Under the pieces are notes generated by a model. The model did not search any database. It worked only from the letters and a program-made list of their open reading frames with translations, and had not been told where the DNA came from. A stretch of DNA of 64,000 nucleotides, from positions 5,689-69,688 of the forward strand of contig CAKOKS010000001.1 of NCBI GenBank assembly GCA_934095845.1, written 5' to 3'. The DNA is from an uncultured Bacilli bacterium. Lineage in GTDB: Bacteria > Bacillota_I > Bacilli_A > RF39 > UBA660. The position numbers and the translations under genes are program-made. Below, one piece after another: positions 1 to 64,000 of the stretch. Within the stretch, counting starts at the first letter, position 1, and each line of letters starts with the position of its first letter.

Positions 1-1
1 A

Positions 2-115
2 ATTGATGTTGACTGGATTTATGAAAAAACGAAAATATTATATGAGATAGTTATCGATATTATTTTTAAAAATATGTTAAATTTTGAACAATATAAATTT
101 GAAAAAAAATTTTAA
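2..115 (+). CDS. possible 3' end of a CDS starting upstream of the window (partial)
   Basis: Frame 2 is open from the window edge to TAA at 113-115 (37 codons). No family recognised. Confidence 0.25.
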   Translation: MDVDWIYEKTKILYEIVIDIIFKNMLNFEQYKFEKKF

Positions 116-132
116 GCGTTACACTTTGATTA

Positions 133-897
133 TTGCCTGGTGCTGAAGGCGCTGAAGTAATTTATGCTTTACGAAATAATGAAACTTTATCTTCTAAAGT
201 ATTAAATGAACTTGCAAAAAATGGCCAAACAATTAGAAAATATTATCAAAAAAGAGGTACAACGAATCCTAATAAAGATTATTACTTTATGTTAAGAGAT
301 ACTGATCCTTATGAATCAATAATAGTTGAGTATGGATTTTTAGATAATGTAGAAGATGCTGCACGTTTAAAGAAAAATTATGAACGTTATGCTTATGCAA
401 CATTAGAAGCACTTTTAGATTATATTGGTTATTCAAAAGATGATTTGGATTATTATACAGTTAAATCAGGAGACACATTATATTCCATTGCTAAAAAATA
501 TGGAATAAGTGTTGATAAGTTAAAAGATTTGAACAATTTAAAATCAAATATGATTTCAGTTAATCAAAAACTATTAGTTAATGATCAAAAGAAAAATCAA
601 GATACAAATGCATATATAGTTGAAAAAGGAGATACACTCTATTCAATAGCCAAAAAGTATAGTACAACTGTAAATAAAATAAAAGAGTTAAATAATTTAA
701 AAAGTGATACTTTATCTATTGGCCAAGAAATTACTATACCAAGTAGTTTTGATGTTAAAACACATATAGTTAAATCAGGAGATACATTATACTCAATAGC
801 AAGAATGTATAATACAACAGTAAATGCAATTAAAGTAGCTAATAATTTAAATAACAATATTTTAAATATAGGAAAAGAATTAATAATACCAGCATAA
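133..897 (+). CDS. LysM-repeat cell-wall protein; 5'-truncated Amidase_3 (N-acetylmuramoyl-L-alanine amidase) homologue, possibly a gene remnant
   Basis: Aligns from GAEVIY onward with the paralogue at 26012-27010 but lacks its first ~90 aa. In-frame TGA at 127-129 and only a TTG start. Three LysM repeats (..VKSGDTLYSIAKKYG.., ..VEKGDTLYSIAKKY.., ..VKSGDTLYSIARMY..). Confidence 0.6.
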   Translation: MPGAEGAEVIYALRNNETLSSKVLNELAKNGQTIRKYYQKRGTTNPNKDYYFMLRDTDPYESIIVEYGFLDNVEDAARLKKNYERYAYATLEALLDYIGYSKDDLDYYTVKSGDTLYSIAKKYGISVDKLKDLNNLKSNMISVNQKLLVNDQKKNQDTNAYIVEKGDTLYSIAKKYSTTVNKIKELNNLKSDTLSIGQEITIPSSFDVKTHIVKSGDTLYSIARMYNTTVNAIKVANNLNNNILNIGKELIIPA

Positions 898-1011
898 TCT
901 GGTATTTCTTATGTAATAAAATTGTTAAACTATTTTTATATGCATAAACATTAGGTATACAAGAGGTTATAATGTACTTTGTAGTGATGTATAAGCAATA
1001 AAAAATAGAAT

Positions 1012-1320
1012 GCATTTATTAATAAAATATTTAATAATGAAACAATAAGAACTGTTTGGTATAAAGAAAATAAAAAATATTAAATTAGCGTTGTTGATAT
1101 AGAAGGAATATTTAGAATAATTGAATCTATTTCTAGCAAGAATGCTGAACCAATAAAAGGTTAATTAGCTAAATTAGGAAGTGAAAGAATAGATAAAGTG
1201 CTTGATTCATCACTTGCAGCGCAAAGAGCTTTAGACTTTTATCGTACTAAATGTTATGATGAGAAATGAATTCCTAAAAGATTAAATGGAATTTAAGATA
1301 GAAAGGAATTAATTAGGTAA
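1012..1320 (+). pseudogene. decayed Bro-N/DinD-like (phage antirepressor family) gene remnant
   Basis: One frame reads ..ETIRTVWYKENKKY*ISVVDIEGIFRIIESISSKNAEPIKG*LAKLGSERIDKV..AAQRALDFYRTKCYDEK*IPKRLNGI*DRKEL. This matches the family pattern ..SPKAEPFK.WLAKVGYERI....KGYS.EWI..RL..I..RKEL. In-frame stops at 1081, 1162, 1267 and 1294, plus an apparent internal deletion. Confidence 0.6.
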
Positions 1321-1384
1321 TTATGTTAAAATAAAAATAAGAATTTTTCTTTTAAACTGTTATAAAGAGGAGGAAACTTTATTT

Positions 1385-1720
1385 ATGATAAATAACAAAT
1401 TAATATGTGATTTTGCTGAAATAATAGGTAAACTAACAATTGTAATAAACCTAGAGTCTTTAAAAGATGCAAAAGCCGATTATGAGATGGTACTTAAAAA
1501 ATTAATAAAATGGGTAAAATATTATTATAAGCATAATAATTTGGATATTGTTACTTATGATGAATCATTGAAAATTCATCAATTATTAGTAGATAAATCT
1601 TGTGATTTAATGACAGATACTAATATTCTAGGCAGTGAATCAATATTGTCTGATGATATTTTAATAAGGTATGAAGTAATTATAAAAAGTATCAATGGTA
1701 TGAAAAGTGCTAATCAATAA
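1385..1720 (+). CDS. hypothetical protein
   Basis: 111-aa ORF with a strong RBS (GAGGAGG) 8 nt upstream of the ATG. No family recognised. Confidence 0.65.
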   Translation: MINNKLICDFAEIIGKLTIVINLESLKDAKADYEMVLKKLIKWVKYYYKHNNLDIVTYDESLKIHQLLVDKSCDLMTDTNILGSESILSDDILIRYEVIIKSINGMKSANQ

Positions 1721-1782
1721 ATAATGCTAATTTAATATTGGTATTTTTTTGTAAAAATGATAATATTAATATAGGTGATAAT

Positions 1783-2589
1783 ATGAATTTTGATGATGAA
1801 GATAAATTTGTTTTAAATAAATCTAATATAGTGATGATTATTATAACTTCTGTATTATTAATTATTTCTATAGTTTTAGGATTTTTCTTATATAAATCCT
1901 TAAGTAATGAAGTAAAAACTCTTCCTGATCTAGAAACAACTTTAGGAAGAACATCAACTATTTCTAAAAGAACAACAACTATTGAAACTACAACAACTGT
2001 TACAACAACAATTCCACCTGATAAATCACCATATTACAAAGTTGATGTTAATAATATATTAACAGATGAGATATTAACAAAAGAGAGTATATCTAGAGAT
2101 GATGCAAAAAAGATAGTTGAAGTTATGTTTGATTTCTTAAATAAATTTTATAACATAGGTGATGATTCTTTATTTAATATAACTGATGTAATTAAATTTG
2201 TTCATGAAGGCGAAACTGATAAAATAACTTATAAAGATGCTACATATGGTGAAATATATCAAGCAAAAGAAATTCTTGATAAAGCATATGTTAAATCATA
2301 TATCTACACTGTTACATATCCTAAATATGATAAATATCAAGTTATATATGCAGCAAACAATAAATACTATAGATTAGAAAATAAACTAGATGGTGCTGAA
2401 TTAGTATTCTCAACTGTTACAATAAATCAATATAATAATGGTTATATTTCAGCTGATGTTAAGTACTATAAGTCGAATTATGAAAGTGAAGGATATACAG
2501 CTCCAGTCTATAAAAGTGTTCCAATTGAGTTAATGTATGAAAATGGAAGATGGAAAACTAAATCATATGTTTTCCCATTATATAAGTAG
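1783..2589 (+). CDS. membrane-anchored hypothetical protein with Thr-rich linker
   Basis: ORF 1738-2589. The internal ATG at 1783 follows AGGTGA. One N-terminal TM helix, then a TTTIETTTTVTTT linker and an extracellular domain. Confidence 0.65.
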   Translation: MNFDDEDKFVLNKSNIVMIIITSVLLIISIVLGFFLYKSLSNEVKTLPDLETTLGRTSTISKRTTTIETTTTVTTTIPPDKSPYYKVDVNNILTDEILTKESISRDDAKKIVEVMFDFLNKFYNIGDDSLFNITDVIKFVHEGETDKITYKDATYGEIYQAKEILDKAYVKSYIYTVTYPKYDKYQVIYAANNKYYRLENKLDGAELVFSTVTINQYNNGYISADVKYYKSNYESEGYTAPVYKSVPIELMYENGRWKTKSYVFPLYK

Positions 2590-2597
2590 GTGAAAAT

Positions 2598-2957
2598 ATG
2601 ACTAATAGAAAATTTAATTTAATATTTGGTATTATTTCATTTTGTATTTTAATAATAATATCTATAATGGCATATATGTTAATTCGAAATGAATCATCAA
2701 GAGTTTACTTTAATATAAAAGAAATAGAAAATTATAATTGGAAAAGTAATAATGTATTATTTAATTACATAGATGGAAAAGTAACTTTAGAAATAAATGG
2801 TGACAAAATGTATAATGAAAAAGAAGCAACAATTGATACTCAAACAGGAGAAATATTAAAAGATAAATTATATATAAGAAGTGTTACAAATAACAATTTA
2901 GTTATATGGTATGAAAAAGAAGAATATAGATTACAAAAAGAAATTATTGCAAGATAA
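2598..2957 (+). CDS. membrane-anchored hypothetical protein
   Basis: 119-aa ORF, RBS AGGTGA, single N-terminal TM helix. Confidence 0.6.
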   Translation: MTNRKFNLIFGIISFCILIIISIMAYMLIRNESSRVYFNIKEIENYNWKSNNVLFNYIDGKVTLEINGDKMYNEKEATIDTQTGEILKDKLYIRSVTNNNLVIWYEKEEYRLQKEIIAR

Positions 2958-2982
2958 AAGACTGGTTATCCAGTCTTTTTTA
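2957..2982. terminator. bidirectional intrinsic terminator
   Basis: AAGACTGG-TTAT-CCAGTCTT hairpin flanked by A and T runs, between convergent genes. Confidence 0.7.
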
Positions 2983-4782
2983 GTTATTTACAACATCAAA
3001 TGTAATTGTTTGAACATTAGTAGTAAGAACACCATTTCTAACACTTTGATTAATGATTGTTCCATTTGTATAATCTTCACTTGTAGTAACATTTACAAAT
3101 ACTTCAATACCTCTAGCTTCACACCAACTTTTAGCATATTCAATTGATTTATTTTTAAAATTTGGAATTGATTCTTGTCTTTTAACTGTGTAGTATTTTT
3201 TTCCAATCACTGGAACTTCATAAGTATCATTAACTGAGAAATTAAATGTTTTAACTGGTTCATTTTTTTCAAGCTCTAAAGTAACTTTTAATGCATGTTT
3301 TATTTCTTCAAGACTTTGTTCATAATATTGGAAAGTATAAACGGAACTTCTTAAATTATTTACATACATTGTTAAATCATAACCAGTTAAATATGTTTTT
3401 TGAATATTTATCATTGATCCTGAATTACCACTAAATATCATTGATTTACCTACATTATATAAGTTCATCATTTGATTAGTAGACATATTAGTATCAATAT
3501 TAGCTGATATAGAATCTAATACTTTAAAGAAAGCATCAACATTTTTTAAATTCTTTGCTGAATTAGCAATTGCTTCAACTACTAATTGTTGATGTTGGAC
3601 TCTTTGGAAGTCTCCTGCAGGAAGAGTGTGTCTATGTCTTGCAAATGCAAGAGCTTGTTCACCATTCATATGTTGAAATCCACTTTTTATACATTGTAGA
3701 TCTTCAGGCTTTTTACTTCTTTTTGAATTTTGTTCACAGAAATTTATCTTTTCAGGAACTGTTATATCAATACCATCAAGGGCATTAACTAAATCAACTA
3801 CACCTTTAAAATTAATTTTTACATAATAATCTATTTTAATATCAACTAAATTTTCAATTGTATTAATAACACATGTTGAACCATAAGCTGCCGAAGAATT
3901 TATTTTTGATGATTCTCCTTTTAAACATGCAATTGGTACATAAGTATCTCTAGGAATTGAAAATACTGTGGCATTTAATGTGTTAGGATTAAAACTCATA
4001 AGCATTAAAGTATCTCCATTAAATGCTTGATTAGCGTTTAATACATCACTTGTTGAGTCAACTCCCATTATTAGAACAGTGAAAGGTTTATCAACAGTTC
4101 CAGGATTTTCAATATAATCTTGATTTTTCATTTCTTTAGAATAAGTAAATTGAACTTTAACTTCATTTTCTATATTTTTATAAGCATCATAACCTTCAAA
4201 TTTAATAACATAATTACTTGTAATAAATATAGCATCAAGTTCACCATTATAAAGTTTTTCTAATAGTTCAAAATTTGAATCATACTCTGTAACATTTACT
4301 TTTAATTTTTCGTTTTTTATATATTCTTTTGGTAAGATATTGCCTTCAACATCAGTTTCATTATTTAATATACCTACTTTAAAATCTTCAGTATTTGAAA
4401 ATTCCTTATCATTTAATAAAATCATATCTGTTGTATAAAGTATTTTGTCTTTACTCATACTATCTAAAATACCATATACTTTATTAATTGTAAGTGAACC
4501 AACAAGTGAAACAGCTGCAATTAGAAGTGCTATAAAGGATAAAAATATAACTGTTTTATTCTTTTTACTCATAAGTAGAAGTAAATTACCAATAATATAA
4601 AGTAGAAGTAATACTCCTAATACTGAAAGAGCAATAACTCTAAGAGTTGTTTCAATATTATTAAGTAGTAAAAGTGATCTAAATAGATAACCATAACTAA
4701 AGATAAAAATTATTGAAACAAATATATATACTAAACGAATACTTAATTTGGTATTGTTAAATTTCTTTAAGAATTTTTTCAT
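2980..4782 (-). CDS. LCP (LytR-CpsA-Psr) family cell-wall polymer ligase with multi-TM N-terminus and PASTA-like C-terminal domain
   Basis: FTVLIMGVDS...GDTLMLMSFNP...FSIPRDTYVPI...KINSSAAYG motifs. N-terminal TM helices. Confidence 0.85.
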   Translation of the reverse strand: MKKFLKKFNNTKLSIRLVYIFVSIIFIFSYGYLFRSLLLLNNIETTLRVIALSVLGVLLLLYIIGNLLLLMSKKNKTVIFLSFIALLIAAVSLVGSLTINKVYGILDSMSKDKILYTTDMILLNDKEFSNTEDFKVGILNNETDVEGNILPKEYIKNEKLKVNVTEYDSNFELLEKLYNGELDAIFITSNYVIKFEGYDAYKNIENEVKVQFTYSKEMKNQDYIENPGTVDKPFTVLIMGVDSTSDVLNANQAFNGDTLMLMSFNPNTLNATVFSIPRDTYVPIACLKGESSKINSSAAYGSTCVINTIENLVDIKIDYYVKINFKGVVDLVNALDGIDITVPEKINFCEQNSKRSKKPEDLQCIKSGFQHMNGEQALAFARHRHTLPAGDFQRVQHQQLVVEAIANSAKNLKNVDAFFKVLDSISANIDTNMSTNQMMNLYNVGKSMIFSGNSGSMINIQKTYLTGYDLTMYVNNLRSSVYTFQYYEQSLEEIKHALKVTLELEKNEPVKTFNFSVNDTYEVPVIGKKYYTVKRQESIPNFKNKSIEYAKSWCEARGIEVFVNVTTSEDYTNGTIINQSVRNGVLTTNVQTITFDVVNN

Positions 4783-4915
4783 TTATATCTTCCCCTTTAT
4801 ACTTCTATATAGTATAGAAAAATTATACTACAAAGAAGAAAGTAACACAATTAATTTTTATATTTATTTTTTCGTATATGTTTGTTATAATTATTTTGTG
4901 AAGTGAGGAAAAACA

Positions 4916-5680
4916 ATGAACAAGAAGACTAGAACAATTATATTTATAATATGTTTATTTTTATTAGTAAGTTTTGGAATAATATATATTTTTAGTGAGT
5001 TATATGCAGAACATGATATTCCAATAACAACAGTAACTGATGCATATAAATTTAAAAATGAATATGAAAGCGTTAATGATCAAGAAACTAGCAGTGGTAA
5101 AAAAATCAGAAATTTAACTATAGCTGATAATAATCCATTTATTTATAAAACACCTGAAGAATTAGTTAAGATGATTGAGGATAAGAAAACATTTGTTGTT
5201 TACTTTGGGTTTAGTACTTGTCCTTGGTGTAGAAGTGTTATAAATTCATTAGTTGACGCTTCTTTAGAAAAAGAAGTTAAAAAGATTTATTATGTCGATG
5301 TTAAAGAAATTCGCGATAAATTTGAATTAAATGATAATAATGAAGCTGTTAGAACTAAAGAAGGAACAGAAGCTTATTATAAATTACTTGAACTATTAAA
5401 TCCTGTATTACAAGATTATAGTCCACTTACTTATGAAACTAAAAAAGGTAAGACTAAAGAAGTTAAAATTGATGAAAAAAGAATTTATGCTCCAAGTGTT
5501 GTAATAGTTAAAAATGGAGAAGCAATTAGTTTAGAAACTGGTATAGTTGAAAAATTAACTGATCCTTATATGGAATTAACTGATGAAATAAATTGTGAAA
5601 TCAAAGAAGCATTTGCTTGTATGTTTGATAAACTTGAAAGTGAAGAAAATACTTGCTCAGTAGAAAATAAAACTTGTTAA
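4916..5680 (+). CDS. membrane-anchored thioredoxin-fold protein (CPWC active site)
   Basis: N-terminal TM anchor. FGFSTCPWCRS CxxC motif in a thioredoxin-like context. Confidence 0.7.
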   Translation: MNKKTRTIIFIICLFLLVSFGIIYIFSELYAEHDIPITTVTDAYKFKNEYESVNDQETSSGKKIRNLTIADNNPFIYKTPEELVKMIEDKKTFVVYFGFSTCPWCRSVINSLVDASLEKEVKKIYYVDVKEIRDKFELNDNNEAVRTKEGTEAYYKLLELLNPVLQDYSPLTYETKKGKTKEVKIDEKRIYAPSVVIVKNGEAISLETGIVEKLTDPYMELTDEINCEIKEAFACMFDKLESEENTCSVENKTC

Positions 5681-5718
5681 AAAAAGAAAATCATTTTTTA
5701 GAAGATTTTCTTTTTTTT
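5681..5718. terminator. bidirectional intrinsic terminator
   Basis: AGAAAATC...GATTTTCT 8-bp stem flanked by A and T runs, between convergent genes. Confidence 0.7.
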
Positions 5719-6437
5719 GCTTTAATTTTGGTTTCGTTTAATTCTTTATTTAATTTTACTTTGTCTTTATTAAGCTTATTTTTTAATAAATATATTTTAT
5801 TAAATACTTTCATATCTGGAAATGATGCAATAAGTCTTTTATGTAGGAAAGTTTTTGAATTTAATATTTCTTTTACTTTTTTAGTAATTACTTCTGTTGA
5901 ATCGCATCTTATTGAACTTGATATATTTTTTAAAGAAATAATAATGTTAAACGATAAAATTATATCAATTAACGTGATTACTAGTAATAGTATAGTAATT
6001 ATTTTTAATGCTAAATCACTAAATGATGTTAATAATGTTATTAAAATAGGATTTATTCCATAAAACATTATTATTCCACCAATTCCAAATGGAATAGCGC
6101 ATTCTAGACAAATACGACCATTAATATTAAATTTTTGATCACTGTAATCCCACCAACGATTTTTAAATACTTTTTCCATTACATAAGATGTAATGTATTC
6201 AAGTACAGCACATAATATAATAGCCATTATAAATAAAACTAACGGATCACTTGCATATCTATTTAACAGAAGTGTAATTAAAACTCCACCAAAACCATAT
6301 ATTGGGCAAAGGGGACCAATTAGAAATCCTCTGTTTACAAATTTATGCATTTTTAAGAGAGTTACTATTATTTCTATTACCCAACCAATAAAAGAGTAAC
6401 AATAAAATAATAAAATAAGAATACAAGGTTCTTTCAT
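5691..6437 (-). CDS. polytopic membrane protein, 'putative ABC-transporter type IV' (PF06541-like) family
   Basis: The track ORF runs to 6659, but the ATG at 6437 follows AGGTGA. Sequence from MKEPCILILLFYCYSFIGWVIE...RGFL.GP.CPIYGFG is typical of this family. Confidence 0.7.
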   Translation of the reverse strand: MKEPCILILLFYCYSFIGWVIEIIVTLLKMHKFVNRGFLIGPLCPIYGFGGVLITLLLNRYASDPLVLFIMAIILCAVLEYITSYVMEKVFKNRWWDYSDQKFNINGRICLECAIPFGIGGIIMFYGINPILITLLTSFSDLALKIITILLLVITLIDIILSFNIIISLKNISSSIRCDSTEVITKKVKEILNSKTFLHKRLIASFPDMKVFNKIYLLKNKLNKDKVKLNKELNETKIKAKKRKSSKK

Positions 6438-6519
6438 ATCATCACCTATAAAAATTATACCATAATGTTTGATTATTAGGAAATAGGTGTTATAATATTT
6501 ATGAGAGGATAGATTATAA

Positions 6520-6951
6520 ATGAAAAAATCCAAATTAATGTTTTTTAGTATAGCAGTAATGTTCTTAGTTTGTTCTTGTTTTGTTTCGGCATCGTTTTCG
6601 TATTTTATAAAACCTTCAACAAATGAGACAGATTTACTAACTGCTAGTTTAATAAGCAATGAAATTAGTTATGATTATATAGAAGGATTAAATCCAGGTG
6701 AAGAAAAAAGTATTGTTATTACAATTATGAGTAATAATAACTTTGATACATTTTTTAAATTATTTTATAAAGGAAATGTAATAGTTACTTCAGAAGAAAG
6801 AACAACTGATAAATTAGAAAGTTTTCAAAATAAAGTTATAACAGTAAATGTAAAAAATGATACTAATGAATATCAAACATTTAAAATAGATGCTAAAAGC
6901 GGACTAAATTTTGGAGAACTTGTATTAAATGATGAGGAAAATGAAATATAA
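6520..6951 (+). CDS. small secreted protein with SipW-dependent-type signal peptide (TasA/camelysin-like)
   Basis: The N-terminus ..SASFSYFIKPSTNETDLLTASL.. resembles the GT.AYF.D.E....N.FTAG motif. It is followed by ..LNPGEEKS.. Confidence 0.5.
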   Translation: MKKSKLMFFSIAVMFLVCSCFVSASFSYFIKPSTNETDLLTASLISNEISYDYIEGLNPGEEKSIVITIMSNNNFDTFFKLFYKGNVIVTSEERTTDKLESFQNKVITVNVKNDTNEYQTFKIDAKSGLNFGELVLNDEENEI

Positions 6952-7015
6952 TTTTCCTTTTTGTTTGTTTTATATTTTATATTTGATATAATTAAATAGA
7001 TAGGAAGTGCTTAAT

Positions 7016-8014
7016 GTGAAATATATATCTTTTGTTGTTCCATGTTACAATTCAGAAAGTTATATGGAAAATTGTATTGATTCTTTACTAATTGGTGGAG
7101 AAGATGTTGAGATAATTATTATAGATGATGGGTCTACTGATAAAACTGGAAAAATTGCGGATAAATATCAAAAAAAATATCCAAGTATAATAAAAGCTAT
7201 TCATCAAGAAAATGGTGGACACGGTGCTGGAATAATGACAGGCTTAAAAGCTGCAACTGGGAAATATTTTAAAGTTCTTGACAGTGATGACTGGGTTGAT
7301 AAAAAAGCTTATAAAACTTTACTTAAAAAAATAAAAAACATTGATTCAGATTTAATAATCATGAATTATGTTTATACTTATACTGATGGTAGAACAAATC
7401 AAACTATCTCATTTAAAAATGTTTTTAAAGAGGAAGAAGAAATGACTTGGGATGAAATGAAAAGATTTAAACCAACTCAATATTTATCTCTTCATTCTCT
7501 TATGTATAAGAAAAGTGTTCTAGATGCATCTAATATGGAATTACCTCTTCATACTTTTTATGAAGATAACTTATTCATATATATTCCATTTGTTAATACT
7601 AAAACAATTTATTATCTAGATTTAGATTTCTATAGATATTTTATTGGAAGAGAGGATCAATCTGTTCAAGAACCTCAAATAATAAAAAGAAGTTCACATC
7701 AAGTACTTGTTACTAAACTAGTATGTAATAAATATGATCTAAATACAGTGGAATCTAAAAAATTAAGAAATATGATGTATCGTGAATGCGTATTCTGTAT
7801 GACTATTGGAACAATATTTTCTCGTCTTGCTATGAATGAAGAAGGAGAAAAACAATATAAAGAATTATGGAATAGTATTAAAGAAAATAATCCAAAACTT
7901 TATAAGAAATTGCGTTTTTCAAAGGCAGGACTTGTATCTCTTCCTGGTAAATTTGGTAGATTCATAGCTATAAAAGGTTATAGATTCGCTCATAGTCTAG
8001 TTAAATTTAACTAG
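7016..8014 (+). CDS. family 2 glycosyltransferase
   Basis: ISFVVPCYNSE...IIIIDDGSTD...LDSDDW motifs. GTG at 7016 is 8 nt after AGGAAG (alternative GTG at 7007). Confidence 0.85.
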   Translation: MKYISFVVPCYNSESYMENCIDSLLIGGEDVEIIIIDDGSTDKTGKIADKYQKKYPSIIKAIHQENGGHGAGIMTGLKAATGKYFKVLDSDDWVDKKAYKTLLKKIKNIDSDLIIMNYVYTYTDGRTNQTISFKNVFKEEEEMTWDEMKRFKPTQYLSLHSLMYKKSVLDASNMELPLHTFYEDNLFIYIPFVNTKTIYYLDLDFYRYFIGREDQSVQEPQIIKRSSHQVLVTKLVCNKYDLNTVESKKLRNMMYRECVFCMTIGTIFSRLAMNEEGEKQYKELWNSIKENNPKLYKKLRFSKAGLVSLPGKFGRFIAIKGYRFAHSLVKFN

Positions 8015-8030
8015 GCTTTTATTAAGGAGA

Positions 8031-10244
8031 ATGAGTATGAAAGAATTACTTGTACCAGTTGGTATCATGAATTCATTAAAAGCTGCAGTTATGAATGGTG
8101 CAGATGCTATATATTTAGGTGGAAAAAAATTTGGAGCAAGAGCTCGTGCAGTAAATTTTACTGATGAAGAAATGGAAGAAGCAATTAAATTTGCTCATCT
8201 TTATGGTGTAAAAATATATGTAACTGTAAATACATTAATTTATGAAAGTGAAGTAGAAAGTGTCTATGAATATTGTAAATTTTTACATAATATAGGAGTT
8301 GATGCTTTAATTGTTCAAGATATTGGACTTATGAATTTGCTTCATAATCGTTTACCTAATTTAGAAATTCATGCTTCTACTCAAGTTCATAATATATGTG
8401 AGGCTGGTTTAAAAATTTTAGAAGATTTAAATGTAAAAAGAGTTGTTTTTGCAAGAGAATTATCTATTGAAGAAATAAAAAATATTAAAACTAACATGGA
8501 AAAAGAAATATTTGTTCATGGGGCTTTATGTATAAGTTACTCTGGAGAATGTTTGTTTTCTTCAATGCTTTTAAATAGAAGTGGTAATAGAGGTGAATGT
8601 GCACAAGTTTGTAGATTACCTTATAAAATAAAAGAAAATAATGAATTTGTAACAACTAATGGAGACTATTTATTATCAACTAAAGAACTTAATACAGTTT
8701 CTAGATTTAAAGAAATTATGGAAAGTGATGTTAAATCTTTAAAAATAGAAGGTCGTATGAAAGACTCTACGTATGTTGCCTGTGTTACAAGAATGTATAG
8801 GAATTTAATTGATTATTATTATGGTAAAGATACTTTAAAAATAGATGAGTATATGCATGATATAGAAGTTATTTTTAATAGAAAATACACAACTGGATTT
8901 TTGTTTAATGCAACTAATGAAAACCTTATGAATATTGAAACTTCAAATCATGTTGGAGTTAAAATTGGTAAAGTTATTAATAAAGACCATAAATATATTT
9001 ATATAAAATTGGTGGAACCATTAAATCAAGAAGATGGTATTAGAATAAAAGAAACTAATGATGGAATGATTGTTAATTATCTTTATGATAAAAAAGGTAA
9101 ACTTGTATCTTCTTCTAATGATATAGCTATAATTGACAATAAAATTAATGCTTCCGTTGGTGATTCAGTTTATAAAACAAGTGATATATTATTAAAGAAA
9201 AAATATGAAATATTACCAAATAGGAAAGTAGATATAGATGTTTTTGTTAAAGCAAGTTTAAATGAAGTTTATATAAAAATAACAGATGGAGAAAATGAAG
9301 TAAGCGAAAGTAAAACAATTGCTAGTAAAGCAATAAATGCTCCAATTACAAAAGAAACTATTTTAAAACAAATAAATAAACTTGGTAACACTCCTTTTAA
9401 TATAAAGAATATTGATATTGATTTAGAAGATAATATATTTATTAATATTAAAGATTTAAATGAATTAAGAAGAGAGTTAATAGAAAAACTTATAACTTTA
9501 AGAGAAAATAAAAAGAAACAAGTAATTGAAAAAGAATATATATCTAAAAAAGAATTTGATTATAATGATAAATTAAATTATTCTATTTTAGTAAGAAATG
9601 AAGAACAATTAAAATGTGCACTTACATTTTTTGATCGTATTTATGTAGATGAAAAGAATCTTTATTTAAAATATAAGGATAATAATAAAGTATATTTTAG
9701 ATGTAGTCGTGTTTTTAGTAAAATAGATTATCAAAATGTTTTATCTACTGAACTAGGCTCATTATATTTAAATCATGGTATAGCAGATTATTATTTAAAT
9801 ATAACTAATCATGAAACAATAAACTATTTAAGCAACTATAGTAAACTTTTAACTTTATCTGTAGAACTAAGTGATGAAGAAATAAGTAATATTATGAATT
9901 TTTATAATAATAAAGCTAATTTAGAAATGGTTGTTTATTCGAGAATTGAACTTATGATTACTAAATATTGTCCAGTTAACTTTTTAACAAATAAAGATAA
10001 AGTTTGTACAAAATGTCATCATAATGAATATAGTCTTGTTGATAGAAATAATGAAGAATATCCAATTCTAACAGATAAAGACAAGCATTTAACACATATT
10101 TTGGATTATAAAATTACAAATAAACTATTAAATTTGAAATATTATTATGATTTAGGTATACGTAATTTTAGGATAGAACTTACAAACGAAACAGAAGAAA
10201 ATATTAATGAAATAATTAATACAATCAAAAAAAGCAACATTTAG
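8031..10244 (+). CDS. peptidase U32 family protein (long form)
   Basis: ELLVPVG...GADAIYLGGKKFGARA...NFT..E...AI.FAH..GVKIYVTVNT, the typical U32 N-terminal core. 737 aa. Confidence 0.9.
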   Translation: MSMKELLVPVGIMNSLKAAVMNGADAIYLGGKKFGARARAVNFTDEEMEEAIKFAHLYGVKIYVTVNTLIYESEVESVYEYCKFLHNIGVDALIVQDIGLMNLLHNRLPNLEIHASTQVHNICEAGLKILEDLNVKRVVFARELSIEEIKNIKTNMEKEIFVHGALCISYSGECLFSSMLLNRSGNRGECAQVCRLPYKIKENNEFVTTNGDYLLSTKELNTVSRFKEIMESDVKSLKIEGRMKDSTYVACVTRMYRNLIDYYYGKDTLKIDEYMHDIEVIFNRKYTTGFLFNATNENLMNIETSNHVGVKIGKVINKDHKYIYIKLVEPLNQEDGIRIKETNDGMIVNYLYDKKGKLVSSSNDIAIIDNKINASVGDSVYKTSDILLKKKYEILPNRKVDIDVFVKASLNEVYIKITDGENEVSESKTIASKAINAPITKETILKQINKLGNTPFNIKNIDIDLEDNIFINIKDLNELRRELIEKLITLRENKKKQVIEKEYISKKEFDYNDKLNYSILVRNEEQLKCALTFFDRIYVDEKNLYLKYKDNNKVYFRCSRVFSKIDYQNVLSTELGSLYLNHGIADYYLNITNHETINYLSNYSKLLTLSVELSDEEISNIMNFYNNKANLEMVVYSRIELMITKYCPVNFLTNKDKVCTKCHHNEYSLVDRNNEEYPILTDKDKHLTHILDYKITNKLLNLKYYYDLGIRNFRIELTNETEENINEIINTIKKSNI

Positions 10245-10255
10245 TTGCTTTTTTT
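10229..10255 (+). terminator. intrinsic terminator of the U32 gene
   Basis: AGCAAC-ATTTA-GTTGCT stem followed by a T run. Confidence 0.75.
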
Positions 10256-10264
10256 CAACACTAT

Positions 10265-10339
10265 ATTATTTATTAATACAAAAAGTTTTTAATAAAATAG
10301 GGGAATGAACAAAAAATATTCCACGTATTAATAAATAAT
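10265..10339. repeat. perfect 15-bp inverted repeat flanking a 45-bp spacer
   Basis: ATTATTTATTAATAC (10265-10279) and GTATTAATAAATAAT (10325-10339). The spacer holds a GGAAT..ATTCC hairpin. Confidence 0.6.
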
Positions 10340-10507
10340 TAAATCTCAACACATGAGATATACTACATAAAATAATTCCGACATTAAGTCATTTAATAAA
10401 TTGTTTAAATGCATTTACTACGCCATAGCCTAGACCTCATATCCGAAAATATAAGAATGCAACTCTAGTAATAAAAATAAATCACATCCTGTGTTTATAA
10501 TTATTTG

Positions 10508-10597
10508 TGGTTTAAGTATGCTTTGTCACCGTTGTTTTTATCTACTACTAAATCCAAACTGGTTTATTCACATTGTTTTAATCGTGAAAAACCTTTT
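10508..10597 (+). ncRNA. candidate small RNA (tentative)
   Basis: TATAAT at 10496-10501. A 10-bp bulged hairpin (10561-10593) is followed by TTTT. No ORF. The strand assignment is uncertain. Confidence 0.2.
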
Positions 10598-10705
10598 AGT
10601 GCACCACCTAGTATAATTATAATATAAATATTTTTAAAAGAAAGTATAAATTTACTAGTAGACATTTTATTTTACATTATTTATAATTTATTTATGGAGG
10701 TAATT

Positions 10706-10909
10706 ATGAAATTAGAAGAATTATGTGAAAAATATGTTTATATTACCTTTCATGATGGTACAACTTTGGAAGGATTACTTGTAGATGTAAAGTCAGTAGA
10801 AGATTATGAAGATATGATTTTTTATAAAACTTTAACTATAAGAGATGAAGATGCCAAATATAACGTTGTTTATTTAAATGAAATAGAAAGTATTGAAGAA
10901 ATAAAATAA
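10706..10909 (+). CDS. small hypothetical protein
   Basis: GGAGG lies 5 nt upstream of the ATG at 10706 (track start 10694). 67 aa. Confidence 0.6.
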   Translation: MKLEELCEKYVYITFHDGTTLEGLLVDVKSVEDYEDMIFYKTLTIRDEDAKYNVVYLNEIESIEEIK

Positions 10910-10925
10910 ATTTAGTATAATTAAG

Positions 10926-10950
10926 TTGCAGTGCCTACTGCATTTTTTTT
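10926..10950 (+). terminator. intrinsic terminator
   Basis: TGCAGT-GCC-TACTGCA stem followed by T9. Confidence 0.75.
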
Positions 10951-11010
10951 TGCTTTTTTTCGTATAATTTTCATGATTATAGTGATATAATAAATTTAGG
11001 ATGTGATAAT

Positions 11011-11595
11011 ATGTTATATAATAGTGCTAAAAGATATAGAAAGACTTGTTTAATCTCTTCTATAGCAACATTGATTTTAGGTGTTGTATTAATGATGGAA
11101 CCAGCTAGTTCCTTAAAAATCATTACTTTAATAATTGGTCTTATGACTTTAATTACTGGATGCTTTTGGATATATGATTATATAAAAGCACCACAAGAAG
11201 AAAAAATGATTAGTAAATCATTACTTCTTGGATTAGTATCTGCTTGTGTAGGAATATATTTAATTATTAATACTGAATCACTTGTAAACTTTATAACTGT
11301 TATAATTGGTTTAACTATAACAATAAAATCAATTGTTAAATTACAATTTGCAGTTAATATTAGAAATTTTTCTACAACATGGAAATATAATTTAGTATTT
11401 GCTCTTTTAGGAATTACTTTAGGAATTCTTCTACTTGCAAATCCATTTAAAGGAGCAGAAGTATTCTTTAGAATAATTGGAGTAGTTATGATAGTGGGTT
11501 CAGTTATGGAATTAATTGAATGTGCATTTATAATGAAAAATTTAAATATAAAAGAAGCTAAAAAAGAATTGCGTTGGGTTGATAAAGATGAATAA
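11011..11595 (+). CDS. HdeD/DUF308-like multi-pass membrane protein
   Basis: Six predicted TM helices with a DUF308-like repeated pattern. The family call is tentative. Confidence 0.55.
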   Translation: MLYNSAKRYRKTCLISSIATLILGVVLMMEPASSLKIITLIIGLMTLITGCFWIYDYIKAPQEEKMISKSLLLGLVSACVGIYLIINTESLVNFITVIIGLTITIKSIVKLQFAVNIRNFSTTWKYNLVFALLGITLGILLLANPFKGAEVFFRIIGVVMIVGSVMELIECAFIMKNLNIKEAKKELRWVDKDE

Positions 11596-13546
11596 AAAAT
11601 TAAATAATTTAGGATATTTACTTAACTTTTCTTCAGTAGTGATGCTAATTGCACTACTTGGTATTTTATTTTCAAATACAAGTATAACTTATGAAATAAA
11701 ATCACTTATATTAGTTGTATTTTCTGTTACTCAATTTGTAATAACTTATATATGTAAGAAAAAAATGAATTTAGAAAACTCAGCTAATTGGTTTTATTCA
11801 ATAGGGTTTATTTCATTACTTATATCTATATTTTCTTTTAGTAACAGTGATTTACTAAATCAATTTTTTAAGATGAATGGAAGTGAATATATTTATTTAG
11901 CAATAATATTTTTATTTATTGGATCATTTTTCTTAATAACAACATTAATATATGATAATGAAAAGTTTATTAAAGTTACTTATGTATCTTTGTTTGTAGT
12001 AGCGTCTCTTTTACTAATATTTTATAAGATAGAATTAACTTTAATACTTTTAATTGTTGAATGTATTTGTTTAATAGCTAATATATGTTTTAAAAAGAAT
12101 AATATATATCCAGTATCTAAATTGTTTATATATATAATTCCATTTATAATTTTCTTAATTATAGATGATATATCACTTTTAAGTTTAATCGAGTTAATTA
12201 GTATAGAAATAATTAATTTAATAGTTATTTTAAAAGATAATAAAGATTTTGAAACTAGTTTATTATGTTTATTATTAATATTTGGAACTCTATTTATAAA
12301 TGATGTTCAATTCTTTAATAGCTTAGATAATGATATATGTATTCCAATTGTAATATCTTTACATTTATTAGTATTTTTACTTTTAGATTATTTTGATTTA
12401 GTTAAAGATAAGTTTTTATATTATGCATATAAAATAATAAATTATTTAGCAATTATTTTTGTAATTGTAGTTGCTACAAAAGAAAGCAACAGTGCTTATA
12501 TAGTTGCATCAAGTTTATTTTTAATAGATATCATATCTGAAATGATTTTATTTAAAAATAAAAAAATAAGTGATTTCTTTTTACCAATAGCTATTTTACT
12601 AGAGATAGTTTGTTCTTTAATATTTGTTCATTATAATTTTATTAAAATAGATTATTCAGTTGGATTATTTATTGTAAATATAGTTTTATTAATCTTATAT
12701 AAATTTAATAAAAGATATGATCTTAAGATTATATATTCAATTCTATTAGTTTTAGTTTTATCAAACTTAGTATATTCAACTGATCATACATTAATAAGTT
12801 ATTTAGTTAATTTAGGTGTTTTAATAGTTGATTATGTATATTTAACTATATTTGATGATAAAAAAGATAGTATTATTGATTATATGTTATATGTATTCTT
12901 ACTTGGGCTTTCATTAGTTGAATTAAGATTCCTAGATATTAATTATATTAAATATTTAATTTTATCTATATTCTATATGGGACTTTTATATAAGAATATG
13001 AATAATAGATTTAAAAGTTCAATATCTTTAATGTTTTTACTTGTAAGTATGTCTTTATATATTAAAGGCGTCATAGCAAATTATTATGTAATTAATATGT
13101 TAGTAGAAATTTTGACTATTTCAGTAATAATTGCTTTAGGTTATATTAATTTTAAAAATGAAAAGAGTAGAGTTATTTTCAGTACTATTTTAATAGATTT
13201 AAGTATGTTAGATTACTTAGTATTAGATAAAAATATTTATACAATTATATTTAGTTTAATAGTTTCTTTAGTAATGTTACTATATGGAATAAAAAATGAA
13301 GAACATAAGTGTTCTTTAGTATCTGGTTTAATATTACTTGCCATATCTATATTTAATGTATTAATGTTTATATCTAATGTACCATTCTTAATATATCTAT
13401 TTATAATAGGTTTTGCATTAATGTTAGCAGTTATGTTCTTAATCAATAATGAAAAAGATGAAGAAATAAATTATTGCAGTAATTGTGGAAATAAATTAGG
13501 TAAAACTGATACATACTGCAGTGAATGTGGGGCAAAAGTAAAATGA
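11588..13546 (+). CDS. large polytopic membrane protein with C-terminal zinc-ribbon
   Basis: More than 15 hydrophobic segments. The C-terminus YCSNCGNKLGKTDTYCSECGAKV is a CxxC-N10-CxxC motif. The ATG overlaps the upstream stop. Confidence 0.7.
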   Translation: MNKKLNNLGYLLNFSSVVMLIALLGILFSNTSITYEIKSLILVVFSVTQFVITYICKKKMNLENSANWFYSIGFISLLISIFSFSNSDLLNQFFKMNGSEYIYLAIIFLFIGSFFLITTLIYDNEKFIKVTYVSLFVVASLLLIFYKIELTLILLIVECICLIANICFKKNNIYPVSKLFIYIIPFIIFLIIDDISLLSLIELISIEIINLIVILKDNKDFETSLLCLLLIFGTLFINDVQFFNSLDNDICIPIVISLHLLVFLLLDYFDLVKDKFLYYAYKIINYLAIIFVIVVATKESNSAYIVASSLFLIDIISEMILFKNKKISDFFLPIAILLEIVCSLIFVHYNFIKIDYSVGLFIVNIVLLILYKFNKRYDLKIIYSILLVLVLSNLVYSTDHTLISYLVNLGVLIVDYVYLTIFDDKKDSIIDYMLYVFLLGLSLVELRFLDINYIKYLILSIFYMGLLYKNMNNRFKSSISLMFLLVSMSLYIKGVIANYYVINMLVEILTISVIIALGYINFKNEKSRVIFSTILIDLSMLDYLVLDKNIYTIIFSLIVSLVMLLYGIKNEEHKCSLVSGLILLAISIFNVLMFISNVPFLIYLFIIGFALMLAVMFLINNEKDEEINYCSNCGNKLGKTDTYCSECGAKVK

Positions 13547-14172
13547 AAAAAGGAATTATTTTTATAATTCTTTTTCTATTGTTTATAAGTCCAGCTAGTG
13601 CAGATGAGTTGATAAGTGCAAAACTGGAAAAGTGTGTAGATGGAGATACAGCTTACTTTAAAATAAATAATGAAAAAGTAAAATATAGATTTTTAGCAAT
13701 TAATACACCAGAAAAGAATGAAGATTATGGTGAGTTAGCAAGCAAAGTTACATGTGAAATGCTTACTAATGCTAAGAAAATAGAAATTGAGGTAGATCCT
13801 AAAGCTAGTAAAACTGATAAATATGGAAGAAGTTTAGGTTGGATTTATGTGGATGGAGTATTACTTCAAAAATATTTAGTAGAAAATGGATATGCTCATG
13901 TTGCTTATATATATGGGAATTATAAATATACAGAAGAGTTATGTAGTTTAGAAAAAGGTGCTATTGATAAAAAAATTAATATCTGGAGTAAAAAAGAAGA
14001 ATATGACGGATATTGTAATAGTTATAAAAAAAGTAAAGATAATGAAAAAAATATAGATAATTTAGATGAACTTGATAATTTTTTAAAAGAAAATTATCGA
14101 GAAGTAATTGGCTTATTATTTACAATTAATATTATATTAATAATAAAATTATATAAAAAGAAGAAATCGTGA
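13543..14172 (+). CDS. secreted, membrane-tethered thermonuclease (SNase family)
   Basis: Signal peptide ..SPASA/DE. VDGDTAYF...RFLAINTPE...D.YGR.LGWIY are SNase motifs. C-terminal TM helix. ATGA overlap with the upstream gene. Confidence 0.85.
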   Translation: MKKGIIFIILFLLFISPASADELISAKLEKCVDGDTAYFKINNEKVKYRFLAINTPEKNEDYGELASKVTCEMLTNAKKIEIEVDPKASKTDKYGRSLGWIYVDGVLLQKYLVENGYAHVAYIYGNYKYTEELCSLEKGAIDKKINIWSKKEEYDGYCNSYKKSKDNEKNIDNLDELDNFLKENYREVIGLLFTINIILIIKLYKKKKS

Positions 14173-14607
14173 TTAGATTTCTTCTTTTAGTTTTTCTTCT
14201 TCTTTTTTTCTAGCAATTATATTTATTATAATAATTGGAACAAATAGAAGCAAAGTCATTAAGTTATCCATTATAGGTTTAGTTAAGTTAATAGAAAGTA
14301 TAAGCATTAAAAACCAAAGACATAAACTTATAAATGAATATTCTTTTTTCTTATATACTATAGATGTTACATTAAATATAACAATGAATGCAAGTATTAA
14401 AAGAATAAGTCCCCAGAATGTTGAAGAGTAAAGAGTTTCTAATAATTTTTCTACTCCTAAAGCATTATATATTAAAGAATCATTATAAGAAAGAGAATCT
14501 GAATATACAAATGCAAGTGTAGAAACAATACTTACTATAAATTCTATTCCTGTTAAAATTAATAAATAAAGACTATGAGTACTTATAATACTCTTTATTT
14601 TTTTCAT
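14173..14607 (-). CDS. small multi-pass membrane protein
   Basis: 144-aa ORF with four hydrophobic segments. Convergent with the nuclease gene, sharing a hairpin across both stops. Confidence 0.55.
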   Translation of the reverse strand: MKKIKSIISTHSLYLLILTGIEFIVSIVSTLAFVYSDSLSYNDSLIYNALGVEKLLETLYSSTFWGLILLILAFIVIFNVTSIVYKKKEYSFISLCLWFLMLILSINLTKPIMDNLMTLLLFVPIIIINIIARKKEEEKLKEEI

Positions 14608-14713
14608 TATATCACCTAATTTATTATAACATAGGTTTTATAAAAATAATGTGAAAATTTATATGATGATAGTAGAAAAATAAATGATATAATATTTTAT
14701 GAGGTGAGTGTTT

Positions 14714-15127
14714 ATGAAAAAAATTATTATTTTATTTTCTATACTTGTACTTTTGTGTGGCTGTTCTAAACTTGATCAAAGCATAATAGATGCTAGAAAA
14801 AATTTAATAAATAATATAGGTGTAACTACAGAAGATAAAATAGTAGTTAAAAATGGTGATGATTATTATGTATATAATATTAGTAATGATTATTCTTATA
14901 TAGCATATCTTTATAAATTTCATAAATCAAAGAAAAGTTACGATAAATATATTCAAAAAAAGGAAAATGTTGAATTTTATCAATTAAAAACATTTGATAA
15001 TTCACTTGTTACTAGAGAAAAGTACTCTTCAGGTAGTTCAACTGGAGATGAATCTATAAGAGAAAAACTTATAAATAATATAAAAAAAGATGATAAAAAT
15101 GAAATTATAGAAAAAAAGGTTCAATAA
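14714..15127 (+). CDS. lipoprotein
   Basis: MKKIIILFSILVLLCGCS lipobox. GAGGTGA lies 6 nt upstream of the ATG at 14714. Confidence 0.75.
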   Translation: MKKIIILFSILVLLCGCSKLDQSIIDARKNLINNIGVTTEDKIVVKNGDDYYVYNISNDYSYIAYLYKFHKSKKSYDKYIQKKENVEFYQLKTFDNSLVTREKYSSGSSTGDESIREKLINNIKKDDKNEIIEKKVQ

Positions 15128-15142
15128 AATTTAGTGTGAAGT

Positions 15143-15168
15143 GAGATGATAAAATTTCATCTCTTTTT
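15143..15168 (+). terminator. intrinsic terminator
   Basis: GAGATGA-N7-TCATCTC stem followed by T5. Confidence 0.7.
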
Positions 15169-15172
15169 ATGT

Positions 15173-15198
15173 GATAATTTATAATAACAAGTGCAACA
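15173..15198. repeat. IS30 left terminal inverted repeat
   Basis: GATAATTTATAATAACAAGTGCAACA. Confidence 0.8.
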
Positions 15199-15280
15199 TA
15201 TGATTATTTCAATAAAAAAGTTCATATTATTACTCATGATATAATGTTGGTGTCTAATCAAACATTAAGGAGTAATAAAT

Positions 15281-16279
15281 ATGAACTATATACATCTTAC
15301 CATAGAAGAACGAGCTTGTATAAGTAAATTTAAAGAAATGAATATGAGTTTAAGAGAAATGGCTAAACATTTAAATAGAAATGTCTCTACAATCTCTAGA
15401 GAATTAAAAAGGAATTCTTATAAAACAGGAATAAATAATTCAGTAACAAGATATGTACCTACTTATGCTAATAGAAAGTATAAAGAAAGAAGAACTAAAT
15501 GTCATAGGTCAATAATAGCAACTAATGCATCAATAGAATATATAAAAACTAAAATAGAATTACATTGGTCTCCAGATCAAATAATTAATAGAAGTGATGA
15601 TAATAAACCAGCTAATTTTCCTTCCATATCCACAATATATAGATGGATTCACTTAGGGTACATTCCAAAAATAAAAATTGAACATTTAAGAAGAAAAGGA
15701 AAATTTAAAAGACCTGCTGAAACAAGAGGACGATTTAATTTAGGTAAAACAATCAAAAAGAGACCTAAGGAAGTATACAAGAGAAATACGTTTGGACATT
15801 GGGAAGCTGACACAGTTGTTTCAGGGAAGTTAAATAATTGTACTTTGAAAAGTAAATACTGTTTTGTTTCTTTAGCAGAAAGAAAAACAAGATTATATTT
15901 AGTAAAATGGATACCTAATAGAAAGGAAGAAACTGTTACTAATGCAATAATAGAATTATTAAAAGATTTCCCAAAAGAAGCGGTTAAAACAATAACATGT
16001 GATCGAGGAAAAGAATTTGCTGGTTGGAAACGAATCGAAGAAGAATTAGAAACAAATATGTATTTTGCGGATCCATATTGTGCATGGCAAAAGGGAACAA
16101 ATGAAAATTCAAATGGATTGTTAAGAGAGTTTTATCCAAAGCAAATGGATTTATCTAAGACAGATGAAAAAGAAGTTCAAAATGTACTTAAACTTCTAAA
16201 TAATAGACCAAGAAAATGCATTAATTATAAAACACCACAAGAATTATTTAATGAGTATTTATGTGAATGTTGCACTTGA
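15281..16279 (+). CDS. IS30 family transposase
   Basis: N-terminal HTH (LTIEERACISKF..MSLREMAKHLNRNVSTISRELKRN). DDE core (HWEADTV, ITCDRGKEF, NENSNGLLREF). Confidence 0.95.
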   Translation: MNYIHLTIEERACISKFKEMNMSLREMAKHLNRNVSTISRELKRNSYKTGINNSVTRYVPTYANRKYKERRTKCHRSIIATNASIEYIKTKIELHWSPDQIINRSDDNKPANFPSISTIYRWIHLGYIPKIKIEHLRRKGKFKRPAETRGRFNLGKTIKKRPKEVYKRNTFGHWEADTVVSGKLNNCTLKSKYCFVSLAERKTRLYLVKWIPNRKEETVTNAIIELLKDFPKEAVKTITCDRGKEFAGWKRIEEELETNMYFADPYCAWQKGTNENSNGLLREFYPKQMDLSKTDEKEVQNVLKLLNNRPRKCINYKTPQELFNEYLCECCT

Positions 16280-16293
16280 TTTGACAAATTATC
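16268..16293. repeat. IS30 right terminal inverted repeat
   Basis: TGTTGCACTTGATTTGACAAATTATC, the reverse complement of the left IR with 4 mismatches. Confidence 0.8.
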
Positions 16294-16322
16294 ATGTGGT
16301 AATATGTACTAAATAATAATAG

Positions 16323-16499
16323 GAAGGTGAGTATACATTAAAAACAATAAATGTAATCCTAGATAGCAGTGATAAAACAACAACATTAACAGGATACATT
16401 GGAGAAAGTCTAGAGAATGAAGAAGGGAAAATCTTACGAATAAGTATAGATGATGACTTAAGTGATTCAACTAAACTAACTTATAAAATTAATAAATAA
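16323..16499 (+). pseudogene. start-less ORF fragment (possible 3' remnant of a lost gene)
   Basis: 58 open codons ending ..LRISIDDDLSDSTKLTYKINK* with its own terminator. No in-frame start codon after the upstream TAG. Confidence 0.3.
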
Positions 16500-16524
16500 G
16501 GAACTTCGGTTCTTTATTTTTTTT
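16498..16524 (+). terminator. intrinsic terminator with UUCG tetraloop
   Basis: AAGGAAC-TTCG-GTTCTTT stem followed by a T8 run. Confidence 0.7.
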
Positions 16525-16555
16525 GTAAAAAAATAAGAAGATTTCTCTTCTTATT
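16524..16555 (-). terminator. intrinsic terminator of the HerA-like gene
   Basis: AATAAGAAG-ATTTCT-CTTCTTATT stem overlapping the stop codon, with a T run on the minus strand. Confidence 0.7.
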
Positions 16556-18311
16556 GATACCATATTTGATCTATTTTTAATGATGTTGAAATTGGCATTG
16601 GATTTGGAAGTGGGAATTTAACTAGTAATGGTACTTTAAATGCTGTACCAAATACAAGTCCCATACCAGGTTTCAATGTTTTTATTTTTTCTAGAGTTTC
16701 ATCGGTTACGTTAGATGAAATACCTTTAACTATTTCTAGATCTTCTGGATAGAATAATCTAAATACAACAAAGTTTGAACATTGTGATAAAGCTGTTTTA
16801 GAAAGCTCATTTGGTCTTTGAGTAACAAAACCCAATATAGTTCCATACTTTCTACCTTCTTTAGTTATTCTATCAAATATATTATATCCTAAAATGCTTA
16901 TATCTGAATCATTTTGAACATATCTATGTGCTTCTTCAAGAACAATATGTATTGGGAAAGAACCACGATCTTGAAGTGAAGTAGTATGTTCAAAGAATAC
17001 TCTTGAGAATATTTTTGTTAAACATTTAGCAAATGAATCTTCTATAAATGATAAGTTGATATCCACAAGTTGTACATTTTCACCATTAGGTCCAGTTTTA
17101 AAGAATTCTTCTACAAATTCTGCTCTTGATTGATATTTAGTAAATTTAAAGAATTCATTTTTATCACTGTTGATAATTGATTGTAATCTTGATTTTAAAA
17201 TATTATTTTTATCAAATGCTGATTCACTTGTTAAAATACCTTCACTTATAAGAGCAAATTCTAATGCATAATATAAATCACTTAAAGTATATGTTATATT
17301 TTCATCCAATTTAATATCTATATCTACTTTTACGTAGCTTTGTAAAAAATCAATTACTAAAGATAAAGCATTAATTTTACCTTGATCATCAATATTCAAA
17401 CATTGTCTTAATGTTCTTTCATATCCAGGTTGTTTTATTTTTGAATCAAGATTAATTGCTTCAGTATTGTATGTTGTTAATATAGAAATAACTTGATCTC
17501 TTATTTGAGTTGAATTTTTTCCACTTGATAAAATATCTAAAACTGTTTTAGCAATAATATCATTTTTATAATCTACTGATTTAGGATCATTTGAACAGAA
17601 TATTCTTACTAAATCTAGTGACTTTGATAATATTGGTAATTGACTTGCATCTTTTACTCCTAAAAGAATTGCTAAGTCATCTACTGTTAAAAGATATGCT
17701 GGTATTGTAAGTAAACTTGCATCGCCAAATCTTATTTCAGTTGTATATTTTTTAAAATGTAGACCAACAAACTTATCCATTTCATCAAATGTATTATAAT
17801 ATTCTCCATAAACATCAAATAAACACATATGAGCATTTACTGGTATCTTATTTGTTGCTGTAAAGAATACATTTTGAATTAATCTTGATAATCCACAACT
17901 TTTTCCTGATCCAGTATTACCAATTACGGCAAAATGATTAGCAAAAAAGTCATTTATATTTGCAGAAACTACATAATCCTTATAAATTGGAGAAGAACCA
18001 ATAAGTAAATTACTTCTATCTGATAAATCTTGTTTACCTAAAATAAGTTCTAGTTCAGACTTATAAATTATTCTTGCAACTGTATTCATACCTGGTTTCT
18101 TTAATACACCATTTGAGAATTTACTATCTATAATTTCACCAATTAATTGAATACCAATTATATCTTTATTAATTTCAATTATTTCTCCAACTGTTTTGTG
18201 ATTTGGCTCTTCAAAAACCACATGAAATCCAATATAATTTGTATCAGCTATTTTTTTTGCATTTTCTACATATATAATTGATTTTTCAAATTTAATAATA
18301 TTTCCAAACAT
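16551..18311 (-). CDS. HerA/DUF87-type (FtsK-HerA superfamily) ATPase
   Basis: N-terminal barrel-like region. Walker A GNTGSGKS. HIVLEEAHRYV Walker B-like motif. ..GFVTQRPNELSKTALSQCSNFVVFRL.., typical of HerA-like ATPases. Confidence 0.75.
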   Translation of the reverse strand: MFGNIIKFEKSIIYVENAKKIADTNYIGFHVVFEEPNHKTVGEIIEINKDIIGIQLIGEIIDSKFSNGVLKKPGMNTVARIIYKSELELILGKQDLSDRSNLLIGSSPIYKDYVVSANINDFFANHFAVIGNTGSGKSCGLSRLIQNVFFTATNKIPVNAHMCLFDVYGEYYNTFDEMDKFVGLHFKKYTTEIRFGDASLLTIPAYLLTVDDLAILLGVKDASQLPILSKSLDLVRIFCSNDPKSVDYKNDIIAKTVLDILSSGKNSTQIRDQVISILTTYNTEAINLDSKIKQPGYERTLRQCLNIDDQGKINALSLVIDFLQSYVKVDIDIKLDENITYTLSDLYYALEFALISEGILTSESAFDKNNILKSRLQSIINSDKNEFFKFTKYQSRAEFVEEFFKTGPNGENVQLVDINLSFIEDSFAKCLTKIFSRVFFEHTTSLQDRGSFPIHIVLEEAHRYVQNDSDISILGYNIFDRITKEGRKYGTILGFVTQRPNELSKTALSQCSNFVVFRLFYPEDLEIVKGISSNVTDETLEKIKTLKPGMGLVFGTAFKVPLLVKFPLPNPMPISTSLKIDQIWYQ

Positions 18312-18489
18312 ACAATCACCTTATTATTCTATAATATAAGGATAGCAAAAATATAATATTTTTTCTATAGTAAATTGAATATAATATATAAAATGGTCAT
18401 TAAAAGAACATATTTTATTTTTTGTTCTTTTTAATTTCACATTTTTGTGTTATTATTATAATGTTTTTGAAAAAAAGGAAGTGCAATAT

Positions 18490-20526
18490 ATGAAAAAGTT
18501 TTTTAATAATAACTATATTAAAACCTTTTTTGTTATATTAATAAATATAATTTTAGTAGAGGTTATTTTTAAATTAATAAATTCTTCAACTATATTTGAT
18601 TTTACTATGATAAGAATAATTTTATCATCTATATTTATTTCATCAATATTAGCTCTTGGAATTAGTAATATGGGAATAAAATGTAGAAGAGTGTTTACTT
18701 CAATTGTAAATTTTATTGTATGTGCATATGCATGTGCTCAAGCTGGATTTTATAATTTTCTAGGTGTTTATATGTCTTTACAAACTTCAAGTCAATTTGG
18801 AGCAGTAGTAGACTATATAAAAGATTTCTTATTAAGTTTTAAATTTATATATTTTTTAACTTTTATACCTTTTATTTTAACTATTCTTTATTTTGTTTTT
18901 CTTGATAAAAAAAGTGATAATTTTAAATTAAGTAAACAATTTATTAATACTTTTGTACTTATGTTATTAAGTGGCTCATTATTTTATGTAAGTATAACTT
19001 TAAGTGTATTTCAAAATAAATTACAAACTGTGTCAAATGTAAATTTATTTTTAACAGCATCTAATCCAAGCTTAACAATAGAACAATTTGGTACTACTGG
19101 ATTTGGTATTCTTGATGTTAGAGCAATTATTCATCCAATACATATTATGGAAGATTATGTAGCAGTCAAAGAAGAAAGAGAGATTAATGATAATTCTAGA
19201 ATAATAGATGATACGGCATTTTCATCAGTTATTGAAAATGAAACTGATGATACTATGAAAGCAGTTAGTAATTATTTTATAAATAAAACTATTACTGATA
19301 AAAATGATTATACCGGAATGTTTAAAGATAAGAATTTAATTGTTATTATGATGGAATCAGCTAATGATATTTTTATAAATCAAGAATATTATCCAAACTT
19401 CTATAAACTTTATAGTGAAGGTTGGTCTTGGGATAATAATTATAGTCCAAGAAATTCATGTGCAACTATGAATAATGAATTTAGTGGAATGACTTCACTT
19501 TATTCAATATATAATACATGTACTGCAAGTAAATATAAAAATAATTCATATTTTGAAAGTATATTTAATTTATTTAATAAGCAAAAGTATGTAACATTCT
19601 CTAGTCATGATTATACAGAAGCTTATTATCCAAGAAGCACTATACATAAAAACATGGGGAGTGGAGAATATTATGGTGTTCAAAAACTTGGAATTAGTTA
19701 TTCCAATGAATATAAAAACTGGGCTAATGATGATGAATTCATGGAAGCAGTATTAAAAATTATTGATAAGAAAACAAGTAATAATGAGCATTTTATGACA
19801 TGGCTTACAACTGTTTCTTCTCATCAACCTTATAGTGTTGATTCTATACAAGGTGATAAATTCTATAATATGACTAAAGATACTGGATACTCAAGTGATG
19901 TTAGAAAATACATGTCTAAATTAAAGATTTTAGATGATGGATTAGGAGTGCTATTAAGAGGATTAAAAGATAGAGGTATTTTAGATGATACAGTTATAGT
20001 TTTATATGGAGATCATTATCCATATGGAATTAGCAAAGAACATTTAAATGAAGTATTAGAATATGATACTGAAGAAGATATGAATGCTGAACAAGTTCCT
20101 TTTGTAATTTATAATTCTACAGTAGAAGCTAAAAAGTTTGATCAATATACTTTCTATTTAAATATATTACCAACTTTAGCAAATTTATTTGATTTAGATT
20201 ATGATCCTAGATATTATCTTGGAACAGATTTATTTAGTAATGATGCAGAGTCTTTAACTGTTTTTGCAGATGGATCATGGAAAAATGAAATAGGTTATTA
20301 TAATGCTAAAAAGAATAAGATAAAATATTATACAGATAAAACATATACAACTGAGGAATTAAATAAAATTAATAATGAAATAAGTACTAAAGTTAATATT
20401 AGTAGTACTGTTATTAAAGAAAATTATTTTGAACATTTAAAAGGTAAGTTGGATGAAGAAAATAAAAAATTAGAAGAATCTAAAAATATAATGTGTTTAA
20501 ATTCTGAAAAAGATAAATATAAGTAA
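18490..20526 (+). CDS. LtaS-family sulfatase-domain membrane protein (lipoteichoic acid synthase-like)
   Basis: Five N-terminal TM helices followed by an extracellular alkaline-phosphatase/sulfatase-like domain (NLIVIMMES..., ..HQPY.., ..YGDHYPYG..). Confidence 0.75.
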   Translation: MKKFFNNNYIKTFFVILINIILVEVIFKLINSSTIFDFTMIRIILSSIFISSILALGISNMGIKCRRVFTSIVNFIVCAYACAQAGFYNFLGVYMSLQTSSQFGAVVDYIKDFLLSFKFIYFLTFIPFILTILYFVFLDKKSDNFKLSKQFINTFVLMLLSGSLFYVSITLSVFQNKLQTVSNVNLFLTASNPSLTIEQFGTTGFGILDVRAIIHPIHIMEDYVAVKEEREINDNSRIIDDTAFSSVIENETDDTMKAVSNYFINKTITDKNDYTGMFKDKNLIVIMMESANDIFINQEYYPNFYKLYSEGWSWDNNYSPRNSCATMNNEFSGMTSLYSIYNTCTASKYKNNSYFESIFNLFNKQKYVTFSSHDYTEAYYPRSTIHKNMGSGEYYGVQKLGISYSNEYKNWANDDEFMEAVLKIIDKKTSNNEHFMTWLTTVSSHQPYSVDSIQGDKFYNMTKDTGYSSDVRKYMSKLKILDDGLGVLLRGLKDRGILDDTVIVLYGDHYPYGISKEHLNEVLEYDTEEDMNAEQVPFVIYNSTVEAKKFDQYTFYLNILPTLANLFDLDYDPRYYLGTDLFSNDAESLTVFADGSWKNEIGYYNAKKNKIKYYTDKTYTTEELNKINNEISTKVNISSTVIKENYFEHLKGKLDEENKKLEESKNIMCLNSEKDKYK

Positions 20527-20527
20527 G

Positions 20528-20553
20528 TGAGTAAATTTTTACTCATTTTTTTT
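20528..20553 (+). terminator. intrinsic terminator
   Basis: TGAGTA..TACTCA stem followed by T8. Confidence 0.7.
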
Positions 20554-20625
20554 GTAAATAAGTCTTTATTTTTTTGTAAGAATAAATAAATTTGGTATAA
20601 TAATAATTAGAATAGAGGCGAATAT

Positions 20626-21312
20626 ATGACAGAAGAAGTTAAAGATATGTGTCCAATTAGAAGTGATGCAGTTGGAGGTCCATCTCCAATACCTGAAGAT
20701 GGAATTTTTGTAAGTGCTAAAGAACAAAGTGATATTTCAGGACTTACTCATGCAGTTGGATGGTGTGCACCTCAACAAGGAGCCTGTAAGCTTACTTTAA
20801 ATATTAAAAATGGAATTATTGAAGAAGCTTTAGTTGAAACTGTTGGTTGTTCAGGAATGACTCATTCAGCAGCAATGGCTGGTGAAATATTACCGGGTAA
20901 AACTTTAATAGAAGCTATGAATACTGATCTTGTATGTGATGCAATTAATACGGCAATGAGAGAATTATTCTTGCAAATAATTTATGGAAGAAGTCAATCG
21001 GCATTTTCTAAAGGTGGATTAAAAATTGGAAGCTGTATGGAAGATTTGGGTAAATTTAAACAAAGTCAACTTGGTTCAGTTTATTCAACTAAAGAAAAAG
21101 GAGTAAGGTATTTAAATTTAACTGATGGTTATATTTTATCTTTAGGCTTAGATGATGAAAATAAAATTATTGGTTATAAATATATAAATACAGGTAAAAT
21201 GCTTGGGTTACTTAAAAGTGGAGTAGATCCAGTTAAAGCAATAAATGATTCTACTGGAATTTATGGTAGATATACTGAAGCAGTTAAAAAAGTAGATCCA
21301 AGAAAGGAATAA
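20626..21312 (+). CDS. NifU/IscU-N-like Fe-S scaffold-domain protein with extra C-terminal domain
   Basis: Three spaced Cys in an IscU-like context (GWCAPQQGAC.., ..VGCSGMTHSAAMAGE.., ..DLVCDAI..). Confidence 0.6.
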   Translation: MTEEVKDMCPIRSDAVGGPSPIPEDGIFVSAKEQSDISGLTHAVGWCAPQQGACKLTLNIKNGIIEEALVETVGCSGMTHSAAMAGEILPGKTLIEAMNTDLVCDAINTAMRELFLQIIYGRSQSAFSKGGLKIGSCMEDLGKFKQSQLGSVYSTKEKGVRYLNLTDGYILSLGLDDENKIIGYKYINTGKMLGLLKSGVDPVKAINDSTGIYGRYTEAVKKVDPRKE

Positions 21313-21315
21313 TAT

Positions 21316-22317
21316 ATGGAAAAATTTGAATATTATAATGAACGTATAGATAATATTAATACGGTTTTAAATAAACATGGAATTAAAACAATTGATGAAG
21401 CTTATGAAATTTGTAAAAGTTATAACATAGATCCACTTGCTAGTGTAAAAGAAGTTCAAAATATTTCTTTTGATGATGCTGGTTGGGCTTATGTTGTAGG
21501 ATGCGCAATTGCTTTAAAAGAACATGCTACAAATGCAAGTGATGTTGCAAATTTCATTGGTGAAGGATTAGAAAGTTTTTGTATAAAAGGAAGTGTTTCT
21601 GAAGAAAGACATATTGGTCTTGGTCATGGTAGACTTGCAAGTATGCTTTTAAGTGAAGATACAAAAGTATTTGCTTTTTTAGCAGGTCATGAATCATTTG
21701 CTGCTGCTGAAGGAGCAATTGGAATCGTGGCATCAGCAAACAAAGTTAGAAAAACTCCATTAAAAGTTATTTTAAATGGTCTTGGAAAAGATGCTGCTAA
21801 AATAATATCTCGTGTAAATGGATTTACTTATGTTGAAACTAGGTTTGATTATGAAAATAATAAATTAGAAATAGTAAATGAAAAAAGATATAGTGATTCA
21901 GTTCGTGGAGATGTAAAATGTTATGGTGCTTACGATGTAAGAGAAGGTGTTGCTATAATGATGCATGAAAATGTTGATATATCAATTACTGGTAATTCAA
22001 CAAATCCAACTAGATTTCAACATCCAGTAGCAGGTATTTATAAAAAATATCGAATTGAAAATGTACTTCCATATTTTTCAGTTGCCTCTGGTGGAGGAAC
22101 AGGAAGAACACTTCATCCAGATAATATGGCAGCTGGACCTGCTAGTTATGGTTTGACTGACACGATGGGAAGAATGCATTCAGATGCCCAATTTGCTGGC
22201 TCTTCTTCAGTTCCAGCTCATGTAGAAATGATGGGATTTATTGGTATGGGTAATAATCCGATAGTAGGTGCAACAGTTAAATTAAGCGTTAAAGTTGTCG
22301 AAGCTTTAAATGCATAA
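21316..22317 (+). CDS. GGGtGRT family protein (function unknown)
   Basis: Contains the eponymous ..SVASGGGTGRTLHPDNMAAGPASYG.. motif. Lies 3 nt downstream of the NifU-like gene. Confidence 0.8.
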   Translation: MEKFEYYNERIDNINTVLNKHGIKTIDEAYEICKSYNIDPLASVKEVQNISFDDAGWAYVVGCAIALKEHATNASDVANFIGEGLESFCIKGSVSEERHIGLGHGRLASMLLSEDTKVFAFLAGHESFAAAEGAIGIVASANKVRKTPLKVILNGLGKDAAKIISRVNGFTYVETRFDYENNKLEIVNEKRYSDSVRGDVKCYGAYDVREGVAIMMHENVDISITGNSTNPTRFQHPVAGIYKKYRIENVLPYFSVASGGGTGRTLHPDNMAAGPASYGLTDTMGRMHSDAQFAGSSSVPAHVEMMGFIGMGNNPIVGATVKLSVKVVEALNA

Positions 22318-22320
22318 TAA

Positions 22321-22347
22321 AACTTCCAAAATTTTGGAAGTTTTTTA
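22321..22347. terminator. bidirectional intrinsic terminator
   Basis: AACTTCCAAAA/TTTTGGAAGTT palindrome flanked by A and T runs. Confidence 0.75.
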
Positions 22348-24054
22348 TTTGTTTTGTAATTGTTGATAATATTTATTATGTTTCATTAAATATTCATGAG
22401 TTCCAATACCAACTAATTTACCATGATCTATTACAATTATTTCATCAGCTGATATCATAAGTTCAGGTTTATGAGTTATCATTAAAACTGTATGATCTTT
22501 TTTTAAATCTTTTAAAATATCTAATATTTGATTAGAAGTATTCATATCTAAAGATGAAGTAACCTCATCAAAAAGTAAAACTTCAGATTTTGATAATAAT
22601 GTTCTAGCAAGTGCAATTAATTGTTTTTGGCCTGTAGAAATATTTTCTGCATCACCAAATAATTTAGTATTATATCCATCTTTTAAACTCATTATATAAT
22701 CATGAACTCCAGCTCTTTTACAAGCATCAATTTGATTATTTCTATTAGAATCAATTAAAGATAAATTATCCTTTATACTCATATCAAATATAAAAGGTTT
22801 TTGAGTTACTATTGCAACATTGCTTGAATATACTTCTTTAGAATAATTATAAATGTTTTCATTATCTAATAATATTTCTCCTTTATTGGCTTTATACAAT
22901 CTTAAAAGAAGTCTAAAAATAGTAGATTTTCCAGAACCGCTTTTACCAACTATTGCAGTAAAAGAATTAGGCTTTATTTTGAAACTAACATTTTTCATAG
23001 TTTCTTGTTTTTCATATGTAAATGAAACATGTTTAAATTCTATTTCACCTTTTATATCATCTGTACTATTATTACCAAAATCTAACATATTTTTAGTTTT
23101 ATAATTTAAAACTTTATATGTACGATCAACACGTGTAGAATTAGATGCTAACTTATCTAACTTGTCATTAAATTTATCAAATTTAGTTTCAATATTTTCA
23201 TAATATCCAATAACTAATATTAAAGCTGATATATTATATTTTCCATTCAATATTAAATATATTGAAATTAAATACACTAATATTTTTCCAAATCCTAAAA
23301 TAGTTGGAATTAAAACATATACGTTATCTTCATAAAATCTTCTTGTTAAATAACTTTTTTTCCATTTCTTTTTATAATTAGTTAAATATTCATTTATATC
23401 TTCTTTCATATTAAATGATTTTATTTCTTTATTACCATCTAATACTTGACCCATAAGTCCAGATATATTATCTTCATGTTTTCTTTGAATTGCTAAATGA
23501 TAATCTCTTTTTATTATATTTCTATTTAAGCAATAAAGAGAAATAAGATTTAAAACTAGAGTAGAAATACCAATATAGATATTTACTTTTGCAAGAATTA
23601 TTAAAGCAAATATAATTGTAATAAATTCATTAATAGCATCAAATATTTGATCTGGTATTTGCATAATTTCGCCAACATCTTTAAAAGATGTATTTATAAT
23701 GTATGGAACTGAAATAGTTTTAGTAAAGTTTTCATCGTAAGTTGTTACTTTATCCATTATTAATTGCTGTAATTTATTGTGAGTATATATTGAATTGTTT
23801 TTGTATGATACATAATTGTAATGATGACATAAAGTATAAAATAAACTTACTCCTAAAAAAACTAATACATATATACCAGCCATTTTAAAATCTGGAATAG
23901 TTGCATATTCAACAATTTTAGCTGCAGTAAAAGGAATAAGTAACATAGATGAACTTCTTAGAAAAGAAGAAATAAATAAGTGTGTTAAATATTTTTTATT
24001 ATTAGCACCTAAGGAGAAAAACTTTTTTACAATTAAATAGTATTTTTTAATCAT
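22345..24054 (-). CDS. ABC exporter permease/ATPase fusion (heterodimer partner with consensus Walker B, non-canonical signature)
   Basis: Six-TM domain plus NBD. GKSGSGKST, ISTGQKQL, LLFDEVTSSLD. The start at 24054 overlaps the upstream stop. Confidence 0.9.
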   Translation of the reverse strand: MIKKYYLIVKKFFSLGANNKKYLTHLFISSFLRSSSMLLIPFTAAKIVEYATIPDFKMAGIYVLVFLGVSLFYTLCHHYNYVSYKNNSIYTHNKLQQLIMDKVTTYDENFTKTISVPYIINTSFKDVGEIMQIPDQIFDAINEFITIIFALIILAKVNIYIGISTLVLNLISLYCLNRNIIKRDYHLAIQRKHEDNISGLMGQVLDGNKEIKSFNMKEDINEYLTNYKKKWKKSYLTRRFYEDNVYVLIPTILGFGKILVYLISIYLILNGKYNISALILVIGYYENIETKFDKFNDKLDKLASNSTRVDRTYKVLNYKTKNMLDFGNNSTDDIKGEIEFKHVSFTYEKQETMKNVSFKIKPNSFTAIVGKSGSGKSTIFRLLLRLYKANKGEILLDNENIYNYSKEVYSSNVAIVTQKPFIFDMSIKDNLSLIDSNRNNQIDACKRAGVHDYIMSLKDGYNTKLFGDAENISTGQKQLIALARTLLSKSEVLLFDEVTSSLDMNTSNQILDILKDLKKDHTVLMITHKPELMISADEIIVIDHGKLVGIGTHEYLMKHNKYYQQLQNK

Positions 24055-25789
24055 TATCAAACACTCCAATTCTACTTGGTGATTTCATTGATTGTAAAAT
24101 TTGATATATTTCATTTCTTTTTATCAATTGTTCATGAGTTCCAATATCATTAATTTTACCATTATCTAAAACAACAATTCTATCTGCTTCTTTCATTAAA
24201 TCAGGTTTTTTTGTAATCATTATGACTGTATGATCAACTTTTAAATCTTTTATTAATTTAGGTACTAATTTGGCTGTATCAGGATCCAATGCTGTAGTTA
24301 TATCATCTAAAAGTAAAATTTCAGCATCAGATAGTATTGTTCTAGCAATAGATATCATTTGCTTTTGTCCACCAGAAATATTACTTCCATTTTCTCTTAA
24401 TATAGTATTATATCCATTTGGAAGAGTTTGGATAAAGTCATGAATTCCTGCTTTTTTACATGCTTCAATTTGATTACTAATGTTAGTATCAACAAAATCA
24501 AGATTTTTTCTAATACTAGTGTTAAAAATAAAAGGTTTTTGATTAACAATAGAAACATTATGAGAATAAATTTCTTTTGAAAAGTCATAAATATTTATAT
24601 TATCAATTTTTATATTTCCTTCTGTTGGTTTATAAAGTCTTAAAAGTAAATTAAACATCATTGTTTTACCAGAACCAGCTTCACCAACAATAGCAATAAC
24701 TTCATTATGGTTAATTTTTAAATTGATGTTATGAAGTACTTCAGTGTTTTTAATTTTTAACGATACATTTTTAAATTCGACTATGCCATAAATATCATCT
24801 TTAGAGTTATCTCCAAATACTATATTTTCGGATTTGTAATTTAATATATCATTAATTCGGTTTACAGATGTATTAGTTTTTCTAATAGCAGCAGTAGATT
24901 CAATTAGTTCATTGATGTAATCAACTAAATATTCATGATAAGAAATAATTAATACAAGTCCACTTATAGTCATTCTATTCATAAACATTAGAAGAAGTAG
25001 AACTAAATATAATATAAATCTAAATGTATAAATAATTATTTTTACATCATTATCTCTTAAAGTCGTATAAAATCTTTTAGATGTATATACATTTGTAAAT
25101 TTCTTTTGAATAATTGCTAATTTATCTTTTAATTTAGGTAACATATTAAAAGTTTTTATTTCTTGAAGTCCAGATACAATTTGCATTAATAAAGAACTAT
25201 ATTGATCATCTTGAACAACAACTTTATTGTGGTAGTAATTTATTTTCTTATCAAAACTGTTTCTTAATTTTATATAAAGAATTGAAAAAATTACTAATAT
25301 TAAAGATATATAAATATTATAAAAAGATACAATTATTAAAACTACTATTACTTGTAAGGTTCCAATTATTACTTCAGATATACGGTCGTTCATATCTCCT
25401 ATATCTAAAATATCTGAGTTGACTGTATTTATAAGTCTACCTTTACTAATTACTCTTGTAAAATTATTATCAACTGATATTAGTTTATTTAATACTTTAT
25501 TTGTTAATTTATCATAACAATAAGTTAGGTTATAATTATATATTCTATAATTTGCATATAAAGCTATATTGTATAAAATATATGTTATTAAAAAAGCAAG
25601 TAGACTATAATAAGTTTTAGACGCATCTGCAATAGTTAAATATTTTATTATAAGAGAAGCTATAATTGGAAGTAATATTGATAAACCTTTGTATAAAAAA
25701 GCTGTTAAAACATTTATAGATAAATAAAGTGGTTTTAATTCTGCTAATTTCAAATATTCTTTAATAAAATTGTAATACTCTTTTATCAT
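24047..25789 (-). CDS. ABC exporter permease/ATPase fusion (heterodimer partner with degenerate catalytic site)
   Basis: GEAGSGKTM, ISGGQKQM, LLLDDITTALD (Asp in place of the catalytic Glu). AAGGAG RBS upstream of the ATG at 25789. Confidence 0.9.
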   Translation of the reverse strand: MIKEYYNFIKEYLKLAELKPLYLSINVLTAFLYKGLSILLPIIASLIIKYLTIADASKTYYSLLAFLITYILYNIALYANYRIYNYNLTYCYDKLTNKVLNKLISVDNNFTRVISKGRLINTVNSDILDIGDMNDRISEVIIGTLQVIVVLIIVSFYNIYISLILVIFSILYIKLRNSFDKKINYYHNKVVVQDDQYSSLLMQIVSGLQEIKTFNMLPKLKDKLAIIQKKFTNVYTSKRFYTTLRDNDVKIIIYTFRFILYLVLLLLMFMNRMTISGLVLIISYHEYLVDYINELIESTAAIRKTNTSVNRINDILNYKSENIVFGDNSKDDIYGIVEFKNVSLKIKNTEVLHNINLKINHNEVIAIVGEAGSGKTMMFNLLLRLYKPTEGNIKIDNINIYDFSKEIYSHNVSIVNQKPFIFNTSIRKNLDFVDTNISNQIEACKKAGIHDFIQTLPNGYNTILRENGSNISGGQKQMISIARTILSDAEILLLDDITTALDPDTAKLVPKLIKDLKVDHTVIMITKKPDLMKEADRIVVLDNGKINDIGTHEQLIKRNEIYQILQSMKSPSRIGVFDND

Positions 25790-26011
25790 ACTGCTATACT
25801 CCTTATTATATTTTAACATATAAAATTTTAATATGGTAATTTTTAAGAAGTAATTCACATTTTTTTAGGTAATAGTATTAGTAGGAGGGGATAATGAAAT
25901 AAAAAATATTAAAGTAAGCATACACATTACATTGACTTTTGTGAATATTTACTTCAAATTAATTTAGTACTAATTATAGAATATATTAATATGATTATAA
26001 TGGTGATATGT

Positions 26012-27010
26012 ATGAAAAGCGTTGTTATTAATGCAAGTGCTGGTGGAAGTGATTCTGGTGCTAAAGGTAATGGATTAATTGAAAAAAATGTTTCACTTGA
26101 AATATCTAAAAAAATATATGATATTCTAAAAAGTAAAGGAGTAGATACTTATTTATTAAGAAGTGATGATAATACTATTTCGTATGATGATAGAATAAAG
26201 GATTTAAAAAGCAAATATCCAAATAAAAATAATACAATTTTAATATCTAATACTTTAAACTCAGGTGGAAGTAGTGGAATAGAAATAATTTATCCTTTAA
26301 GTAAAAAAGATACACTTCCTAAACTTATAAATAATAAACTTGAAACTTTAAATGATACTAAATATTATCAATATAGATACTCAGTTGATACAACTAAAGA
26401 TTATTATTATTTAACAAGGGAAACTCCAGGGTACGAAACTATTATTATTCGATATGGATATGTTGATAATGCAAATGATGCTAAGATTATAAAAAACAAT
26501 ATTGATGAATTTGCTAATAAGGTAAGTGATGCTATTTTAAATTATATTGGTTATACTTCAACAAATTTATATACTGTTAAAAGTGGAGATACTTTGTATT
26601 CTATTGCCAAAAAGTATGGAACCACAGTTGATAAGTTAAAGAAAGCAAATAATATAACAAGTAATACTTTAAAAATTGGTGCATCTTTAATAATACCAGA
26701 AGAAGAAAAAGAGAGTGTTCCAGAATCTCCAGTATATTACAAAGTTAAATCAGGGGACACATTATATTCTATTGCTAAAAAATATGGAATAAGTGTTGAT
26801 AAGTTAAAGAGTATTAACAAAAAAACAAATAATTTGATTACAGTTGGAGAACTTTTAATTATTGATGAAGTGAATACAATAAAAGTAAGTAAAGGAGATA
26901 CTTTGTATTCAATAGCTAAAAAATATAATACAACAGTAGATGAACTTAAAAAAATTAATAATTTAACTAATAATACTTTATCAATTGGTCAAACATTAAA
27001 AGTTCCATAA
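26012..27010 (+). CDS. Amidase_3-like domain (probably catalytically degenerate) plus three LysM repeats
   Basis: Amidase_3 architecture, but GHGG reads SAGG, SIHAN reads SNTLN, and the E of ..E.GF..N reads R (IIIRYGYVDN). Three LysM repeats. Confidence 0.8.
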   Translation: MKSVVINASAGGSDSGAKGNGLIEKNVSLEISKKIYDILKSKGVDTYLLRSDDNTISYDDRIKDLKSKYPNKNNTILISNTLNSGGSSGIEIIYPLSKKDTLPKLINNKLETLNDTKYYQYRYSVDTTKDYYYLTRETPGYETIIIRYGYVDNANDAKIIKNNIDEFANKVSDAILNYIGYTSTNLYTVKSGDTLYSIAKKYGTTVDKLKKANNITSNTLKIGASLIIPEEEKESVPESPVYYKVKSGDTLYSIAKKYGISVDKLKSINKKTNNLITVGELLIIDEVNTIKVSKGDTLYSIAKKYNTTVDELKKINNLTNNTLSIGQTLKVP

Positions 27011-27064
27011 TTTAAAAGTTCATAAGTTATTATTTTTCAACATATAAATTTATAGGTGAAGAAA

Positions 27065-29578
27065 ATGAATGGTTTAACTGATGAAGAAGTAGTTGTATCA
27101 AGAAAAAAATATGGCAGTAATAATATTAATATTAAAAAACAAAATAAGTTAATTAGATTAATAATTGAATCTCTTGGAGATCCAATTATTAAAATAATGT
27201 TAATTGCCCTTTCAATTAGATTTGTTCTTTTATTTAAGGATCAAAATTGGTATGAGACTTTAGGTATGCTTATTTCAATATTACTTTCATCACTTATTTC
27301 ATCACTTTCAGAATATGGATCAAATAAAGCTTTTGAAAGATTACAAAGTGAATATGAAAACATTGAAGTTAGAGTAAGAAGAAATGGTAAAAACATTACA
27401 ATTAAAAATGATGAAGTTGTAGTTGGTGATATAGTACTTTTACAAAGTGGGGAACTTGCTCCTGCAGATGGAACAGTTATTGAAGGAAAACTTGGAGTAG
27501 ATGAATCAAGTATCAATGGTGAATCAAAAGAAGTTAGCAAAAAGAGTAACGATCATATATTTAAAGGAAGTGTAATTCTTTCAGGAAATGCAAGTATTAG
27601 AATTGATAGTGTTGGAGTAAATACAATATATGGTTCAATTGCACAAGGACTTCAAGATAGTAATTTACCTTCTCCTATGAGAATACGTTTAACAAAACTT
27701 GCTAAAATTATTTCTAGAATTGGTTATATTGGAGCAATACTTGCATCTATTTCAAATATATTTAATACAGTATTTATTAGTAATAATTTTGATAATGAAA
27801 TTATAATGTCTTTGATTCAAAATCCAAAATATATTGTTGATTTAGCAATAGAAACTGTTACTCTTGCAGTTACTATCATTATTGTATGTGTACCGGAAGG
27901 GTTACCAATGATGGTTGCTTTAGTCCTTTCTTCAAATATGAAACGAATGCTTAAAAATAATGTTTTAGTTAGAAAAGCAGTAGGTATAGAAACAAGTGGA
28001 TCAATGAATGTTTTATTAACTGATAAAACTGGTACTTTAACAAAAGGAAAATTATCAGTAATTGGAATTGCTCTTGCTGAACATAAGCATTTTAATACTT
28101 TAGACGATTTAAATGGAAAAATAAAACAAACTTTTATTGATGCTTTAAGTTATAATAATGATTCTTATTATGAAAATGATACAATAAATGGTGGAAATTC
28201 AACTGATAAAGCAATACTTTCTTTTGTAGGAAAAGTTAACAAAAATAAAAAAATTGTTGATCAAATTCATTTTAATTCAGATAATAAATATTCGTATGTA
28301 AAACTTGATGATGGAAATACATATTATAAAGGTGCAAGTGAAGTAATAATAAAACTTGCTAGTTTTTATATAGATGAATTAGGTAATAAAAAATATATAA
28401 AAAACAAAAAGGAAATGTTAAATTCAATTGATACTTATACTAAAAAAGGAATAAGAGTTATTGCTATTTTAAATAATAATACTTTACTTGGTTTTGTTTT
28501 ATTAAGAGATGAAATTAGAAGTGAAGCAACAGAAACTTTAAAAACAATTGAAGAAGCAGGTATACATACTATAATGATTACCGGTGATGATGTAAATACA
28601 AGTAGGTCAATTGCTGAAAGCCTTGGAATGCTTGATTCTGGAAGTTTTGTTATTACTCATGATGAGCTTGATAAAATGACTGATGAAGATATTGTTAAAA
28701 ACTATAAAAAAATTAAAGTTATTGCCAGAGCTTTACCAAAAGATAAATCTAGGGTTGCTGGAGTTTTAATGCAAAATAATTTAGTAGTTGGTATGACAGG
28801 TGATGGAGTAAATGATGCTCCAGCTTTAAAAAAAGCCGATGTTGGTATCTCTTTAGGAAGTGGAACTGATATAGCTAAAGAAGCAAGTGATATTGTAATA
28901 CTTGATGATAATATTAAGTCTATTGAATCAGCAATTCTTTTTGGTAGAACTATATTTAAATCAATTAGAAAATTTATTATTTTTCAACTTACAATGAATT
29001 TGATAGCTTTATTTTTATCAATAGTTGGTCCATTACTTGGAATATCTACACCAATTACTATAATGCAAATGCTTTGGTTAAATATGATTATGGATACTTT
29101 AGCTGGACTTGCTTATTCTTATGAATATCCAATAAAAAGATATATGAAAGAAAGACCGATAAAAAAAGATGAAGCTATATTAAATAAATATATGTATTCA
29201 GCTATATTACTTATAAGTGTTTATTCATTTATTTTGTTATCTTTATTTTTAAAAAGTGATTTAGTTTATTTATTTATAAGAGATAGTAGAAAAACTCTTA
29301 TGACCGCTTTCTTTTCTCTATTTGTATTTATAAGTGTTTTTAATGCATTTAATGCCAGAACTGAAAGATTAAATTTATTTGCTAATATTTTAAAGAATAA
29401 AGTATTTATTGTTATATTAGCTTTTATAACTATTGCTCAAATATTTTTAATTTATAATGGGGGTTCTTTATTTAGAACATATGGCCTTAAAATAAATGAG
29501 CTTATATTTGTTATTTTACTTGCATTTACTGTTATACCACTTGATTTGGTAAGAAAGCTGTTTATTAAATATCGATGA
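27065..29578 (+). CDS. P-type ATPase, Ca2+-transporting (P2) type
   Basis: DKTGTLT, TGDDVNT, MTGDGVNDAPALKKADVGIS. Ten-TM layout. N-terminal cation-ATPase domain. Confidence 0.85.
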   Translation: MNGLTDEEVVVSRKKYGSNNINIKKQNKLIRLIIESLGDPIIKIMLIALSIRFVLLFKDQNWYETLGMLISILLSSLISSLSEYGSNKAFERLQSEYENIEVRVRRNGKNITIKNDEVVVGDIVLLQSGELAPADGTVIEGKLGVDESSINGESKEVSKKSNDHIFKGSVILSGNASIRIDSVGVNTIYGSIAQGLQDSNLPSPMRIRLTKLAKIISRIGYIGAILASISNIFNTVFISNNFDNEIIMSLIQNPKYIVDLAIETVTLAVTIIIVCVPEGLPMMVALVLSSNMKRMLKNNVLVRKAVGIETSGSMNVLLTDKTGTLTKGKLSVIGIALAEHKHFNTLDDLNGKIKQTFIDALSYNNDSYYENDTINGGNSTDKAILSFVGKVNKNKKIVDQIHFNSDNKYSYVKLDDGNTYYKGASEVIIKLASFYIDELGNKKYIKNKKEMLNSIDTYTKKGIRVIAILNNNTLLGFVLLRDEIRSEATETLKTIEEAGIHTIMITGDDVNTSRSIAESLGMLDSGSFVITHDELDKMTDEDIVKNYKKIKVIARALPKDKSRVAGVLMQNNLVVGMTGDGVNDAPALKKADVGISLGSGTDIAKEASDIVILDDNIKSIESAILFGRTIFKSIRKFIIFQLTMNLIALFLSIVGPLLGISTPITIMQMLWLNMIMDTLAGLAYSYEYPIKRYMKERPIKKDEAILNKYMYSAILLISVYSFILLSLFLKSDLVYLFIRDSRKTLMTAFFSLFVFISVFNAFNARTERLNLFANILKNKVFIVILAFITIAQIFLIYNGGSLFRTYGLKINELIFVILLAFTVIPLDLVRKLFIKYR

Positions 29579-29606
29579 ATATGATATACTTACTCTAGTG
29601 ATAAGT

Positions 29607-30098
29607 ATGGAAAAAAAATTAATAATTAAAAATGATAGAAATAACCCAATTATTAAATTTTGGAATTGGGGATGGAATATATATTATAAAAATCCAGAAA
29701 TATGGAATTACTTAATTGTTGGAATTCTTACAACAATTGTATCCTTAGGAATAAAGTATGCTTTATTATTTACGATATTTGATGCATCAAATCCAATTGA
29801 ACTACAAACTTCAGTAATTATATCTTGGATTGGTGCAGTAATATTTGCATACATTACAAATAGAGTATTTGTTTTTAAATCAAAAGAAAAAAATATTATA
29901 AAAGAGATATTTAATTTTACTTTAGGAAGAGTTGCAACTTTACTTATTGAAATGTTTATAATGTGGTTTATTTGTACATTGCTTTCATTAAATTCAAATC
30001 TTTGGGTAGTAATTGCAACAATTATATGTCAAGTTATGCAAATAGTAGGTAACTATATAATAAGTAAATTATTTGTATTTAAAAGGAAAGTGAATTAG
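29607..30098 (+). CDS. GtrA family membrane protein
   Basis: Four-TM protein of about 160 aa with the ..ITNRVFVFKS.. and ..NYIISKLFVFK.. GtrA pattern. Confidence 0.8.
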   Translation: MEKKLIIKNDRNNPIIKFWNWGWNIYYKNPEIWNYLIVGILTTIVSLGIKYALLFTIFDASNPIELQTSVIISWIGAVIFAYITNRVFVFKSKEKNIIKEIFNFTLGRVATLLIEMFIMWFICTLLSLNSNLWVVIATIICQVMQIVGNYIISKLFVFKRKVN

Positions 30099-30111
30099 TT
30101 TTCACTTTTTT
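30088..30111 (+). terminator. intrinsic terminator
   Basis: AGTGAA-TTAGTT-TTCACT stem followed by a T run. Confidence 0.7.
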
Positions 30112-30130
30112 GCAATTAGAAAAACACTTG

Positions 30131-30175
30131 ATTTTCACCTAAAAATACCATAAAACGGTAAATAGAGGTGAAAAT
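30131..30175 (+). promoter_or_regulatory. 10-bp inverted repeat hairpin sequestering an AGGTGA Shine-Dalgarno-like sequence
   Basis: ATTTTCACCT (30131-30140) pairs with AGGTGAAAAT (30166-30175). There is a nested TACC/GGTA stem. An ATG follows at 30176. Confidence 0.4.
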
Positions 30176-30231
30176 ATGGCAAAACTTAATAAAAAATATG
30201 GGTTAATTATAACTTATCCAAATAAGTCAAT

Positions 30232-30260
30232 TTGACAATTTTTCAATAATTGGTTATAAT
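30232..30260 (+). promoter_or_regulatory. consensus sigma-A-type promoter
   Basis: TTGACA-17 nt-TATAAT, a perfect consensus, about 25 nt upstream of the 30288 start. Confidence 0.75.
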
Positions 30261-30287
30261 ACTCCTCAATAAAAAAGGGGAATGATT

Positions 30288-31328
30288 ATGAGTAATTTTG
30301 GTAAAAGAACAGAAATTAAAAAGATGATAGATGATGACGGATTGTATTTAACACTGGGAGAATTTAAAAATACCTTGGAGTATGTGATAAGTTCACTTAT
30401 TTTTGGAAATTTATCTTTAAATATGATAAAGGCAAACGATCATGTAGCATCTTTTTCACTTACTAGTTTGGAAAATCTTAAGCAAATGATTATTAATATG
30501 GAAAATATTAATTTTACTGAATTAGGTTTTGCTTATAGTGAAAATGGTGAGGAAGCAATTGTATCTCCAGATTTTGTTTTATTACAAACATTGGAAAAAA
30601 TAAAAAAGGATCCTAAAAAGATTGCTGCATTATATGAATTGTTAGTAAATAAAGTTGGAAAAGATAATTTATATAACATTGATTTTAAAAGAGTTTATGA
30701 AGAATTAAAAAAAGAAAAACAAATTAAATCAAGAGAAACTGAGGGATTATATAGATTAGATTTTGATTATTCTATTGAATATTTGAGGGGTGTAGAAGTT
30801 TCTTATAAACTAGTTTCAGTAATTGATGAATTTATCTCAGATATTTTAGATTATTTTACTAGTGATTTTGATGAATATAGAGATCCTGAATATTTAAAAG
30901 TAGAAGATAAAATAGCTGTTATGTATGATGATTGTTCTCAAGAAAAGTATTATGAAATCCAAGAAAAGGCTTGGAAAATTCAAGATTCAGCAAAAGAAGA
31001 TGCTATAAAAAGATATAGAAATAAACTTTTTAATAATCAAAAAATAGCAGTATCAGAATTAGTGAGATTACTTATAGACAAATTGAAATCTAATATTATA
31101 GGATATGATTATGAGGAAGCTTTAACTAGAAGAGGTTATTTAACAGAATTAGGTATAGATGAAGTACTTTATTATGCGCATCCTGTAGATAAATATGATC
31201 ATTATAGACAAAAATATTCTGTTGAAAACCCATGTAGTCAAGATTATGATGAATATTATGTTGAAAAAGAAGAAAATGAAAAAGAAAATTCCAATGAATT
31301 CACAGTTGTTAGAAAAATTTATATGTAG
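30288..31328 (+). CDS. acidic hypothetical protein
   Basis: 346-aa ORF behind a consensus promoter. No family recognised. Confidence 0.65.
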   Translation: MSNFGKRTEIKKMIDDDGLYLTLGEFKNTLEYVISSLIFGNLSLNMIKANDHVASFSLTSLENLKQMIINMENINFTELGFAYSENGEEAIVSPDFVLLQTLEKIKKDPKKIAALYELLVNKVGKDNLYNIDFKRVYEELKKEKQIKSRETEGLYRLDFDYSIEYLRGVEVSYKLVSVIDEFISDILDYFTSDFDEYRDPEYLKVEDKIAVMYDDCSQEKYYEIQEKAWKIQDSAKEDAIKRYRNKLFNNQKIAVSELVRLLIDKLKSNIIGYDYEEALTRRGYLTELGIDEVLYYAHPVDKYDHYRQKYSVENPCSQDYDEYYVEKEENEKENSNEFTVVRKIYM

Positions 31329-31335
31329 ACAAATA

Positions 31336-31366
31336 AAAAGATGGATTAATTATAACCCATCTTTTT
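31336..31366. terminator. bidirectional intrinsic terminator
   Basis: AAAAGATGG-N12-CCATCTTTT 9-bp stem. Confidence 0.7.
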
Positions 31367-31906
31367 GTATTTTTTATATAATTCTTGGAATCTGTTAAAA
31401 TGAACAACTTCTCTTTGTCTCAAAAATAAAAGAGGAGCAATTACATCTTCATCAGTTGCAAGATCAATTAAATGCTCATAAGTAACTCTAGCTTTTTGCT
31501 CAGCTGCCATATCTTCAACTAAGTCAGCTATTGGATTACCTACAGATGCAAAATATGTTGCTGTAAATGGTACACCATTTGAGTCAGTTGGATAAATTCC
31601 TTTTCCGTGTTCTGTATAAAGAGTATCAAGTCCAGCTTCTTGCATTTCTTTTAAAGTTGCATCTTTTGTAAGTTGATATAACATAGTACAGATCATTTCA
31701 TTATGAGAGAATTCTTCTGTAGCAATTGAGCTAAGTAAATTTTTTCCTTCTTCAGTAGGCATTGAAAATTTTTGTGAAAAATATCTTAAAGCAGCACCAA
31801 GTTCTCCATTCGCGCCGCCAAATTGTGTTACTATATATTTTGCCATTTTTAAATCTTTTTTCTTTATATTTATTGGATATGGCAATTTTTTATCATATTT
31901 AAACAT
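31346..31906 (-). CDS. cotJC: spore coat protein CotJC (manganese-catalase family)
   Basis: Strong end-to-end resemblance to CotJC (..GGANGELGAALRY..., ..ATEEFSH.EM..., ..GVPFTA.Y......PIADL.ED.AAE.KAR..Y). The ATG overlaps the cotJB stop (ATGTTTAA). Confidence 0.93.
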   Translation of the reverse strand: MFKYDKKLPYPINIKKKDLKMAKYIVTQFGGANGELGAALRYFSQKFSMPTEEGKNLLSSIATEEFSHNEMICTMLYQLTKDATLKEMQEAGLDTLYTEHGKGIYPTDSNGVPFTATYFASVGNPIADLVEDMAAEQKARVTYEHLIDLATDEDVIAPLLFLRQREVVHFNRFQELYKKYKKMGYN

Positions 31907-32291
31907 TTTCTCCCTCCCATGGCCAAGGATTAGAATTGTATGTGTATTTTCCAAATGTATCGTGACATACTTCTAATACTTGATATTTTCTTTCATATTC
32001 TTCTAAACATTTTTGATACATAAGTGAATATTTTGTAAATAATTCATATTTTTCTTTGCAGTCTGGATTAAGTGCTAAGTATAAATTTAAATCATTAATG
32101 GCAAAATCTAACATCATTAATTTTACTAATAAAGCTTCTTGTTCATTTTGTACTGTTATTTTAGCTGGTTTATAGTTTTTATATGAATCATATTCATCTC
32201 TAAATAGATTTCCTTTTACAAATCCTTCATCGATTTCATATGTATCTTTTTTGTTTTCATCATAAATGTTTGTATTAAATTCAAATAACAT
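31899..32291 (-). CDS. cotJB: spore coat protein CotJB with N-terminal CotJA-like motif
   Basis: ..MMLDFAINDLNLYLALNPD...NPWPWE is the CotJB core. N-terminal ..VKGNLFRDEYDSYKNYKP resembles the CotJA KGTLW.DLYD.Y.NPY motif. Confidence 0.85.
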   Translation of the reverse strand: MLFEFNTNIYDENKKDTYEIDEGFVKGNLFRDEYDSYKNYKPAKITVQNEQEALLVKLMMLDFAINDLNLYLALNPDCKEKYELFTKYSLMYQKCLEEYERKYQVLEVCHDTFGKYTYNSNPWPWEGENV

Positions 32292-32365
32292 AAAATAACC
32301 TCCACAATATAATATGCAAAACTTATAAAATGTGATTATTTACTCATAATATAATTGGTGATGTT

Positions 32366-32884
32366 ATGCTTTTACTTTGCTTTAAAATATTTGTATCTAG
32401 AATAATAGATGTTACTTTATCAAGTGTAAGAACAATGTTTATTGTTAAATGTAATAAAATAGTTGCATCATTGATTGCATTTGTTGAAATATTCATTTGG
32501 TTTTATGCCGCTAAAGAAGCATTAGTTACAGATATTGATTCAATATTTATTGTTATATCTTATGCTCTTGGATATGCTACAGGAACATTTGTTGGAACAT
32601 TTATTAATGAAAGATTTGTAAGTGGAATATATTCTGTAAATGTTAGTTTAAATAAAATAAATAATAAGTTAATTAATGATTTAAAAGGTATTTGTTATGA
32701 CGTTACCAATATAAAAACAGAAAGTAAAAATATACTAAATTTAATTGTTGATAAAAAAAATTATAAAAATTGTATAGAATATTTATATAAAATTGATAAA
32801 AGTGCTAAAGTGTTGGTTACAGAATCAAAGTTAATAAATTTTAATAAATTAAAAATAAGAAAGAGTGATAAATATAAAAAATAA
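32366..32884 (+). CDS. UPF0316/DUF2179 family membrane protein (YebE-like)
   Basis: ..RIIDVTLSSVRTMFIVK......S...F.E..I......... followed by a C-terminal DUF2179-like domain. Confidence 0.7.
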   Translation: MLLLCFKIFVSRIIDVTLSSVRTMFIVKCNKIVASLIAFVEIFIWFYAAKEALVTDIDSIFIVISYALGYATGTFVGTFINERFVSGIYSVNVSLNKINNKLINDLKGICYDVTNIKTESKNILNLIVDKKNYKNCIEYLYKIDKSAKVLVTESKLINFNKLKIRKSDKYKK

Positions 32885-33170
32885 ATATACTTTATATATT
32901 GGATTAAATGATCGTGATACTCATATAAATTTGGATATAGAAAAATCCATAAAATTTATTAATAATATTTTAGAATGTTTTAAATATACATATTTTATAG
33001 CTAAAGGAAAAAGTTCTAATTTAGAAAATACTTTAATATATGTTTTATTTGAAATAGATGATTGTCAATTAAAAGATATTATAGATAAAATACTTATTGA
33101 ATTAAATCAAGATGAAATAATTGTTGAATCTAAACAAGTTGATTGTGAAATTATAAAAAATAAATTATAA
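32865..33170 (+). CDS. small hypothetical protein
   Basis: 101-aa ORF overlapping the upstream gene by 20 nt. GTG start and weak RBS. Confidence 0.5.
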   Translation: MINIKNKYTLYIGLNDRDTHINLDIEKSIKFINNILECFKYTYFIAKGKSSNLENTLIYVLFEIDDCQLKDIIDKILIELNQDEIIVESKQVDCEIIKNKL

Positions 33171-33186
33171 TATAATTGGTGATGAT

Positions 33187-34281
33187 ATGAAATATGATTA
33201 TTTAATAGTAGGTTCTGGATTATTTGGTGCATGTGTTGCCAATAGATTAAAGAACATGGGAAGGAAAGTTTTAGTTATTGAAAAGAGAAATCATATAGGT
33301 GGAAACATTTATACAGAAAATATTGAAGGTATAAATGTTCATAAATATGGTGCTCATATTTTTCATACAGATTATAAAGATGTATGGGATTATGTAAATT
33401 CTTTTGTCGAATTTAATAGATATACTAATTCTCCTATAGCAAGAATTGGAAATGAAATATATAATATGCCATTTAATATGAATACTTTTTCTAAAATATG
33501 GAGTGATGTTATAACTCCTGAAGATGCTTTAAGACATATTGAAGAAGAAAGAAGAGAAATGGAAGGCAAAGAAATTACTAATTTAGAAGAACAAGCTATT
33601 TCTTTAGTTGGAAGAACTATTTATGAAAAATTAGTAAAAGGTTATACAGAAAAACAATGGAATAGAAAATGTGTTGACCTACCAGCATCAATTATAAAAA
33701 GACTTCCAGTTAGATTCATCTATGATAATAACTACTTTAATGACGCTTATCAAGGTATTCCAATTGGTGGATATACTTTATTAATTGAACGTATGCTTGA
33801 TGGAGTAGAAGTAAAACTTAATACTAATTTTTTTGATAATAAGTTAGAATATATGAACATGGCTAAAAAGGTAATTTATACTGGACCAATTGATGAATTT
33901 TATAATTATTCTTTGGGGCATTTGGAGTATCGTTCTTTAAAATTTGATACAAAAATATTTGATATGGATAATTATCAAGGAAATGCGGTAGTTAACTATA
34001 CTGGTCCAGAAGTTCCTTATACAAGGGTTATTGAACATAAACACTTTGAGTTTAATGTTGGACCTAAAACAGTTGTAACATTTGAATATCCAAGTGATAT
34101 GGATGATAATCTTGAACCTTTTTATCCAATAAATGATGAAAAAAATAATAAAATGGCTCAAGAATATAGAAATCTTGCTTCTATTGAAGATAAAGTAATC
34201 TTTGGTGGAAGAATGGGTGAATATAAATATTATGATATGGATGATGTTTTAAAGAAAGCATTAGATTTAGAATTAGAGTAA
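33187..34281 (+). CDS. glf: UDP-galactopyranose mutase
   Basis: YDYLIVGSGLFGA FAD motif. ..GGN.YT.....I.VH.YGAHIFHT.. ...FEYP........PFYPIN.. Confidence 0.95.
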   Translation: MKYDYLIVGSGLFGACVANRLKNMGRKVLVIEKRNHIGGNIYTENIEGINVHKYGAHIFHTDYKDVWDYVNSFVEFNRYTNSPIARIGNEIYNMPFNMNTFSKIWSDVITPEDALRHIEEERREMEGKEITNLEEQAISLVGRTIYEKLVKGYTEKQWNRKCVDLPASIIKRLPVRFIYDNNYFNDAYQGIPIGGYTLLIERMLDGVEVKLNTNFFDNKLEYMNMAKKVIYTGPIDEFYNYSLGHLEYRSLKFDTKIFDMDNYQGNAVVNYTGPEVPYTRVIEHKHFEFNVGPKTVVTFEYPSDMDDNLEPFYPINDEKNNKMAQEYRNLASIEDKVIFGGRMGEYKYYDMDDVLKKALDLELE

Positions 34282-34299
34282 ATTATTTACTCTTTTTTT
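34275..34299 (+). terminator. intrinsic terminator
   Basis: AGAGTAA-ATTAT-TTACTCT stem followed by T7. Confidence 0.75.
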
Positions 34300-34386
34300 G
34301 TAAACTTTACAATTACTTTAAAATCTTTTTACAAAATACAACACAAATATTGTATACTCTTATTGTAGAAGGTAGGTTATAAGTAT

Positions 34387-34824
34387 ATGAATATTAATTT
34401 TAGAATTGCAACTATAGATGATGTAGAAAATATTATAGACTTATGTAATGAGTGTTTTAATGAATCAACATCTTATGAATTTGCAAAAGAAAGTTTTAAA
34501 AAAACTATGAATGATGAGAATCAAATTTATGTAGTAGGTTTTATGGATGGTAAACTTATTGCTCATATGAAAGTTACAGTTATTCCAACAATGTATGAAG
34601 GAATGGAAACTTATGCAATACTTAACCATGTATGTGTTAAACCAGAATATAGACGTCATAATATAGCAACTCATATGCTTGATTATGTAAAAGAAATTGC
34701 AAAAGAAAAGAATTGTATAGCATTGGAATTATGGAGCAAAAATTTCCGTGTTCCAGCCCATGCATGTTATAAAAACTATGGCTTTGAAGTATTAGATGCA
34801 AAATTCTTTTCAAAGAGTATTTAG
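34387..34824 (+). CDS. GNAT family N-acetyltransferase
   Basis: ..VCVKPEYRRHNIATHML.. acetyl-CoA-binding motif. 145 aa. Confidence 0.85.
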   Translation: MNINFRIATIDDVENIIDLCNECFNESTSYEFAKESFKKTMNDENQIYVVGFMDGKLIAHMKVTVIPTMYEGMETYAILNHVCVKPEYRRHNIATHMLDYVKEIAKEKNCIALELWSKNFRVPAHACYKNYGFEVLDAKFFSKSI

Positions 34825-34833
34825 GAGGGTTTC

Positions 34834-36027
34834 ATGAAAATTAGTAATGTTTATGTAGGTGGCTGGTTCCAAAGAACAATGCTACAATTATCAGAAATAT
34901 ATGATTTTTTAAGAGAAGCAAAAACTCAACTTGCTTTAGATCAAGATAAATTAATTGAATTTCGTAAGAATTTACAAATAGGTAAAATTGATTATGGTGT
35001 TCAAGGAGAAGAATTTATTGAATTTACAACAGCTTTAAATATAAAAGTAAAAATATTTGAAGATGGACTTATTGTTCTTAATAATCATAATGTCAGTGAA
35101 GATACTTTATTTGCTGATATTGATGCTTTAACTGATTATTATGAAAATAGATTATCTCCAGCATTTAGTTATTTATTTAGTTTAGGTGCACCAGTTCCAA
35201 AAGAACTTGCACATATTGAAACAGTATATCCTTATTTCGTAATAAGTGATAATGCTACTAAAGAAGAAATGAATGCTTTACTTTCAAGAACAGATAAACA
35301 AAAATATTTTGAATTTGATAATGAAAAATATGATGTTATTAGAGGTGATGTATATTACTTCATAAATAATAAAAAAGCTGAACTGGAAAATATTGAGAGA
35401 TATGTTGAAGAACAAATATTTATAAGAGAATTTAAAGGTCAATTACATAGATATTTAAATTTACATAGAATTATTTGGGAAAAAATTGATAATGTTAAAG
35501 AAAGAGCAAGTGTTAAAGGAGCAGATATTTTAGCATTTAATACTAAACTTGATTCTTATGCAAAGACAATTACATTAATTGAAGGACGTATTAATCAAAT
35601 GAGCACTTATTTGCCTACTCGTGAAAAAATTGCTAAAAATGATAAAGAACTTTCAGAATTCTTATCTATATCTGGATTTAGATATGAAACTTTAAAAGAT
35701 ACTTTAGATTATATTAAACACTTATGGAGTATGACTAAAAACTATGTTTCATCTGCACAAAAACTATTCAATGGCTTAAAAAGTGATGTTAGTAACAAAT
35801 CTATTAACAACTTAACTTTAGTAACAAGTATGTCTGCAGGTACATCTATTATATCTTTATTAACAAAAACAGAACCAAAATTTACTACATTTGGTATCAA
35901 ATATTTCTTTATATTAGCAATATTAGTATTTATTCTAAATAAAGGATTAAAATCTGTTCAAAGCTTCAGAAGATATAAAATTAATGATTCTGGCTTAGAT
36001 AAAGATATAAAGTTTGATGATAAATAA
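34834..36027 (+). CDS. hypothetical protein with C-terminal TM helix; RMD1/DUF155- or CorA-like architecture (tentative)
   Basis: Soluble ~340-aa domain followed by ..INNLTLVTSMSAGTSIISL.. and a terminal TM helix. TAATG overlap with the downstream ABC gene. Confidence 0.55.
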   Translation: MKISNVYVGGWFQRTMLQLSEIYDFLREAKTQLALDQDKLIEFRKNLQIGKIDYGVQGEEFIEFTTALNIKVKIFEDGLIVLNNHNVSEDTLFADIDALTDYYENRLSPAFSYLFSLGAPVPKELAHIETVYPYFVISDNATKEEMNALLSRTDKQKYFEFDNEKYDVIRGDVYYFINNKKAELENIERYVEEQIFIREFKGQLHRYLNLHRIIWEKIDNVKERASVKGADILAFNTKLDSYAKTITLIEGRINQMSTYLPTREKIAKNDKELSEFLSISGFRYETLKDTLDYIKHLWSMTKNYVSSAQKLFNGLKSDVSNKSINNLTLVTSMSAGTSIISLLTKTEPKFTTFGIKYFFILAILVFILNKGLKSVQSFRRYKINDSGLDKDIKFDDK

Positions 36028-37760
36028 TGAAACGCTATATTGATTCAGTAAAAAAATTATTTGAGATAGCTGGAGGGCAAAAGTTATTAGTACTTGAAAT
36101 GTTTATAAGTTGTGGACTATATAACTTTTCAACACTTTTACCTCCAATAGCTACTTCAGGTATTATTGCTGTTATAAGTGATGGAAATTTTAATGGAATA
36201 TGGATATATGTTTTAATGTATTTAATATTCTATATTATGTATTTTTCATTTTTAAGATGGAATTCTTACACTTATACTAAACTTGCTGATTATTACCATA
36301 TGGATGTCCAAAAGAAATTATTTGAACATATATCAAATAATGATTCTATTTTTGGTAAAATATCTAAAGGTAAAATAGTTGATACTTGTAGTGATGATAT
36401 AAGATATTTAGTTGATATAGTTAATGCAGCAAGTGAAGCATTAATGCGTATTATACAAATTATTATTATATTTATAGTATTTATTTACTATAATGTTTAT
36501 ATTGGTTTATTTGTTATATTAGTAGATATTATTTATATAAAACTTATGAATAATAATTCAAAGAAAGTTTCTAAATATTATGAAGGAACAAGAAAGTATG
36601 AAGATAAAATAATTGATATTTTAAATCAAATGCTTGCTAATATTAAACAAATAAAATCTTTAAATATAATGCCAAATATTAATAAAAATTTGGACAAATC
36701 TAGAAATAAATGGAGAGAAGAATATAAAAATAAAAGATCTTATTTATATAAAAGATCATGTGTTATTCCTTATTTAGTTTATGTTGTAAAAATACTTTTA
36801 TACATTGTACTTGCATATTTAGTAGTTGAAGGAAATATGAGTATTGATAAACTTGTTTTATTAATTGGTTATTTTGAATTAATTGTAACTTGTACTGATA
36901 AGTTACTTGCTTATTTACTTGAATTAAGTAATTATGAAGTTAGAGTTAATAGAATAAAAACTATTTTGGATTATAAAAATGGTACAACTTCTGAATTTGG
37001 AATAGTTGATAATGACTATATTAATGGTCTTATTACATTTAGCAATGTTTCTTATAAAATTAAAAATAAAGATATTTTAAATAAAGTTACCTTTAAAGTT
37101 TATCCTAATGAAATTACAACTATTGTAGGTCATTCAGGAAGTGGAAAAACAACAATTATAAATTTGCTTTATAGATTAAATAAATTAACTGATGGAAGAA
37201 TATTAATCGATAATGAAAGTATTTATAATTATACTAAAAAAGTATATGCTTCTAATGTATCAGGAGTATTCCAAAAATCATTTATATTTAATATGAGTAT
37301 AAGAGATAATTTAGGACTTGTAGATAACAATTTAGAACATCAAATGGAAGCTTGCAAAAGAGTAGGTATTCATGATTATATTATGAGTCTTCCTAAAACT
37401 TATAGTACAGTTATAAGTGAAGAAAGTCATATATTTTCAGAAGGTCAAATACAATTACTTTCAATAGCAAGAGCAATACTAACAAAAGCCGAAATTTTAT
37501 TATTTGATGAAGTTACTAGTAATATAGATCAAGCATATACAAGTGAAATTGCTACTTTATTAAAAGACTTAAAAGATGATCATACTATTCTTATGATAAC
37601 TCATAAACCTGAAATGATGGAAATTGCTGATAAAGTTATAGTTTTAGATAAAGGAAAAGTTATTTGTAAGGGTAAAAATGAAGAAGTTTATAACAAATGT
37701 TTATTATATCAAGATTTACGTAATAGAACGTTTGCAAGTATTAGTAAGAATGAAGAATAA
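36027..37760 (+). CDS. ABC exporter permease/ATPase fusion protein
   Basis: GHSGSGKTT, FSEGQIQL (non-canonical signature), LLFDEVTSNID, ITHK. Confidence 0.88.
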   Translation: MKRYIDSVKKLFEIAGGQKLLVLEMFISCGLYNFSTLLPPIATSGIIAVISDGNFNGIWIYVLMYLIFYIMYFSFLRWNSYTYTKLADYYHMDVQKKLFEHISNNDSIFGKISKGKIVDTCSDDIRYLVDIVNAASEALMRIIQIIIIFIVFIYYNVYIGLFVILVDIIYIKLMNNNSKKVSKYYEGTRKYEDKIIDILNQMLANIKQIKSLNIMPNINKNLDKSRNKWREEYKNKRSYLYKRSCVIPYLVYVVKILLYIVLAYLVVEGNMSIDKLVLLIGYFELIVTCTDKLLAYLLELSNYEVRVNRIKTILDYKNGTTSEFGIVDNDYINGLITFSNVSYKIKNKDILNKVTFKVYPNEITTIVGHSGSGKTTIINLLYRLNKLTDGRILIDNESIYNYTKKVYASNVSGVFQKSFIFNMSIRDNLGLVDNNLEHQMEACKRVGIHDYIMSLPKTYSTVISEESHIFSEGQIQLLSIARAILTKAEILLFDEVTSNIDQAYTSEIATLLKDLKDDHTILMITHKPEMMEIADKVIVLDKGKVICKGKNEEVYNKCLLYQDLRNRTFASISKNEE

Positions 37761-37772
37761 TTCATTCTTTTT
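37746..37772 (+). terminator. intrinsic terminator
   Basis: AAGAATGAA-GAATAA-TTCATTCTT 9-bp stem followed by a T run. Confidence 0.75.
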
Positions 37773-37831
37773 GTTTGCTATAACATATAAAAAATAGTAT
37801 ACTAAAAATAAGTTATGTTAGGAGAAAAGAA

Positions 37832-39664
37832 ATGAAGACAACTTTTAAAAATATATGTTTTTCAATATGTGTATCTATTGCAATATTTATAAGTATTTTT
37901 TCTTTTAAAAATTTAGCTGCTTCTAATTTAGCAAAACTTTATAATACTAATGTGTTTGGTATGATGATTATTTTTGCATTGGTAATAAAGACTTTATCAA
38001 AAGAAAACATTAAATTGAGTAAAAGTAAAAATATAATAAGTATTATTTTAAGTTTATTTATGATTTTAGGAGAATGCGCTCAAAGTTCAGGTAATATTGG
38101 CCTTATTTGGTCAAACATCGCAACATTTGTAATAACTATATTTAAATTTATTGGTTTTTTTACTATATTTAAGATTTGTTTACATTATTTAGATTTATTT
38201 TTAAAATCACTTAAGTTTAAAGAAATGAAACCTAAAAATAAACATTTTACTAAGTTTCTAAATTACTTTGATACTCATCCTTTTAAAGCATCTTTTATAG
38301 TTATATTTTTATTTTTTTCTATATTTATGATAGCTTTTTATCCAATTGTATTATCACCAGATCCATCTAATCAAATACTTCAATACTATAATGTTCGCAC
38401 AAAATATGTTGACTGGGCAATACAGAGAAATCCTAATGTGTTTATGACTAATCATCATCCAATAATGCAAACCTATTTAATTGGTTGGTGTATTGATTTA
38501 GGAAGATTTTTAATAAATGATAATTTTGGTCTATTTATATATACATTTATTCAAACTATTATATATGTAAGTGTACTTGCTTATACAATTAAGTTTTTTA
38601 AAGATGTTGGTGGTTCATTAAAATTAAGGTTTATATTACTTTTAATTTATTTAATTGTTCCACATTATGCTTTCTATTCAGTATCTGCTGTTAAAGATAC
38701 ATTATATACAGCATTTATGGCTTTATTAATTTTATTTATGGTTGATATTGTAAGAAACTATAAAGATAAAAAGATATCTATTAAATATATTACGTTTATT
38801 GCTATAGATATTATTCTTTTATCTTTAATGAGACATAATGGGCTTTATATAGCAATTCTTTCTTTTATTGGGTTAATGTTTTATAGCAAAATTAATTTAA
38901 AAAAATTAGTTATTAGTTTATTTAGTTTTAGTTTAGTTGTTATTTCATTTAATAAAGTATTAGTTCCATATCTTGGTATAGCTGATGCTAGTATAAGGGA
39001 AGTGTTATCTGTTCCTTTTCAACAAACTGCAAGATTAGCTAAATATCATGATGAGGGAATTACTAAAAAGGATAAAGAAGTAATAGATAAAATTTTGAAT
39101 TATGATACTTTAAAAGATAGATATGATCCAAGACTTGCAGATGATGTTAAAAATGAATTTAATAAATATGCAACTAAAGATGAAATAAGAGCCTATTTTA
39201 AAGTTTGGTTTAAATATCTCTTAAAATATCCAGTTACATATATTAATGCAACGTTAGATAATATGTATGGTTATATTTATCCGAATCAACATTATTGGTA
39301 TGTATATGATACTTATGATAAAAGAGTAGTAAAGAATAATGTTGTAGATTATCATTTTAATAAAAAAACAAAGTTTTTAAGAGATTCTTTAATCTTTTAT
39401 GAAAGTGTGTTTCCATATTTACCAGGAATTGGACTTATAAGTAGTATAGGGTTTTCAACTTGGATTGTACTTATCTTAAGTGTATATATTAAGAAGAAGA
39501 AAAACTTAATTCCGTATATACCAATATATGCATCTATTTTAATATGTTTTATATCTCCAGCTAATACATATTTTAGATATGCACTTCCGTATATATTTAT
39601 TCTTCCATTTATGGTATTATTATTTATAAGTGATTTAAAAGGTGAAAAAAATGAAAAAAGATGA
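37832..39664 (+). CDS. large polytopic membrane protein, probable GT-C-type glycosyltransferase
   Basis: 610 aa with more than 10 TM helices and a ~150-aa loop or extracytoplasmic domain. Overlaps the downstream GT2 gene. The function is inferred from context. Confidence 0.55.
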   Translation: MKTTFKNICFSICVSIAIFISIFSFKNLAASNLAKLYNTNVFGMMIIFALVIKTLSKENIKLSKSKNIISIILSLFMILGECAQSSGNIGLIWSNIATFVITIFKFIGFFTIFKICLHYLDLFLKSLKFKEMKPKNKHFTKFLNYFDTHPFKASFIVIFLFFSIFMIAFYPIVLSPDPSNQILQYYNVRTKYVDWAIQRNPNVFMTNHHPIMQTYLIGWCIDLGRFLINDNFGLFIYTFIQTIIYVSVLAYTIKFFKDVGGSLKLRFILLLIYLIVPHYAFYSVSAVKDTLYTAFMALLILFMVDIVRNYKDKKISIKYITFIAIDIILLSLMRHNGLYIAILSFIGLMFYSKINLKKLVISLFSFSLVVISFNKVLVPYLGIADASIREVLSVPFQQTARLAKYHDEGITKKDKEVIDKILNYDTLKDRYDPRLADDVKNEFNKYATKDEIRAYFKVWFKYLLKYPVTYINATLDNMYGYIYPNQHYWYVYDTYDKRVVKNNVVDYHFNKKTKFLRDSLIFYESVFPYLPGIGLISSIGFSTWIVLILSVYIKKKKNLIPYIPIYASILICFISPANTYFRYALPYIFILPFMVLLFISDLKGEKNEKR

Positions 39665-40583
39665 AACAAAAAAAATAGCAGTTTTAATACCTTGCTATAA
39701 TGAATCAAAAACTATTGAGAAAGTTGTTAAAGATTATAAAAAAGCTCTTCCAGAAGCAGACATTTATGTATATGATAATAATTCAAGTGATGGAACAGAT
39801 AAGTTAGCTTCTTCAGCTGGAGCAATTGTTAAATATGAATATCGTCAGGGAAAAGGCAATGTAATTAGAAGTATGTTTAGAGATATTGATGCTGACTGTT
39901 ACTTAATGATTGATGGAGATGATACATATCCTGCCGAAAATGCTCGTGAAATGTGTGATATTGTTTTAAGTGGTAAAGCAGATATGGTTATCGGAGATAG
40001 ACTTTCTAGTACATATTTTGAAGAAAATAAAAGACCATTTCATAATTTTGGAAATAAAATAGTAAGGTTTTTAATAAATAAAATATTTAAAAATAATGTA
40101 AAAGATGTAATGACTGGATATCGTGCGTTCTCTTATGATTTTGTTAAAAACTTTCCTGTATTATCTAAAGGATTTGAAATAGAAACAGAAATGACTATTC
40201 ATGCAGTTGATAAAAATTTTAAGTTAGTTGAAATACCTGTTCAATATAGAGATAGACCAGAAGGAAGTGTATCTAAACTAAATACTTATTCAGATGGAAT
40301 TAAGGTTTTAAAGACTATTGGAACATTATTTAAAGAATATCGCCCTGCATTGTTTTTTAATATATTTGCAATATTATTTTTGGTAATTGGAGTAATTTTA
40401 GCTATACCAGTATTTGTTGAATATTTTAAAACTGGGTTAGTATTGAAATTTCCAAGTTTAATATTTGCTTGTTTCCTAATTACTTTATCACTTCTATTGT
40501 GGATTGCTGGAATTATTCTACAAGTTATAGTTAAAAAAAATAAGCAAATGTATGAACTTATGTTTATTCAAAATAAAAAATAG
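39651..40583 (+). CDS. GT2 polyprenol-phosphate glycosyltransferase with two C-terminal TM helices (GtrB/CsbB-like)
   Basis: IAVLIPCYNE...YDNNSSDGT...MIDGDDTYP.. plus C-terminal TM helices. Confidence 0.85.
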   Translation: MKKDETKKIAVLIPCYNESKTIEKVVKDYKKALPEADIYVYDNNSSDGTDKLASSAGAIVKYEYRQGKGNVIRSMFRDIDADCYLMIDGDDTYPAENAREMCDIVLSGKADMVIGDRLSSTYFEENKRPFHNFGNKIVRFLINKIFKNNVKDVMTGYRAFSYDFVKNFPVLSKGFEIETEMTIHAVDKNFKLVEIPVQYRDRPEGSVSKLNTYSDGIKVLKTIGTLFKEYRPALFFNIFAILFLVIGVILAIPVFVEYFKTGLVLKFPSLIFACFLITLSLLLWIAGIILQVIVKKNKQMYELMFIQNKK

Positions 40584-40603
40584 ATTTTAAAATCTATTTT
40601 TTT
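40581..40603. terminator. bidirectional intrinsic terminator
   Basis: TAGATTTTAAAATCTA palindrome followed by T7. Confidence 0.65.
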
Positions 40604-41084
40604 ATCTTGGTAAATTAACACTTTTTTCGATGTCACCAGGTTGTATTGGATTATCTCCAGGAATATCTGGTAAATCTAAAGGAATAAACTCTTCATCAAA
40701 ATCTTCTGTAGGATAAGATGTTTCTAATTTATTATCATCTAGAGAGCTTAATAGTTCATCTATTTCATTATCGTTTAGTTTCATCTCTTTATCATCTGAA
40801 GATTTAACGGAATCAGAAATTATTTTGTCTTTTAATTCTTTTCCTTCATAATTTTTTAACATATTATGTATATTAACTATTTCATTTAAGTATTGTTCTT
40901 TTTCTTCTTGAGAAAGAATTCCTTGTTCCATTTTTTCTTCTATAAATTCAAGTCTATCAAACTTAGCATTTACAAAATAATTATAAAAACCATAATTACC
41001 TCTAAAAGATTTCCATGCTTCATCAGCTAACTTTCTTAAAAGATCTCTAGTAATGTTTATTTCCTCTTTTAATTTAATATCCAT
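40602..41084 (-). CDS. acidic hypothetical protein
   Basis: 160-aa ORF, divergent from the 41287 gene. No family recognised. Confidence 0.55.
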   Translation of the reverse strand: MDIKLKEEINITRDLLRKLADEAWKSFRGNYGFYNYFVNAKFDRLEFIEEKMEQGILSQEEKEQYLNEIVNIHNMLKNYEGKELKDKIISDSVKSSDDKEMKLNDNEIDELLSSLDDNKLETSYPTEDFDEEFIPLDLPDIPGDNPIQPGDIEKSVNLPR

Positions 41085-41286
41085 ATAATGTCACCTATCC
41101 TATATTACAATTATAACAACTTGTTAAAGTATAATCAATGTAAAATAATAAATTTTTTATGTTTATGATTATAATTTTATGATAGAATTATAATGGGTGT
41201 TGCTATAATGGATAATATTAAAGAAGAATTAGAATTATTAAACGAATTAGATGAAATTTTAACAACTATGGAGGAAGAGGGAAAAA

Positions 41287-42717
41287 ATGATGAGGACGAA
41301 AAGTGAAGAACTTTCTCAGTTTAAAAGTTTAACTTTAGAATTAGTCGAACTTTCTAAGATTGAGAACTTAAGTGTAGAATCAAAAAACGTTATAAAGGAC
41401 TTAACTATTGCTTTAAAATATCAAATAGAATATAGCATAATGAATGAGATTTTAAAAGAAAGTGAATCTGTTAAAGAACTTATTCCTACTATTGATGAAA
41501 TGATTAATAGAATTAAGACTTTTAAAGCAAATATCTATGACAATTTTAATAATTCTGGTAAAGAAGTTATGGATTTAAGTGATCGTATTAAACTTTTAAC
41601 TATGGAAAAAAATTTAAGAAGATTAAATGAAATAAGAGGAACCGTTGAAACAAGAAGTTTTAATTCTTATATTAATGCCATGAATAATCAAATTAGTAGT
41701 TCTAATGATTTAGTTATAATTATTAAAAGTGTTTTATCAGATGGATATAACGAATATTTTTCAAAATTGTTAATTAACGATGGAAAAGTAAATGAAAATA
41801 TTATGATGTTAATATACTCTATAATGAAAGATAAATCTTTATTTAAAGAATTAAAAGAATATATTGATAAAGAACATGAAGTAAGCATGTTACAAAAAGA
41901 TTATGAACAAGATGAAAAAAATTTGGAAATGTTTTATAAATGTCGTGACTATGAAGATGAATTTAGAAGATATATAGTATTAACTTCGAGAATGAATGAA
42001 TATGATACTTTGGAAGGAGAATTAAATGATTCTATTTCAACTTCTTCATCCAAAATTGATGATTTATCAAATCAAAAATATTCAAAAGTTTTCTTTAATT
42101 CAAAAATTAAGAAGTTAGAAACAGATGTTTATAAAAAGAAAGATAGGTTAGAAAGAATTCATCATCAAAGAGAAGAACTAGGTTTGTTAGAAGAAAAACT
42201 TATATCTCTAGGTTTTGGACCAATTATTAATTCTTTTAAAACTGAGATTGGTCAAATGGAAAGTGTTTATGATAAATTTGTATTGTATATAAAAACTAAA
42301 ATGAATACTAATTTGTTTGATGTAAACGGGTTTATTGTTAGCTTCAAGGAAAGAATGCGAAAAAAACGTATAGATTTAATTGCAAACGAAAGAAAGTTAC
42401 CAACTGTTTTAAAAGGTGATAGTAATTTGGCTATAAAACTAATAGATAATTATCATGATGATATAGAGAAAATAGTAGATCTTTATAATATAGATGAAGA
42501 TATGTCAAAGCTTGTTGCTTTTTATGTTTTGAATCTTTTATGTTCAGCTAAAAAATTAGATTACACTGATTTAGATGAAGTTTATGTAAGTGAAGAAAGT
42601 GTTGATGAAACATTTAGAAGACTTGAGGATTGCTTAAATAAAGATTTAGAAAAAATTAATGAAGAAGTCCATAATCTTGAAGAAAATATTACATCAGTTA
42701 TGAGAAAAGCTGGTTAG
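41287..42717 (+). CDS. coiled-coil-rich hypothetical protein (no signal peptide)
   Basis: 476-aa ORF with GGAGG/GAGGG upstream. Heptad-like, Glu/Lys/Leu-rich throughout. Confidence 0.7.
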   Translation: MMRTKSEELSQFKSLTLELVELSKIENLSVESKNVIKDLTIALKYQIEYSIMNEILKESESVKELIPTIDEMINRIKTFKANIYDNFNNSGKEVMDLSDRIKLLTMEKNLRRLNEIRGTVETRSFNSYINAMNNQISSSNDLVIIIKSVLSDGYNEYFSKLLINDGKVNENIMMLIYSIMKDKSLFKELKEYIDKEHEVSMLQKDYEQDEKNLEMFYKCRDYEDEFRRYIVLTSRMNEYDTLEGELNDSISTSSSKIDDLSNQKYSKVFFNSKIKKLETDVYKKKDRLERIHHQREELGLLEEKLISLGFGPIINSFKTEIGQMESVYDKFVLYIKTKMNTNLFDVNGFIVSFKERMRKKRIDLIANERKLPTVLKGDSNLAIKLIDNYHDDIEKIVDLYNIDEDMSKLVAFYVLNLLCSAKKLDYTDLDEVYVSEESVDETFRRLEDCLNKDLEKINEEVHNLEENITSVMRKAG

Positions 42718-42770
42718 TTTTTCTTACTAAAAATAATAAAAAATGTTATAATTGTTAAAGAGGTTATAAC

Positions 42771-42992
42771 ATGAAAAAAATTAATGATAATTTAAAAAAA
42801 GATATTAAAATTTTAGATTTAGATAGAGAAGGTCTTGCAATTTTAAAAGACAATAATATAAATTTAATTGAAGATTTATGGCTACTAACTAAGAAAGACT
42901 TGAAGATACTTGGTATTAGTGATAAAGATATAAAATATATATCAATAAAACTACAATTGCTTGGTTTAGACTTAAATAAGAAAATATATTAA
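42771..42992 (+). CDS. stand-alone RNA polymerase alpha C-terminal-domain-like (helix-hairpin-helix) protein
   Basis: IKILDLDREGLAILKDNNINLIEDLWLLTKKDLKILGISDKDIKYISIKLQLLGLDLNK aligns by eye with RpoA-CTD ..LDLSVRSYNCLKRAGINTV.EL...TEEDL.KVRNLG.KSLEEVK.KL.ELGL.L. Confidence 0.6.
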   Translation: MKKINDNLKKDIKILDLDREGLAILKDNNINLIEDLWLLTKKDLKILGISDKDIKYISIKLQLLGLDLNKKIY

Positions 42993-43000
42993 AAAAAATA

Positions 43001-43029
43001 AAGAAATATATACTTTCTTATTTTTTTTT
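43001..43029 (+). terminator. intrinsic terminator
   Basis: AAGAAA-N7-TTTCTT stem followed by T9. Confidence 0.65.
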
Positions 43030-43074
43030 GCTATACTAACAATAGTAGGGGTTACAGATAGTGGAGGTAACGTG

Positions 43075-44511
43075 ATGGAAAATATTAGTAAAGAAGATTT
43101 AACAAAGGATACCAGGGATATTAATACTTATATTGATCAAGCTCTTAAAACTTATTCTTTAATGGATTTTAGTAAGAATGATGGGATAAATGAGTTTTTT
43201 CGTGTTGCAACAATGAGCAACGATACAACTAGTATTAATTTTGCTGACTTTAAAAGATTTTTTAATTTAAGATTAGTAATGGAATATATAATTAGTCATA
43301 ATATTGATATCAATCATATGAAAAAAGATGATAGAATAATTTTGGAAAAAGAAATAAGTAATAACGTATTAAATGATATTCGTAGTGGTAGAAAGAATTA
43401 TTTTACAGTTAAGTGTGGAAATGTTGATTTAGTTGATCATACTTTTATCTTAAATATGGAAAATACTGATTTAATTAGTGCACTTTCAAGTGTATATTCT
43501 TTAGCAAAAAAGGAGAATACTTCATTAAAACTAGAAATCAACCGAAATATAAATTTTGGTCATAAAAATTCTCTTTTAATTTCTTGTGATGAAAAAAATC
43601 TTAATTCAACGATTAATATCTTAAATTCTTTAAATGATATAAATGTACTTCCTCCAATGAATTTTGTAAATAATATAAATGATGAAATAGGTTATTCAAA
43701 TACAAGAGCTGATGGGAAAACAGTTATAGAAGTCGTATATGAATCATTAATTCATGCTTTGGATGATGTAATAGCAAGTGTATCTTTAGAACCTGCAGTA
43801 AATGATTTAGATAGATATCAAAAAATAGAATCTATAAAAAGTAATGATGCAAAAAATATGATAGTTACTAAATTTAAAGAATATTTGGTAAATTCAGGAT
43901 TAAGTTTAACAACATTTGGTGTATTTGAAGATAAAATGCTTGAAAATAAAATGGATGAAATTGTTATTGATGTAAAAAAACCAGAAATAACTTTTGAAAA
44001 AAATATTTTAAGTGAAGAAAATCCTAAGCCAGAATTTAGTTTAGATGAAAGAGTGCCTGAGGCCCCAACATTTGATAAAATTGAAGATATGGAGCCTATA
44101 AAAGAAACTACTCAAGATGAGTTAAGTAATGAGGATGTTCAATCTATTTTATCTAATGAAGAAACAATGGAAAGAAATAATGAACCTGAGAGAATAGATG
44201 TTGCTTTGAAGTATAAAGATGTATTTCCTGCATTTGATACTTTAAATCAAAAAATAACTTATGATGGACATGAAATGACTATTTTAGATTATTTAGAAAT
44301 GAATGAAGTTTTAAATAAAATTGCATTAGATAAGATGTATGTAGATCATGAAGGTGTTAAACTTTTAGGAAGTGAATTTATTCGTGAAAGAATAGTTCCT
44401 TATGCTAAAGAAGTAGAAAATACAAGTGTTGATGAAATTATTAGTATTTATGGATTAAAAGAATTTAAGAAAAAAGAAAAGGGAAGTTTCTTAGGGAAAT
44501 TTTTTAAATAG
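43075..44511 (+). CDS. hypothetical protein with central acidic low-complexity linker (no signal peptide)
   Basis: 478-aa ORF. GGAGG lies 8 nt upstream of the ATG. No family recognised. Confidence 0.7.
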   Translation: MENISKEDLTKDTRDINTYIDQALKTYSLMDFSKNDGINEFFRVATMSNDTTSINFADFKRFFNLRLVMEYIISHNIDINHMKKDDRIILEKEISNNVLNDIRSGRKNYFTVKCGNVDLVDHTFILNMENTDLISALSSVYSLAKKENTSLKLEINRNINFGHKNSLLISCDEKNLNSTINILNSLNDINVLPPMNFVNNINDEIGYSNTRADGKTVIEVVYESLIHALDDVIASVSLEPAVNDLDRYQKIESIKSNDAKNMIVTKFKEYLVNSGLSLTTFGVFEDKMLENKMDEIVIDVKKPEITFEKNILSEENPKPEFSLDERVPEAPTFDKIEDMEPIKETTQDELSNEDVQSILSNEETMERNNEPERIDVALKYKDVFPAFDTLNQKITYDGHEMTILDYLEMNEVLNKIALDKMYVDHEGVKLLGSEFIRERIVPYAKEVENTSVDEIISIYGLKEFKKKEKGSFLGKFFK

Positions 44512-44530
44512 TGGTTTAGTAAAAACAATT

Positions 44531-44568
44531 AAAATACCTCTTACATATTAAATAGTAGGAGGTATTTT
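44531..44568 (+). promoter_or_regulatory. 10-bp hairpin (terminator or attenuator) whose 3' arm contains the holin Shine-Dalgarno sequence
   Basis: AAAATACCTC (44531-44540) pairs with GAGGTATTTT (44559-44568). AGGAGG lies at 44557-44562 and the ATG at 44571. Confidence 0.55.
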
Positions 44569-44570
44569 TA

Positions 44571-44912
44571 ATGGAAGAATTTATTGAGTTTTTAATAAAT
44601 AATGGATTACAACTATTATATTTAGTATTAACAACTTTGGTTTCTTATTTAACTTTAAAAATAAAAAATCTATATAATAAATATGTAAATGATGAAATGA
44701 AAAAAAGTATAACAGAAATATGCGTAAACGCGTGTGAGCAATTATATAAAGGAAATGATTCTGAAGAAAAATATAATTTAGCTTTTAATAATATTAAAAC
44801 TATGTTGAAAAATAAAAATATAAAAATGGACGATACAGAAATAAAACTAATGATTGAATCTTTCTGTAGTAATTTTAGAAAGGAAGATAAAAATGTTAAA
44901 AAAGAAAACTAG
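44571..44912 (+). CDS. phage holin, LL-H-like family
   Basis: 113 aa. One N-terminal TM helix followed by a charged helical tail of LL-H holin type. It sits immediately upstream of, and overlaps, an endolysin gene. Confidence 0.6.
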   Translation: MEEFIEFLINNGLQLLYLVLTTLVSYLTLKIKNLYNKYVNDEMKKSITEICVNACEQLYKGNDSEEKYNLAFNNIKTMLKNKNIKMDDTEIKLMIESFCSNFRKEDKNVKKEN

Positions 44913-45513
44913 ACAAATTATGTTTTTTCAGCTAGGTTATTACGATGGAAAATTTGATGGAATTTGGGGTAAGAAAAGCAAATTAGCAACTAAACGTTTT
45001 CAACAAGATTATGGACTAAAAGTTGATTCTATATATGGACCAAATACAGAAAAAAAGCTAAAAAAAGTTTATAAAGATTTTATGAATGCAGAAGTAACTG
45101 AAGAGGACTTTCAAACAACTAAATATTTTACAAAAAGAGAAATTGCTTGTAATGATAATTGTGGATATGATCGTATAAGTAAACAACTATTATATAATAT
45201 ATATGCTTTAAGATATTATATGAATGAAAAAATGAATATTACTAGTGCATGTAGGTGTGAAAAACACAATAAAAAAGTTGGAGGTAGGAAAACAAGTAGA
45301 CATTTTAATTATGAAAAGTTTACTAAGGCAATTGACTTTTCAAATAAAAAAACTAAGAGTTTATCTTATAGAAAAAAAATTACTAATTTTTGGATAAATT
45401 ATATACCAAATGCTAGATATTCATATTCAAATGGATATGGAAAATTTGGTAAAAAAGTTACTAAAGTTATAGCTAAAAATATGGGTAGTTCAGTACATAT
45501 AGATGTTAAATAA
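44893..45513 (+). CDS. endolysin: PG_binding_1 domain plus peptidase M15A (zinc D-Ala-D-Ala carboxypeptidase-like) domain
   Basis: ..DGIWGKKSKLATKRFQQDYGLKVDSIYGPNT.. is PG_binding_1. ..SACRC..HN..VGG...SRH.....KAIDF.....SVHIDV supplies the H/D/H zinc ligands. AGGAAG RBS before the ATG at 44893. Confidence 0.8.
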   Translation: MLKKKTRQIMFFQLGYYDGKFDGIWGKKSKLATKRFQQDYGLKVDSIYGPNTEKKLKKVYKDFMNAEVTEEDFQTTKYFTKREIACNDNCGYDRISKQLLYNIYALRYYMNEKMNITSACRCEKHNKKVGGRKTSRHFNYEKFTKAIDFSNKKTKSLSYRKKITNFWINYIPNARYSYSNGYGKFGKKVTKVIAKNMGSSVHIDVK

Positions 45514-45614
45514 AATAGTTTAACTATTAATTATATTGTGGTAAAATAATTTGTTGATGTTTATGAAAAAAAATAATTAAAGCATATTATTAATTGAAGG
45601 GATAATGGATAGAA

Positions 45615-46166
45615 ATGGAAAAGATAATATTAAATGAAGTACAACATAATGAACTATGTTTAGAATTAGCAAGATTAGTTAGTAAATTTAAAAAAAATAA
45701 GAATGTAGACTGTATATATTTTAATGTATTTGATTTTTTAGGAGTAATAAGAGACGTAATTAATATAAATGTAGTAATTTATAATTATGATAATAGATTT
45801 ATTGAAAAACTAGAAAAGTTAAATAAAAAGTTTTATGATACAGAAGATAGTTTATCAAGATATGGTATAAAAATTTGTCTTTCGTATGGAAGATTTGACA
45901 ATTATTGTTTAATTCCAAATGGTGTGCCAGATATACTTTTAGCTAGAGATCTTTATAGTTCAACTATATTATTTGATAGAACTGGTAATCTTACTAATTT
46001 GCAAAAAGAACAAATTGAAAGTAAAGATGAATCTGTACAAAATATAGTGTTTGAATATAACAATTTAGGAACTTTAGAACCACCAATAGAAGCAGATATG
46101 GTCAGTGATAACTTAGAAGAAGTAAGAGGTTGGAAACTTTTAAAAAAGAGAAAAGAAGAATGTTAA
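45615..46166 (+). CDS. hypothetical protein
   Basis: 183-aa ORF. Faint resemblance to a degenerate minimal nucleotidyltransferase fold (..ININVVIY.. where DxD is expected); not relied on. Confidence 0.55.
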   Translation: MEKIILNEVQHNELCLELARLVSKFKKNKNVDCIYFNVFDFLGVIRDVININVVIYNYDNRFIEKLEKLNKKFYDTEDSLSRYGIKICLSYGRFDNYCLIPNGVPDILLARDLYSSTILFDRTGNLTNLQKEQIESKDESVQNIVFEYNNLGTLEPPIEADMVSDNLEEVRGWKLLKKRKEEC

Positions 46167-46189
46167 TGTTATTAATTCTTCTTTTTTTT
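46151..46189 (+). terminator. intrinsic terminator
   Basis: AGAAGAAT-N13-ATTCTTCT stem followed by T8. Confidence 0.7.
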
Positions 46190-46245
46190 ATGCAGAAATA
46201 TGTTATAATTCATTATAGATATGTTAACTTTTAAAGTAGGAAGAT

Positions 46246-47055
46246 GTGATTAACTTGAAGGAAATGATAGTATTAGATTTAGATGGAACTTTATTAAACA
46301 GTGAAGATAAAGTATCAATTAATAGTAAAAAATATTTAAAAAAATTAAAAGATCTTGGTTATATTATTGTTATAGCATCAGGTAGAATATATGAATCAGT
46401 TAGGTATGTCTTAGAAGATTTTGATTATGTTAATTATGTTATAACAGATGCAGGAGTATCTTGCTATGATACACGTGATGATAAATGCATTTTTAGTAAT
46501 CCTATTATGAATAAAACGTTAAATAATTTTATTAAATACTATGACGAAGATTGTATTTATATGGATTTTTGTGCAAAAAATAAAATATATAAATTTTCAA
46601 AAGAAATTGTGGATTTGTATTTTATAGAAAATGTTAAAAATTGGGAAAACTTTATTAGTAATCATGAAGATATAGCTCATATATCATTAAATATAAAGAC
46701 TAATGAAAAAGCTTTATCTTTAGCTTCTAAATTAGAAACAATTTTTCCTGAATTATCAATTAATATAATGCAAGATTCTTTTTCAGATAAAAAGTGGATA
46801 GAAACAACAGTAAAAGGTTGTTCAAAGTATAAAGCAATTATTTCACTTGCTAACTATTTAGGAATAGATGACAATAAAATTGTTGCTTTTGGTGATGGAT
46901 TAAATGATATAGATATGATAAAAAATTGTAAAGTAGGAGTAGCAATGAATAATGCTTTACCGGTAGTTAAAGAGTGTGCCAATTATATTACAAATTATAA
47001 TAATAATGACGACGGTGTAATTGAATTTTTAAGGGAGTATTTAAATGTTGAGTAA
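46246..47055 (+). CDS. Cof-type HAD-IIB family phosphatase
   Basis: VLDLDGTLL, ..ASGR.., ..FGDGLNDIDM.. motifs. Confidence 0.88.
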   Translation: MINLKEMIVLDLDGTLLNSEDKVSINSKKYLKKLKDLGYIIVIASGRIYESVRYVLEDFDYVNYVITDAGVSCYDTRDDKCIFSNPIMNKTLNNFIKYYDEDCIYMDFCAKNKIYKFSKEIVDLYFIENVKNWENFISNHEDIAHISLNIKTNEKALSLASKLETIFPELSINIMQDSFSDKKWIETTVKGCSKYKAIISLANYLGIDDNKIVAFGDGLNDIDMIKNCKVGVAMNNALPVVKECANYITNYNNNDDGVIEFLREYLNVE

Positions 47056-48247
47056 AAATTATAAAGTGTTATTTTCTCTTAGGTTATTAAAAAGTATATT
47101 AACTAATTTTGTAGATGTATTTTTAGTTTTATATTTTGTTAACGTATCTAACAATAATATATTAACACTTGGCATATATAAATTAGTTGCTGTTATAACG
47201 ATATGGTTAGTTATATTTATATTTAAAAATTACTGTAAGTCTAAAAATAGAAGCTATTTAATGAAAATAGGTATTTTAATGTATTTTATATATTTTCTAT
47301 TTATAATATTATTAAGAGAACAAGTTACTAGCTACATCTATGTATTAGGATTTTTATATGGACTAGAAGAAGGATTTTATTATTCTGTATATAATATGAT
47401 AGAATCTGATGGGATAGAAAACAAAAAACGTGAAAAATACTTAGGTTCATCAAATGCATTTAAGAATATAGTTGCTATTATTTTTCCTTTATTTTTTGGA
47501 AGTTTAATTCAAAACTCAGGTTTTATAAAATCAATTATAGTAGTTTTAATAATTGTTATTTTAGAAATAATTTTATCAATGATATTAAAAGATGAAAATA
47601 TACCTAAAGAAAATAAAATTGATTTAAAAAATTTTAATAAGGAAATGAAAAAATATCCTCAATTTAAAAGTATTATTAAATCTTATTTTTGTTCAGGGTT
47701 AACGTATTCAGAAGGTGCTTTATCATATGTTGTAACAATATATATAATTAAAGTTTTTTCTGAAAGTATAAGTCTTGGAATATTTACCTCAATTTTTAGT
47801 TGTATTTCTATAATTATTGGATTTTTATTTATTAAAATTATTAAACCCAAACATTATGTTAAACTTTTAACAATAACTTTACCAATTACAGTAGTATTTT
47901 TATGTATTATGTTATTAAATTGTAATTTTATAACTGTAGTTTTATATAATTTGTTTCAAACTATATCAAAATTATTATCTGATTTAATAAGTGAAAGAAA
48001 TATAGCTAACTTCTCTAATATTGATGTAATAAAAAATAAATATAAAGTTGAATACTTTTTTAGTTTAGAAACATCTTTATTTATTGGAAGAGTTATAAGT
48101 AATAGTTTATTTATTTTAATGCTATTCTTAGATGCTAATTTTATTATGTTAGTATTTGTAATATTTGTAGTATCTCAAGCAATAAGTGTAATAAAGTTAC
48201 AACTTGATATGAATAAAAATAGTAAATTAGTAAAAGAAGGTGAATAA
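47045..48247 (+). CDS. MFS-like 12-TM transporter
   Basis: 400 aa and about 12 hydrophobic segments. Overlaps the HAD gene by 11 nt. Confidence 0.6.
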   Translation: MLSKNYKVLFSLRLLKSILTNFVDVFLVLYFVNVSNNNILTLGIYKLVAVITIWLVIFIFKNYCKSKNRSYLMKIGILMYFIYFLFIILLREQVTSYIYVLGFLYGLEEGFYYSVYNMIESDGIENKKREKYLGSSNAFKNIVAIIFPLFFGSLIQNSGFIKSIIVVLIIVILEIILSMILKDENIPKENKIDLKNFNKEMKKYPQFKSIIKSYFCSGLTYSEGALSYVVTIYIIKVFSESISLGIFTSIFSCISIIIGFLFIKIIKPKHYVKLLTITLPITVVFLCIMLLNCNFITVVLYNLFQTISKLLSDLISERNIANFSNIDVIKNKYKVEYFFSLETSLFIGRVISNSLFILMLFLDANFIMLVFVIFVVSQAISVIKLQLDMNKNSKLVKEGE

Positions 48248-48248
48248 T

Positions 48249-48475
48249 ATGTTATTTTTTAAAAATAAAGAACCTATGTCAGAGGAAGAAAAAAATATAT
48301 TAAAACAAGTAATGATGTACTATGAATTAAATAAAGATATATTTGTTAATTGTTATAGTATAAGTGAAAAGAAAAAAATTATTTAATAGTTTTAAGTAGA
48401 GGAGAACTTGTTATTAATGATTCATATTTACTTAGTAAATTAGAAAGTATTAGTAAAGTTAGGTCATTAATATAG
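48249..48475 (+). pseudogene. small ORF split by a -1/+2 shift in an A7 run (frameshifted or slippage-dependent)
   Basis: ORF 48249-48386 stops just after A7 (48372-48378). The frame reached by a -1 slip is open to 48475, giving a continuous 75-aa product ..SEKKKNYLIVLSRGELVINDSYLLSKL.. Confidence 0.5.
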
Positions 48476-48625
48476 ACAATTTTGTGATAAGTGTATGAGA
48501 CTAAATTTTGTTTTATTGGGTTTATTTCTAAATATGATGCACTACTTATGAATATTGTAAAAATGAGATTTATTTGAATATTTTTTTAAATAAATTATAA
48601 TAATTATTACTTGTGAGGTGATACA

Positions 48626-49765
48626 ATGTTGTATTGTTTTGATAAACTTTTACCATGGGATTATTCTAAAAGAGAAATGGCAATTTCTAAAATGAATAAT
48701 ACTGGAATACTTTATGATAGTAAATTGAAAATATTTACCGACTTTGATGGAAATATAATTGATATTAAAGGTAAATTAATATTTCCAAGAACTGGTGGAG
48801 ACCAAATAAATGATATGAATGATGAAATTATTAAACATGGTGGTATACCTATTTTGTTTAATAATGAAGTTGAGATGGTGGAAAGTTGGCCAGATTATTT
48901 TTCAACAGAGAGAAAATGTAAAATGTTTAAAGGAAAAGATTTAATTAACTTTGATATAGTAAAAGAAATAGAAAAAGTTTATGGAAAAGAAATATTTTTT
49001 AAAACCAAGGTTAAAAACTTCAGTGCTATTATTCCAGTAAATTTACTTTTGGATGAAGAATGTGCATTATATAAAACTTTAATACATCATTTAGAAGATG
49101 AATTTATTATTAGTAAAAAGGTAAATATTGAGGGAGATAGATACGGTTCAAAAGAATATAGATGTTTTGTAGTTAACAATGAAGTTTATAGCATTTCTAG
49201 ATATACGACTACTATTTTACATAGTATAGAACCTAGAGTATTAGAATTTGCAGATAGTATTGTTGAAAAACTTAAAGGTGTATTCCCTGATTATTATGTT
49301 TTAGATTTATTTGAATATCAAGCTGATGGACATAATAATATTGATGTATTAGAATTTAATCCTATTCAAGCTGCTGGGCTTTATTTATATAATTCTTGTA
49401 TGAAAAAAAGTGATGATATATTACATGAAAATTCTAATAATATATCATATGAATTTATTGATAAAATTGATGAATGTACATTTGAAGGAAAAATATCTAG
49501 TGAAGCATCAAATTTATATGATTATCCAAATGGTTTTTCTAATCATTTAAGAAGTATTTGTTTGACAGGAGAAATAGGAACATCGTTTGTTCATGGCTTA
49601 CATTTATCAAACAAAGATTTTGCAAGACATAGTCCAATATTTAATCCTGCAAATGCTGTTTTATTAGATGATGATCTTTTACTACGTAAAGAAGAACCAA
49701 ATAATTTACCAGATGAAATGACTGAAAAACTTAAAAAACTATTAAAAGAAAATAAAATAGATTAA
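48626..49765 (+). CDS. ATP-grasp fold protein, R2K-clade/DUF4343-like (tentative)
   Basis: ..IFFKTKVKNFSAI.., ..KEYRCFVVNNEVYSISRY.., ..YVLDLFEY..DG...IDVLEFNPIQAAGLY.. match the ATP-grasp core pattern. Confidence 0.6.
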   Translation: MLYCFDKLLPWDYSKREMAISKMNNTGILYDSKLKIFTDFDGNIIDIKGKLIFPRTGGDQINDMNDEIIKHGGIPILFNNEVEMVESWPDYFSTERKCKMFKGKDLINFDIVKEIEKVYGKEIFFKTKVKNFSAIIPVNLLLDEECALYKTLIHHLEDEFIISKKVNIEGDRYGSKEYRCFVVNNEVYSISRYTTTILHSIEPRVLEFADSIVEKLKGVFPDYYVLDLFEYQADGHNNIDVLEFNPIQAAGLYLYNSCMKKSDDILHENSNNISYEFIDKIDECTFEGKISSEASNLYDYPNGFSNHLRSICLTGEIGTSFVHGLHLSNKDFARHSPIFNPANAVLLDDDLLLRKEEPNNLPDEMTEKLKKLLKENKID

Positions 49766-49776
49766 TAAAAATATAT

Positions 49777-49806
49777 GGGAAACTTGAAAATAGTTTCCTT
49801 GTTTTA
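49777..49806 (+). terminator. intrinsic terminator
   Basis: GGAAAC-N9-GTTTCC stem followed by TTGTTTT. Confidence 0.65.
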
Positions 49807-49828
49807 TTGTATATAAAATGATAAAATA
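49797..49828 (+). repeat. 32-bp direct repeat, copy 1 (terminator tail plus promoter-like sequence)
   Basis: CCTTGTTTTATTGTATATAAAATGATAAAATA, identical to 53098-53129. Contains TTGTTT-17 nt-TAAAAT with TG at the extended -10 position. Confidence 0.9.
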
Positions 49829-49853
49829 AAAAATAGGGAGGTTTAGATATATT

Positions 49854-50846
49854 ATGTCACAAATAAGTATTAATAAATTAAAAAAATATGAAAATGGTGT
49901 AACAATTAAACTTAAATATGAAGGAACTTCAATACCTGTTTTTGATGAAGAAAAAGCATATAAACTAATAGAAGCATTTTTTAGTAGTGAAAGATTAGTT
50001 AGTGATATGCCAAGAAATATTTCATACATTAGAACTATATTAAAGGATGCCAATGAGAAGCTATTAGCTATAGAATATAATGATGGTAAGAATGTAGAAA
50101 CTATACAATATGATAATAAAAATTTAGTTTTATTTGAGTGCAAAAAATATGATAGAGATTCAAATTGTATGGAGGTAAGTTTCACTTCAAGTAATGGATT
50201 AAATGTTTCTTTTTCAGGTTTAGGCTTTGCTAATAGTGCTAAATATGCACAAATGGATAATATGAAAAGTAAATTTAACAAAGTAATAGAATATCTTGAT
50301 GAGTTAAAATATGTTGGTTTTGTATCCCTTGATAATGATTCTAAATTATTAGTTGAAGTGTATAAAATATTTTATAAGGAAAATCCTGATTTTAGTAAAG
50401 AAGATATAAACATAAAGATGCAAGCCATGGTGTCAATTTTGTCTCAATTTGATATTTATTGTGGAGATTATAGTTTTAGTTTTGATGGAAACATGCCAGA
50501 ATCCATTGCTTTATATGCAAAAATTTATGATTTGTTTCCCCTAGGTGAAGTAACTGTAGTAGACGATCCAATAGAATTAAAAACATCTGCAAAAGAGCGT
50601 ATAGAAATTGTTGGAGAAACTGTAAAAAATGCGTTTAGTAATGAAGAAAACATAAATGAAACATTAATAACAATTAGTAAAACTATTTATGCTGGAAGGT
50701 ATGATGTTTCACATTGTGACGTTAGAGAATTGATAAAAAATTCAAATATAAATCTTACAGTTAGTGAAGCAGAGTCAAGTCTTAAATTAGTAAAAAAAAT
50801 AAATGATAGAATGACTGAAAATATGTTAAATAAAAGCCATAAATAA
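49854..50846 (+). CDS. hypothetical protein; C-terminal half faintly YwgA/Panacea(DUF4065)-like
   Basis: 330-aa ORF with a GGGAGG RBS. ..IKMQAMVSILSQF....GDYSFSFDGNMPESIALYAKIYDL.. resembles the KLQK...Y.F..Y.YGP.S..L motif (from memory, weak). Confidence 0.65.
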   Translation: MSQISINKLKKYENGVTIKLKYEGTSIPVFDEEKAYKLIEAFFSSERLVSDMPRNISYIRTILKDANEKLLAIEYNDGKNVETIQYDNKNLVLFECKKYDRDSNCMEVSFTSSNGLNVSFSGLGFANSAKYAQMDNMKSKFNKVIEYLDELKYVGFVSLDNDSKLLVEVYKIFYKENPDFSKEDINIKMQAMVSILSQFDIYCGDYSFSFDGNMPESIALYAKIYDLFPLGEVTVVDDPIELKTSAKERIEIVGETVKNAFSNEENINETLITISKTIYAGRYDVSHCDVRELIKNSNINLTVSEAESSLKLVKKINDRMTENMLNKSHK

Positions 50847-50864
50847 CATTTTGATTTATTATAT

Positions 50865-50897
50865 AGGAAGTCACAAAATGACTTCCTTATTTTATTT
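50865..50897 (+). terminator. intrinsic terminator
   Basis: AGGAAGTCA-CAAAA-TGACTTCCT 9-bp stem followed by a T-rich tail. Confidence 0.75.
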
Positions 50898-50908
50898 AGT
50901 AAATTTGT
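50890..50908 (+). repeat. 19-bp direct repeat, copy 1
   Basis: TTTTATTTAGTAAATTTGT, identical to 52018-52036. Confidence 0.85.
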
Positions 50909-51011
50909 AATCGAAATTGGTATCCTTTTATATACAATGAAAGATATAGCTAGATTATAACGGTTTTAAATTACTTGTGATATAATATGCTTCACTTTAG
51001 AGGAGGACTTT

Positions 51012-51968
51012 ATGACAATAGACTTTAATGAACAAGAAATATTAAAAATTGAACAGTTTACTGGATTACCTTTAATTGGTTATATTAATCCGCAAGGTAA
51101 AATTATAAATTATAGCATTTTAATCGGAGAATATGGACATGATAACTGGAGAAATCCAGTAACTCCTATTTTTTTAAATTTTGTAAGTTTTGTTATTAAA
51201 AATCAAAGGATGCCACAATTTAAATTCGAAGGATATGAAAAATTATTAGAAATGAATAAATATGAAGGTTTTGATGATATAGTAAAAAGAGGAGTAGACT
51301 ATTATAGTGATCTTAATCGAACATCTTATAAAACTTTTTTAGATAAGTTACAACGTTGTTTTGAAGAAGAAAATGATAATGCCCAATCTTATAGTTTTAG
51401 TCAAAGAGACGGTTTTGAAATATTAAGAACCGATATGGTGCGTTTTTTTCACAAACTCTATTCTAATAATAATTTTTTTGGATCGCTTGGAAGAATTATT
51501 TATGTTGAAAATAGAGATTTTATTGCTAAAAAATATAATATCGAAGATGATAATAAAATAATGGAATTTTATTATCAGTATGTAATAGTTAATTTAATTT
51601 CTTATATGAAGGATTTTTGTGTTCAATATTTAGGATATGATTCTATTGAAAGGGCAACACCGTGTGCTGATTTGAATATAATTAATAATATTTATGATAG
51701 TTCTAATGGCTATAGATTTTCCAACAATCCTAGAACTATTACAACTTCTTGTACTAATATTAATGAACGTTTCTATAATTGGTTGCTTATGGATTGGCAA
51801 ATACAAAGAGTTCCTAGATATTTTTGGAATGAAAAAGAAAAAATATTTAAATTAGAAGAACCCGATTATATATTTCATAAAACTGATAAAGAAGAAATAT
51901 TAGAAAAAGAAATAGAGGCAATTAGAAATCAAATACCAAAAGCTAAAAGAAAAGTTTATTTCAGATAA
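51012..51968 (+). CDS. hypothetical protein
   Basis: 318-aa ORF with a GAGGAGG RBS. No family recognised. Confidence 0.7.
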   Translation: MTIDFNEQEILKIEQFTGLPLIGYINPQGKIINYSILIGEYGHDNWRNPVTPIFLNFVSFVIKNQRMPQFKFEGYEKLLEMNKYEGFDDIVKRGVDYYSDLNRTSYKTFLDKLQRCFEEENDNAQSYSFSQRDGFEILRTDMVRFFHKLYSNNNFFGSLGRIIYVENRDFIAKKYNIEDDNKIMEFYYQYVIVNLISYMKDFCVQYLGYDSIERATPCADLNIINNIYDSSNGYRFSNNPRTITTSCTNINERFYNWLLMDWQIQRVPRYFWNEKEKIFKLEEPDYIFHKTDKEEILEKEIEAIRNQIPKAKRKVYFR

Positions 51969-52017
51969 AAATATTGTCACTAAAATTCAATTGTTAAAAA
52001 TAGTAAATGCTATTCAG

Positions 52018-52036
52018 TTTTATTTAGTAAATTTGT
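52018..52036 (+). repeat. 19-bp direct repeat, copy 2
   Basis: TTTTATTTAGTAAATTTGT. Confidence 0.85.
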
Positions 52037-52137
52037 TACACTAATGATTATTTTATGATTAATTTAGTATTATATTGAAATCAATTGAAGAAAAAAATTT
52101 TAAAGAGTATAATATTATTAATTTTTAGGTGAAAAGT

Positions 52138-53058
52138 ATGACATTAACTATTATTATTGAAGAATATTATAATTTGATTTGTGAAATGAATTATTTATTA
52201 ATTGTATTAAATGGAGTATTAGAAGATGATGAAAATATTCAATTTATAAAAGAAAAAATATTAATAAATGATAATTTTAAACATATAGATATAGATAACA
52301 TTCTAAAATATTTACAAAATTCAGTAGATAATGATTTGAATTTTAAATTAATTAAGTACTTAAAAAATTTAATAATATTTGCTGAAAAATATAATGTTAA
52401 TTCATTTGAAGAAATAGAAGATAGAATTTTAACATTATGGGAACATGGGCATATTTATGATGAAACATTATTGAAATATGTTATTAGAATAGATTCGGAT
52501 AATTTATATAAAATATATATTGATATGGTAAGAGAAAATCTGATTAAAGATCCGAATGTTCATATTGGAACTTCATCTGAGCCGTTGTTTACTATGCTTC
52601 CTAAAAAAAAGAAATTGTTAATTTATAATTTAAAAATTATTGCTAGTCCATTAGTAAATTGGACTATATTAAAAAATGGTACAATTCCATTAGAACATTT
52701 TATTTATGAATATGAAACAGCTAAAGATAAAATATTAAAAAAATATTTTCATGACATAATAATGAGTGCTTTAAAAGGAAATTTGTGTGTATTTAATAAT
52801 AGATATTTTAAAAGAACAGGATGCAGTTATTTTGAAAAAGTTACAGGATTATATTTATTATCACTATATGATGTAGAAGATACACAATGCTTACATAATA
52901 GATTAAGTGATGATGGTTTTATAAAAGAAATAAATGAGTATTTACTAAGTGATGAAGGATATAATCATCAATTAAAATTATATAAAGAACATAATCTTCA
53001 AGGAGATAGGAGTTTAAATCAGATAAAATTAGTAAGAAAGAATAGAAATTTTAATTAA
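52138..53058 (+). CDS. hypothetical protein
   Basis: AGGTGA lies 5 nt upstream of the ATG at 52138 (track GTG at 52129). 306 aa. No family recognised. Confidence 0.65.
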   Translation: MTLTIIIEEYYNLICEMNYLLIVLNGVLEDDENIQFIKEKILINDNFKHIDIDNILKYLQNSVDNDLNFKLIKYLKNLIIFAEKYNVNSFEEIEDRILTLWEHGHIYDETLLKYVIRIDSDNLYKIYIDMVRENLIKDPNVHIGTSSEPLFTMLPKKKKLLIYNLKIIASPLVNWTILKNGTIPLEHFIYEYETAKDKILKKYFHDIIMSALKGNLCVFNNRYFKRTGCSYFEKVTGLYLLSLYDVEDTQCLHNRLSDDGFIKEINEYLLSDEGYNHQLKLYKEHNLQGDRSLNQIKLVRKNRNFN

Positions 53059-53076
53059 AAATTTGATAATAATAAG

Positions 53077-53104
53077 AACAAGGTATATTGGTGATTACCT
53101 TGTT
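53077..53104 (+). terminator. intrinsic terminator
   Basis: AACAAGGTA-N10-TACCTTGTT 9-bp stem. The 3' arm runs into repeat copy 2. Confidence 0.7.
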
Positions 53105-53129
53105 TTATTGTATATAAAATGATAAAATA
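53098..53129 (+). repeat. 32-bp direct repeat, copy 2 (uvrB promoter region)
   Basis: CCTTGTTTTATTGTATATAAAATGATAAAATA. Confidence 0.9.
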
Positions 53130-53154
53130 CAAATAATTAAAAAGGAGGTAATTT

Positions 53155-55104
53155 ATGTTTAAACTAGTTTCAAAATATGAACCAAATGGAGATCAACCTG
53201 AAGCAATAAAAGAACTTGTTGAAGGCATTAAAGAAGGAAAAAGAGACCAAGTCCTTTTAGGTGCAACAGGTACAGGTAAAACATTTACTATTGCCAATGT
53301 TATTGCAAAAACAAATAAACCAACATTAGTTCTTGCTCATAATAAAACTTTAGCTGGTCAATTATATTCCGAATTAAAAGAATTATTTCCTGAAAATCGT
53401 GTTGAGTATTTTGTTTCATATTATGATTATTATCAACCAGAGGCATATGTTCCATCAAGTGATACATATATTGAGAAAGATGCAAGTATAAATGATGAAA
53501 TAGATGAATTAAGACATTCAGCAACAAGTGCATTACTTACCCATGATGATGTAATCGTTGTTTCAAGTGTATCTTGTATATATGGTATAGGAGATCCTGA
53601 TGATTATAAAAATCATATGTTAATTTTAAATAAAGGAGATATTATTTCAAGAAATGATTTATTAAATAGATTAATTGATATGAATTATGAAAGAAATCAA
53701 ATTGATTTTCATAGAGGAACTTTCAGAGCTAATGGAGATACAATTGATATAGTTCCAATTGCTGAAAAGAAAAATGGAATACGTATTGAATTATTTGGTG
53801 ATGAAGTAGATAGAATAAGCGAATTTGATATTTTAACCGGTACAATTATTAAATCTAAAAAAAGTGTAACTTTATTTCCAGCAACACATTTTGTAACAAA
53901 TAAAGATAAATTAGAAGAGGCTTGTAATAGAATTGAAGATGAACTTCATAAAAGGTCTAAAGAGTTAATTGATAATCATAAACTTCTTGAAGAACAAAGA
54001 CTTAGAGAAAGATGTATTTATGATTTAGAAATGTTAAGAGAAACAGGATTTTGTCATGGAATAGAAAATTATTCAAGACATCTTGCTTTAAGAGATGAAG
54101 GTGAAACCCCATCAACATTAATTGATTTTTTTCCTAAAGATTTTTTACTTGTAATTGATGAATCCCATGTTACAGTTCCTCAAATAAGAGGTATGTATAA
54201 TGGAGATAGAATGCGTAAGCAAACACTTGTTGATTATGGTTTCCGTTTACCAAGTGCTATGGATAACAGACCTTTAAAATTTGATGAATTTAATGAAAAA
54301 CTTAATCAAGTTATTTATGTTTCAGCAACACCTGGTGATTATGAACTTGGACTTGTTGATGGTAAATGTGTTGAACAAATCATTAGACCTACAGGTTTAC
54401 TAGATCCAACTATTGAAGTTAAGAAAACTGAAGGTCAAATAGATGATTTAATTGAAGAAATAAGAGAACGTATTGCTAAAAATGAAAGAGTACTTGTTAC
54501 AACTTTGACAATACGTATGGCTGAAGAATTAACATCTTATCTAAAAAGTGTTGGTATAAAAGTTCAATATCTTCATAGTGAAGTTCATACTTTAGAAAGA
54601 TTAAAAATTATAAGAGAATTAAGACTTGGTAAATATGACTGTTTAGTTGGTATTAATTTACTTAGAGAAGGAATTGATTTACCAGAAGTTTCATTAATTG
54701 CCATAATGGATGCAGATAAACAAGGATTCTTAAGAAGTGATAGATCATTAATCCAAATAATAGGTCGTTGTGCAAGAAATGCAAATGGACATGTAATAAT
54801 GTATGCAGATACAATAAGTGATTCTATGAAACTTGCAATTGAAGAAACTAAGAGAAGAAGAAGTATTCAAGAAAAATATAACTTAGATCATGGTATTACT
54901 CCTAAAACAATTATTAAAGAAATAAAAGAAGTCATAAGTAATACAGATGAAGAAAAAATTATTGAAAACAAAAAAATGAGTAAAAAAGATAAAGAACTAA
55001 TTGCATCTAATATTGAACAAGAAATGAAAGAAGCAGCTAAGAATTTAGACTTTGAAAGAGCAATGGAATTAAGAGATATTTTATTTGAGTTAAAGAGTGA
55101 ATAG
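53155..55104 (+). CDS. uvrB: excinuclease ABC subunit B
   Basis: ..[13 protein letters not shown]......[13 protein letters not shown].., ..[12 protein letters not shown].., C-terminal UVR domain ..FERAMELRD... Confidence 0.97.
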
Positions 55105-55160
55105 CTCTTTTTTTTATCTTTTAAATGTGTTATTATCTTTATAGAATAAGGAAGTGTTTT

Positions 55161-55877
55161 ATGAAAAATGTAAGTTATGAAAATAAGTTAGTTTTAAGTT
55201 TTATTGATTTTGTATTATTTATAATGAAGTGGATTTCTCTTTCAATATGTGTAGTTATTTCTTCATTAACTATTGGGTTAATAGTTATGAATTTAATTGA
55301 AAATGCTAGTACACCAAGTAATTTCTTTATATCAATGGTATCAGCAATTACATCTTATTCATTTGCTGATGCAAGTACTGTTATTGGGATTATTGGAAAA
55401 ACTAAAGCTTTTATTGGTACAGTTGGTTTAGGTTTTGCTGTTTCAGTTAATTATGCATTACTCTATATGATTACTACAGACTTTAGAGTTGTATTTAAAT
55501 CATTTGCAAATGGTAATATTTATACTAAAGATAATATTTTAATACTTGAACGCATTATACCTAAAACTTTATTACTTGCATTTTTATTACCAATAATTAA
55601 ATTTTTCTTAGTTATAAGTGTAGGAATGTTAGATTTTGCAGATGTTAATGTAAGTGGACTTTTATTTGTGTTTATTGCAGTTATAATTAAAATGCTTCTT
55701 GAAAATGGTTATAATTTAAGTAAAGAACTTGATAAAAAAGATTTAGAGTTATCTGATTTAAAAGCTTCTAAAACTGAAGAAGTTATAGCTGATATGAAAA
55801 AAGACTTAAAAGAAGAAAAAGTTGAAGGGAAAAAAACACATAAGAAAAAAAGATATTATACAAATAAAGCTAAATAG
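55161..55877 (+). CDS. multi-pass membrane protein with Lys-rich C-terminal tail
   Basis: AAGGAAG RBS before the ATG at 55161. Five hydrophobic segments. Confidence 0.6.
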   Translation: MKNVSYENKLVLSFIDFVLFIMKWISLSICVVISSLTIGLIVMNLIENASTPSNFFISMVSAITSYSFADASTVIGIIGKTKAFIGTVGLGFAVSVNYALLYMITTDFRVVFKSFANGNIYTKDNILILERIIPKTLLLAFLLPIIKFFLVISVGMLDFADVNVSGLLFVFIAVIIKMLLENGYNLSKELDKKDLELSDLKASKTEEVIADMKKDLKEEKVEGKKTHKKKRYYTNKAK

Positions 55878-55891
55878 AATTGGAGGACATT

Positions 55892-57514
55892 ATGGAACCT
55901 ATATATGTTTTTGGTCATAAGAATCCAGATACAGATTCTGTATGTGGAGCAATTTCTTATGCTTATTTAAAAAATAAACTTGGGGTTAAAGCAGAGCCAA
56001 GAGTAATTGGAGAAATAAATAAAGAAACTGAATATGTATTAAAATATTTTAAAATTGAAGTTCCACATTATTTAAATGATGTTAAAGTTCAACTTAAAGA
56101 CGTTAATTTTCATAAAAATTATTTACTTAATGAAAATAAACCAATAATTGATGCTTTTAATGTAATGAATTTAAATGCTATAACTGGACTTCCTTTAGTT
56201 GATGATAATAAAAAATTTAAGGGTTATGTTTCTTTGAAAGAAATAGCTGCGGATATGATTTATAATGAAAATTTACTTGTTGATACAAATTTTATTAATT
56301 TAGTAAATGTATTGGATGCAAAAGAATATTTAAAATATGATGATCATATAACTGGATATGCTCATGCAGCAACATTCGATGATGAAACTTTTATAAATAA
56401 TATTGAGCTTGATAAAGAATCAATTTTAATTGTTGGAGATCGTGAGAAGTTAATCGAACATGCTATTAATAAAGGTGTAAAAATGATAATTTTAGTAAAG
56501 AATAGACCTTTATCAAGTAGATTAAAACATCTTGCAGTTAAGAATAAAATAAATGTTATTATTTCACCAAAAAGTTCATTTAAAGTTGCTCGTGTTTTAT
56601 GTTTAGCAAATCCAATTAAAACAATTAAAAGAGGGCAAGAAACAATATACTTTAATGAACAAGATTATTTGACTTATTTCAATGATGAAACAAGTAAACT
56701 AAAACATACTAATTATCCAATTGTTAATAATAAAGGTGTTTGTTTAGGAATGCTTAGAACAATTGATGCACATGAAGTAAAGAGAAAGAAAGTTATTTTA
56801 GTAGATCATAATATGACAAGTCAATCAATTGATGGATTATATGAATCTGAAATACTTGAGATAATAGATCATCATAATATTGGGGATATTAATACAAGTG
56901 CACCAATTAATTTTAGAAATATGTCAGTTGGTTCAGTAAATACAATTATTTATTTAATGTATAAAGAAAATGGAATACGTATACCTCAAAATATAGCAGG
57001 TCTTATGTTAAGTGGTATTATTTCTGATACTCTTTTATTACAAAGCCCAACTACAACTGAACTTGATAAAGTTGTTGCAAGTAATCTAGCTCATACAGCA
57101 AAAGTTAATATGAAAAAATATGGACTTGATATGTTAAGTAGTGGGGTAGATATAAAAGGATTAACTGCTAATGAAATAGTTTATCGTGATTTTAAAACAT
57201 ATAAAATAAATGATCACTCTATGGCAATTGGTCAAGTATTTACAACGGATTATAAAATGTATAAAGAGAGAGAAAATGAATTAGTTGAAGAATTAAATAG
57301 ACTGGCTGCTAATAATTCATTCTCAGTATGTGCATTATTTGTAACAAACTTTTTAACAAATGATTCAAATATATTATATTCTGAAAATTCTAAACGTATT
57401 TTAGAGCAAGCATACAATATAAATGAACTTCATGAAGGTGATGTTATAAAGAATGTTGTATCAAGAAAGAAACAAATGGTTCCATGTATAATGGATGTTG
57501 TTGAACATTTATAG
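55892..57514 (+). CDS. CBS-domain-containing family II (DHH/DHHA2) inorganic pyrophosphatase
   Basis: ..VFGHKNPDTDS.., a CBS pair inserted in the DHH domain, ..LVDHN.., ..DHHNIGD.., and a C-terminal DHHA2 domain. GGAGG RBS. Confidence 0.85.
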   Translation: MEPIYVFGHKNPDTDSVCGAISYAYLKNKLGVKAEPRVIGEINKETEYVLKYFKIEVPHYLNDVKVQLKDVNFHKNYLLNENKPIIDAFNVMNLNAITGLPLVDDNKKFKGYVSLKEIAADMIYNENLLVDTNFINLVNVLDAKEYLKYDDHITGYAHAATFDDETFINNIELDKESILIVGDREKLIEHAINKGVKMIILVKNRPLSSRLKHLAVKNKINVIISPKSSFKVARVLCLANPIKTIKRGQETIYFNEQDYLTYFNDETSKLKHTNYPIVNNKGVCLGMLRTIDAHEVKRKKVILVDHNMTSQSIDGLYESEILEIIDHHNIGDINTSAPINFRNMSVGSVNTIIYLMYKENGIRIPQNIAGLMLSGIISDTLLLQSPTTTELDKVVASNLAHTAKVNMKKYGLDMLSSGVDIKGLTANEIVYRDFKTYKINDHSMAIGQVFTTDYKMYKERENELVEELNRLAANNSFSVCALFVTNFLTNDSNILYSENSKRILEQAYNINELHEGDVIKNVVSRKKQMVPCIMDVVEHL

Positions 57515-57522
57515 GTTATAGT

Positions 57523-57684
57523 ATGGAAGAAAAAGATAAATTAGAAAAACTAAATGAAGTAAATGATCTTGTTAAAGTTGAAGTAAGAAATAGGCATGAA
57601 AGTAAAATAATTTTGATACTTGCTCTTGCAGGAATATTAATACTTATAGTGTTTATTCTTGAACTTCTAGTTTTGAATAAATAG
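57523..57684 (+). CDS. possible 53-aa tail-anchored membrane peptide
   Basis: ATG lies 6 nt after the PPase stop. MEEKDKLEKLNEVNDLVKVEVRNRHESKIILILALAGILILIVFILELLVLNK. Weak RBS. Confidence 0.4.
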   Translation: MEEKDKLEKLNEVNDLVKVEVRNRHESKIILILALAGILILIVFILELLVLNK

Positions 57685-57725
57685 TAATAAAAAACCAATT
57701 TATTAATATAATATAGTAGACAAAT

Positions 57726-57754
57726 TTGATTTTTTTACTTAAATTTGCTATAAT
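57726..57754 (+). promoter_or_regulatory. sigma-A-type promoter with extended -10
   Basis: TTGATT-17 nt-TGcTATAAT. Confidence 0.65.
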
Positions 57755-57759
57755 TAATT

Positions 57760-58264
57760 TGTGTGGTGCATTATGCTAGTCATTACACTATTTGAAGGTA
57801 GGGCTAAAAATCTACCAATTGTACAAATGAGACTTTGTATATTTGCTTCTTCTGCCCAAGTTGGGGTGAATATATGATTTAAAATTTAAGGATACCTCAT
57901 AATGGCATATGAAATATTCCTTTTATTGCCTCACTTATACAAATAATGATTAACGTACATGATGTGAGTGATTGCTAGGGATAATTTTTGAAATAGTAAT
58001 TGCAAAAGCATATAAGAATAGTCACTTATGTTAGGGAAAGCCTCTAGCGTGTATATATTATAGGTATTAAGGTGCGGACTAAGTGGTAATCGAGTAGTTA
58101 GCTTGGCAACAACTAACTGCATTATTTAAAACGAAAGTGCTTTAGGGTAACCGCAAGTATAATGTAGAGAAATTCAACTCGACCAAAGCCGTAAAATTGA
58201 TTTATAATATACCATACAATAAATGACTTTAAATTGGGGGAATGCCAAGTTAAAGTTTTTTTTT
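57760..58264 (+). ncRNA. candidate ~500-nt structured non-coding RNA of unrecognised class
   Basis: Has its own promoter and a strong terminator. No RBS-led ORF. The 5' end 57760-57775 pairs with 58203-58218. Hairpins at 57797-57816, 57820-57841, 57888-57922, 57930-57968 and 58094-58120. Locally raised G+C. Confidence 0.6.
58226..58264 (+). terminator. strong intrinsic terminator
   Basis: ACTTTAA+TTGG / CCAA+TTAAAGT stem (11 bp, one mismatch) followed by T9. Confidence 0.85.
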
Positions 58265-58290
58265 GCAAAATTTTAATATTTAGATATAAT
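58263..58290 (+). promoter_or_regulatory. promoter of the downstream membrane-protein operon
   Basis: TTGCAA-16 nt-TATAAT. Confidence 0.5.
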
Positions 58291-58308
58291 TATAATGGAG
58301 TGTGAAAT

Positions 58309-58827
58309 ATGAAAAAAGATTATTGGATTTTAAAAGTCTTTATAATTACTTTTATTTTATCTATATGTTTTAGTTTTATAACTAATGTAATGAGTGCATC
58401 TTTTAATTCAATTATTTTAATAATAATTCTTTTATGTGTAATCGCTATTGGAATAATTTTTGATATTATTGGTACTTCTTGTATGAGTGCTAATGAATCT
58501 TCATTTCATTCAATTGCAAGTAAGAAAATAAGTGGAGCAAAAGAAGCTATTAATATGCTTAAGAATAGAAATAAAATATCTAGTATTTGTAATGATATTG
58601 TTGGAGATGTATGTGGAATTATTTCTGGTGGTTTAGGAGCTGTTATAGCGATTTCCATTGCATCAACAACTGGTTTAAATAATGTTTTAGTATCAGTTAT
58701 AACTTCAGCAATTGTTTCTTCACTTACTGTTGGTGGTAAAGCTATATTCAAAAATATTGCTATTAAAAATGCTGATAAAATTATTTTTACTGTAGGTAAA
58801 ATAAAACATTTTTTTAGGGTGAAATGA
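58309..58827 (+). CDS. integral membrane protein (weak resemblance to CNNM/DUF21 TM domain)
   Basis: 172 aa with four hydrophobic segments. GGAG RBS. ATGA overlap with the next gene. Confidence 0.6.
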   Translation: MKKDYWILKVFIITFILSICFSFITNVMSASFNSIILIIILLCVIAIGIIFDIIGTSCMSANESSFHSIASKKISGAKEAINMLKNRNKISSICNDIVGDVCGIISGGLGAVIAISIASTTGLNNVLVSVITSAIVSSLTVGGKAIFKNIAIKNADKIIFTVGKIKHFFRVK

Positions 58828-59426
58828 TGAAAAAAAATATTTTGTTAATAAGTGTAATTGCTTTATTTTTTTTAGATCTTTATTTTATATTAAGTGGATA
58901 TTCTAAAACTATAGATTCAAATGTAGCAATTTATTTTGCAAATCACAACAATATTGTTTTAACAAATATATTTAAATTTATATCATTTATTTGTAGTCCT
59001 AAATTTATGATTTTAATAAATGTATGTTTATTTATTTCTATCATTTTAAAAAAGAAATATAAATTATTTTTAATAAATGTTGCTAGTATAACAAGCGTAG
59101 TAGTTAATAATATATTAAAAATTATTATAAAAAGAGAAAGACCTAATTTTTTAGCTTTAGTTAATGAAACAAGTTATTCTTTCCCTTCAGGGCATTCAAT
59201 GATTTCTATTTTATTTTTTGGAAGTATAATTTATTTAGTAAATAAGTATAATATAAAATATAAAAAAACAATAACTATCTTATTAAGTATATTTATTATT
59301 TTAGTTGGATTAAGTAGATTATATTTAGGAGTACATTTTTTAACAGATGTAATTGGCGGATATTTATGTGGTGTTGTTACTTTAATAATTATTATTATGA
59401 TTTTTGAAAGGGTTGATAAAAAATGA
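58824..59426 (+). CDS. PAP2 family phosphatase (undecaprenyl-diphosphatase-like)
   Basis: KRERPNF...SFPSGHS...SRLYLGVHFLTDVIGG. Confidence 0.88.
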   Translation: MMKKNILLISVIALFFLDLYFILSGYSKTIDSNVAIYFANHNNIVLTNIFKFISFICSPKFMILINVCLFISIILKKKYKLFLINVASITSVVVNNILKIIIKRERPNFLALVNETSYSFPSGHSMISILFFGSIIYLVNKYNIKYKKTITILLSIFIILVGLSRLYLGVHFLTDVIGGYLCGVVTLIIIIMIFERVDKK

Positions 59427-60175
59427 AAGCACTTATTACAGGAGCATCAAGTGGTATAGGTAAAGATATGGCGAGATATTTAAGTTCACTTGGATATGAC
59501 TTAATATTAGTTGCTAGAAGAAAAACTTATTTAGAAAACTTAAAAAAAGAATTATCTACTAATGTAAAAATAATACCTTATGATTTAGCAGTTCAAGATA
59601 ATTTAGATAATCTTTGGAATGAAGTCAAAGATGAGGATATAAATTTACTTGTTAATAATGCCGGTTTTGGTTTATTTGGAGAATTTGATAAAACAGATTT
59701 AGACCGAGAATTTGAGATGATTGATGTTAATATTAAGGCTCTTCATTATTTAACAAAGAAATTTTTAATTAAATTTAAAAAAGAAGGTAAAGGAAGAATT
59801 TTGAATGTGGCATCTTCAGCTGGTTTTATGGCTGGACCTAAATTAAGTACTTATTATGCTAGTAAAAATTATGCCTTAAGATTAAGTGAAGCTATTTATG
59901 AAGAATTAAAAGTAGCGAAAAGCAATGTACATATTTCTTGTTTATGTCCAGGACCAGTTGATACAGAATTTAATAAAGTCGCTCATGGAGAATTTCATAC
60001 AAAATCTTTAACAAGTGAATATGTTGCTAAATATGCAATAGATCAAACTTTAAAAAATAAATTATATATAATACCAAGTTTTAGAATGAAAGCAGCAATA
60101 TTTTTAACAAGATTAGTTCCTAGAAAATTACTTTTAAAAATAACTTATCTAATTCAAGATAGAAAAACTAGATAA
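59423..60175 (+). CDS. SDR family oxidoreductase
   Basis: TGASSGIG, NNAG, S..YYASKNYAL. Confidence 0.9.
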   Translation: MKALITGASSGIGKDMARYLSSLGYDLILVARRKTYLENLKKELSTNVKIIPYDLAVQDNLDNLWNEVKDEDINLLVNNAGFGLFGEFDKTDLDREFEMIDVNIKALHYLTKKFLIKFKKEGKGRILNVASSAGFMAGPKLSTYYASKNYALRLSEAIYEELKVAKSNVHISCLCPGPVDTEFNKVAHGEFHTKSLTSEYVAKYAIDQTLKNKLYIIPSFRMKAAIFLTRLVPRKLLLKITYLIQDRKTR

Positions 60176-60255
60176 GTTTTTTTATGTAAAGCAATTAATT
60201 TAATACGTTTAAAACAAAACCATTATGCTATAATTTTAATATAGGAGACGATTAT

Positions 60256-61278
60256 ATGAAATGTGTAAAATTAGTTGATAAAAAAAGTTTAGTAACAGGA
60301 GAAATTGATTATCCTGTTAAAGATGGTAAAAGGGTTGTTATTGAAGTTATAAAAGCAGGAATATGTGGAAGTGATTTACATAATTGGAATAATGGAGAAC
60401 CTAAAGATTTAGTTATGGGTCATGAATTTTCAGGTATTGTAGTTGATCCTGGAAATAGAAAAGATTTGAAAGTAGGAGATCATGTAACTGCTTTACCTAT
60501 TTCTCCATGCAATGAATGCTTTGCATGTAAATCAGGTAATCTTCAATATTGTGCTCATACTTGGGAAAATGCTTTAGGTCTTTCTTTAACAAATCCAGGA
60601 GCTTATTCAGAAGAAATTAGTGTTACACCAGAATGTGTTGTTAAAATGAAAGATAATGTTACTTTTGAAGAAGGTGCAATGGTAGAACCAACTGCTGTTG
60701 GACTTCATGCAATTCATTTAGCAGATATTAAAGTTGGAGATAAAGTTCTTATAATTGGTGGAGGAATAATTGGACTAGTAAGTGCAATGTTTGCTCGTAT
60801 GGAAGGAGCCAGTTTAGTAGTTATATCTGAAACAAATGAAGCAAGAGGAAAGAAAGCCTTAAATTTAAAAGTAGCTGATGAATATATTCATGCTGATGAA
60901 AACTTTATAGCTGAATGTATGAAAAAAACAAATGGTGGATTTGATGTTGTAATAGACTGTTGTGGAAATGAACCAGCAGTTACAAGCGCAATGATGGTAA
61001 CTCGTGCTGGTGGAACTATAGTTCTTGCAGGAGTTGCTGAAAAACCTATAACTATTCCAACTATTATTGGAGTTTTACATGAATTAACGATTAAAGGTTC
61101 AATTGCTTATACTGAAAATGAATTTAAAACATGTGTTGATTTGATTGCTAATAAACGTATTGATGTAATGAAATTTGTTGATAAAGTTGTATCTTTAGAT
61201 GAAGTTCAAAGTGCTTTTGAAGAATTAACAAGTGGGGTGAGTCCTTCTGTTAAAATTTTAATAGATCCTAAAAAATAG
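60256..61278 (+). CDS. zinc-dependent medium-chain alcohol/polyol dehydrogenase
   Basis: CGSDLH, GHEFSG, CNECFACKSG...C (structural zinc), GGGIIG Rossmann motif. Confidence 0.88.
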   Translation: MKCVKLVDKKSLVTGEIDYPVKDGKRVVIEVIKAGICGSDLHNWNNGEPKDLVMGHEFSGIVVDPGNRKDLKVGDHVTALPISPCNECFACKSGNLQYCAHTWENALGLSLTNPGAYSEEISVTPECVVKMKDNVTFEEGAMVEPTAVGLHAIHLADIKVGDKVLIIGGGIIGLVSAMFARMEGASLVVISETNEARGKKALNLKVADEYIHADENFIAECMKKTNGGFDVVIDCCGNEPAVTSAMMVTRAGGTIVLAGVAEKPITIPTIIGVLHELTIKGSIAYTENEFKTCVDLIANKRIDVMKFVDKVVSLDEVQSAFEELTSGVSPSVKILIDPKK

Positions 61279-61295
61279 ACCATTTGGTCTTTTTT
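61277..61295 (+). terminator. intrinsic terminator
   Basis: AGACCA-TT-TGGTCT followed by T6. Confidence 0.6.
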
Positions 61296-61344
61296 GTTTA
61301 CAATTTTTTTCTTTTGTTATATTATATTAAGCGCGGTGATAAAT

Positions 61345-61876
61345 ATGGCTTTAAATAAAGAAATATTTAAATATATTAAGGGTTTTGAAGATTATATAGC
61401 TGAAGCAGATTATAATCCTATAAAAGTTATGGGTTTATTTGATTACTATGAGTTTGATAAAAGTAAATTAGAAGAGGAAAAAAGCGAATTTATTTCTTTT
61501 ATAAAAAGGAATTTTTGTTTTTTAATAAATGTAGTTGGTGATACTTTTTGTATACCTTATTTATCTTTATCAATTTCAAATTGCAAAGATGGAACTTCTT
61601 GGATTCAGTTAACAAATTATGAAAATTTAGTTATTCTAGATAAGTTTTTTTACAATACTTGTATATTATGGTTTAATAGAATTCAATATGTATACGTGTA
61701 TAGAACTTTATGACTATTTTAAAATGTTAATTAAACAAGGCTATAAATTAAATATGTTTTTAGATGGAACTGAATATGTAGAAGGAATTGAAGATTATGC
61801 AGAGTATATTTGTAAAAACGTTTTAGAAATACTTAATTTTAAATTGTGTGAGAATAATTTTGAATTAAAAAAATAG
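61345..61876 (+). pseudogene. hypothetical gene split by a +1 shift in a T7 run (frameshifted or slippage-dependent)
   Basis: ORF 61345-61713 and ORF 61688-61876 overlap. Removing one T from T7 (61645-61651) joins them into one ~177-aa ORF. Confidence 0.5.
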
Positions 61877-61893
61877 GCTAGGCCTATTTTTTT
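61869..61893. terminator. bidirectional intrinsic terminator
   Basis: AAATAGGC-TAG-GCCTATTT flanked by A and T runs. Confidence 0.75.
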
Positions 61894-62654
61894 AGTTTGT
61901 TTACTGTTTCTACTAAATTTTCTTTTCCAAAAGCATTTAGTACTTCAATAGGAACAGCAAATATAATTGTATTTGATTGATCTGATGAAACATCATTTAT
62001 AGTTGCAAGAGTTCTTAAATGAAGTGCTCCTGGACTTTCAGACATAATTTTGGCTGCTTCAGCAAGGTTTTCTGCTGCTTCTTTTTCACCAGTTGATTTA
62101 GTTATAACAGCAAGCTTTTCTCTTTCAGCTTCAGCAACTCTTGCAATTACTCTTTGCATTTCTGCAGGTAATTTAACGTCTTTAAGTTCAACGTTTTCAA
62201 CTTTAATTCCCCAAGGATCAGTTGCTTCGTCAATAATCTTACAAATTTCTTCACTAATTTTATCTCTTCTAGCAAGAAGTTCATCTAATGAAACAGCACC
62301 AACAGCATTACGCATTGTTGTTTGAGCTAATTGAGAAACTGCATATTGAAATCTTTCAACAGCTATAACCGCTTTAGCAGCATCAAATACTTTATAATAA
62401 ATAACAGCATTGATTCTTATAGATACATTATCTTTAGTTATAGCATCTTGTTCAGGAACATCTACAGCTTTAGTTCTTATATCAACTTTTGAAACTGTAT
62501 TAATAATTGGCCAAACAAGGTTCCAACCAGGCATAAGTATTTTACTGAATTTACCACAAGTAAATAAAATACCCCTTTCATACTCATTAATTTGTCTAAT
62601 TGAACTTAAAATTAAAACAACTATAATTCCAATTATAATAAATAAAATATACAT
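61884..62654 (-). CDS. SPFH/band-7 (stomatin/prohibitin-like) membrane protein
   Basis: N-terminal TM helix. ..EYERGILFTCGKF...GWNLVWPI....VDIRT...V..Q...TKDNV.... AGGAGG RBS before the ATG at 62654. Confidence 0.88.
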   Translation of the reverse strand: MYILFIIIGIIVVLILSSIRQINEYERGILFTCGKFSKILMPGWNLVWPIINTVSKVDIRTKAVDVPEQDAITKDNVSIRINAVIYYKVFDAAKAVIAVERFQYAVSQLAQTTMRNAVGAVSLDELLARRDKISEEICKIIDEATDPWGIKVENVELKDVKLPAEMQRVIARVAEAEREKLAVITKSTGEKEAAENLAEAAKIMSESPGALHLRTLATINDVSSDQSNTIIFAVPIEVLNAFGKENLVETVNKLKK

Positions 62655-62758
62655 AAAATCCTCCTTGATTATATTGTATAACTTAAGTGTCAAAAATACA
62701 ACAAACATTGACTTTTATGCTATGGTGAATTAATATTTAATTAGAAGGGTGTGTTAAT

Positions 62759-63325
62759 GTGAATAATAGCAAAATTTATAAACTTATTTGTTCAACAGCT
62801 ATATTTTTATTAGGAATGATTTATTTGTCTTTTCCAACATATTATGGAATATCAGAAATGAGTAAAATAGAAACAGGTAATCTATTTATTAGTTTTACAA
62901 TTATATATTCTCTTTTAAATTTAGCAATTTACTTTATCAATAGGGATGAAAATGGTGATAATCTAATTATATCTATAATGACTTTGATAACTTGTTTTAT
63001 ATCTTATTTTTTACCATATTTTATGAATGGTTTTTTAGTAGTTCCAATTAGTATTATGATTCTTTTATTTTTAATTACTTCATATAGAGTAGTTGAAATA
63101 TTTAGAATGAAAGAAGAAAAAGACAATTATTATTTGGTAGAAATAATCCTTATAATTATTTTAAATTGTTTTGGTATAATTTTATCTTTTAATATGTTAA
63201 ATGATTATGTATTGCAAACAATTATGTTGGGTTTTATAATATCTATATTTGGTATGTATGACTTTGTAAATGTTAGTTTTAGAGAAGTAATGCATAACAA
63301 AAAATTTGTAAAAGGAATTAAATAA
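62759..63325 (+). CDS. multi-pass membrane protein
   Basis: 188-aa ORF with a GTG start and five or six hydrophobic segments. Confidence 0.55.
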   Translation: MNNSKIYKLICSTAIFLLGMIYLSFPTYYGISEMSKIETGNLFISFTIIYSLLNLAIYFINRDENGDNLIISIMTLITCFISYFLPYFMNGFLVVPISIMILLFLITSYRVVEIFRMKEEKDNYYLVEIILIIILNCFGIILSFNMLNDYVLQTIMLGFIISIFGMYDFVNVSFREVMHNKKFVKGIK

Positions 63326-63326
63326 T

Positions 63327-64000
63327 ATGAAAGTTGTAAATGATTTTTTTGAATATGAAATCCTTGATATGAAAAAAGGAGAAAAGTTAGAAAATTGGAA
63401 TGGAGTAAAATTACTTAGACCAGATCCTCAAATTATATGGGATAAATCTGTAGATAATAATTTATGGAATAGTTATGATGCTAGATATGAAAGAAGTAAA
63501 AGTGGAGGAGGAATGTGGCAAATAAAAAATAAGAACATTCCTTATTCATGGCAAATACATTATAAAGATTTGACTTTTAATTTAAAACTTATGGGTTTTA
63601 AACATACTGGTTTATTTCCTGAACAAGCATATAATTGGAATATTTTAAGAGATAAAATAAAAAATGCTAGAAGAGATGTTAAAGTTTTAAATTTATTTGC
63701 TTATACCGGTGGAGCAAGTGTTGCTGCTTTAAGTGTTGGAGCAAGTGTTGTTCATGTTGATTCATCTAGAGGTATGGTTGACTGGGCTAAGGAAAATGTA
63801 AATGCTTCTAACTTGAGTGATAGACCTATTAGATTTATTGTTGACGATGTTTTAAAATTTGTTGAAAGAGAAATTAGAAGAGGTAATAAATACGATATTA
63901 TTATAATGGATCCTCCTTCATTTGGAAGAGGTACCAATAAAGAGGTATGGAATATTGAAACTAGTCTTTATGATTTAGTTAGTAAATGTACTCAAGTGTT
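63327..64000 (+). CDS. class I SAM-dependent RNA methyltransferase (RlmI/RlmK-like), 3'-partial
   Basis: ..VLNLFAYTGGASVAA.. (motif I) and ..IIIMDPPSFG.. (motif IV). The ORF runs off the window end. Confidence 0.8.
   Translation, partial: MKVVNDFFEYEILDMKKGEKLENWNGVKLLRPDPQIIWDKSVDNNLWNSYDARYERSKSGGGMWQIKNKNIPYSWQIHYKDLTFNLKLMGFKHTGLFPEQAYNWNILRDKIKNARRDVKVLNLFAYTGGASVAALSVGASVVHVDSSRGMVDWAKENVNASNLSDRPIRFIVDDVLKFVEREIRRGNKYDIIIMDPPSFGRGTNKEVWNIETSLYDLVSKCTQV

What the first reader, a model, noticed from the sequence alone, without database searches (positions are those of the whole stretch)
57726..58264. Independent ~500-nt, highly structured non-coding transcription unit of unrecognised class
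The evidence, all read directly from the sequence:
- Promoter: near-consensus, TTGATT-17 nt-TGcTATAAT (57726-57754).
- Terminator: an 11-bp stem (one mismatch) plus T9 at 58226-58264.
- Not a leader: the downstream gene has its own TTGCAA-16-TATAAT promoter after that terminator.
- No coding signal: no RBS-led ORF. The only ORFs are a 63-aa antisense one and a 34-codon one without a credible SD.
- Closing helix: 57760-57775 (UGUGUGGUGCAUUAUG) pairs with 58203-58218 in 15 pairs (3 G-U, 1 mismatch), closing the whole molecule just before the terminator.
- Internal hairpins: 57797-57816, 57820-57841, 57888-57922, 57930-57968, and an 8-bp stem at 58094-58120.
- Composition: my hand count gives about 38% G+C for 58021-58200, well above the surrounding AT-rich DNA.
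I could not find signatures of RNase P (GAGGAAAGUCC), tmRNA, SRP RNA (GGAAGCAGC), 6S, T-box or group II domain 5. The size and apparent ornateness are in the range of the large orphan RNA classes (ROOL, GOLLD, OLE, raiA), but I cannot assign it to any of them from memory.
Basis: seen in the sequence. Interest (0 to 1): 0.75.

Follow-up and report, generated by a model that had tools for sequence, protein, structure and literature searches.

The report
Compact OLE RNA with oapA partner
The flagged ~460-nt structured RNA is real, but it belongs to the known OLE RNA family (the compact form described in reduced-genome gut bacteria) and sits next to its usual membrane-protein partner gene oapA, so it is an ordinary find and not a new RNA class.

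Summary
There is a non-coding, highly structured RNA gene with a strong promoter and a hairpin plus T9 terminator. Its class is not unknown. Rfam's OLE model (RF01071) matches window 57747-58231 end to end at 226.8 bits (threshold 50, E 1.2e-62). It was the only Rfam hit in the 64 kb.

The gene directly downstream (58309-58827) is an OapA homologue, with a CNNM-like membrane domain and an invariant DxxxD motif. In 80 related genomes an OLE homologue lies upstream of this gene on the same strand.

An alignment of 40 compact relatives gives strong covariation. 97.4% of cells are paired, against 37-43% for slid controls, and 74 of 119 pairs show compensatory changes.

The RNA lacks the P7 and P8 hairpins, the distal P9 arm (L9.3) and P11. 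This matches the "variant 2" OLE described by Fernando & Breaker (2024) for reduced-genome gut Bacilli.

The closing helix is right only in its central 5 bp (P1). Two hairpins are wrong.

The terminator and second promoter occur only in this sub-clade. In 29 of 40 relatives ole and oapA look co-transcribed.

Verdict: already known; low interest.

The parts
57726..57754 (+). ole promoter: -35 TTGATT (57726-57731), 17-nt spacer, extended -10 TGcTATAAT (57746-57754). Predicted start near G57761.
   Evidence: scan. An equivalent TTGACA-17-TGnTATAAT promoter is present in 38/40 homologous loci, 7-15 nt upstream of the conserved UGG (visible in the alignment). The start site is inferred, not measured.
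57761..58218 (+). OLE RNA, compact form (~458 nt). The Rfam hit spans 57747-58231.
   Evidence: RF01071 at 226.8 bits, GA 50, E 1.2e-62, model positions 1-616. Covariation over 40 sequences: 97.4% paired, 74/119 pairs compensatory, 0/500 shuffles reach this.
57763..57767 (+). P1 5' strand (GUGGU). Pairs with 58211-58215 (ACCAU).
Evidence: helix 1 is 97.9% paired, with a U-A to A-U swap in 8 sequences.
57772..57779 (+). P2 5' strand (UAUGCUAG). Pairs with 58044-58051 (CUAGCGUG). Contains the palindromic CUAG that the literature links to OapA binding.
   Evidence: helix 2: the column 30/364 pair occurs as GC 17, UA 11, AU 5, CG 3. OapA sites in or near P2 and P4a: PMC12265935.
57787..57792 (+). 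P3 5' strand. Pairs with 58017-58022.
   Evidence: helix 3: 6/6 pairs have compensatory changes.
57797..57816 (+). P4 hairpin with invariant loop CUAAAAAU (L4, the A-A dimer bridge B1 in the cryo-EM structure).
   Evidence: helix 4, 100% paired. L4 A-A bridge: PMC12286853.
57820..57824 (+). P4a 5' strand. Pairs with 57955-57959 and closes the P5/P6 junction.
   Evidence: helix 5: 5/5 pairs with compensatory changes, 85% paired. The helix name is my inference from helix order.
57835..57877 (+). P5 long hairpin with conserved GCCCA loop (L5).
   Evidence: helix 6: 17 pairs, 11 compensatory.
57883..57927 (+). P6 hairpin with conserved AAUGGCAU loop (L6).
   Evidence: helices 7 and 8.
57928..57954 (+). 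27-nt poorly conserved linker. It stands where full-length OLE has J6/7, P7 and P8 (Rfam model positions ~191-277).
   Evidence: model blocks of 44 and 36 positions are replaced by 15 + 10 nt. One search shows those blocks are two hairpins in a full-length OLE (L042). RNAalifold predicts no helix here.
57962..58011 (+). P9, truncated. The basal and middle stems are kept. The distal 48 model positions (P9.3 with the GGCC kissing loop) are replaced by 2 nt.
   Evidence: helices 9 and 10. L9.3 kissing loop is bridge B3: PMC12286853.
58034..58042 (+). P10 mini-hairpin (GGGAAAGCC region) followed by the conserved CUCUAG. P11 of the model is absent.
   Evidence: helix 11.
58057..58208 (+). 3' domain (domain 2): outer helix 58057-58064/58201-58208, the invariant GUGCGGACUAAGUGGUAAUCGAG block, P13 hairpin 58097-58117 (GGCAAC loop, the OapB-site region of full-length OLE), P14-like arm 58118-58166, and the conserved GAGAAAU...CUCGACC.AAGCCGUAAAAUU.
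   Evidence: helices 12-20. OapB binds P12.2/P13: PMC12265935.
58226..58264 (+). Intrinsic-terminator-like hairpin (ACUUUAAAUUGG / CCAAGUUAAAGU, one mismatch) plus T9.
   Evidence: -10.4 kcal/mol. Conserved in L001, L002, L004, L014 and L025 and in L003. Absent in 29/40 relatives.
58263..58290 (+). Promoter-like site for oapA: TTGCAA-16-TATAAT. The -10 ends only 6 nt before the GGAG Shine-Dalgarno (58297-58300).
   Evidence: Conserved in the sub-clade. Its function is inferred. A transcript from it would have a leader of only ~10 nt.
58309..58827 (+). oapA: 172-aa membrane protein, the OLE-associated protein A homologue.
   Evidence: Pfam CNNM 27.4 bits (GA 28.4). Invariant D96-x3-D100, the OapA hallmark per PMC11332333. 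Homologues sit directly downstream of OLE, including full-length OLE, in 80 loci.
58824..60175 (+). PAP2-family phosphatase (58824-59426) and SDR oxidoreductase (59423-60175). Their starts overlap the preceding stop codons, so they probably form one operon with oapA.
   Evidence: The SDR follows oapA in 11/39 compact loci and PAP2 in 4/39.

Best explanation
This is the ole gene of an uncultured, very AT-rich gut Bacillota bacterium. It encodes a compact (~458 nt) OLE RNA and is followed by oapA, the gene for its membrane-protein partner.

Proposed mechanism:
1. The RNA is made from its own strong sigma-70-type promoter.
2. It folds into the conserved OLE architecture (P1-P6, a shortened P9, P10 and the 3' domain).
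3. It is bound by OapA, a CNNM-like protein with four hydrophobic segments, through the conserved palindromic sites near P2 and P4a.
4. It is thereby held at the cell membrane as a ribonucleoprotein.
5. In the studied species this particle helps cells cope with alcohol, cold, excess Mg2+ and poor carbon sources, probably by modulating OapA-dependent divalent-cation handling.

Shown here: family membership, structure conservation, promoter conservation, and ole-oapA linkage.

Inferred from work on Halalkalibacterium halodurans and Clostridium acetobutylicum: OapA binding, membrane localisation, dimerisation and stress function.

The RNA lacks J6/7-P7-P8, P9.3 and P11. It therefore corresponds to the published reduced 'variant 2' form, which probably works with fewer protein partners.

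In this sub-clade a hairpin plus T9 terminator and a second promoter lie between ole and oapA. This may uncouple abundant RNA from modest protein expression. In most relatives the two genes are simply co-transcribed.
For: - Rfam OLE full-length hit at 226.8 bits against GA 50. It is the only Rfam hit in the 64 kb.
- The same model scores 213-252 bits on sister compact loci and 375-404 bits on full-length OLEs upstream of OapA homologues.
- nhmmer finds an OLE homologue upstream of the OapA gene, on the same strand, in essentially all 80 loci.
- Covariation: 97.4% paired against 37-43% for slid controls; 74/119 pairs and 626 cells with compensatory changes; 0/500 shuffles reach this.
- 198 invariant columns, including all the OLE signature blocks.
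- OapA: CNNM-like domain, invariant DxxxD, 5469 homologues.
- Promoter conserved in 38/40 loci.
- No conserved ORF.
- The variant description matches PMC11332333.
- Function and partners: PMC12265935. Dimer structure: PMC12286853.
Against: - Nothing contradicts OLE membership.
- Expression, OapA binding, membrane localisation and phenotype are not tested for this organism or for any compact variant.
- The RNA lacks elements that take part in two of the three dimer bridges seen by cryo-EM (L7 of B2; L9.3 of B3). It also lacks the J6/7 strand of the OapC kink-turn. The mechanism worked out for full-length OLE may therefore not transfer completely.
- The Pfam CNNM score of OapA is just below the gathering threshold (27.4 vs 28.4).
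- A profile search of the PDB found no CorB match.
- The biochemical function of OLE itself is still unknown in the literature.
Confidence: 0.93

Rival explanations
1. The element is a cis-acting 5' leader of oapA (a giant regulatory UTR), not a stand-alone RNA.
For: In 29/40 relatives ole is separated from oapA by only 23-57 nt with no T-run, so both lie on one transcript. In H. halodurans ole is part of a polycistronic transcript (PMC12265935).
Against: - This sub-clade has a conserved terminator and a second promoter between the two genes.
- In L003, L063 and L075 ole and oapA are 2-3 kb apart, with another gene in between in L003.
- Per the literature, OLE accumulates as an abundant RNA that binds OapA protein and works as an RNP.
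Confidence: 0.04
2. The compact RNA is a decaying, non-functional remnant of OLE in a genome undergoing reduction.
For: It has lost P7, P8, P9.3 and P11. Published work reports that hosts of such variants mostly lack OapB and OapC.
Against: - About 39 species-level genomes keep the same compact architecture.
- They show 198 invariant columns, abundant compensatory changes, a near-consensus promoter in 38/40, and an intact adjacent oapA.
- This is the signature of purifying selection, not decay.
Confidence: 0.02
3. The region encodes small proteins: the 38-aa sense ORF 57761-57877, or the 63-aa antisense ORF 57931-58122.
For: The ORFs exist mechanically.
Against: No Shine-Dalgarno sequence. The longest ORFs differ in frame, strand and position among homologues. 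Only 7/40 keep the sense frame open. Substitutions follow base-pairing, not codon structure.
Confidence: 0.01

Closest known systems
OLE RNA, full-length form (Rfam RF01071; Halalkalibacterium halodurans, Clostridium acetobutylicum)
   Same: - All signature sequence blocks are present.
- Helices P1-P6, basal P9, P10 and the whole 3' domain including P13 are present.
- The invariant L4 CUAAAAAU, L5 GCCCA and L6 AAUGGCAU loops are present.
- oapA lies immediately downstream.

   Different: - ~458 nt instead of ~580-620 nt.
- No J6/7 consensus, no P7, no P8, no P9.3 (GGCC kissing loop), no P11.
- Own dedicated promoter, and in this sub-clade a terminator before oapA, instead of being embedded in a long polycistronic cluster of housekeeping genes.
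- The gene neighbourhood (uvrB, CBS-DHH pyrophosphatase, PAP2, SDR) is not the classic isoprenoid/xseAB/nusB cluster. The classic cluster is recalled from my own knowledge of the literature.
OLE 'variant 2' (Fernando & Breaker 2024, mSphere, PMC11332333), common in RF39 gut Bacilli
   Same: Complete lack of P7 and P8 while the conserved nucleotides are retained. Host is an uncultured gut bacterium with AT-rich DNA. The closest relatives are MAGs labelled Bacilli, Firmicutes CAG:582, Mycoplasma sp. CAG:472 and Tenericutes.
   Different: I could not apply their own model and score cut-offs (235-310 bits with their Stockholm file), and I could not verify the GTDB order of this genome. I could not see their figure, so I do not know whether their variant-2 consensus also shows the extra loss of P9.3 and P11 seen here.
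MpfA/CorB CNNM-domain Mg2+ transporters (protein analogue of the OLE-OapA particle)
   Same: OapA has a CNNM-like transmembrane domain (Pfam PF01595, 27.4 bits). The literature proposes that OLE RNA substitutes for the CBS/CorC domains that OapA lacks.
   Different: OapA is only 172 aa, has four hydrophobic segments and a DxxxD motif, and has no CBS or CorC domains. There was no PDB sequence match.

Membership tests
OLE RNA (RF01071) | Covariance-model score at or above the curated gathering threshold, full-length match | tested here: met
   226.8 bits against GA 50, E 1.2e-62, model 1-616, not truncated.
OLE RNA (RF01071) | Highly conserved sequence blocks (GUGGUGCA, CUAGUCA, CUAAAAAUC, GCCCA, AAUGGCAU, UGCAAAAG, GGAAA..CUCUAG, GUGCGGACUAAGUGGUAAUC, GAGAAAU, CUCGACC.AAGCCGUAAAAUU, ACCA) | tested here: met
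   All are aligned to the model consensus and are invariant or nearly so in 40 relatives.
OLE RNA (RF01071) | Multi-helix secondary structure supported by covariation | tested here: met
   20 helices, 97.4% paired, 74/119 pairs compensatory, slid controls 37-43%.
OLE RNA (RF01071) | oapA gene immediately downstream on the same strand | tested here: met
   oapA lies at 58309-58827, 94 nt after the ACCA of P1's 3' strand. The same arrangement holds in nearly all 80 loci.
OLE RNA (RF01071) | ~600 nt with P7, P8, extended P9 (P9.3) and P11 | tested here: not met
   ~458 nt. Model positions 198-277, 48 positions of distal P9, and P11 are absent. This excludes the full-length type, not the family.
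OLE RNA (RF01071) | Host is an anaerobic or extremophilic member of Bacillota | tested here: inconclusive
   The window is unlabelled. The identical OapA occurs in human gut metagenomes. The closest genomes are labelled Firmicutes, Bacilli, Erysipelotrichaceae, Mycoplasma or Tenericutes MAGs. This is consistent with the feature, but the taxonomy was not verified.
OLE RNA (RF01071) | Membrane-localised RNP with OapA; stress phenotypes on deletion | not testable with these tools
   Known only from H. halodurans experiments.
OLE variant 2 (Fernando & Breaker 2024) | Entire lack of P7 and P8 while conserved OLE nucleotides are retained | tested here: met
   The two hairpins after P6 in the model (198-241 and 249-277) are replaced by a 27-nt unstructured linker. 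Naming these P7 and P8 is inferred from helix order and the L4-L7 naming.
OLE variant 2 (Fernando & Breaker 2024) | Bit score of 235-310 with the authors' own model; host in the RF39 clade; OapB and OapC mostly absent | not tested
   Their model is not available here. Rfam scores are on a different scale. Only 64 kb of the genome is visible, so absence of OapB or OapC cannot be judged. The GTDB order could not be looked up.
OapA protein | DxxxD motif | tested here: met
   D96-I-V-G-D100 is invariant in 26 aligned homologues. The motif is defined in PMC11332333.
OapA protein | CNNM-like transmembrane domain, scoring below true CNNM/MpfA proteins | tested here: inconclusive
   PF01595 at 27.4 bits, GA 28.4. 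The paper says OapA clusters as the next-closest group below MpfA. No PDB hit.
ROOL, GOLLD, raiA, RNase P, tmRNA, SRP, 6S, T-box, group II intron | Rfam gathering-threshold match | tested here: not met
   OLE was the only family at gathering score in the whole window.

The most novel reading that the evidence does not exclude
This compact OLE could approximate the minimal functional core of the family. It keeps L4, L5, L6, P2/P4a and the full 3' domain. It has shed L7, L9.3, the J6/7 kink-turn strand and P11.

If so, it would work with OapA alone, without OapC. It would either dimerise through bridge B1 only (the L4 A-A helix) or act as a monomer.

That would show which parts of the cryo-EM dimer architecture are dispensable, and would offer a smaller, simpler construct for solving the still unresolved 3' domain and the OapA complex.

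The published variant-2 description already points this way, so only the dimer-bridge implication and the sub-clade-specific terminator/promoter insertion would be new.
Probability: 0.3. Interest if true: 0.4.

Novelty: already known. Interest (0 to 1): 0.15.

Why it matters
It matters mainly as a correct annotation. Gene callers leave a ~620-nt unannotated gap here, as seen in public contigs carrying the identical locus. That gap is a known, functionally important but biochemically unsolved RNA.

OLE is among the largest bacterial ncRNAs without a known biochemical activity. Compact natural variants are therefore useful as deletion experiments done by evolution. This one shows that P7, P8, P9.3 and P11 can be lost while the 3' domain, L4-L6 and the OapA-associated palindromes stay invariant.

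It opens no new question beyond those already raised in the 2024-2025 OLE literature.

Tried and rejected
- Sequence and profile searches of OapA against the PDB, hoping for CorB or an OapA structure: no meaningful hits.
- NCBIfam scan of OapA: no family.
- Attempt to confirm that the closest genomes (CAG:582 and others) are GTDB order RF39, through literature search and the paper's supplement: nothing found. The RF39 assignment rests on my recollection only.
It called instead a spurious site inside the RNA at 58027-58051, which is really P10 plus the P2 3' strand.
- Leader, pseudogene and small-protein readings were considered and rejected (see rivals).
- Conservation of the wider gene neighbourhood was checked. 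Only the nearest relatives share it, apart from an SDR gene after oapA in 11/39 loci, so no functional inference was drawn from uvrB or the pyrophosphatase.
- One paper reading failed on too-short search terms.

Full report
**What is there**

A scan of all 64 kb against Rfam 15 at gathering thresholds gave one hit. It was OLE RNA (RF01071) at window 57747-58231 on the + strand, at 226.8 bits against a threshold of 50, E 1.2e-62. It matched model positions 1-616 without truncation.

- Promoter: TTGATT-17-TGcTATAAT at 57726-57754 is present. In 24% G+C DNA such hits occur at chance frequency (22 found, 20.6 expected). The real support is comparative: 38 of 40 homologous loci carry TTGACA-17-(TGn)TATAAT ending 7-15 nt before the conserved UGGUGCA (visible).
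- Terminator: a 12-bp stem with one mismatch at 58226-58256 plus T9 up to 58264. It folds at -10.4 kcal/mol, with an unimpressive z of -1.6. It is conserved, with stem-preserving changes, in six sister genomes. In the five where oapA stays adjacent it is followed by TTGCAA/ATGCAA-N16-17-TATAAT (L003).
- Composition: 37.8% G+C for 58021-58200, against 24.2% for the window.
- ORFs of 38, 63 and 48 aa exist, but none is conserved in frame or position among homologues.
- The 458-nt RNA folds better than all 100 shuffles (z -2.7).

**The partner gene**

The ORF 94 nt downstream (58309-58827, 172 aa) hits the Pfam CNNM transmembrane domain at 27.4 bits, just under the 28.4 cut-off. It has 5469 homologues. 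It carries an invariant D96-x3-D100. Fernando & Breaker give DxxxD as the distinctive mark of OapA relative to true CNNM proteins (PMC11332333).

A scan of species-representative genomes with an OapA alignment returned 80 loci. nhmmer with the window RNA found an OLE homologue upstream on the same strand in essentially all of them. Rfam confirms this:
- 375-404 bits for full-length OLEs (about 610-670 nt; L042, L062, L063, L075);
- 298 bits for an intermediate (L023);
- 213-252 bits for compact sister RNAs.

The ole-oapA pair is the defining genomic signature of the family (PMC12265935).

**Structure and covariation**

I aligned the window RNA with 39 compact homologues (A2; 198 invariant columns). 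RNAalifold, run without reference to Rfam, recovered the OLE architecture, including long-range helices that Rfam's consensus line omits:

| Helix | Window coordinates | Note |
|---|---|---|
| P1 | 57763-57767 / 58211-58215 | |
| P2 | 57772-57779 / 58044-58051 | |
| P3 | 57787-57792 / 58017-58022 | |
| P4 | 57797-57816 | |
| P4a | 57820-57824 / 57955-57959 | |
| P5 | 57835-57877 | |
| P6 | 57883-57927 | |
| P9 | 57962-58011 | |
| P10 | 58034-58042 | |
| 3' domain | 58057-58208 | includes P13 at 58097-58117 |

On this structure 97.4% of cells are standard pairs, against 37-43% when partners are slid by 1-3 columns. 74 of 119 pairs and 626 cells show changes on both sides, and no shuffle out of 500 reaches these values.

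- P4, P6 and P13 coincide with real helices.
- The 16-bp closing helix is correct only in its central 5 bp (P1, with a U-A to A-U swap in 8 sequences). Its inner 9 pairs never covary and use bases that belong to P2 and to the outer helix of the 3' domain.
- 57820-57841 and 57930-57968 are not supported.

Helix names are my assignment from helix order and from the L4-L7/J6/7 naming in the cryo-EM paper. They are inference.

**Which kind of OLE**

Relative to a full-length OLE aligned to the same model (L042), the window RNA differs as follows:
- It lacks the two hairpins after P6 (model 198-241 and 249-277) and the conserved J6/7 CCGUGGAG. A 27-nt unstructured linker replaces them.
- It lacks the distal 48 positions of P9, including the GGCC loop. 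Two nucleotides replace them.
- It lacks the small P11 hairpin.

- variant 1: short P7/P8/P9, typical of TANB77;
- variant 2: P7 and P8 entirely missing, typical of RF39.

They noted that these uncultured gut symbionts with reduced genomes mostly lack OapB and OapC. The window RNA fits variant 2.

The identical OapA is found on human gut metagenome contigs with the same gene order. The nearest genomes are MAGs labelled Firmicutes CAG:582, Bacilli, Mycoplasma sp. CAG:472 or Tenericutes. That these are RF39 is my recollection; I could not verify it.

**How it probably works**

From experiments in H. halodurans and structures from C. acetobutylicum:
- OLE binds OapA through palindromic sites near P2 and P4a.
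- It is carried to the membrane and dimerises.
- It forms a particle needed under alcohol, cold, high-Mg2+ and poor-carbon stress.
- OapA is thought to be a divalent-cation transporter related to MpfA.

I take this to be the mechanism here, by homology. The CUAG palindromes of P2, L4 (CUAAAAAU), L5 (GCCCA), L6 (AAUGGCAU) and the entire 3' domain including the P13 hairpin are invariant or nearly so.

What differs:
- L7, part of dimer bridge B2, is missing.
- L9.3, the kissing loop of bridge B3, is missing.
- The J6/7 strand of the OapC kink-turn is missing.

Dimerisation, if it happens, must therefore rest mainly on the L4 A-A bridge, and OapC binding is unlikely. Some compact relatives (L033, L035, L047) keep a distal P9 arm whose loop contains GAUC. 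GAUC is one of the palindromes reported to replace GGCC. Loss of P9.3 is thus recent and patchy within the clade.

**Transcription unit**

The dedicated promoter is a clade-wide feature (38/40). The terminator and second promoter are not. 29 of 40 relatives have only 23-57 nt without any T5 run between ole and oapA, so there oapA must be read from the ole promoter.

In the window's sub-clade the intergenic insert adds a hairpin plus T7-9 and a TTGCAA-N16-TATAAT. The -10 ends 6 nt before the GGAG, so a transcript from it would have a leader of only ~10 nt. Read-through from ole may still contribute.

oapA, a PAP2 phosphatase and an SDR oxidoreductase have overlapping stop and start codons. The SDR follows oapA in 11 of 39 compact loci. 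This may correspond to the reported ole-dltE association. The match to dltE is my inference.

**Verdict**

A genuine, well-supported OLE RNA of the published compact type, with its oapA partner. Already known; low interest. It is useful as an annotation and as a natural minimal variant.

Noticed in passing
window 48626-53058: An R2K-clade ATP-grasp protein (48626-49765) is followed by three consecutive ORFs of 330, 318 and 309 aa with no Pfam or PADLOC match. They lie just upstream of uvrB. This may be an orphan gene island.
   Followed up: partly
window 57523-57684: A 53-aa ORF with a C-terminal hydrophobic segment lies between the CBS-DHH pyrophosphatase and the ole promoter. It is called as a gene on public contigs with the identical locus. 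It has no family and no homologue in the other 80 loci.
   Followed up: partly
window 58285-58300: The -10 box of the putative oapA promoter ends only 6 nt before the GGAG Shine-Dalgarno, and a second TATAAT lies at 58291-58296. A transcript from here would have almost no leader, so read-through from ole may matter.
   Followed up: no
window 58824-60175: oapA, PAP2 phosphatase and SDR genes overlap by 4 nt at each junction, which suggests translational coupling. An SDR gene directly follows oapA in 11/39 compact-OLE loci. It may be the 'dltE' association reported for OLE.
   Followed up: partly
L003 3021-5001: In this close relative a 409-aa gene for a signal-peptide-bearing protein is inserted between ole and oapA. 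ole keeps its own terminator-like hairpin.
   Followed up: partly
L063 1918-2585; L075 1198-1808: Full-length OLE RNAs (394 and 376 bits) lie 2.4-3.2 kb upstream of the OapA gene instead of directly adjacent.
   Followed up: no
A2 columns 257-300 (L033, L035, L047, also L015): Some compact OLEs retain a distal P9 arm whose loop region contains the palindrome GATC. The window and most relatives have lost this arm entirely. This bears on the L9.3 kissing-loop dimer bridge.
   Followed up: partly
L007 4089-4159; L009 and L016 3939-4010: tRNA genes on the opposite strand lie a few hundred nt upstream of ole in several relatives. The window itself has no tRNA gene at all in 64 kb.
   Followed up: no
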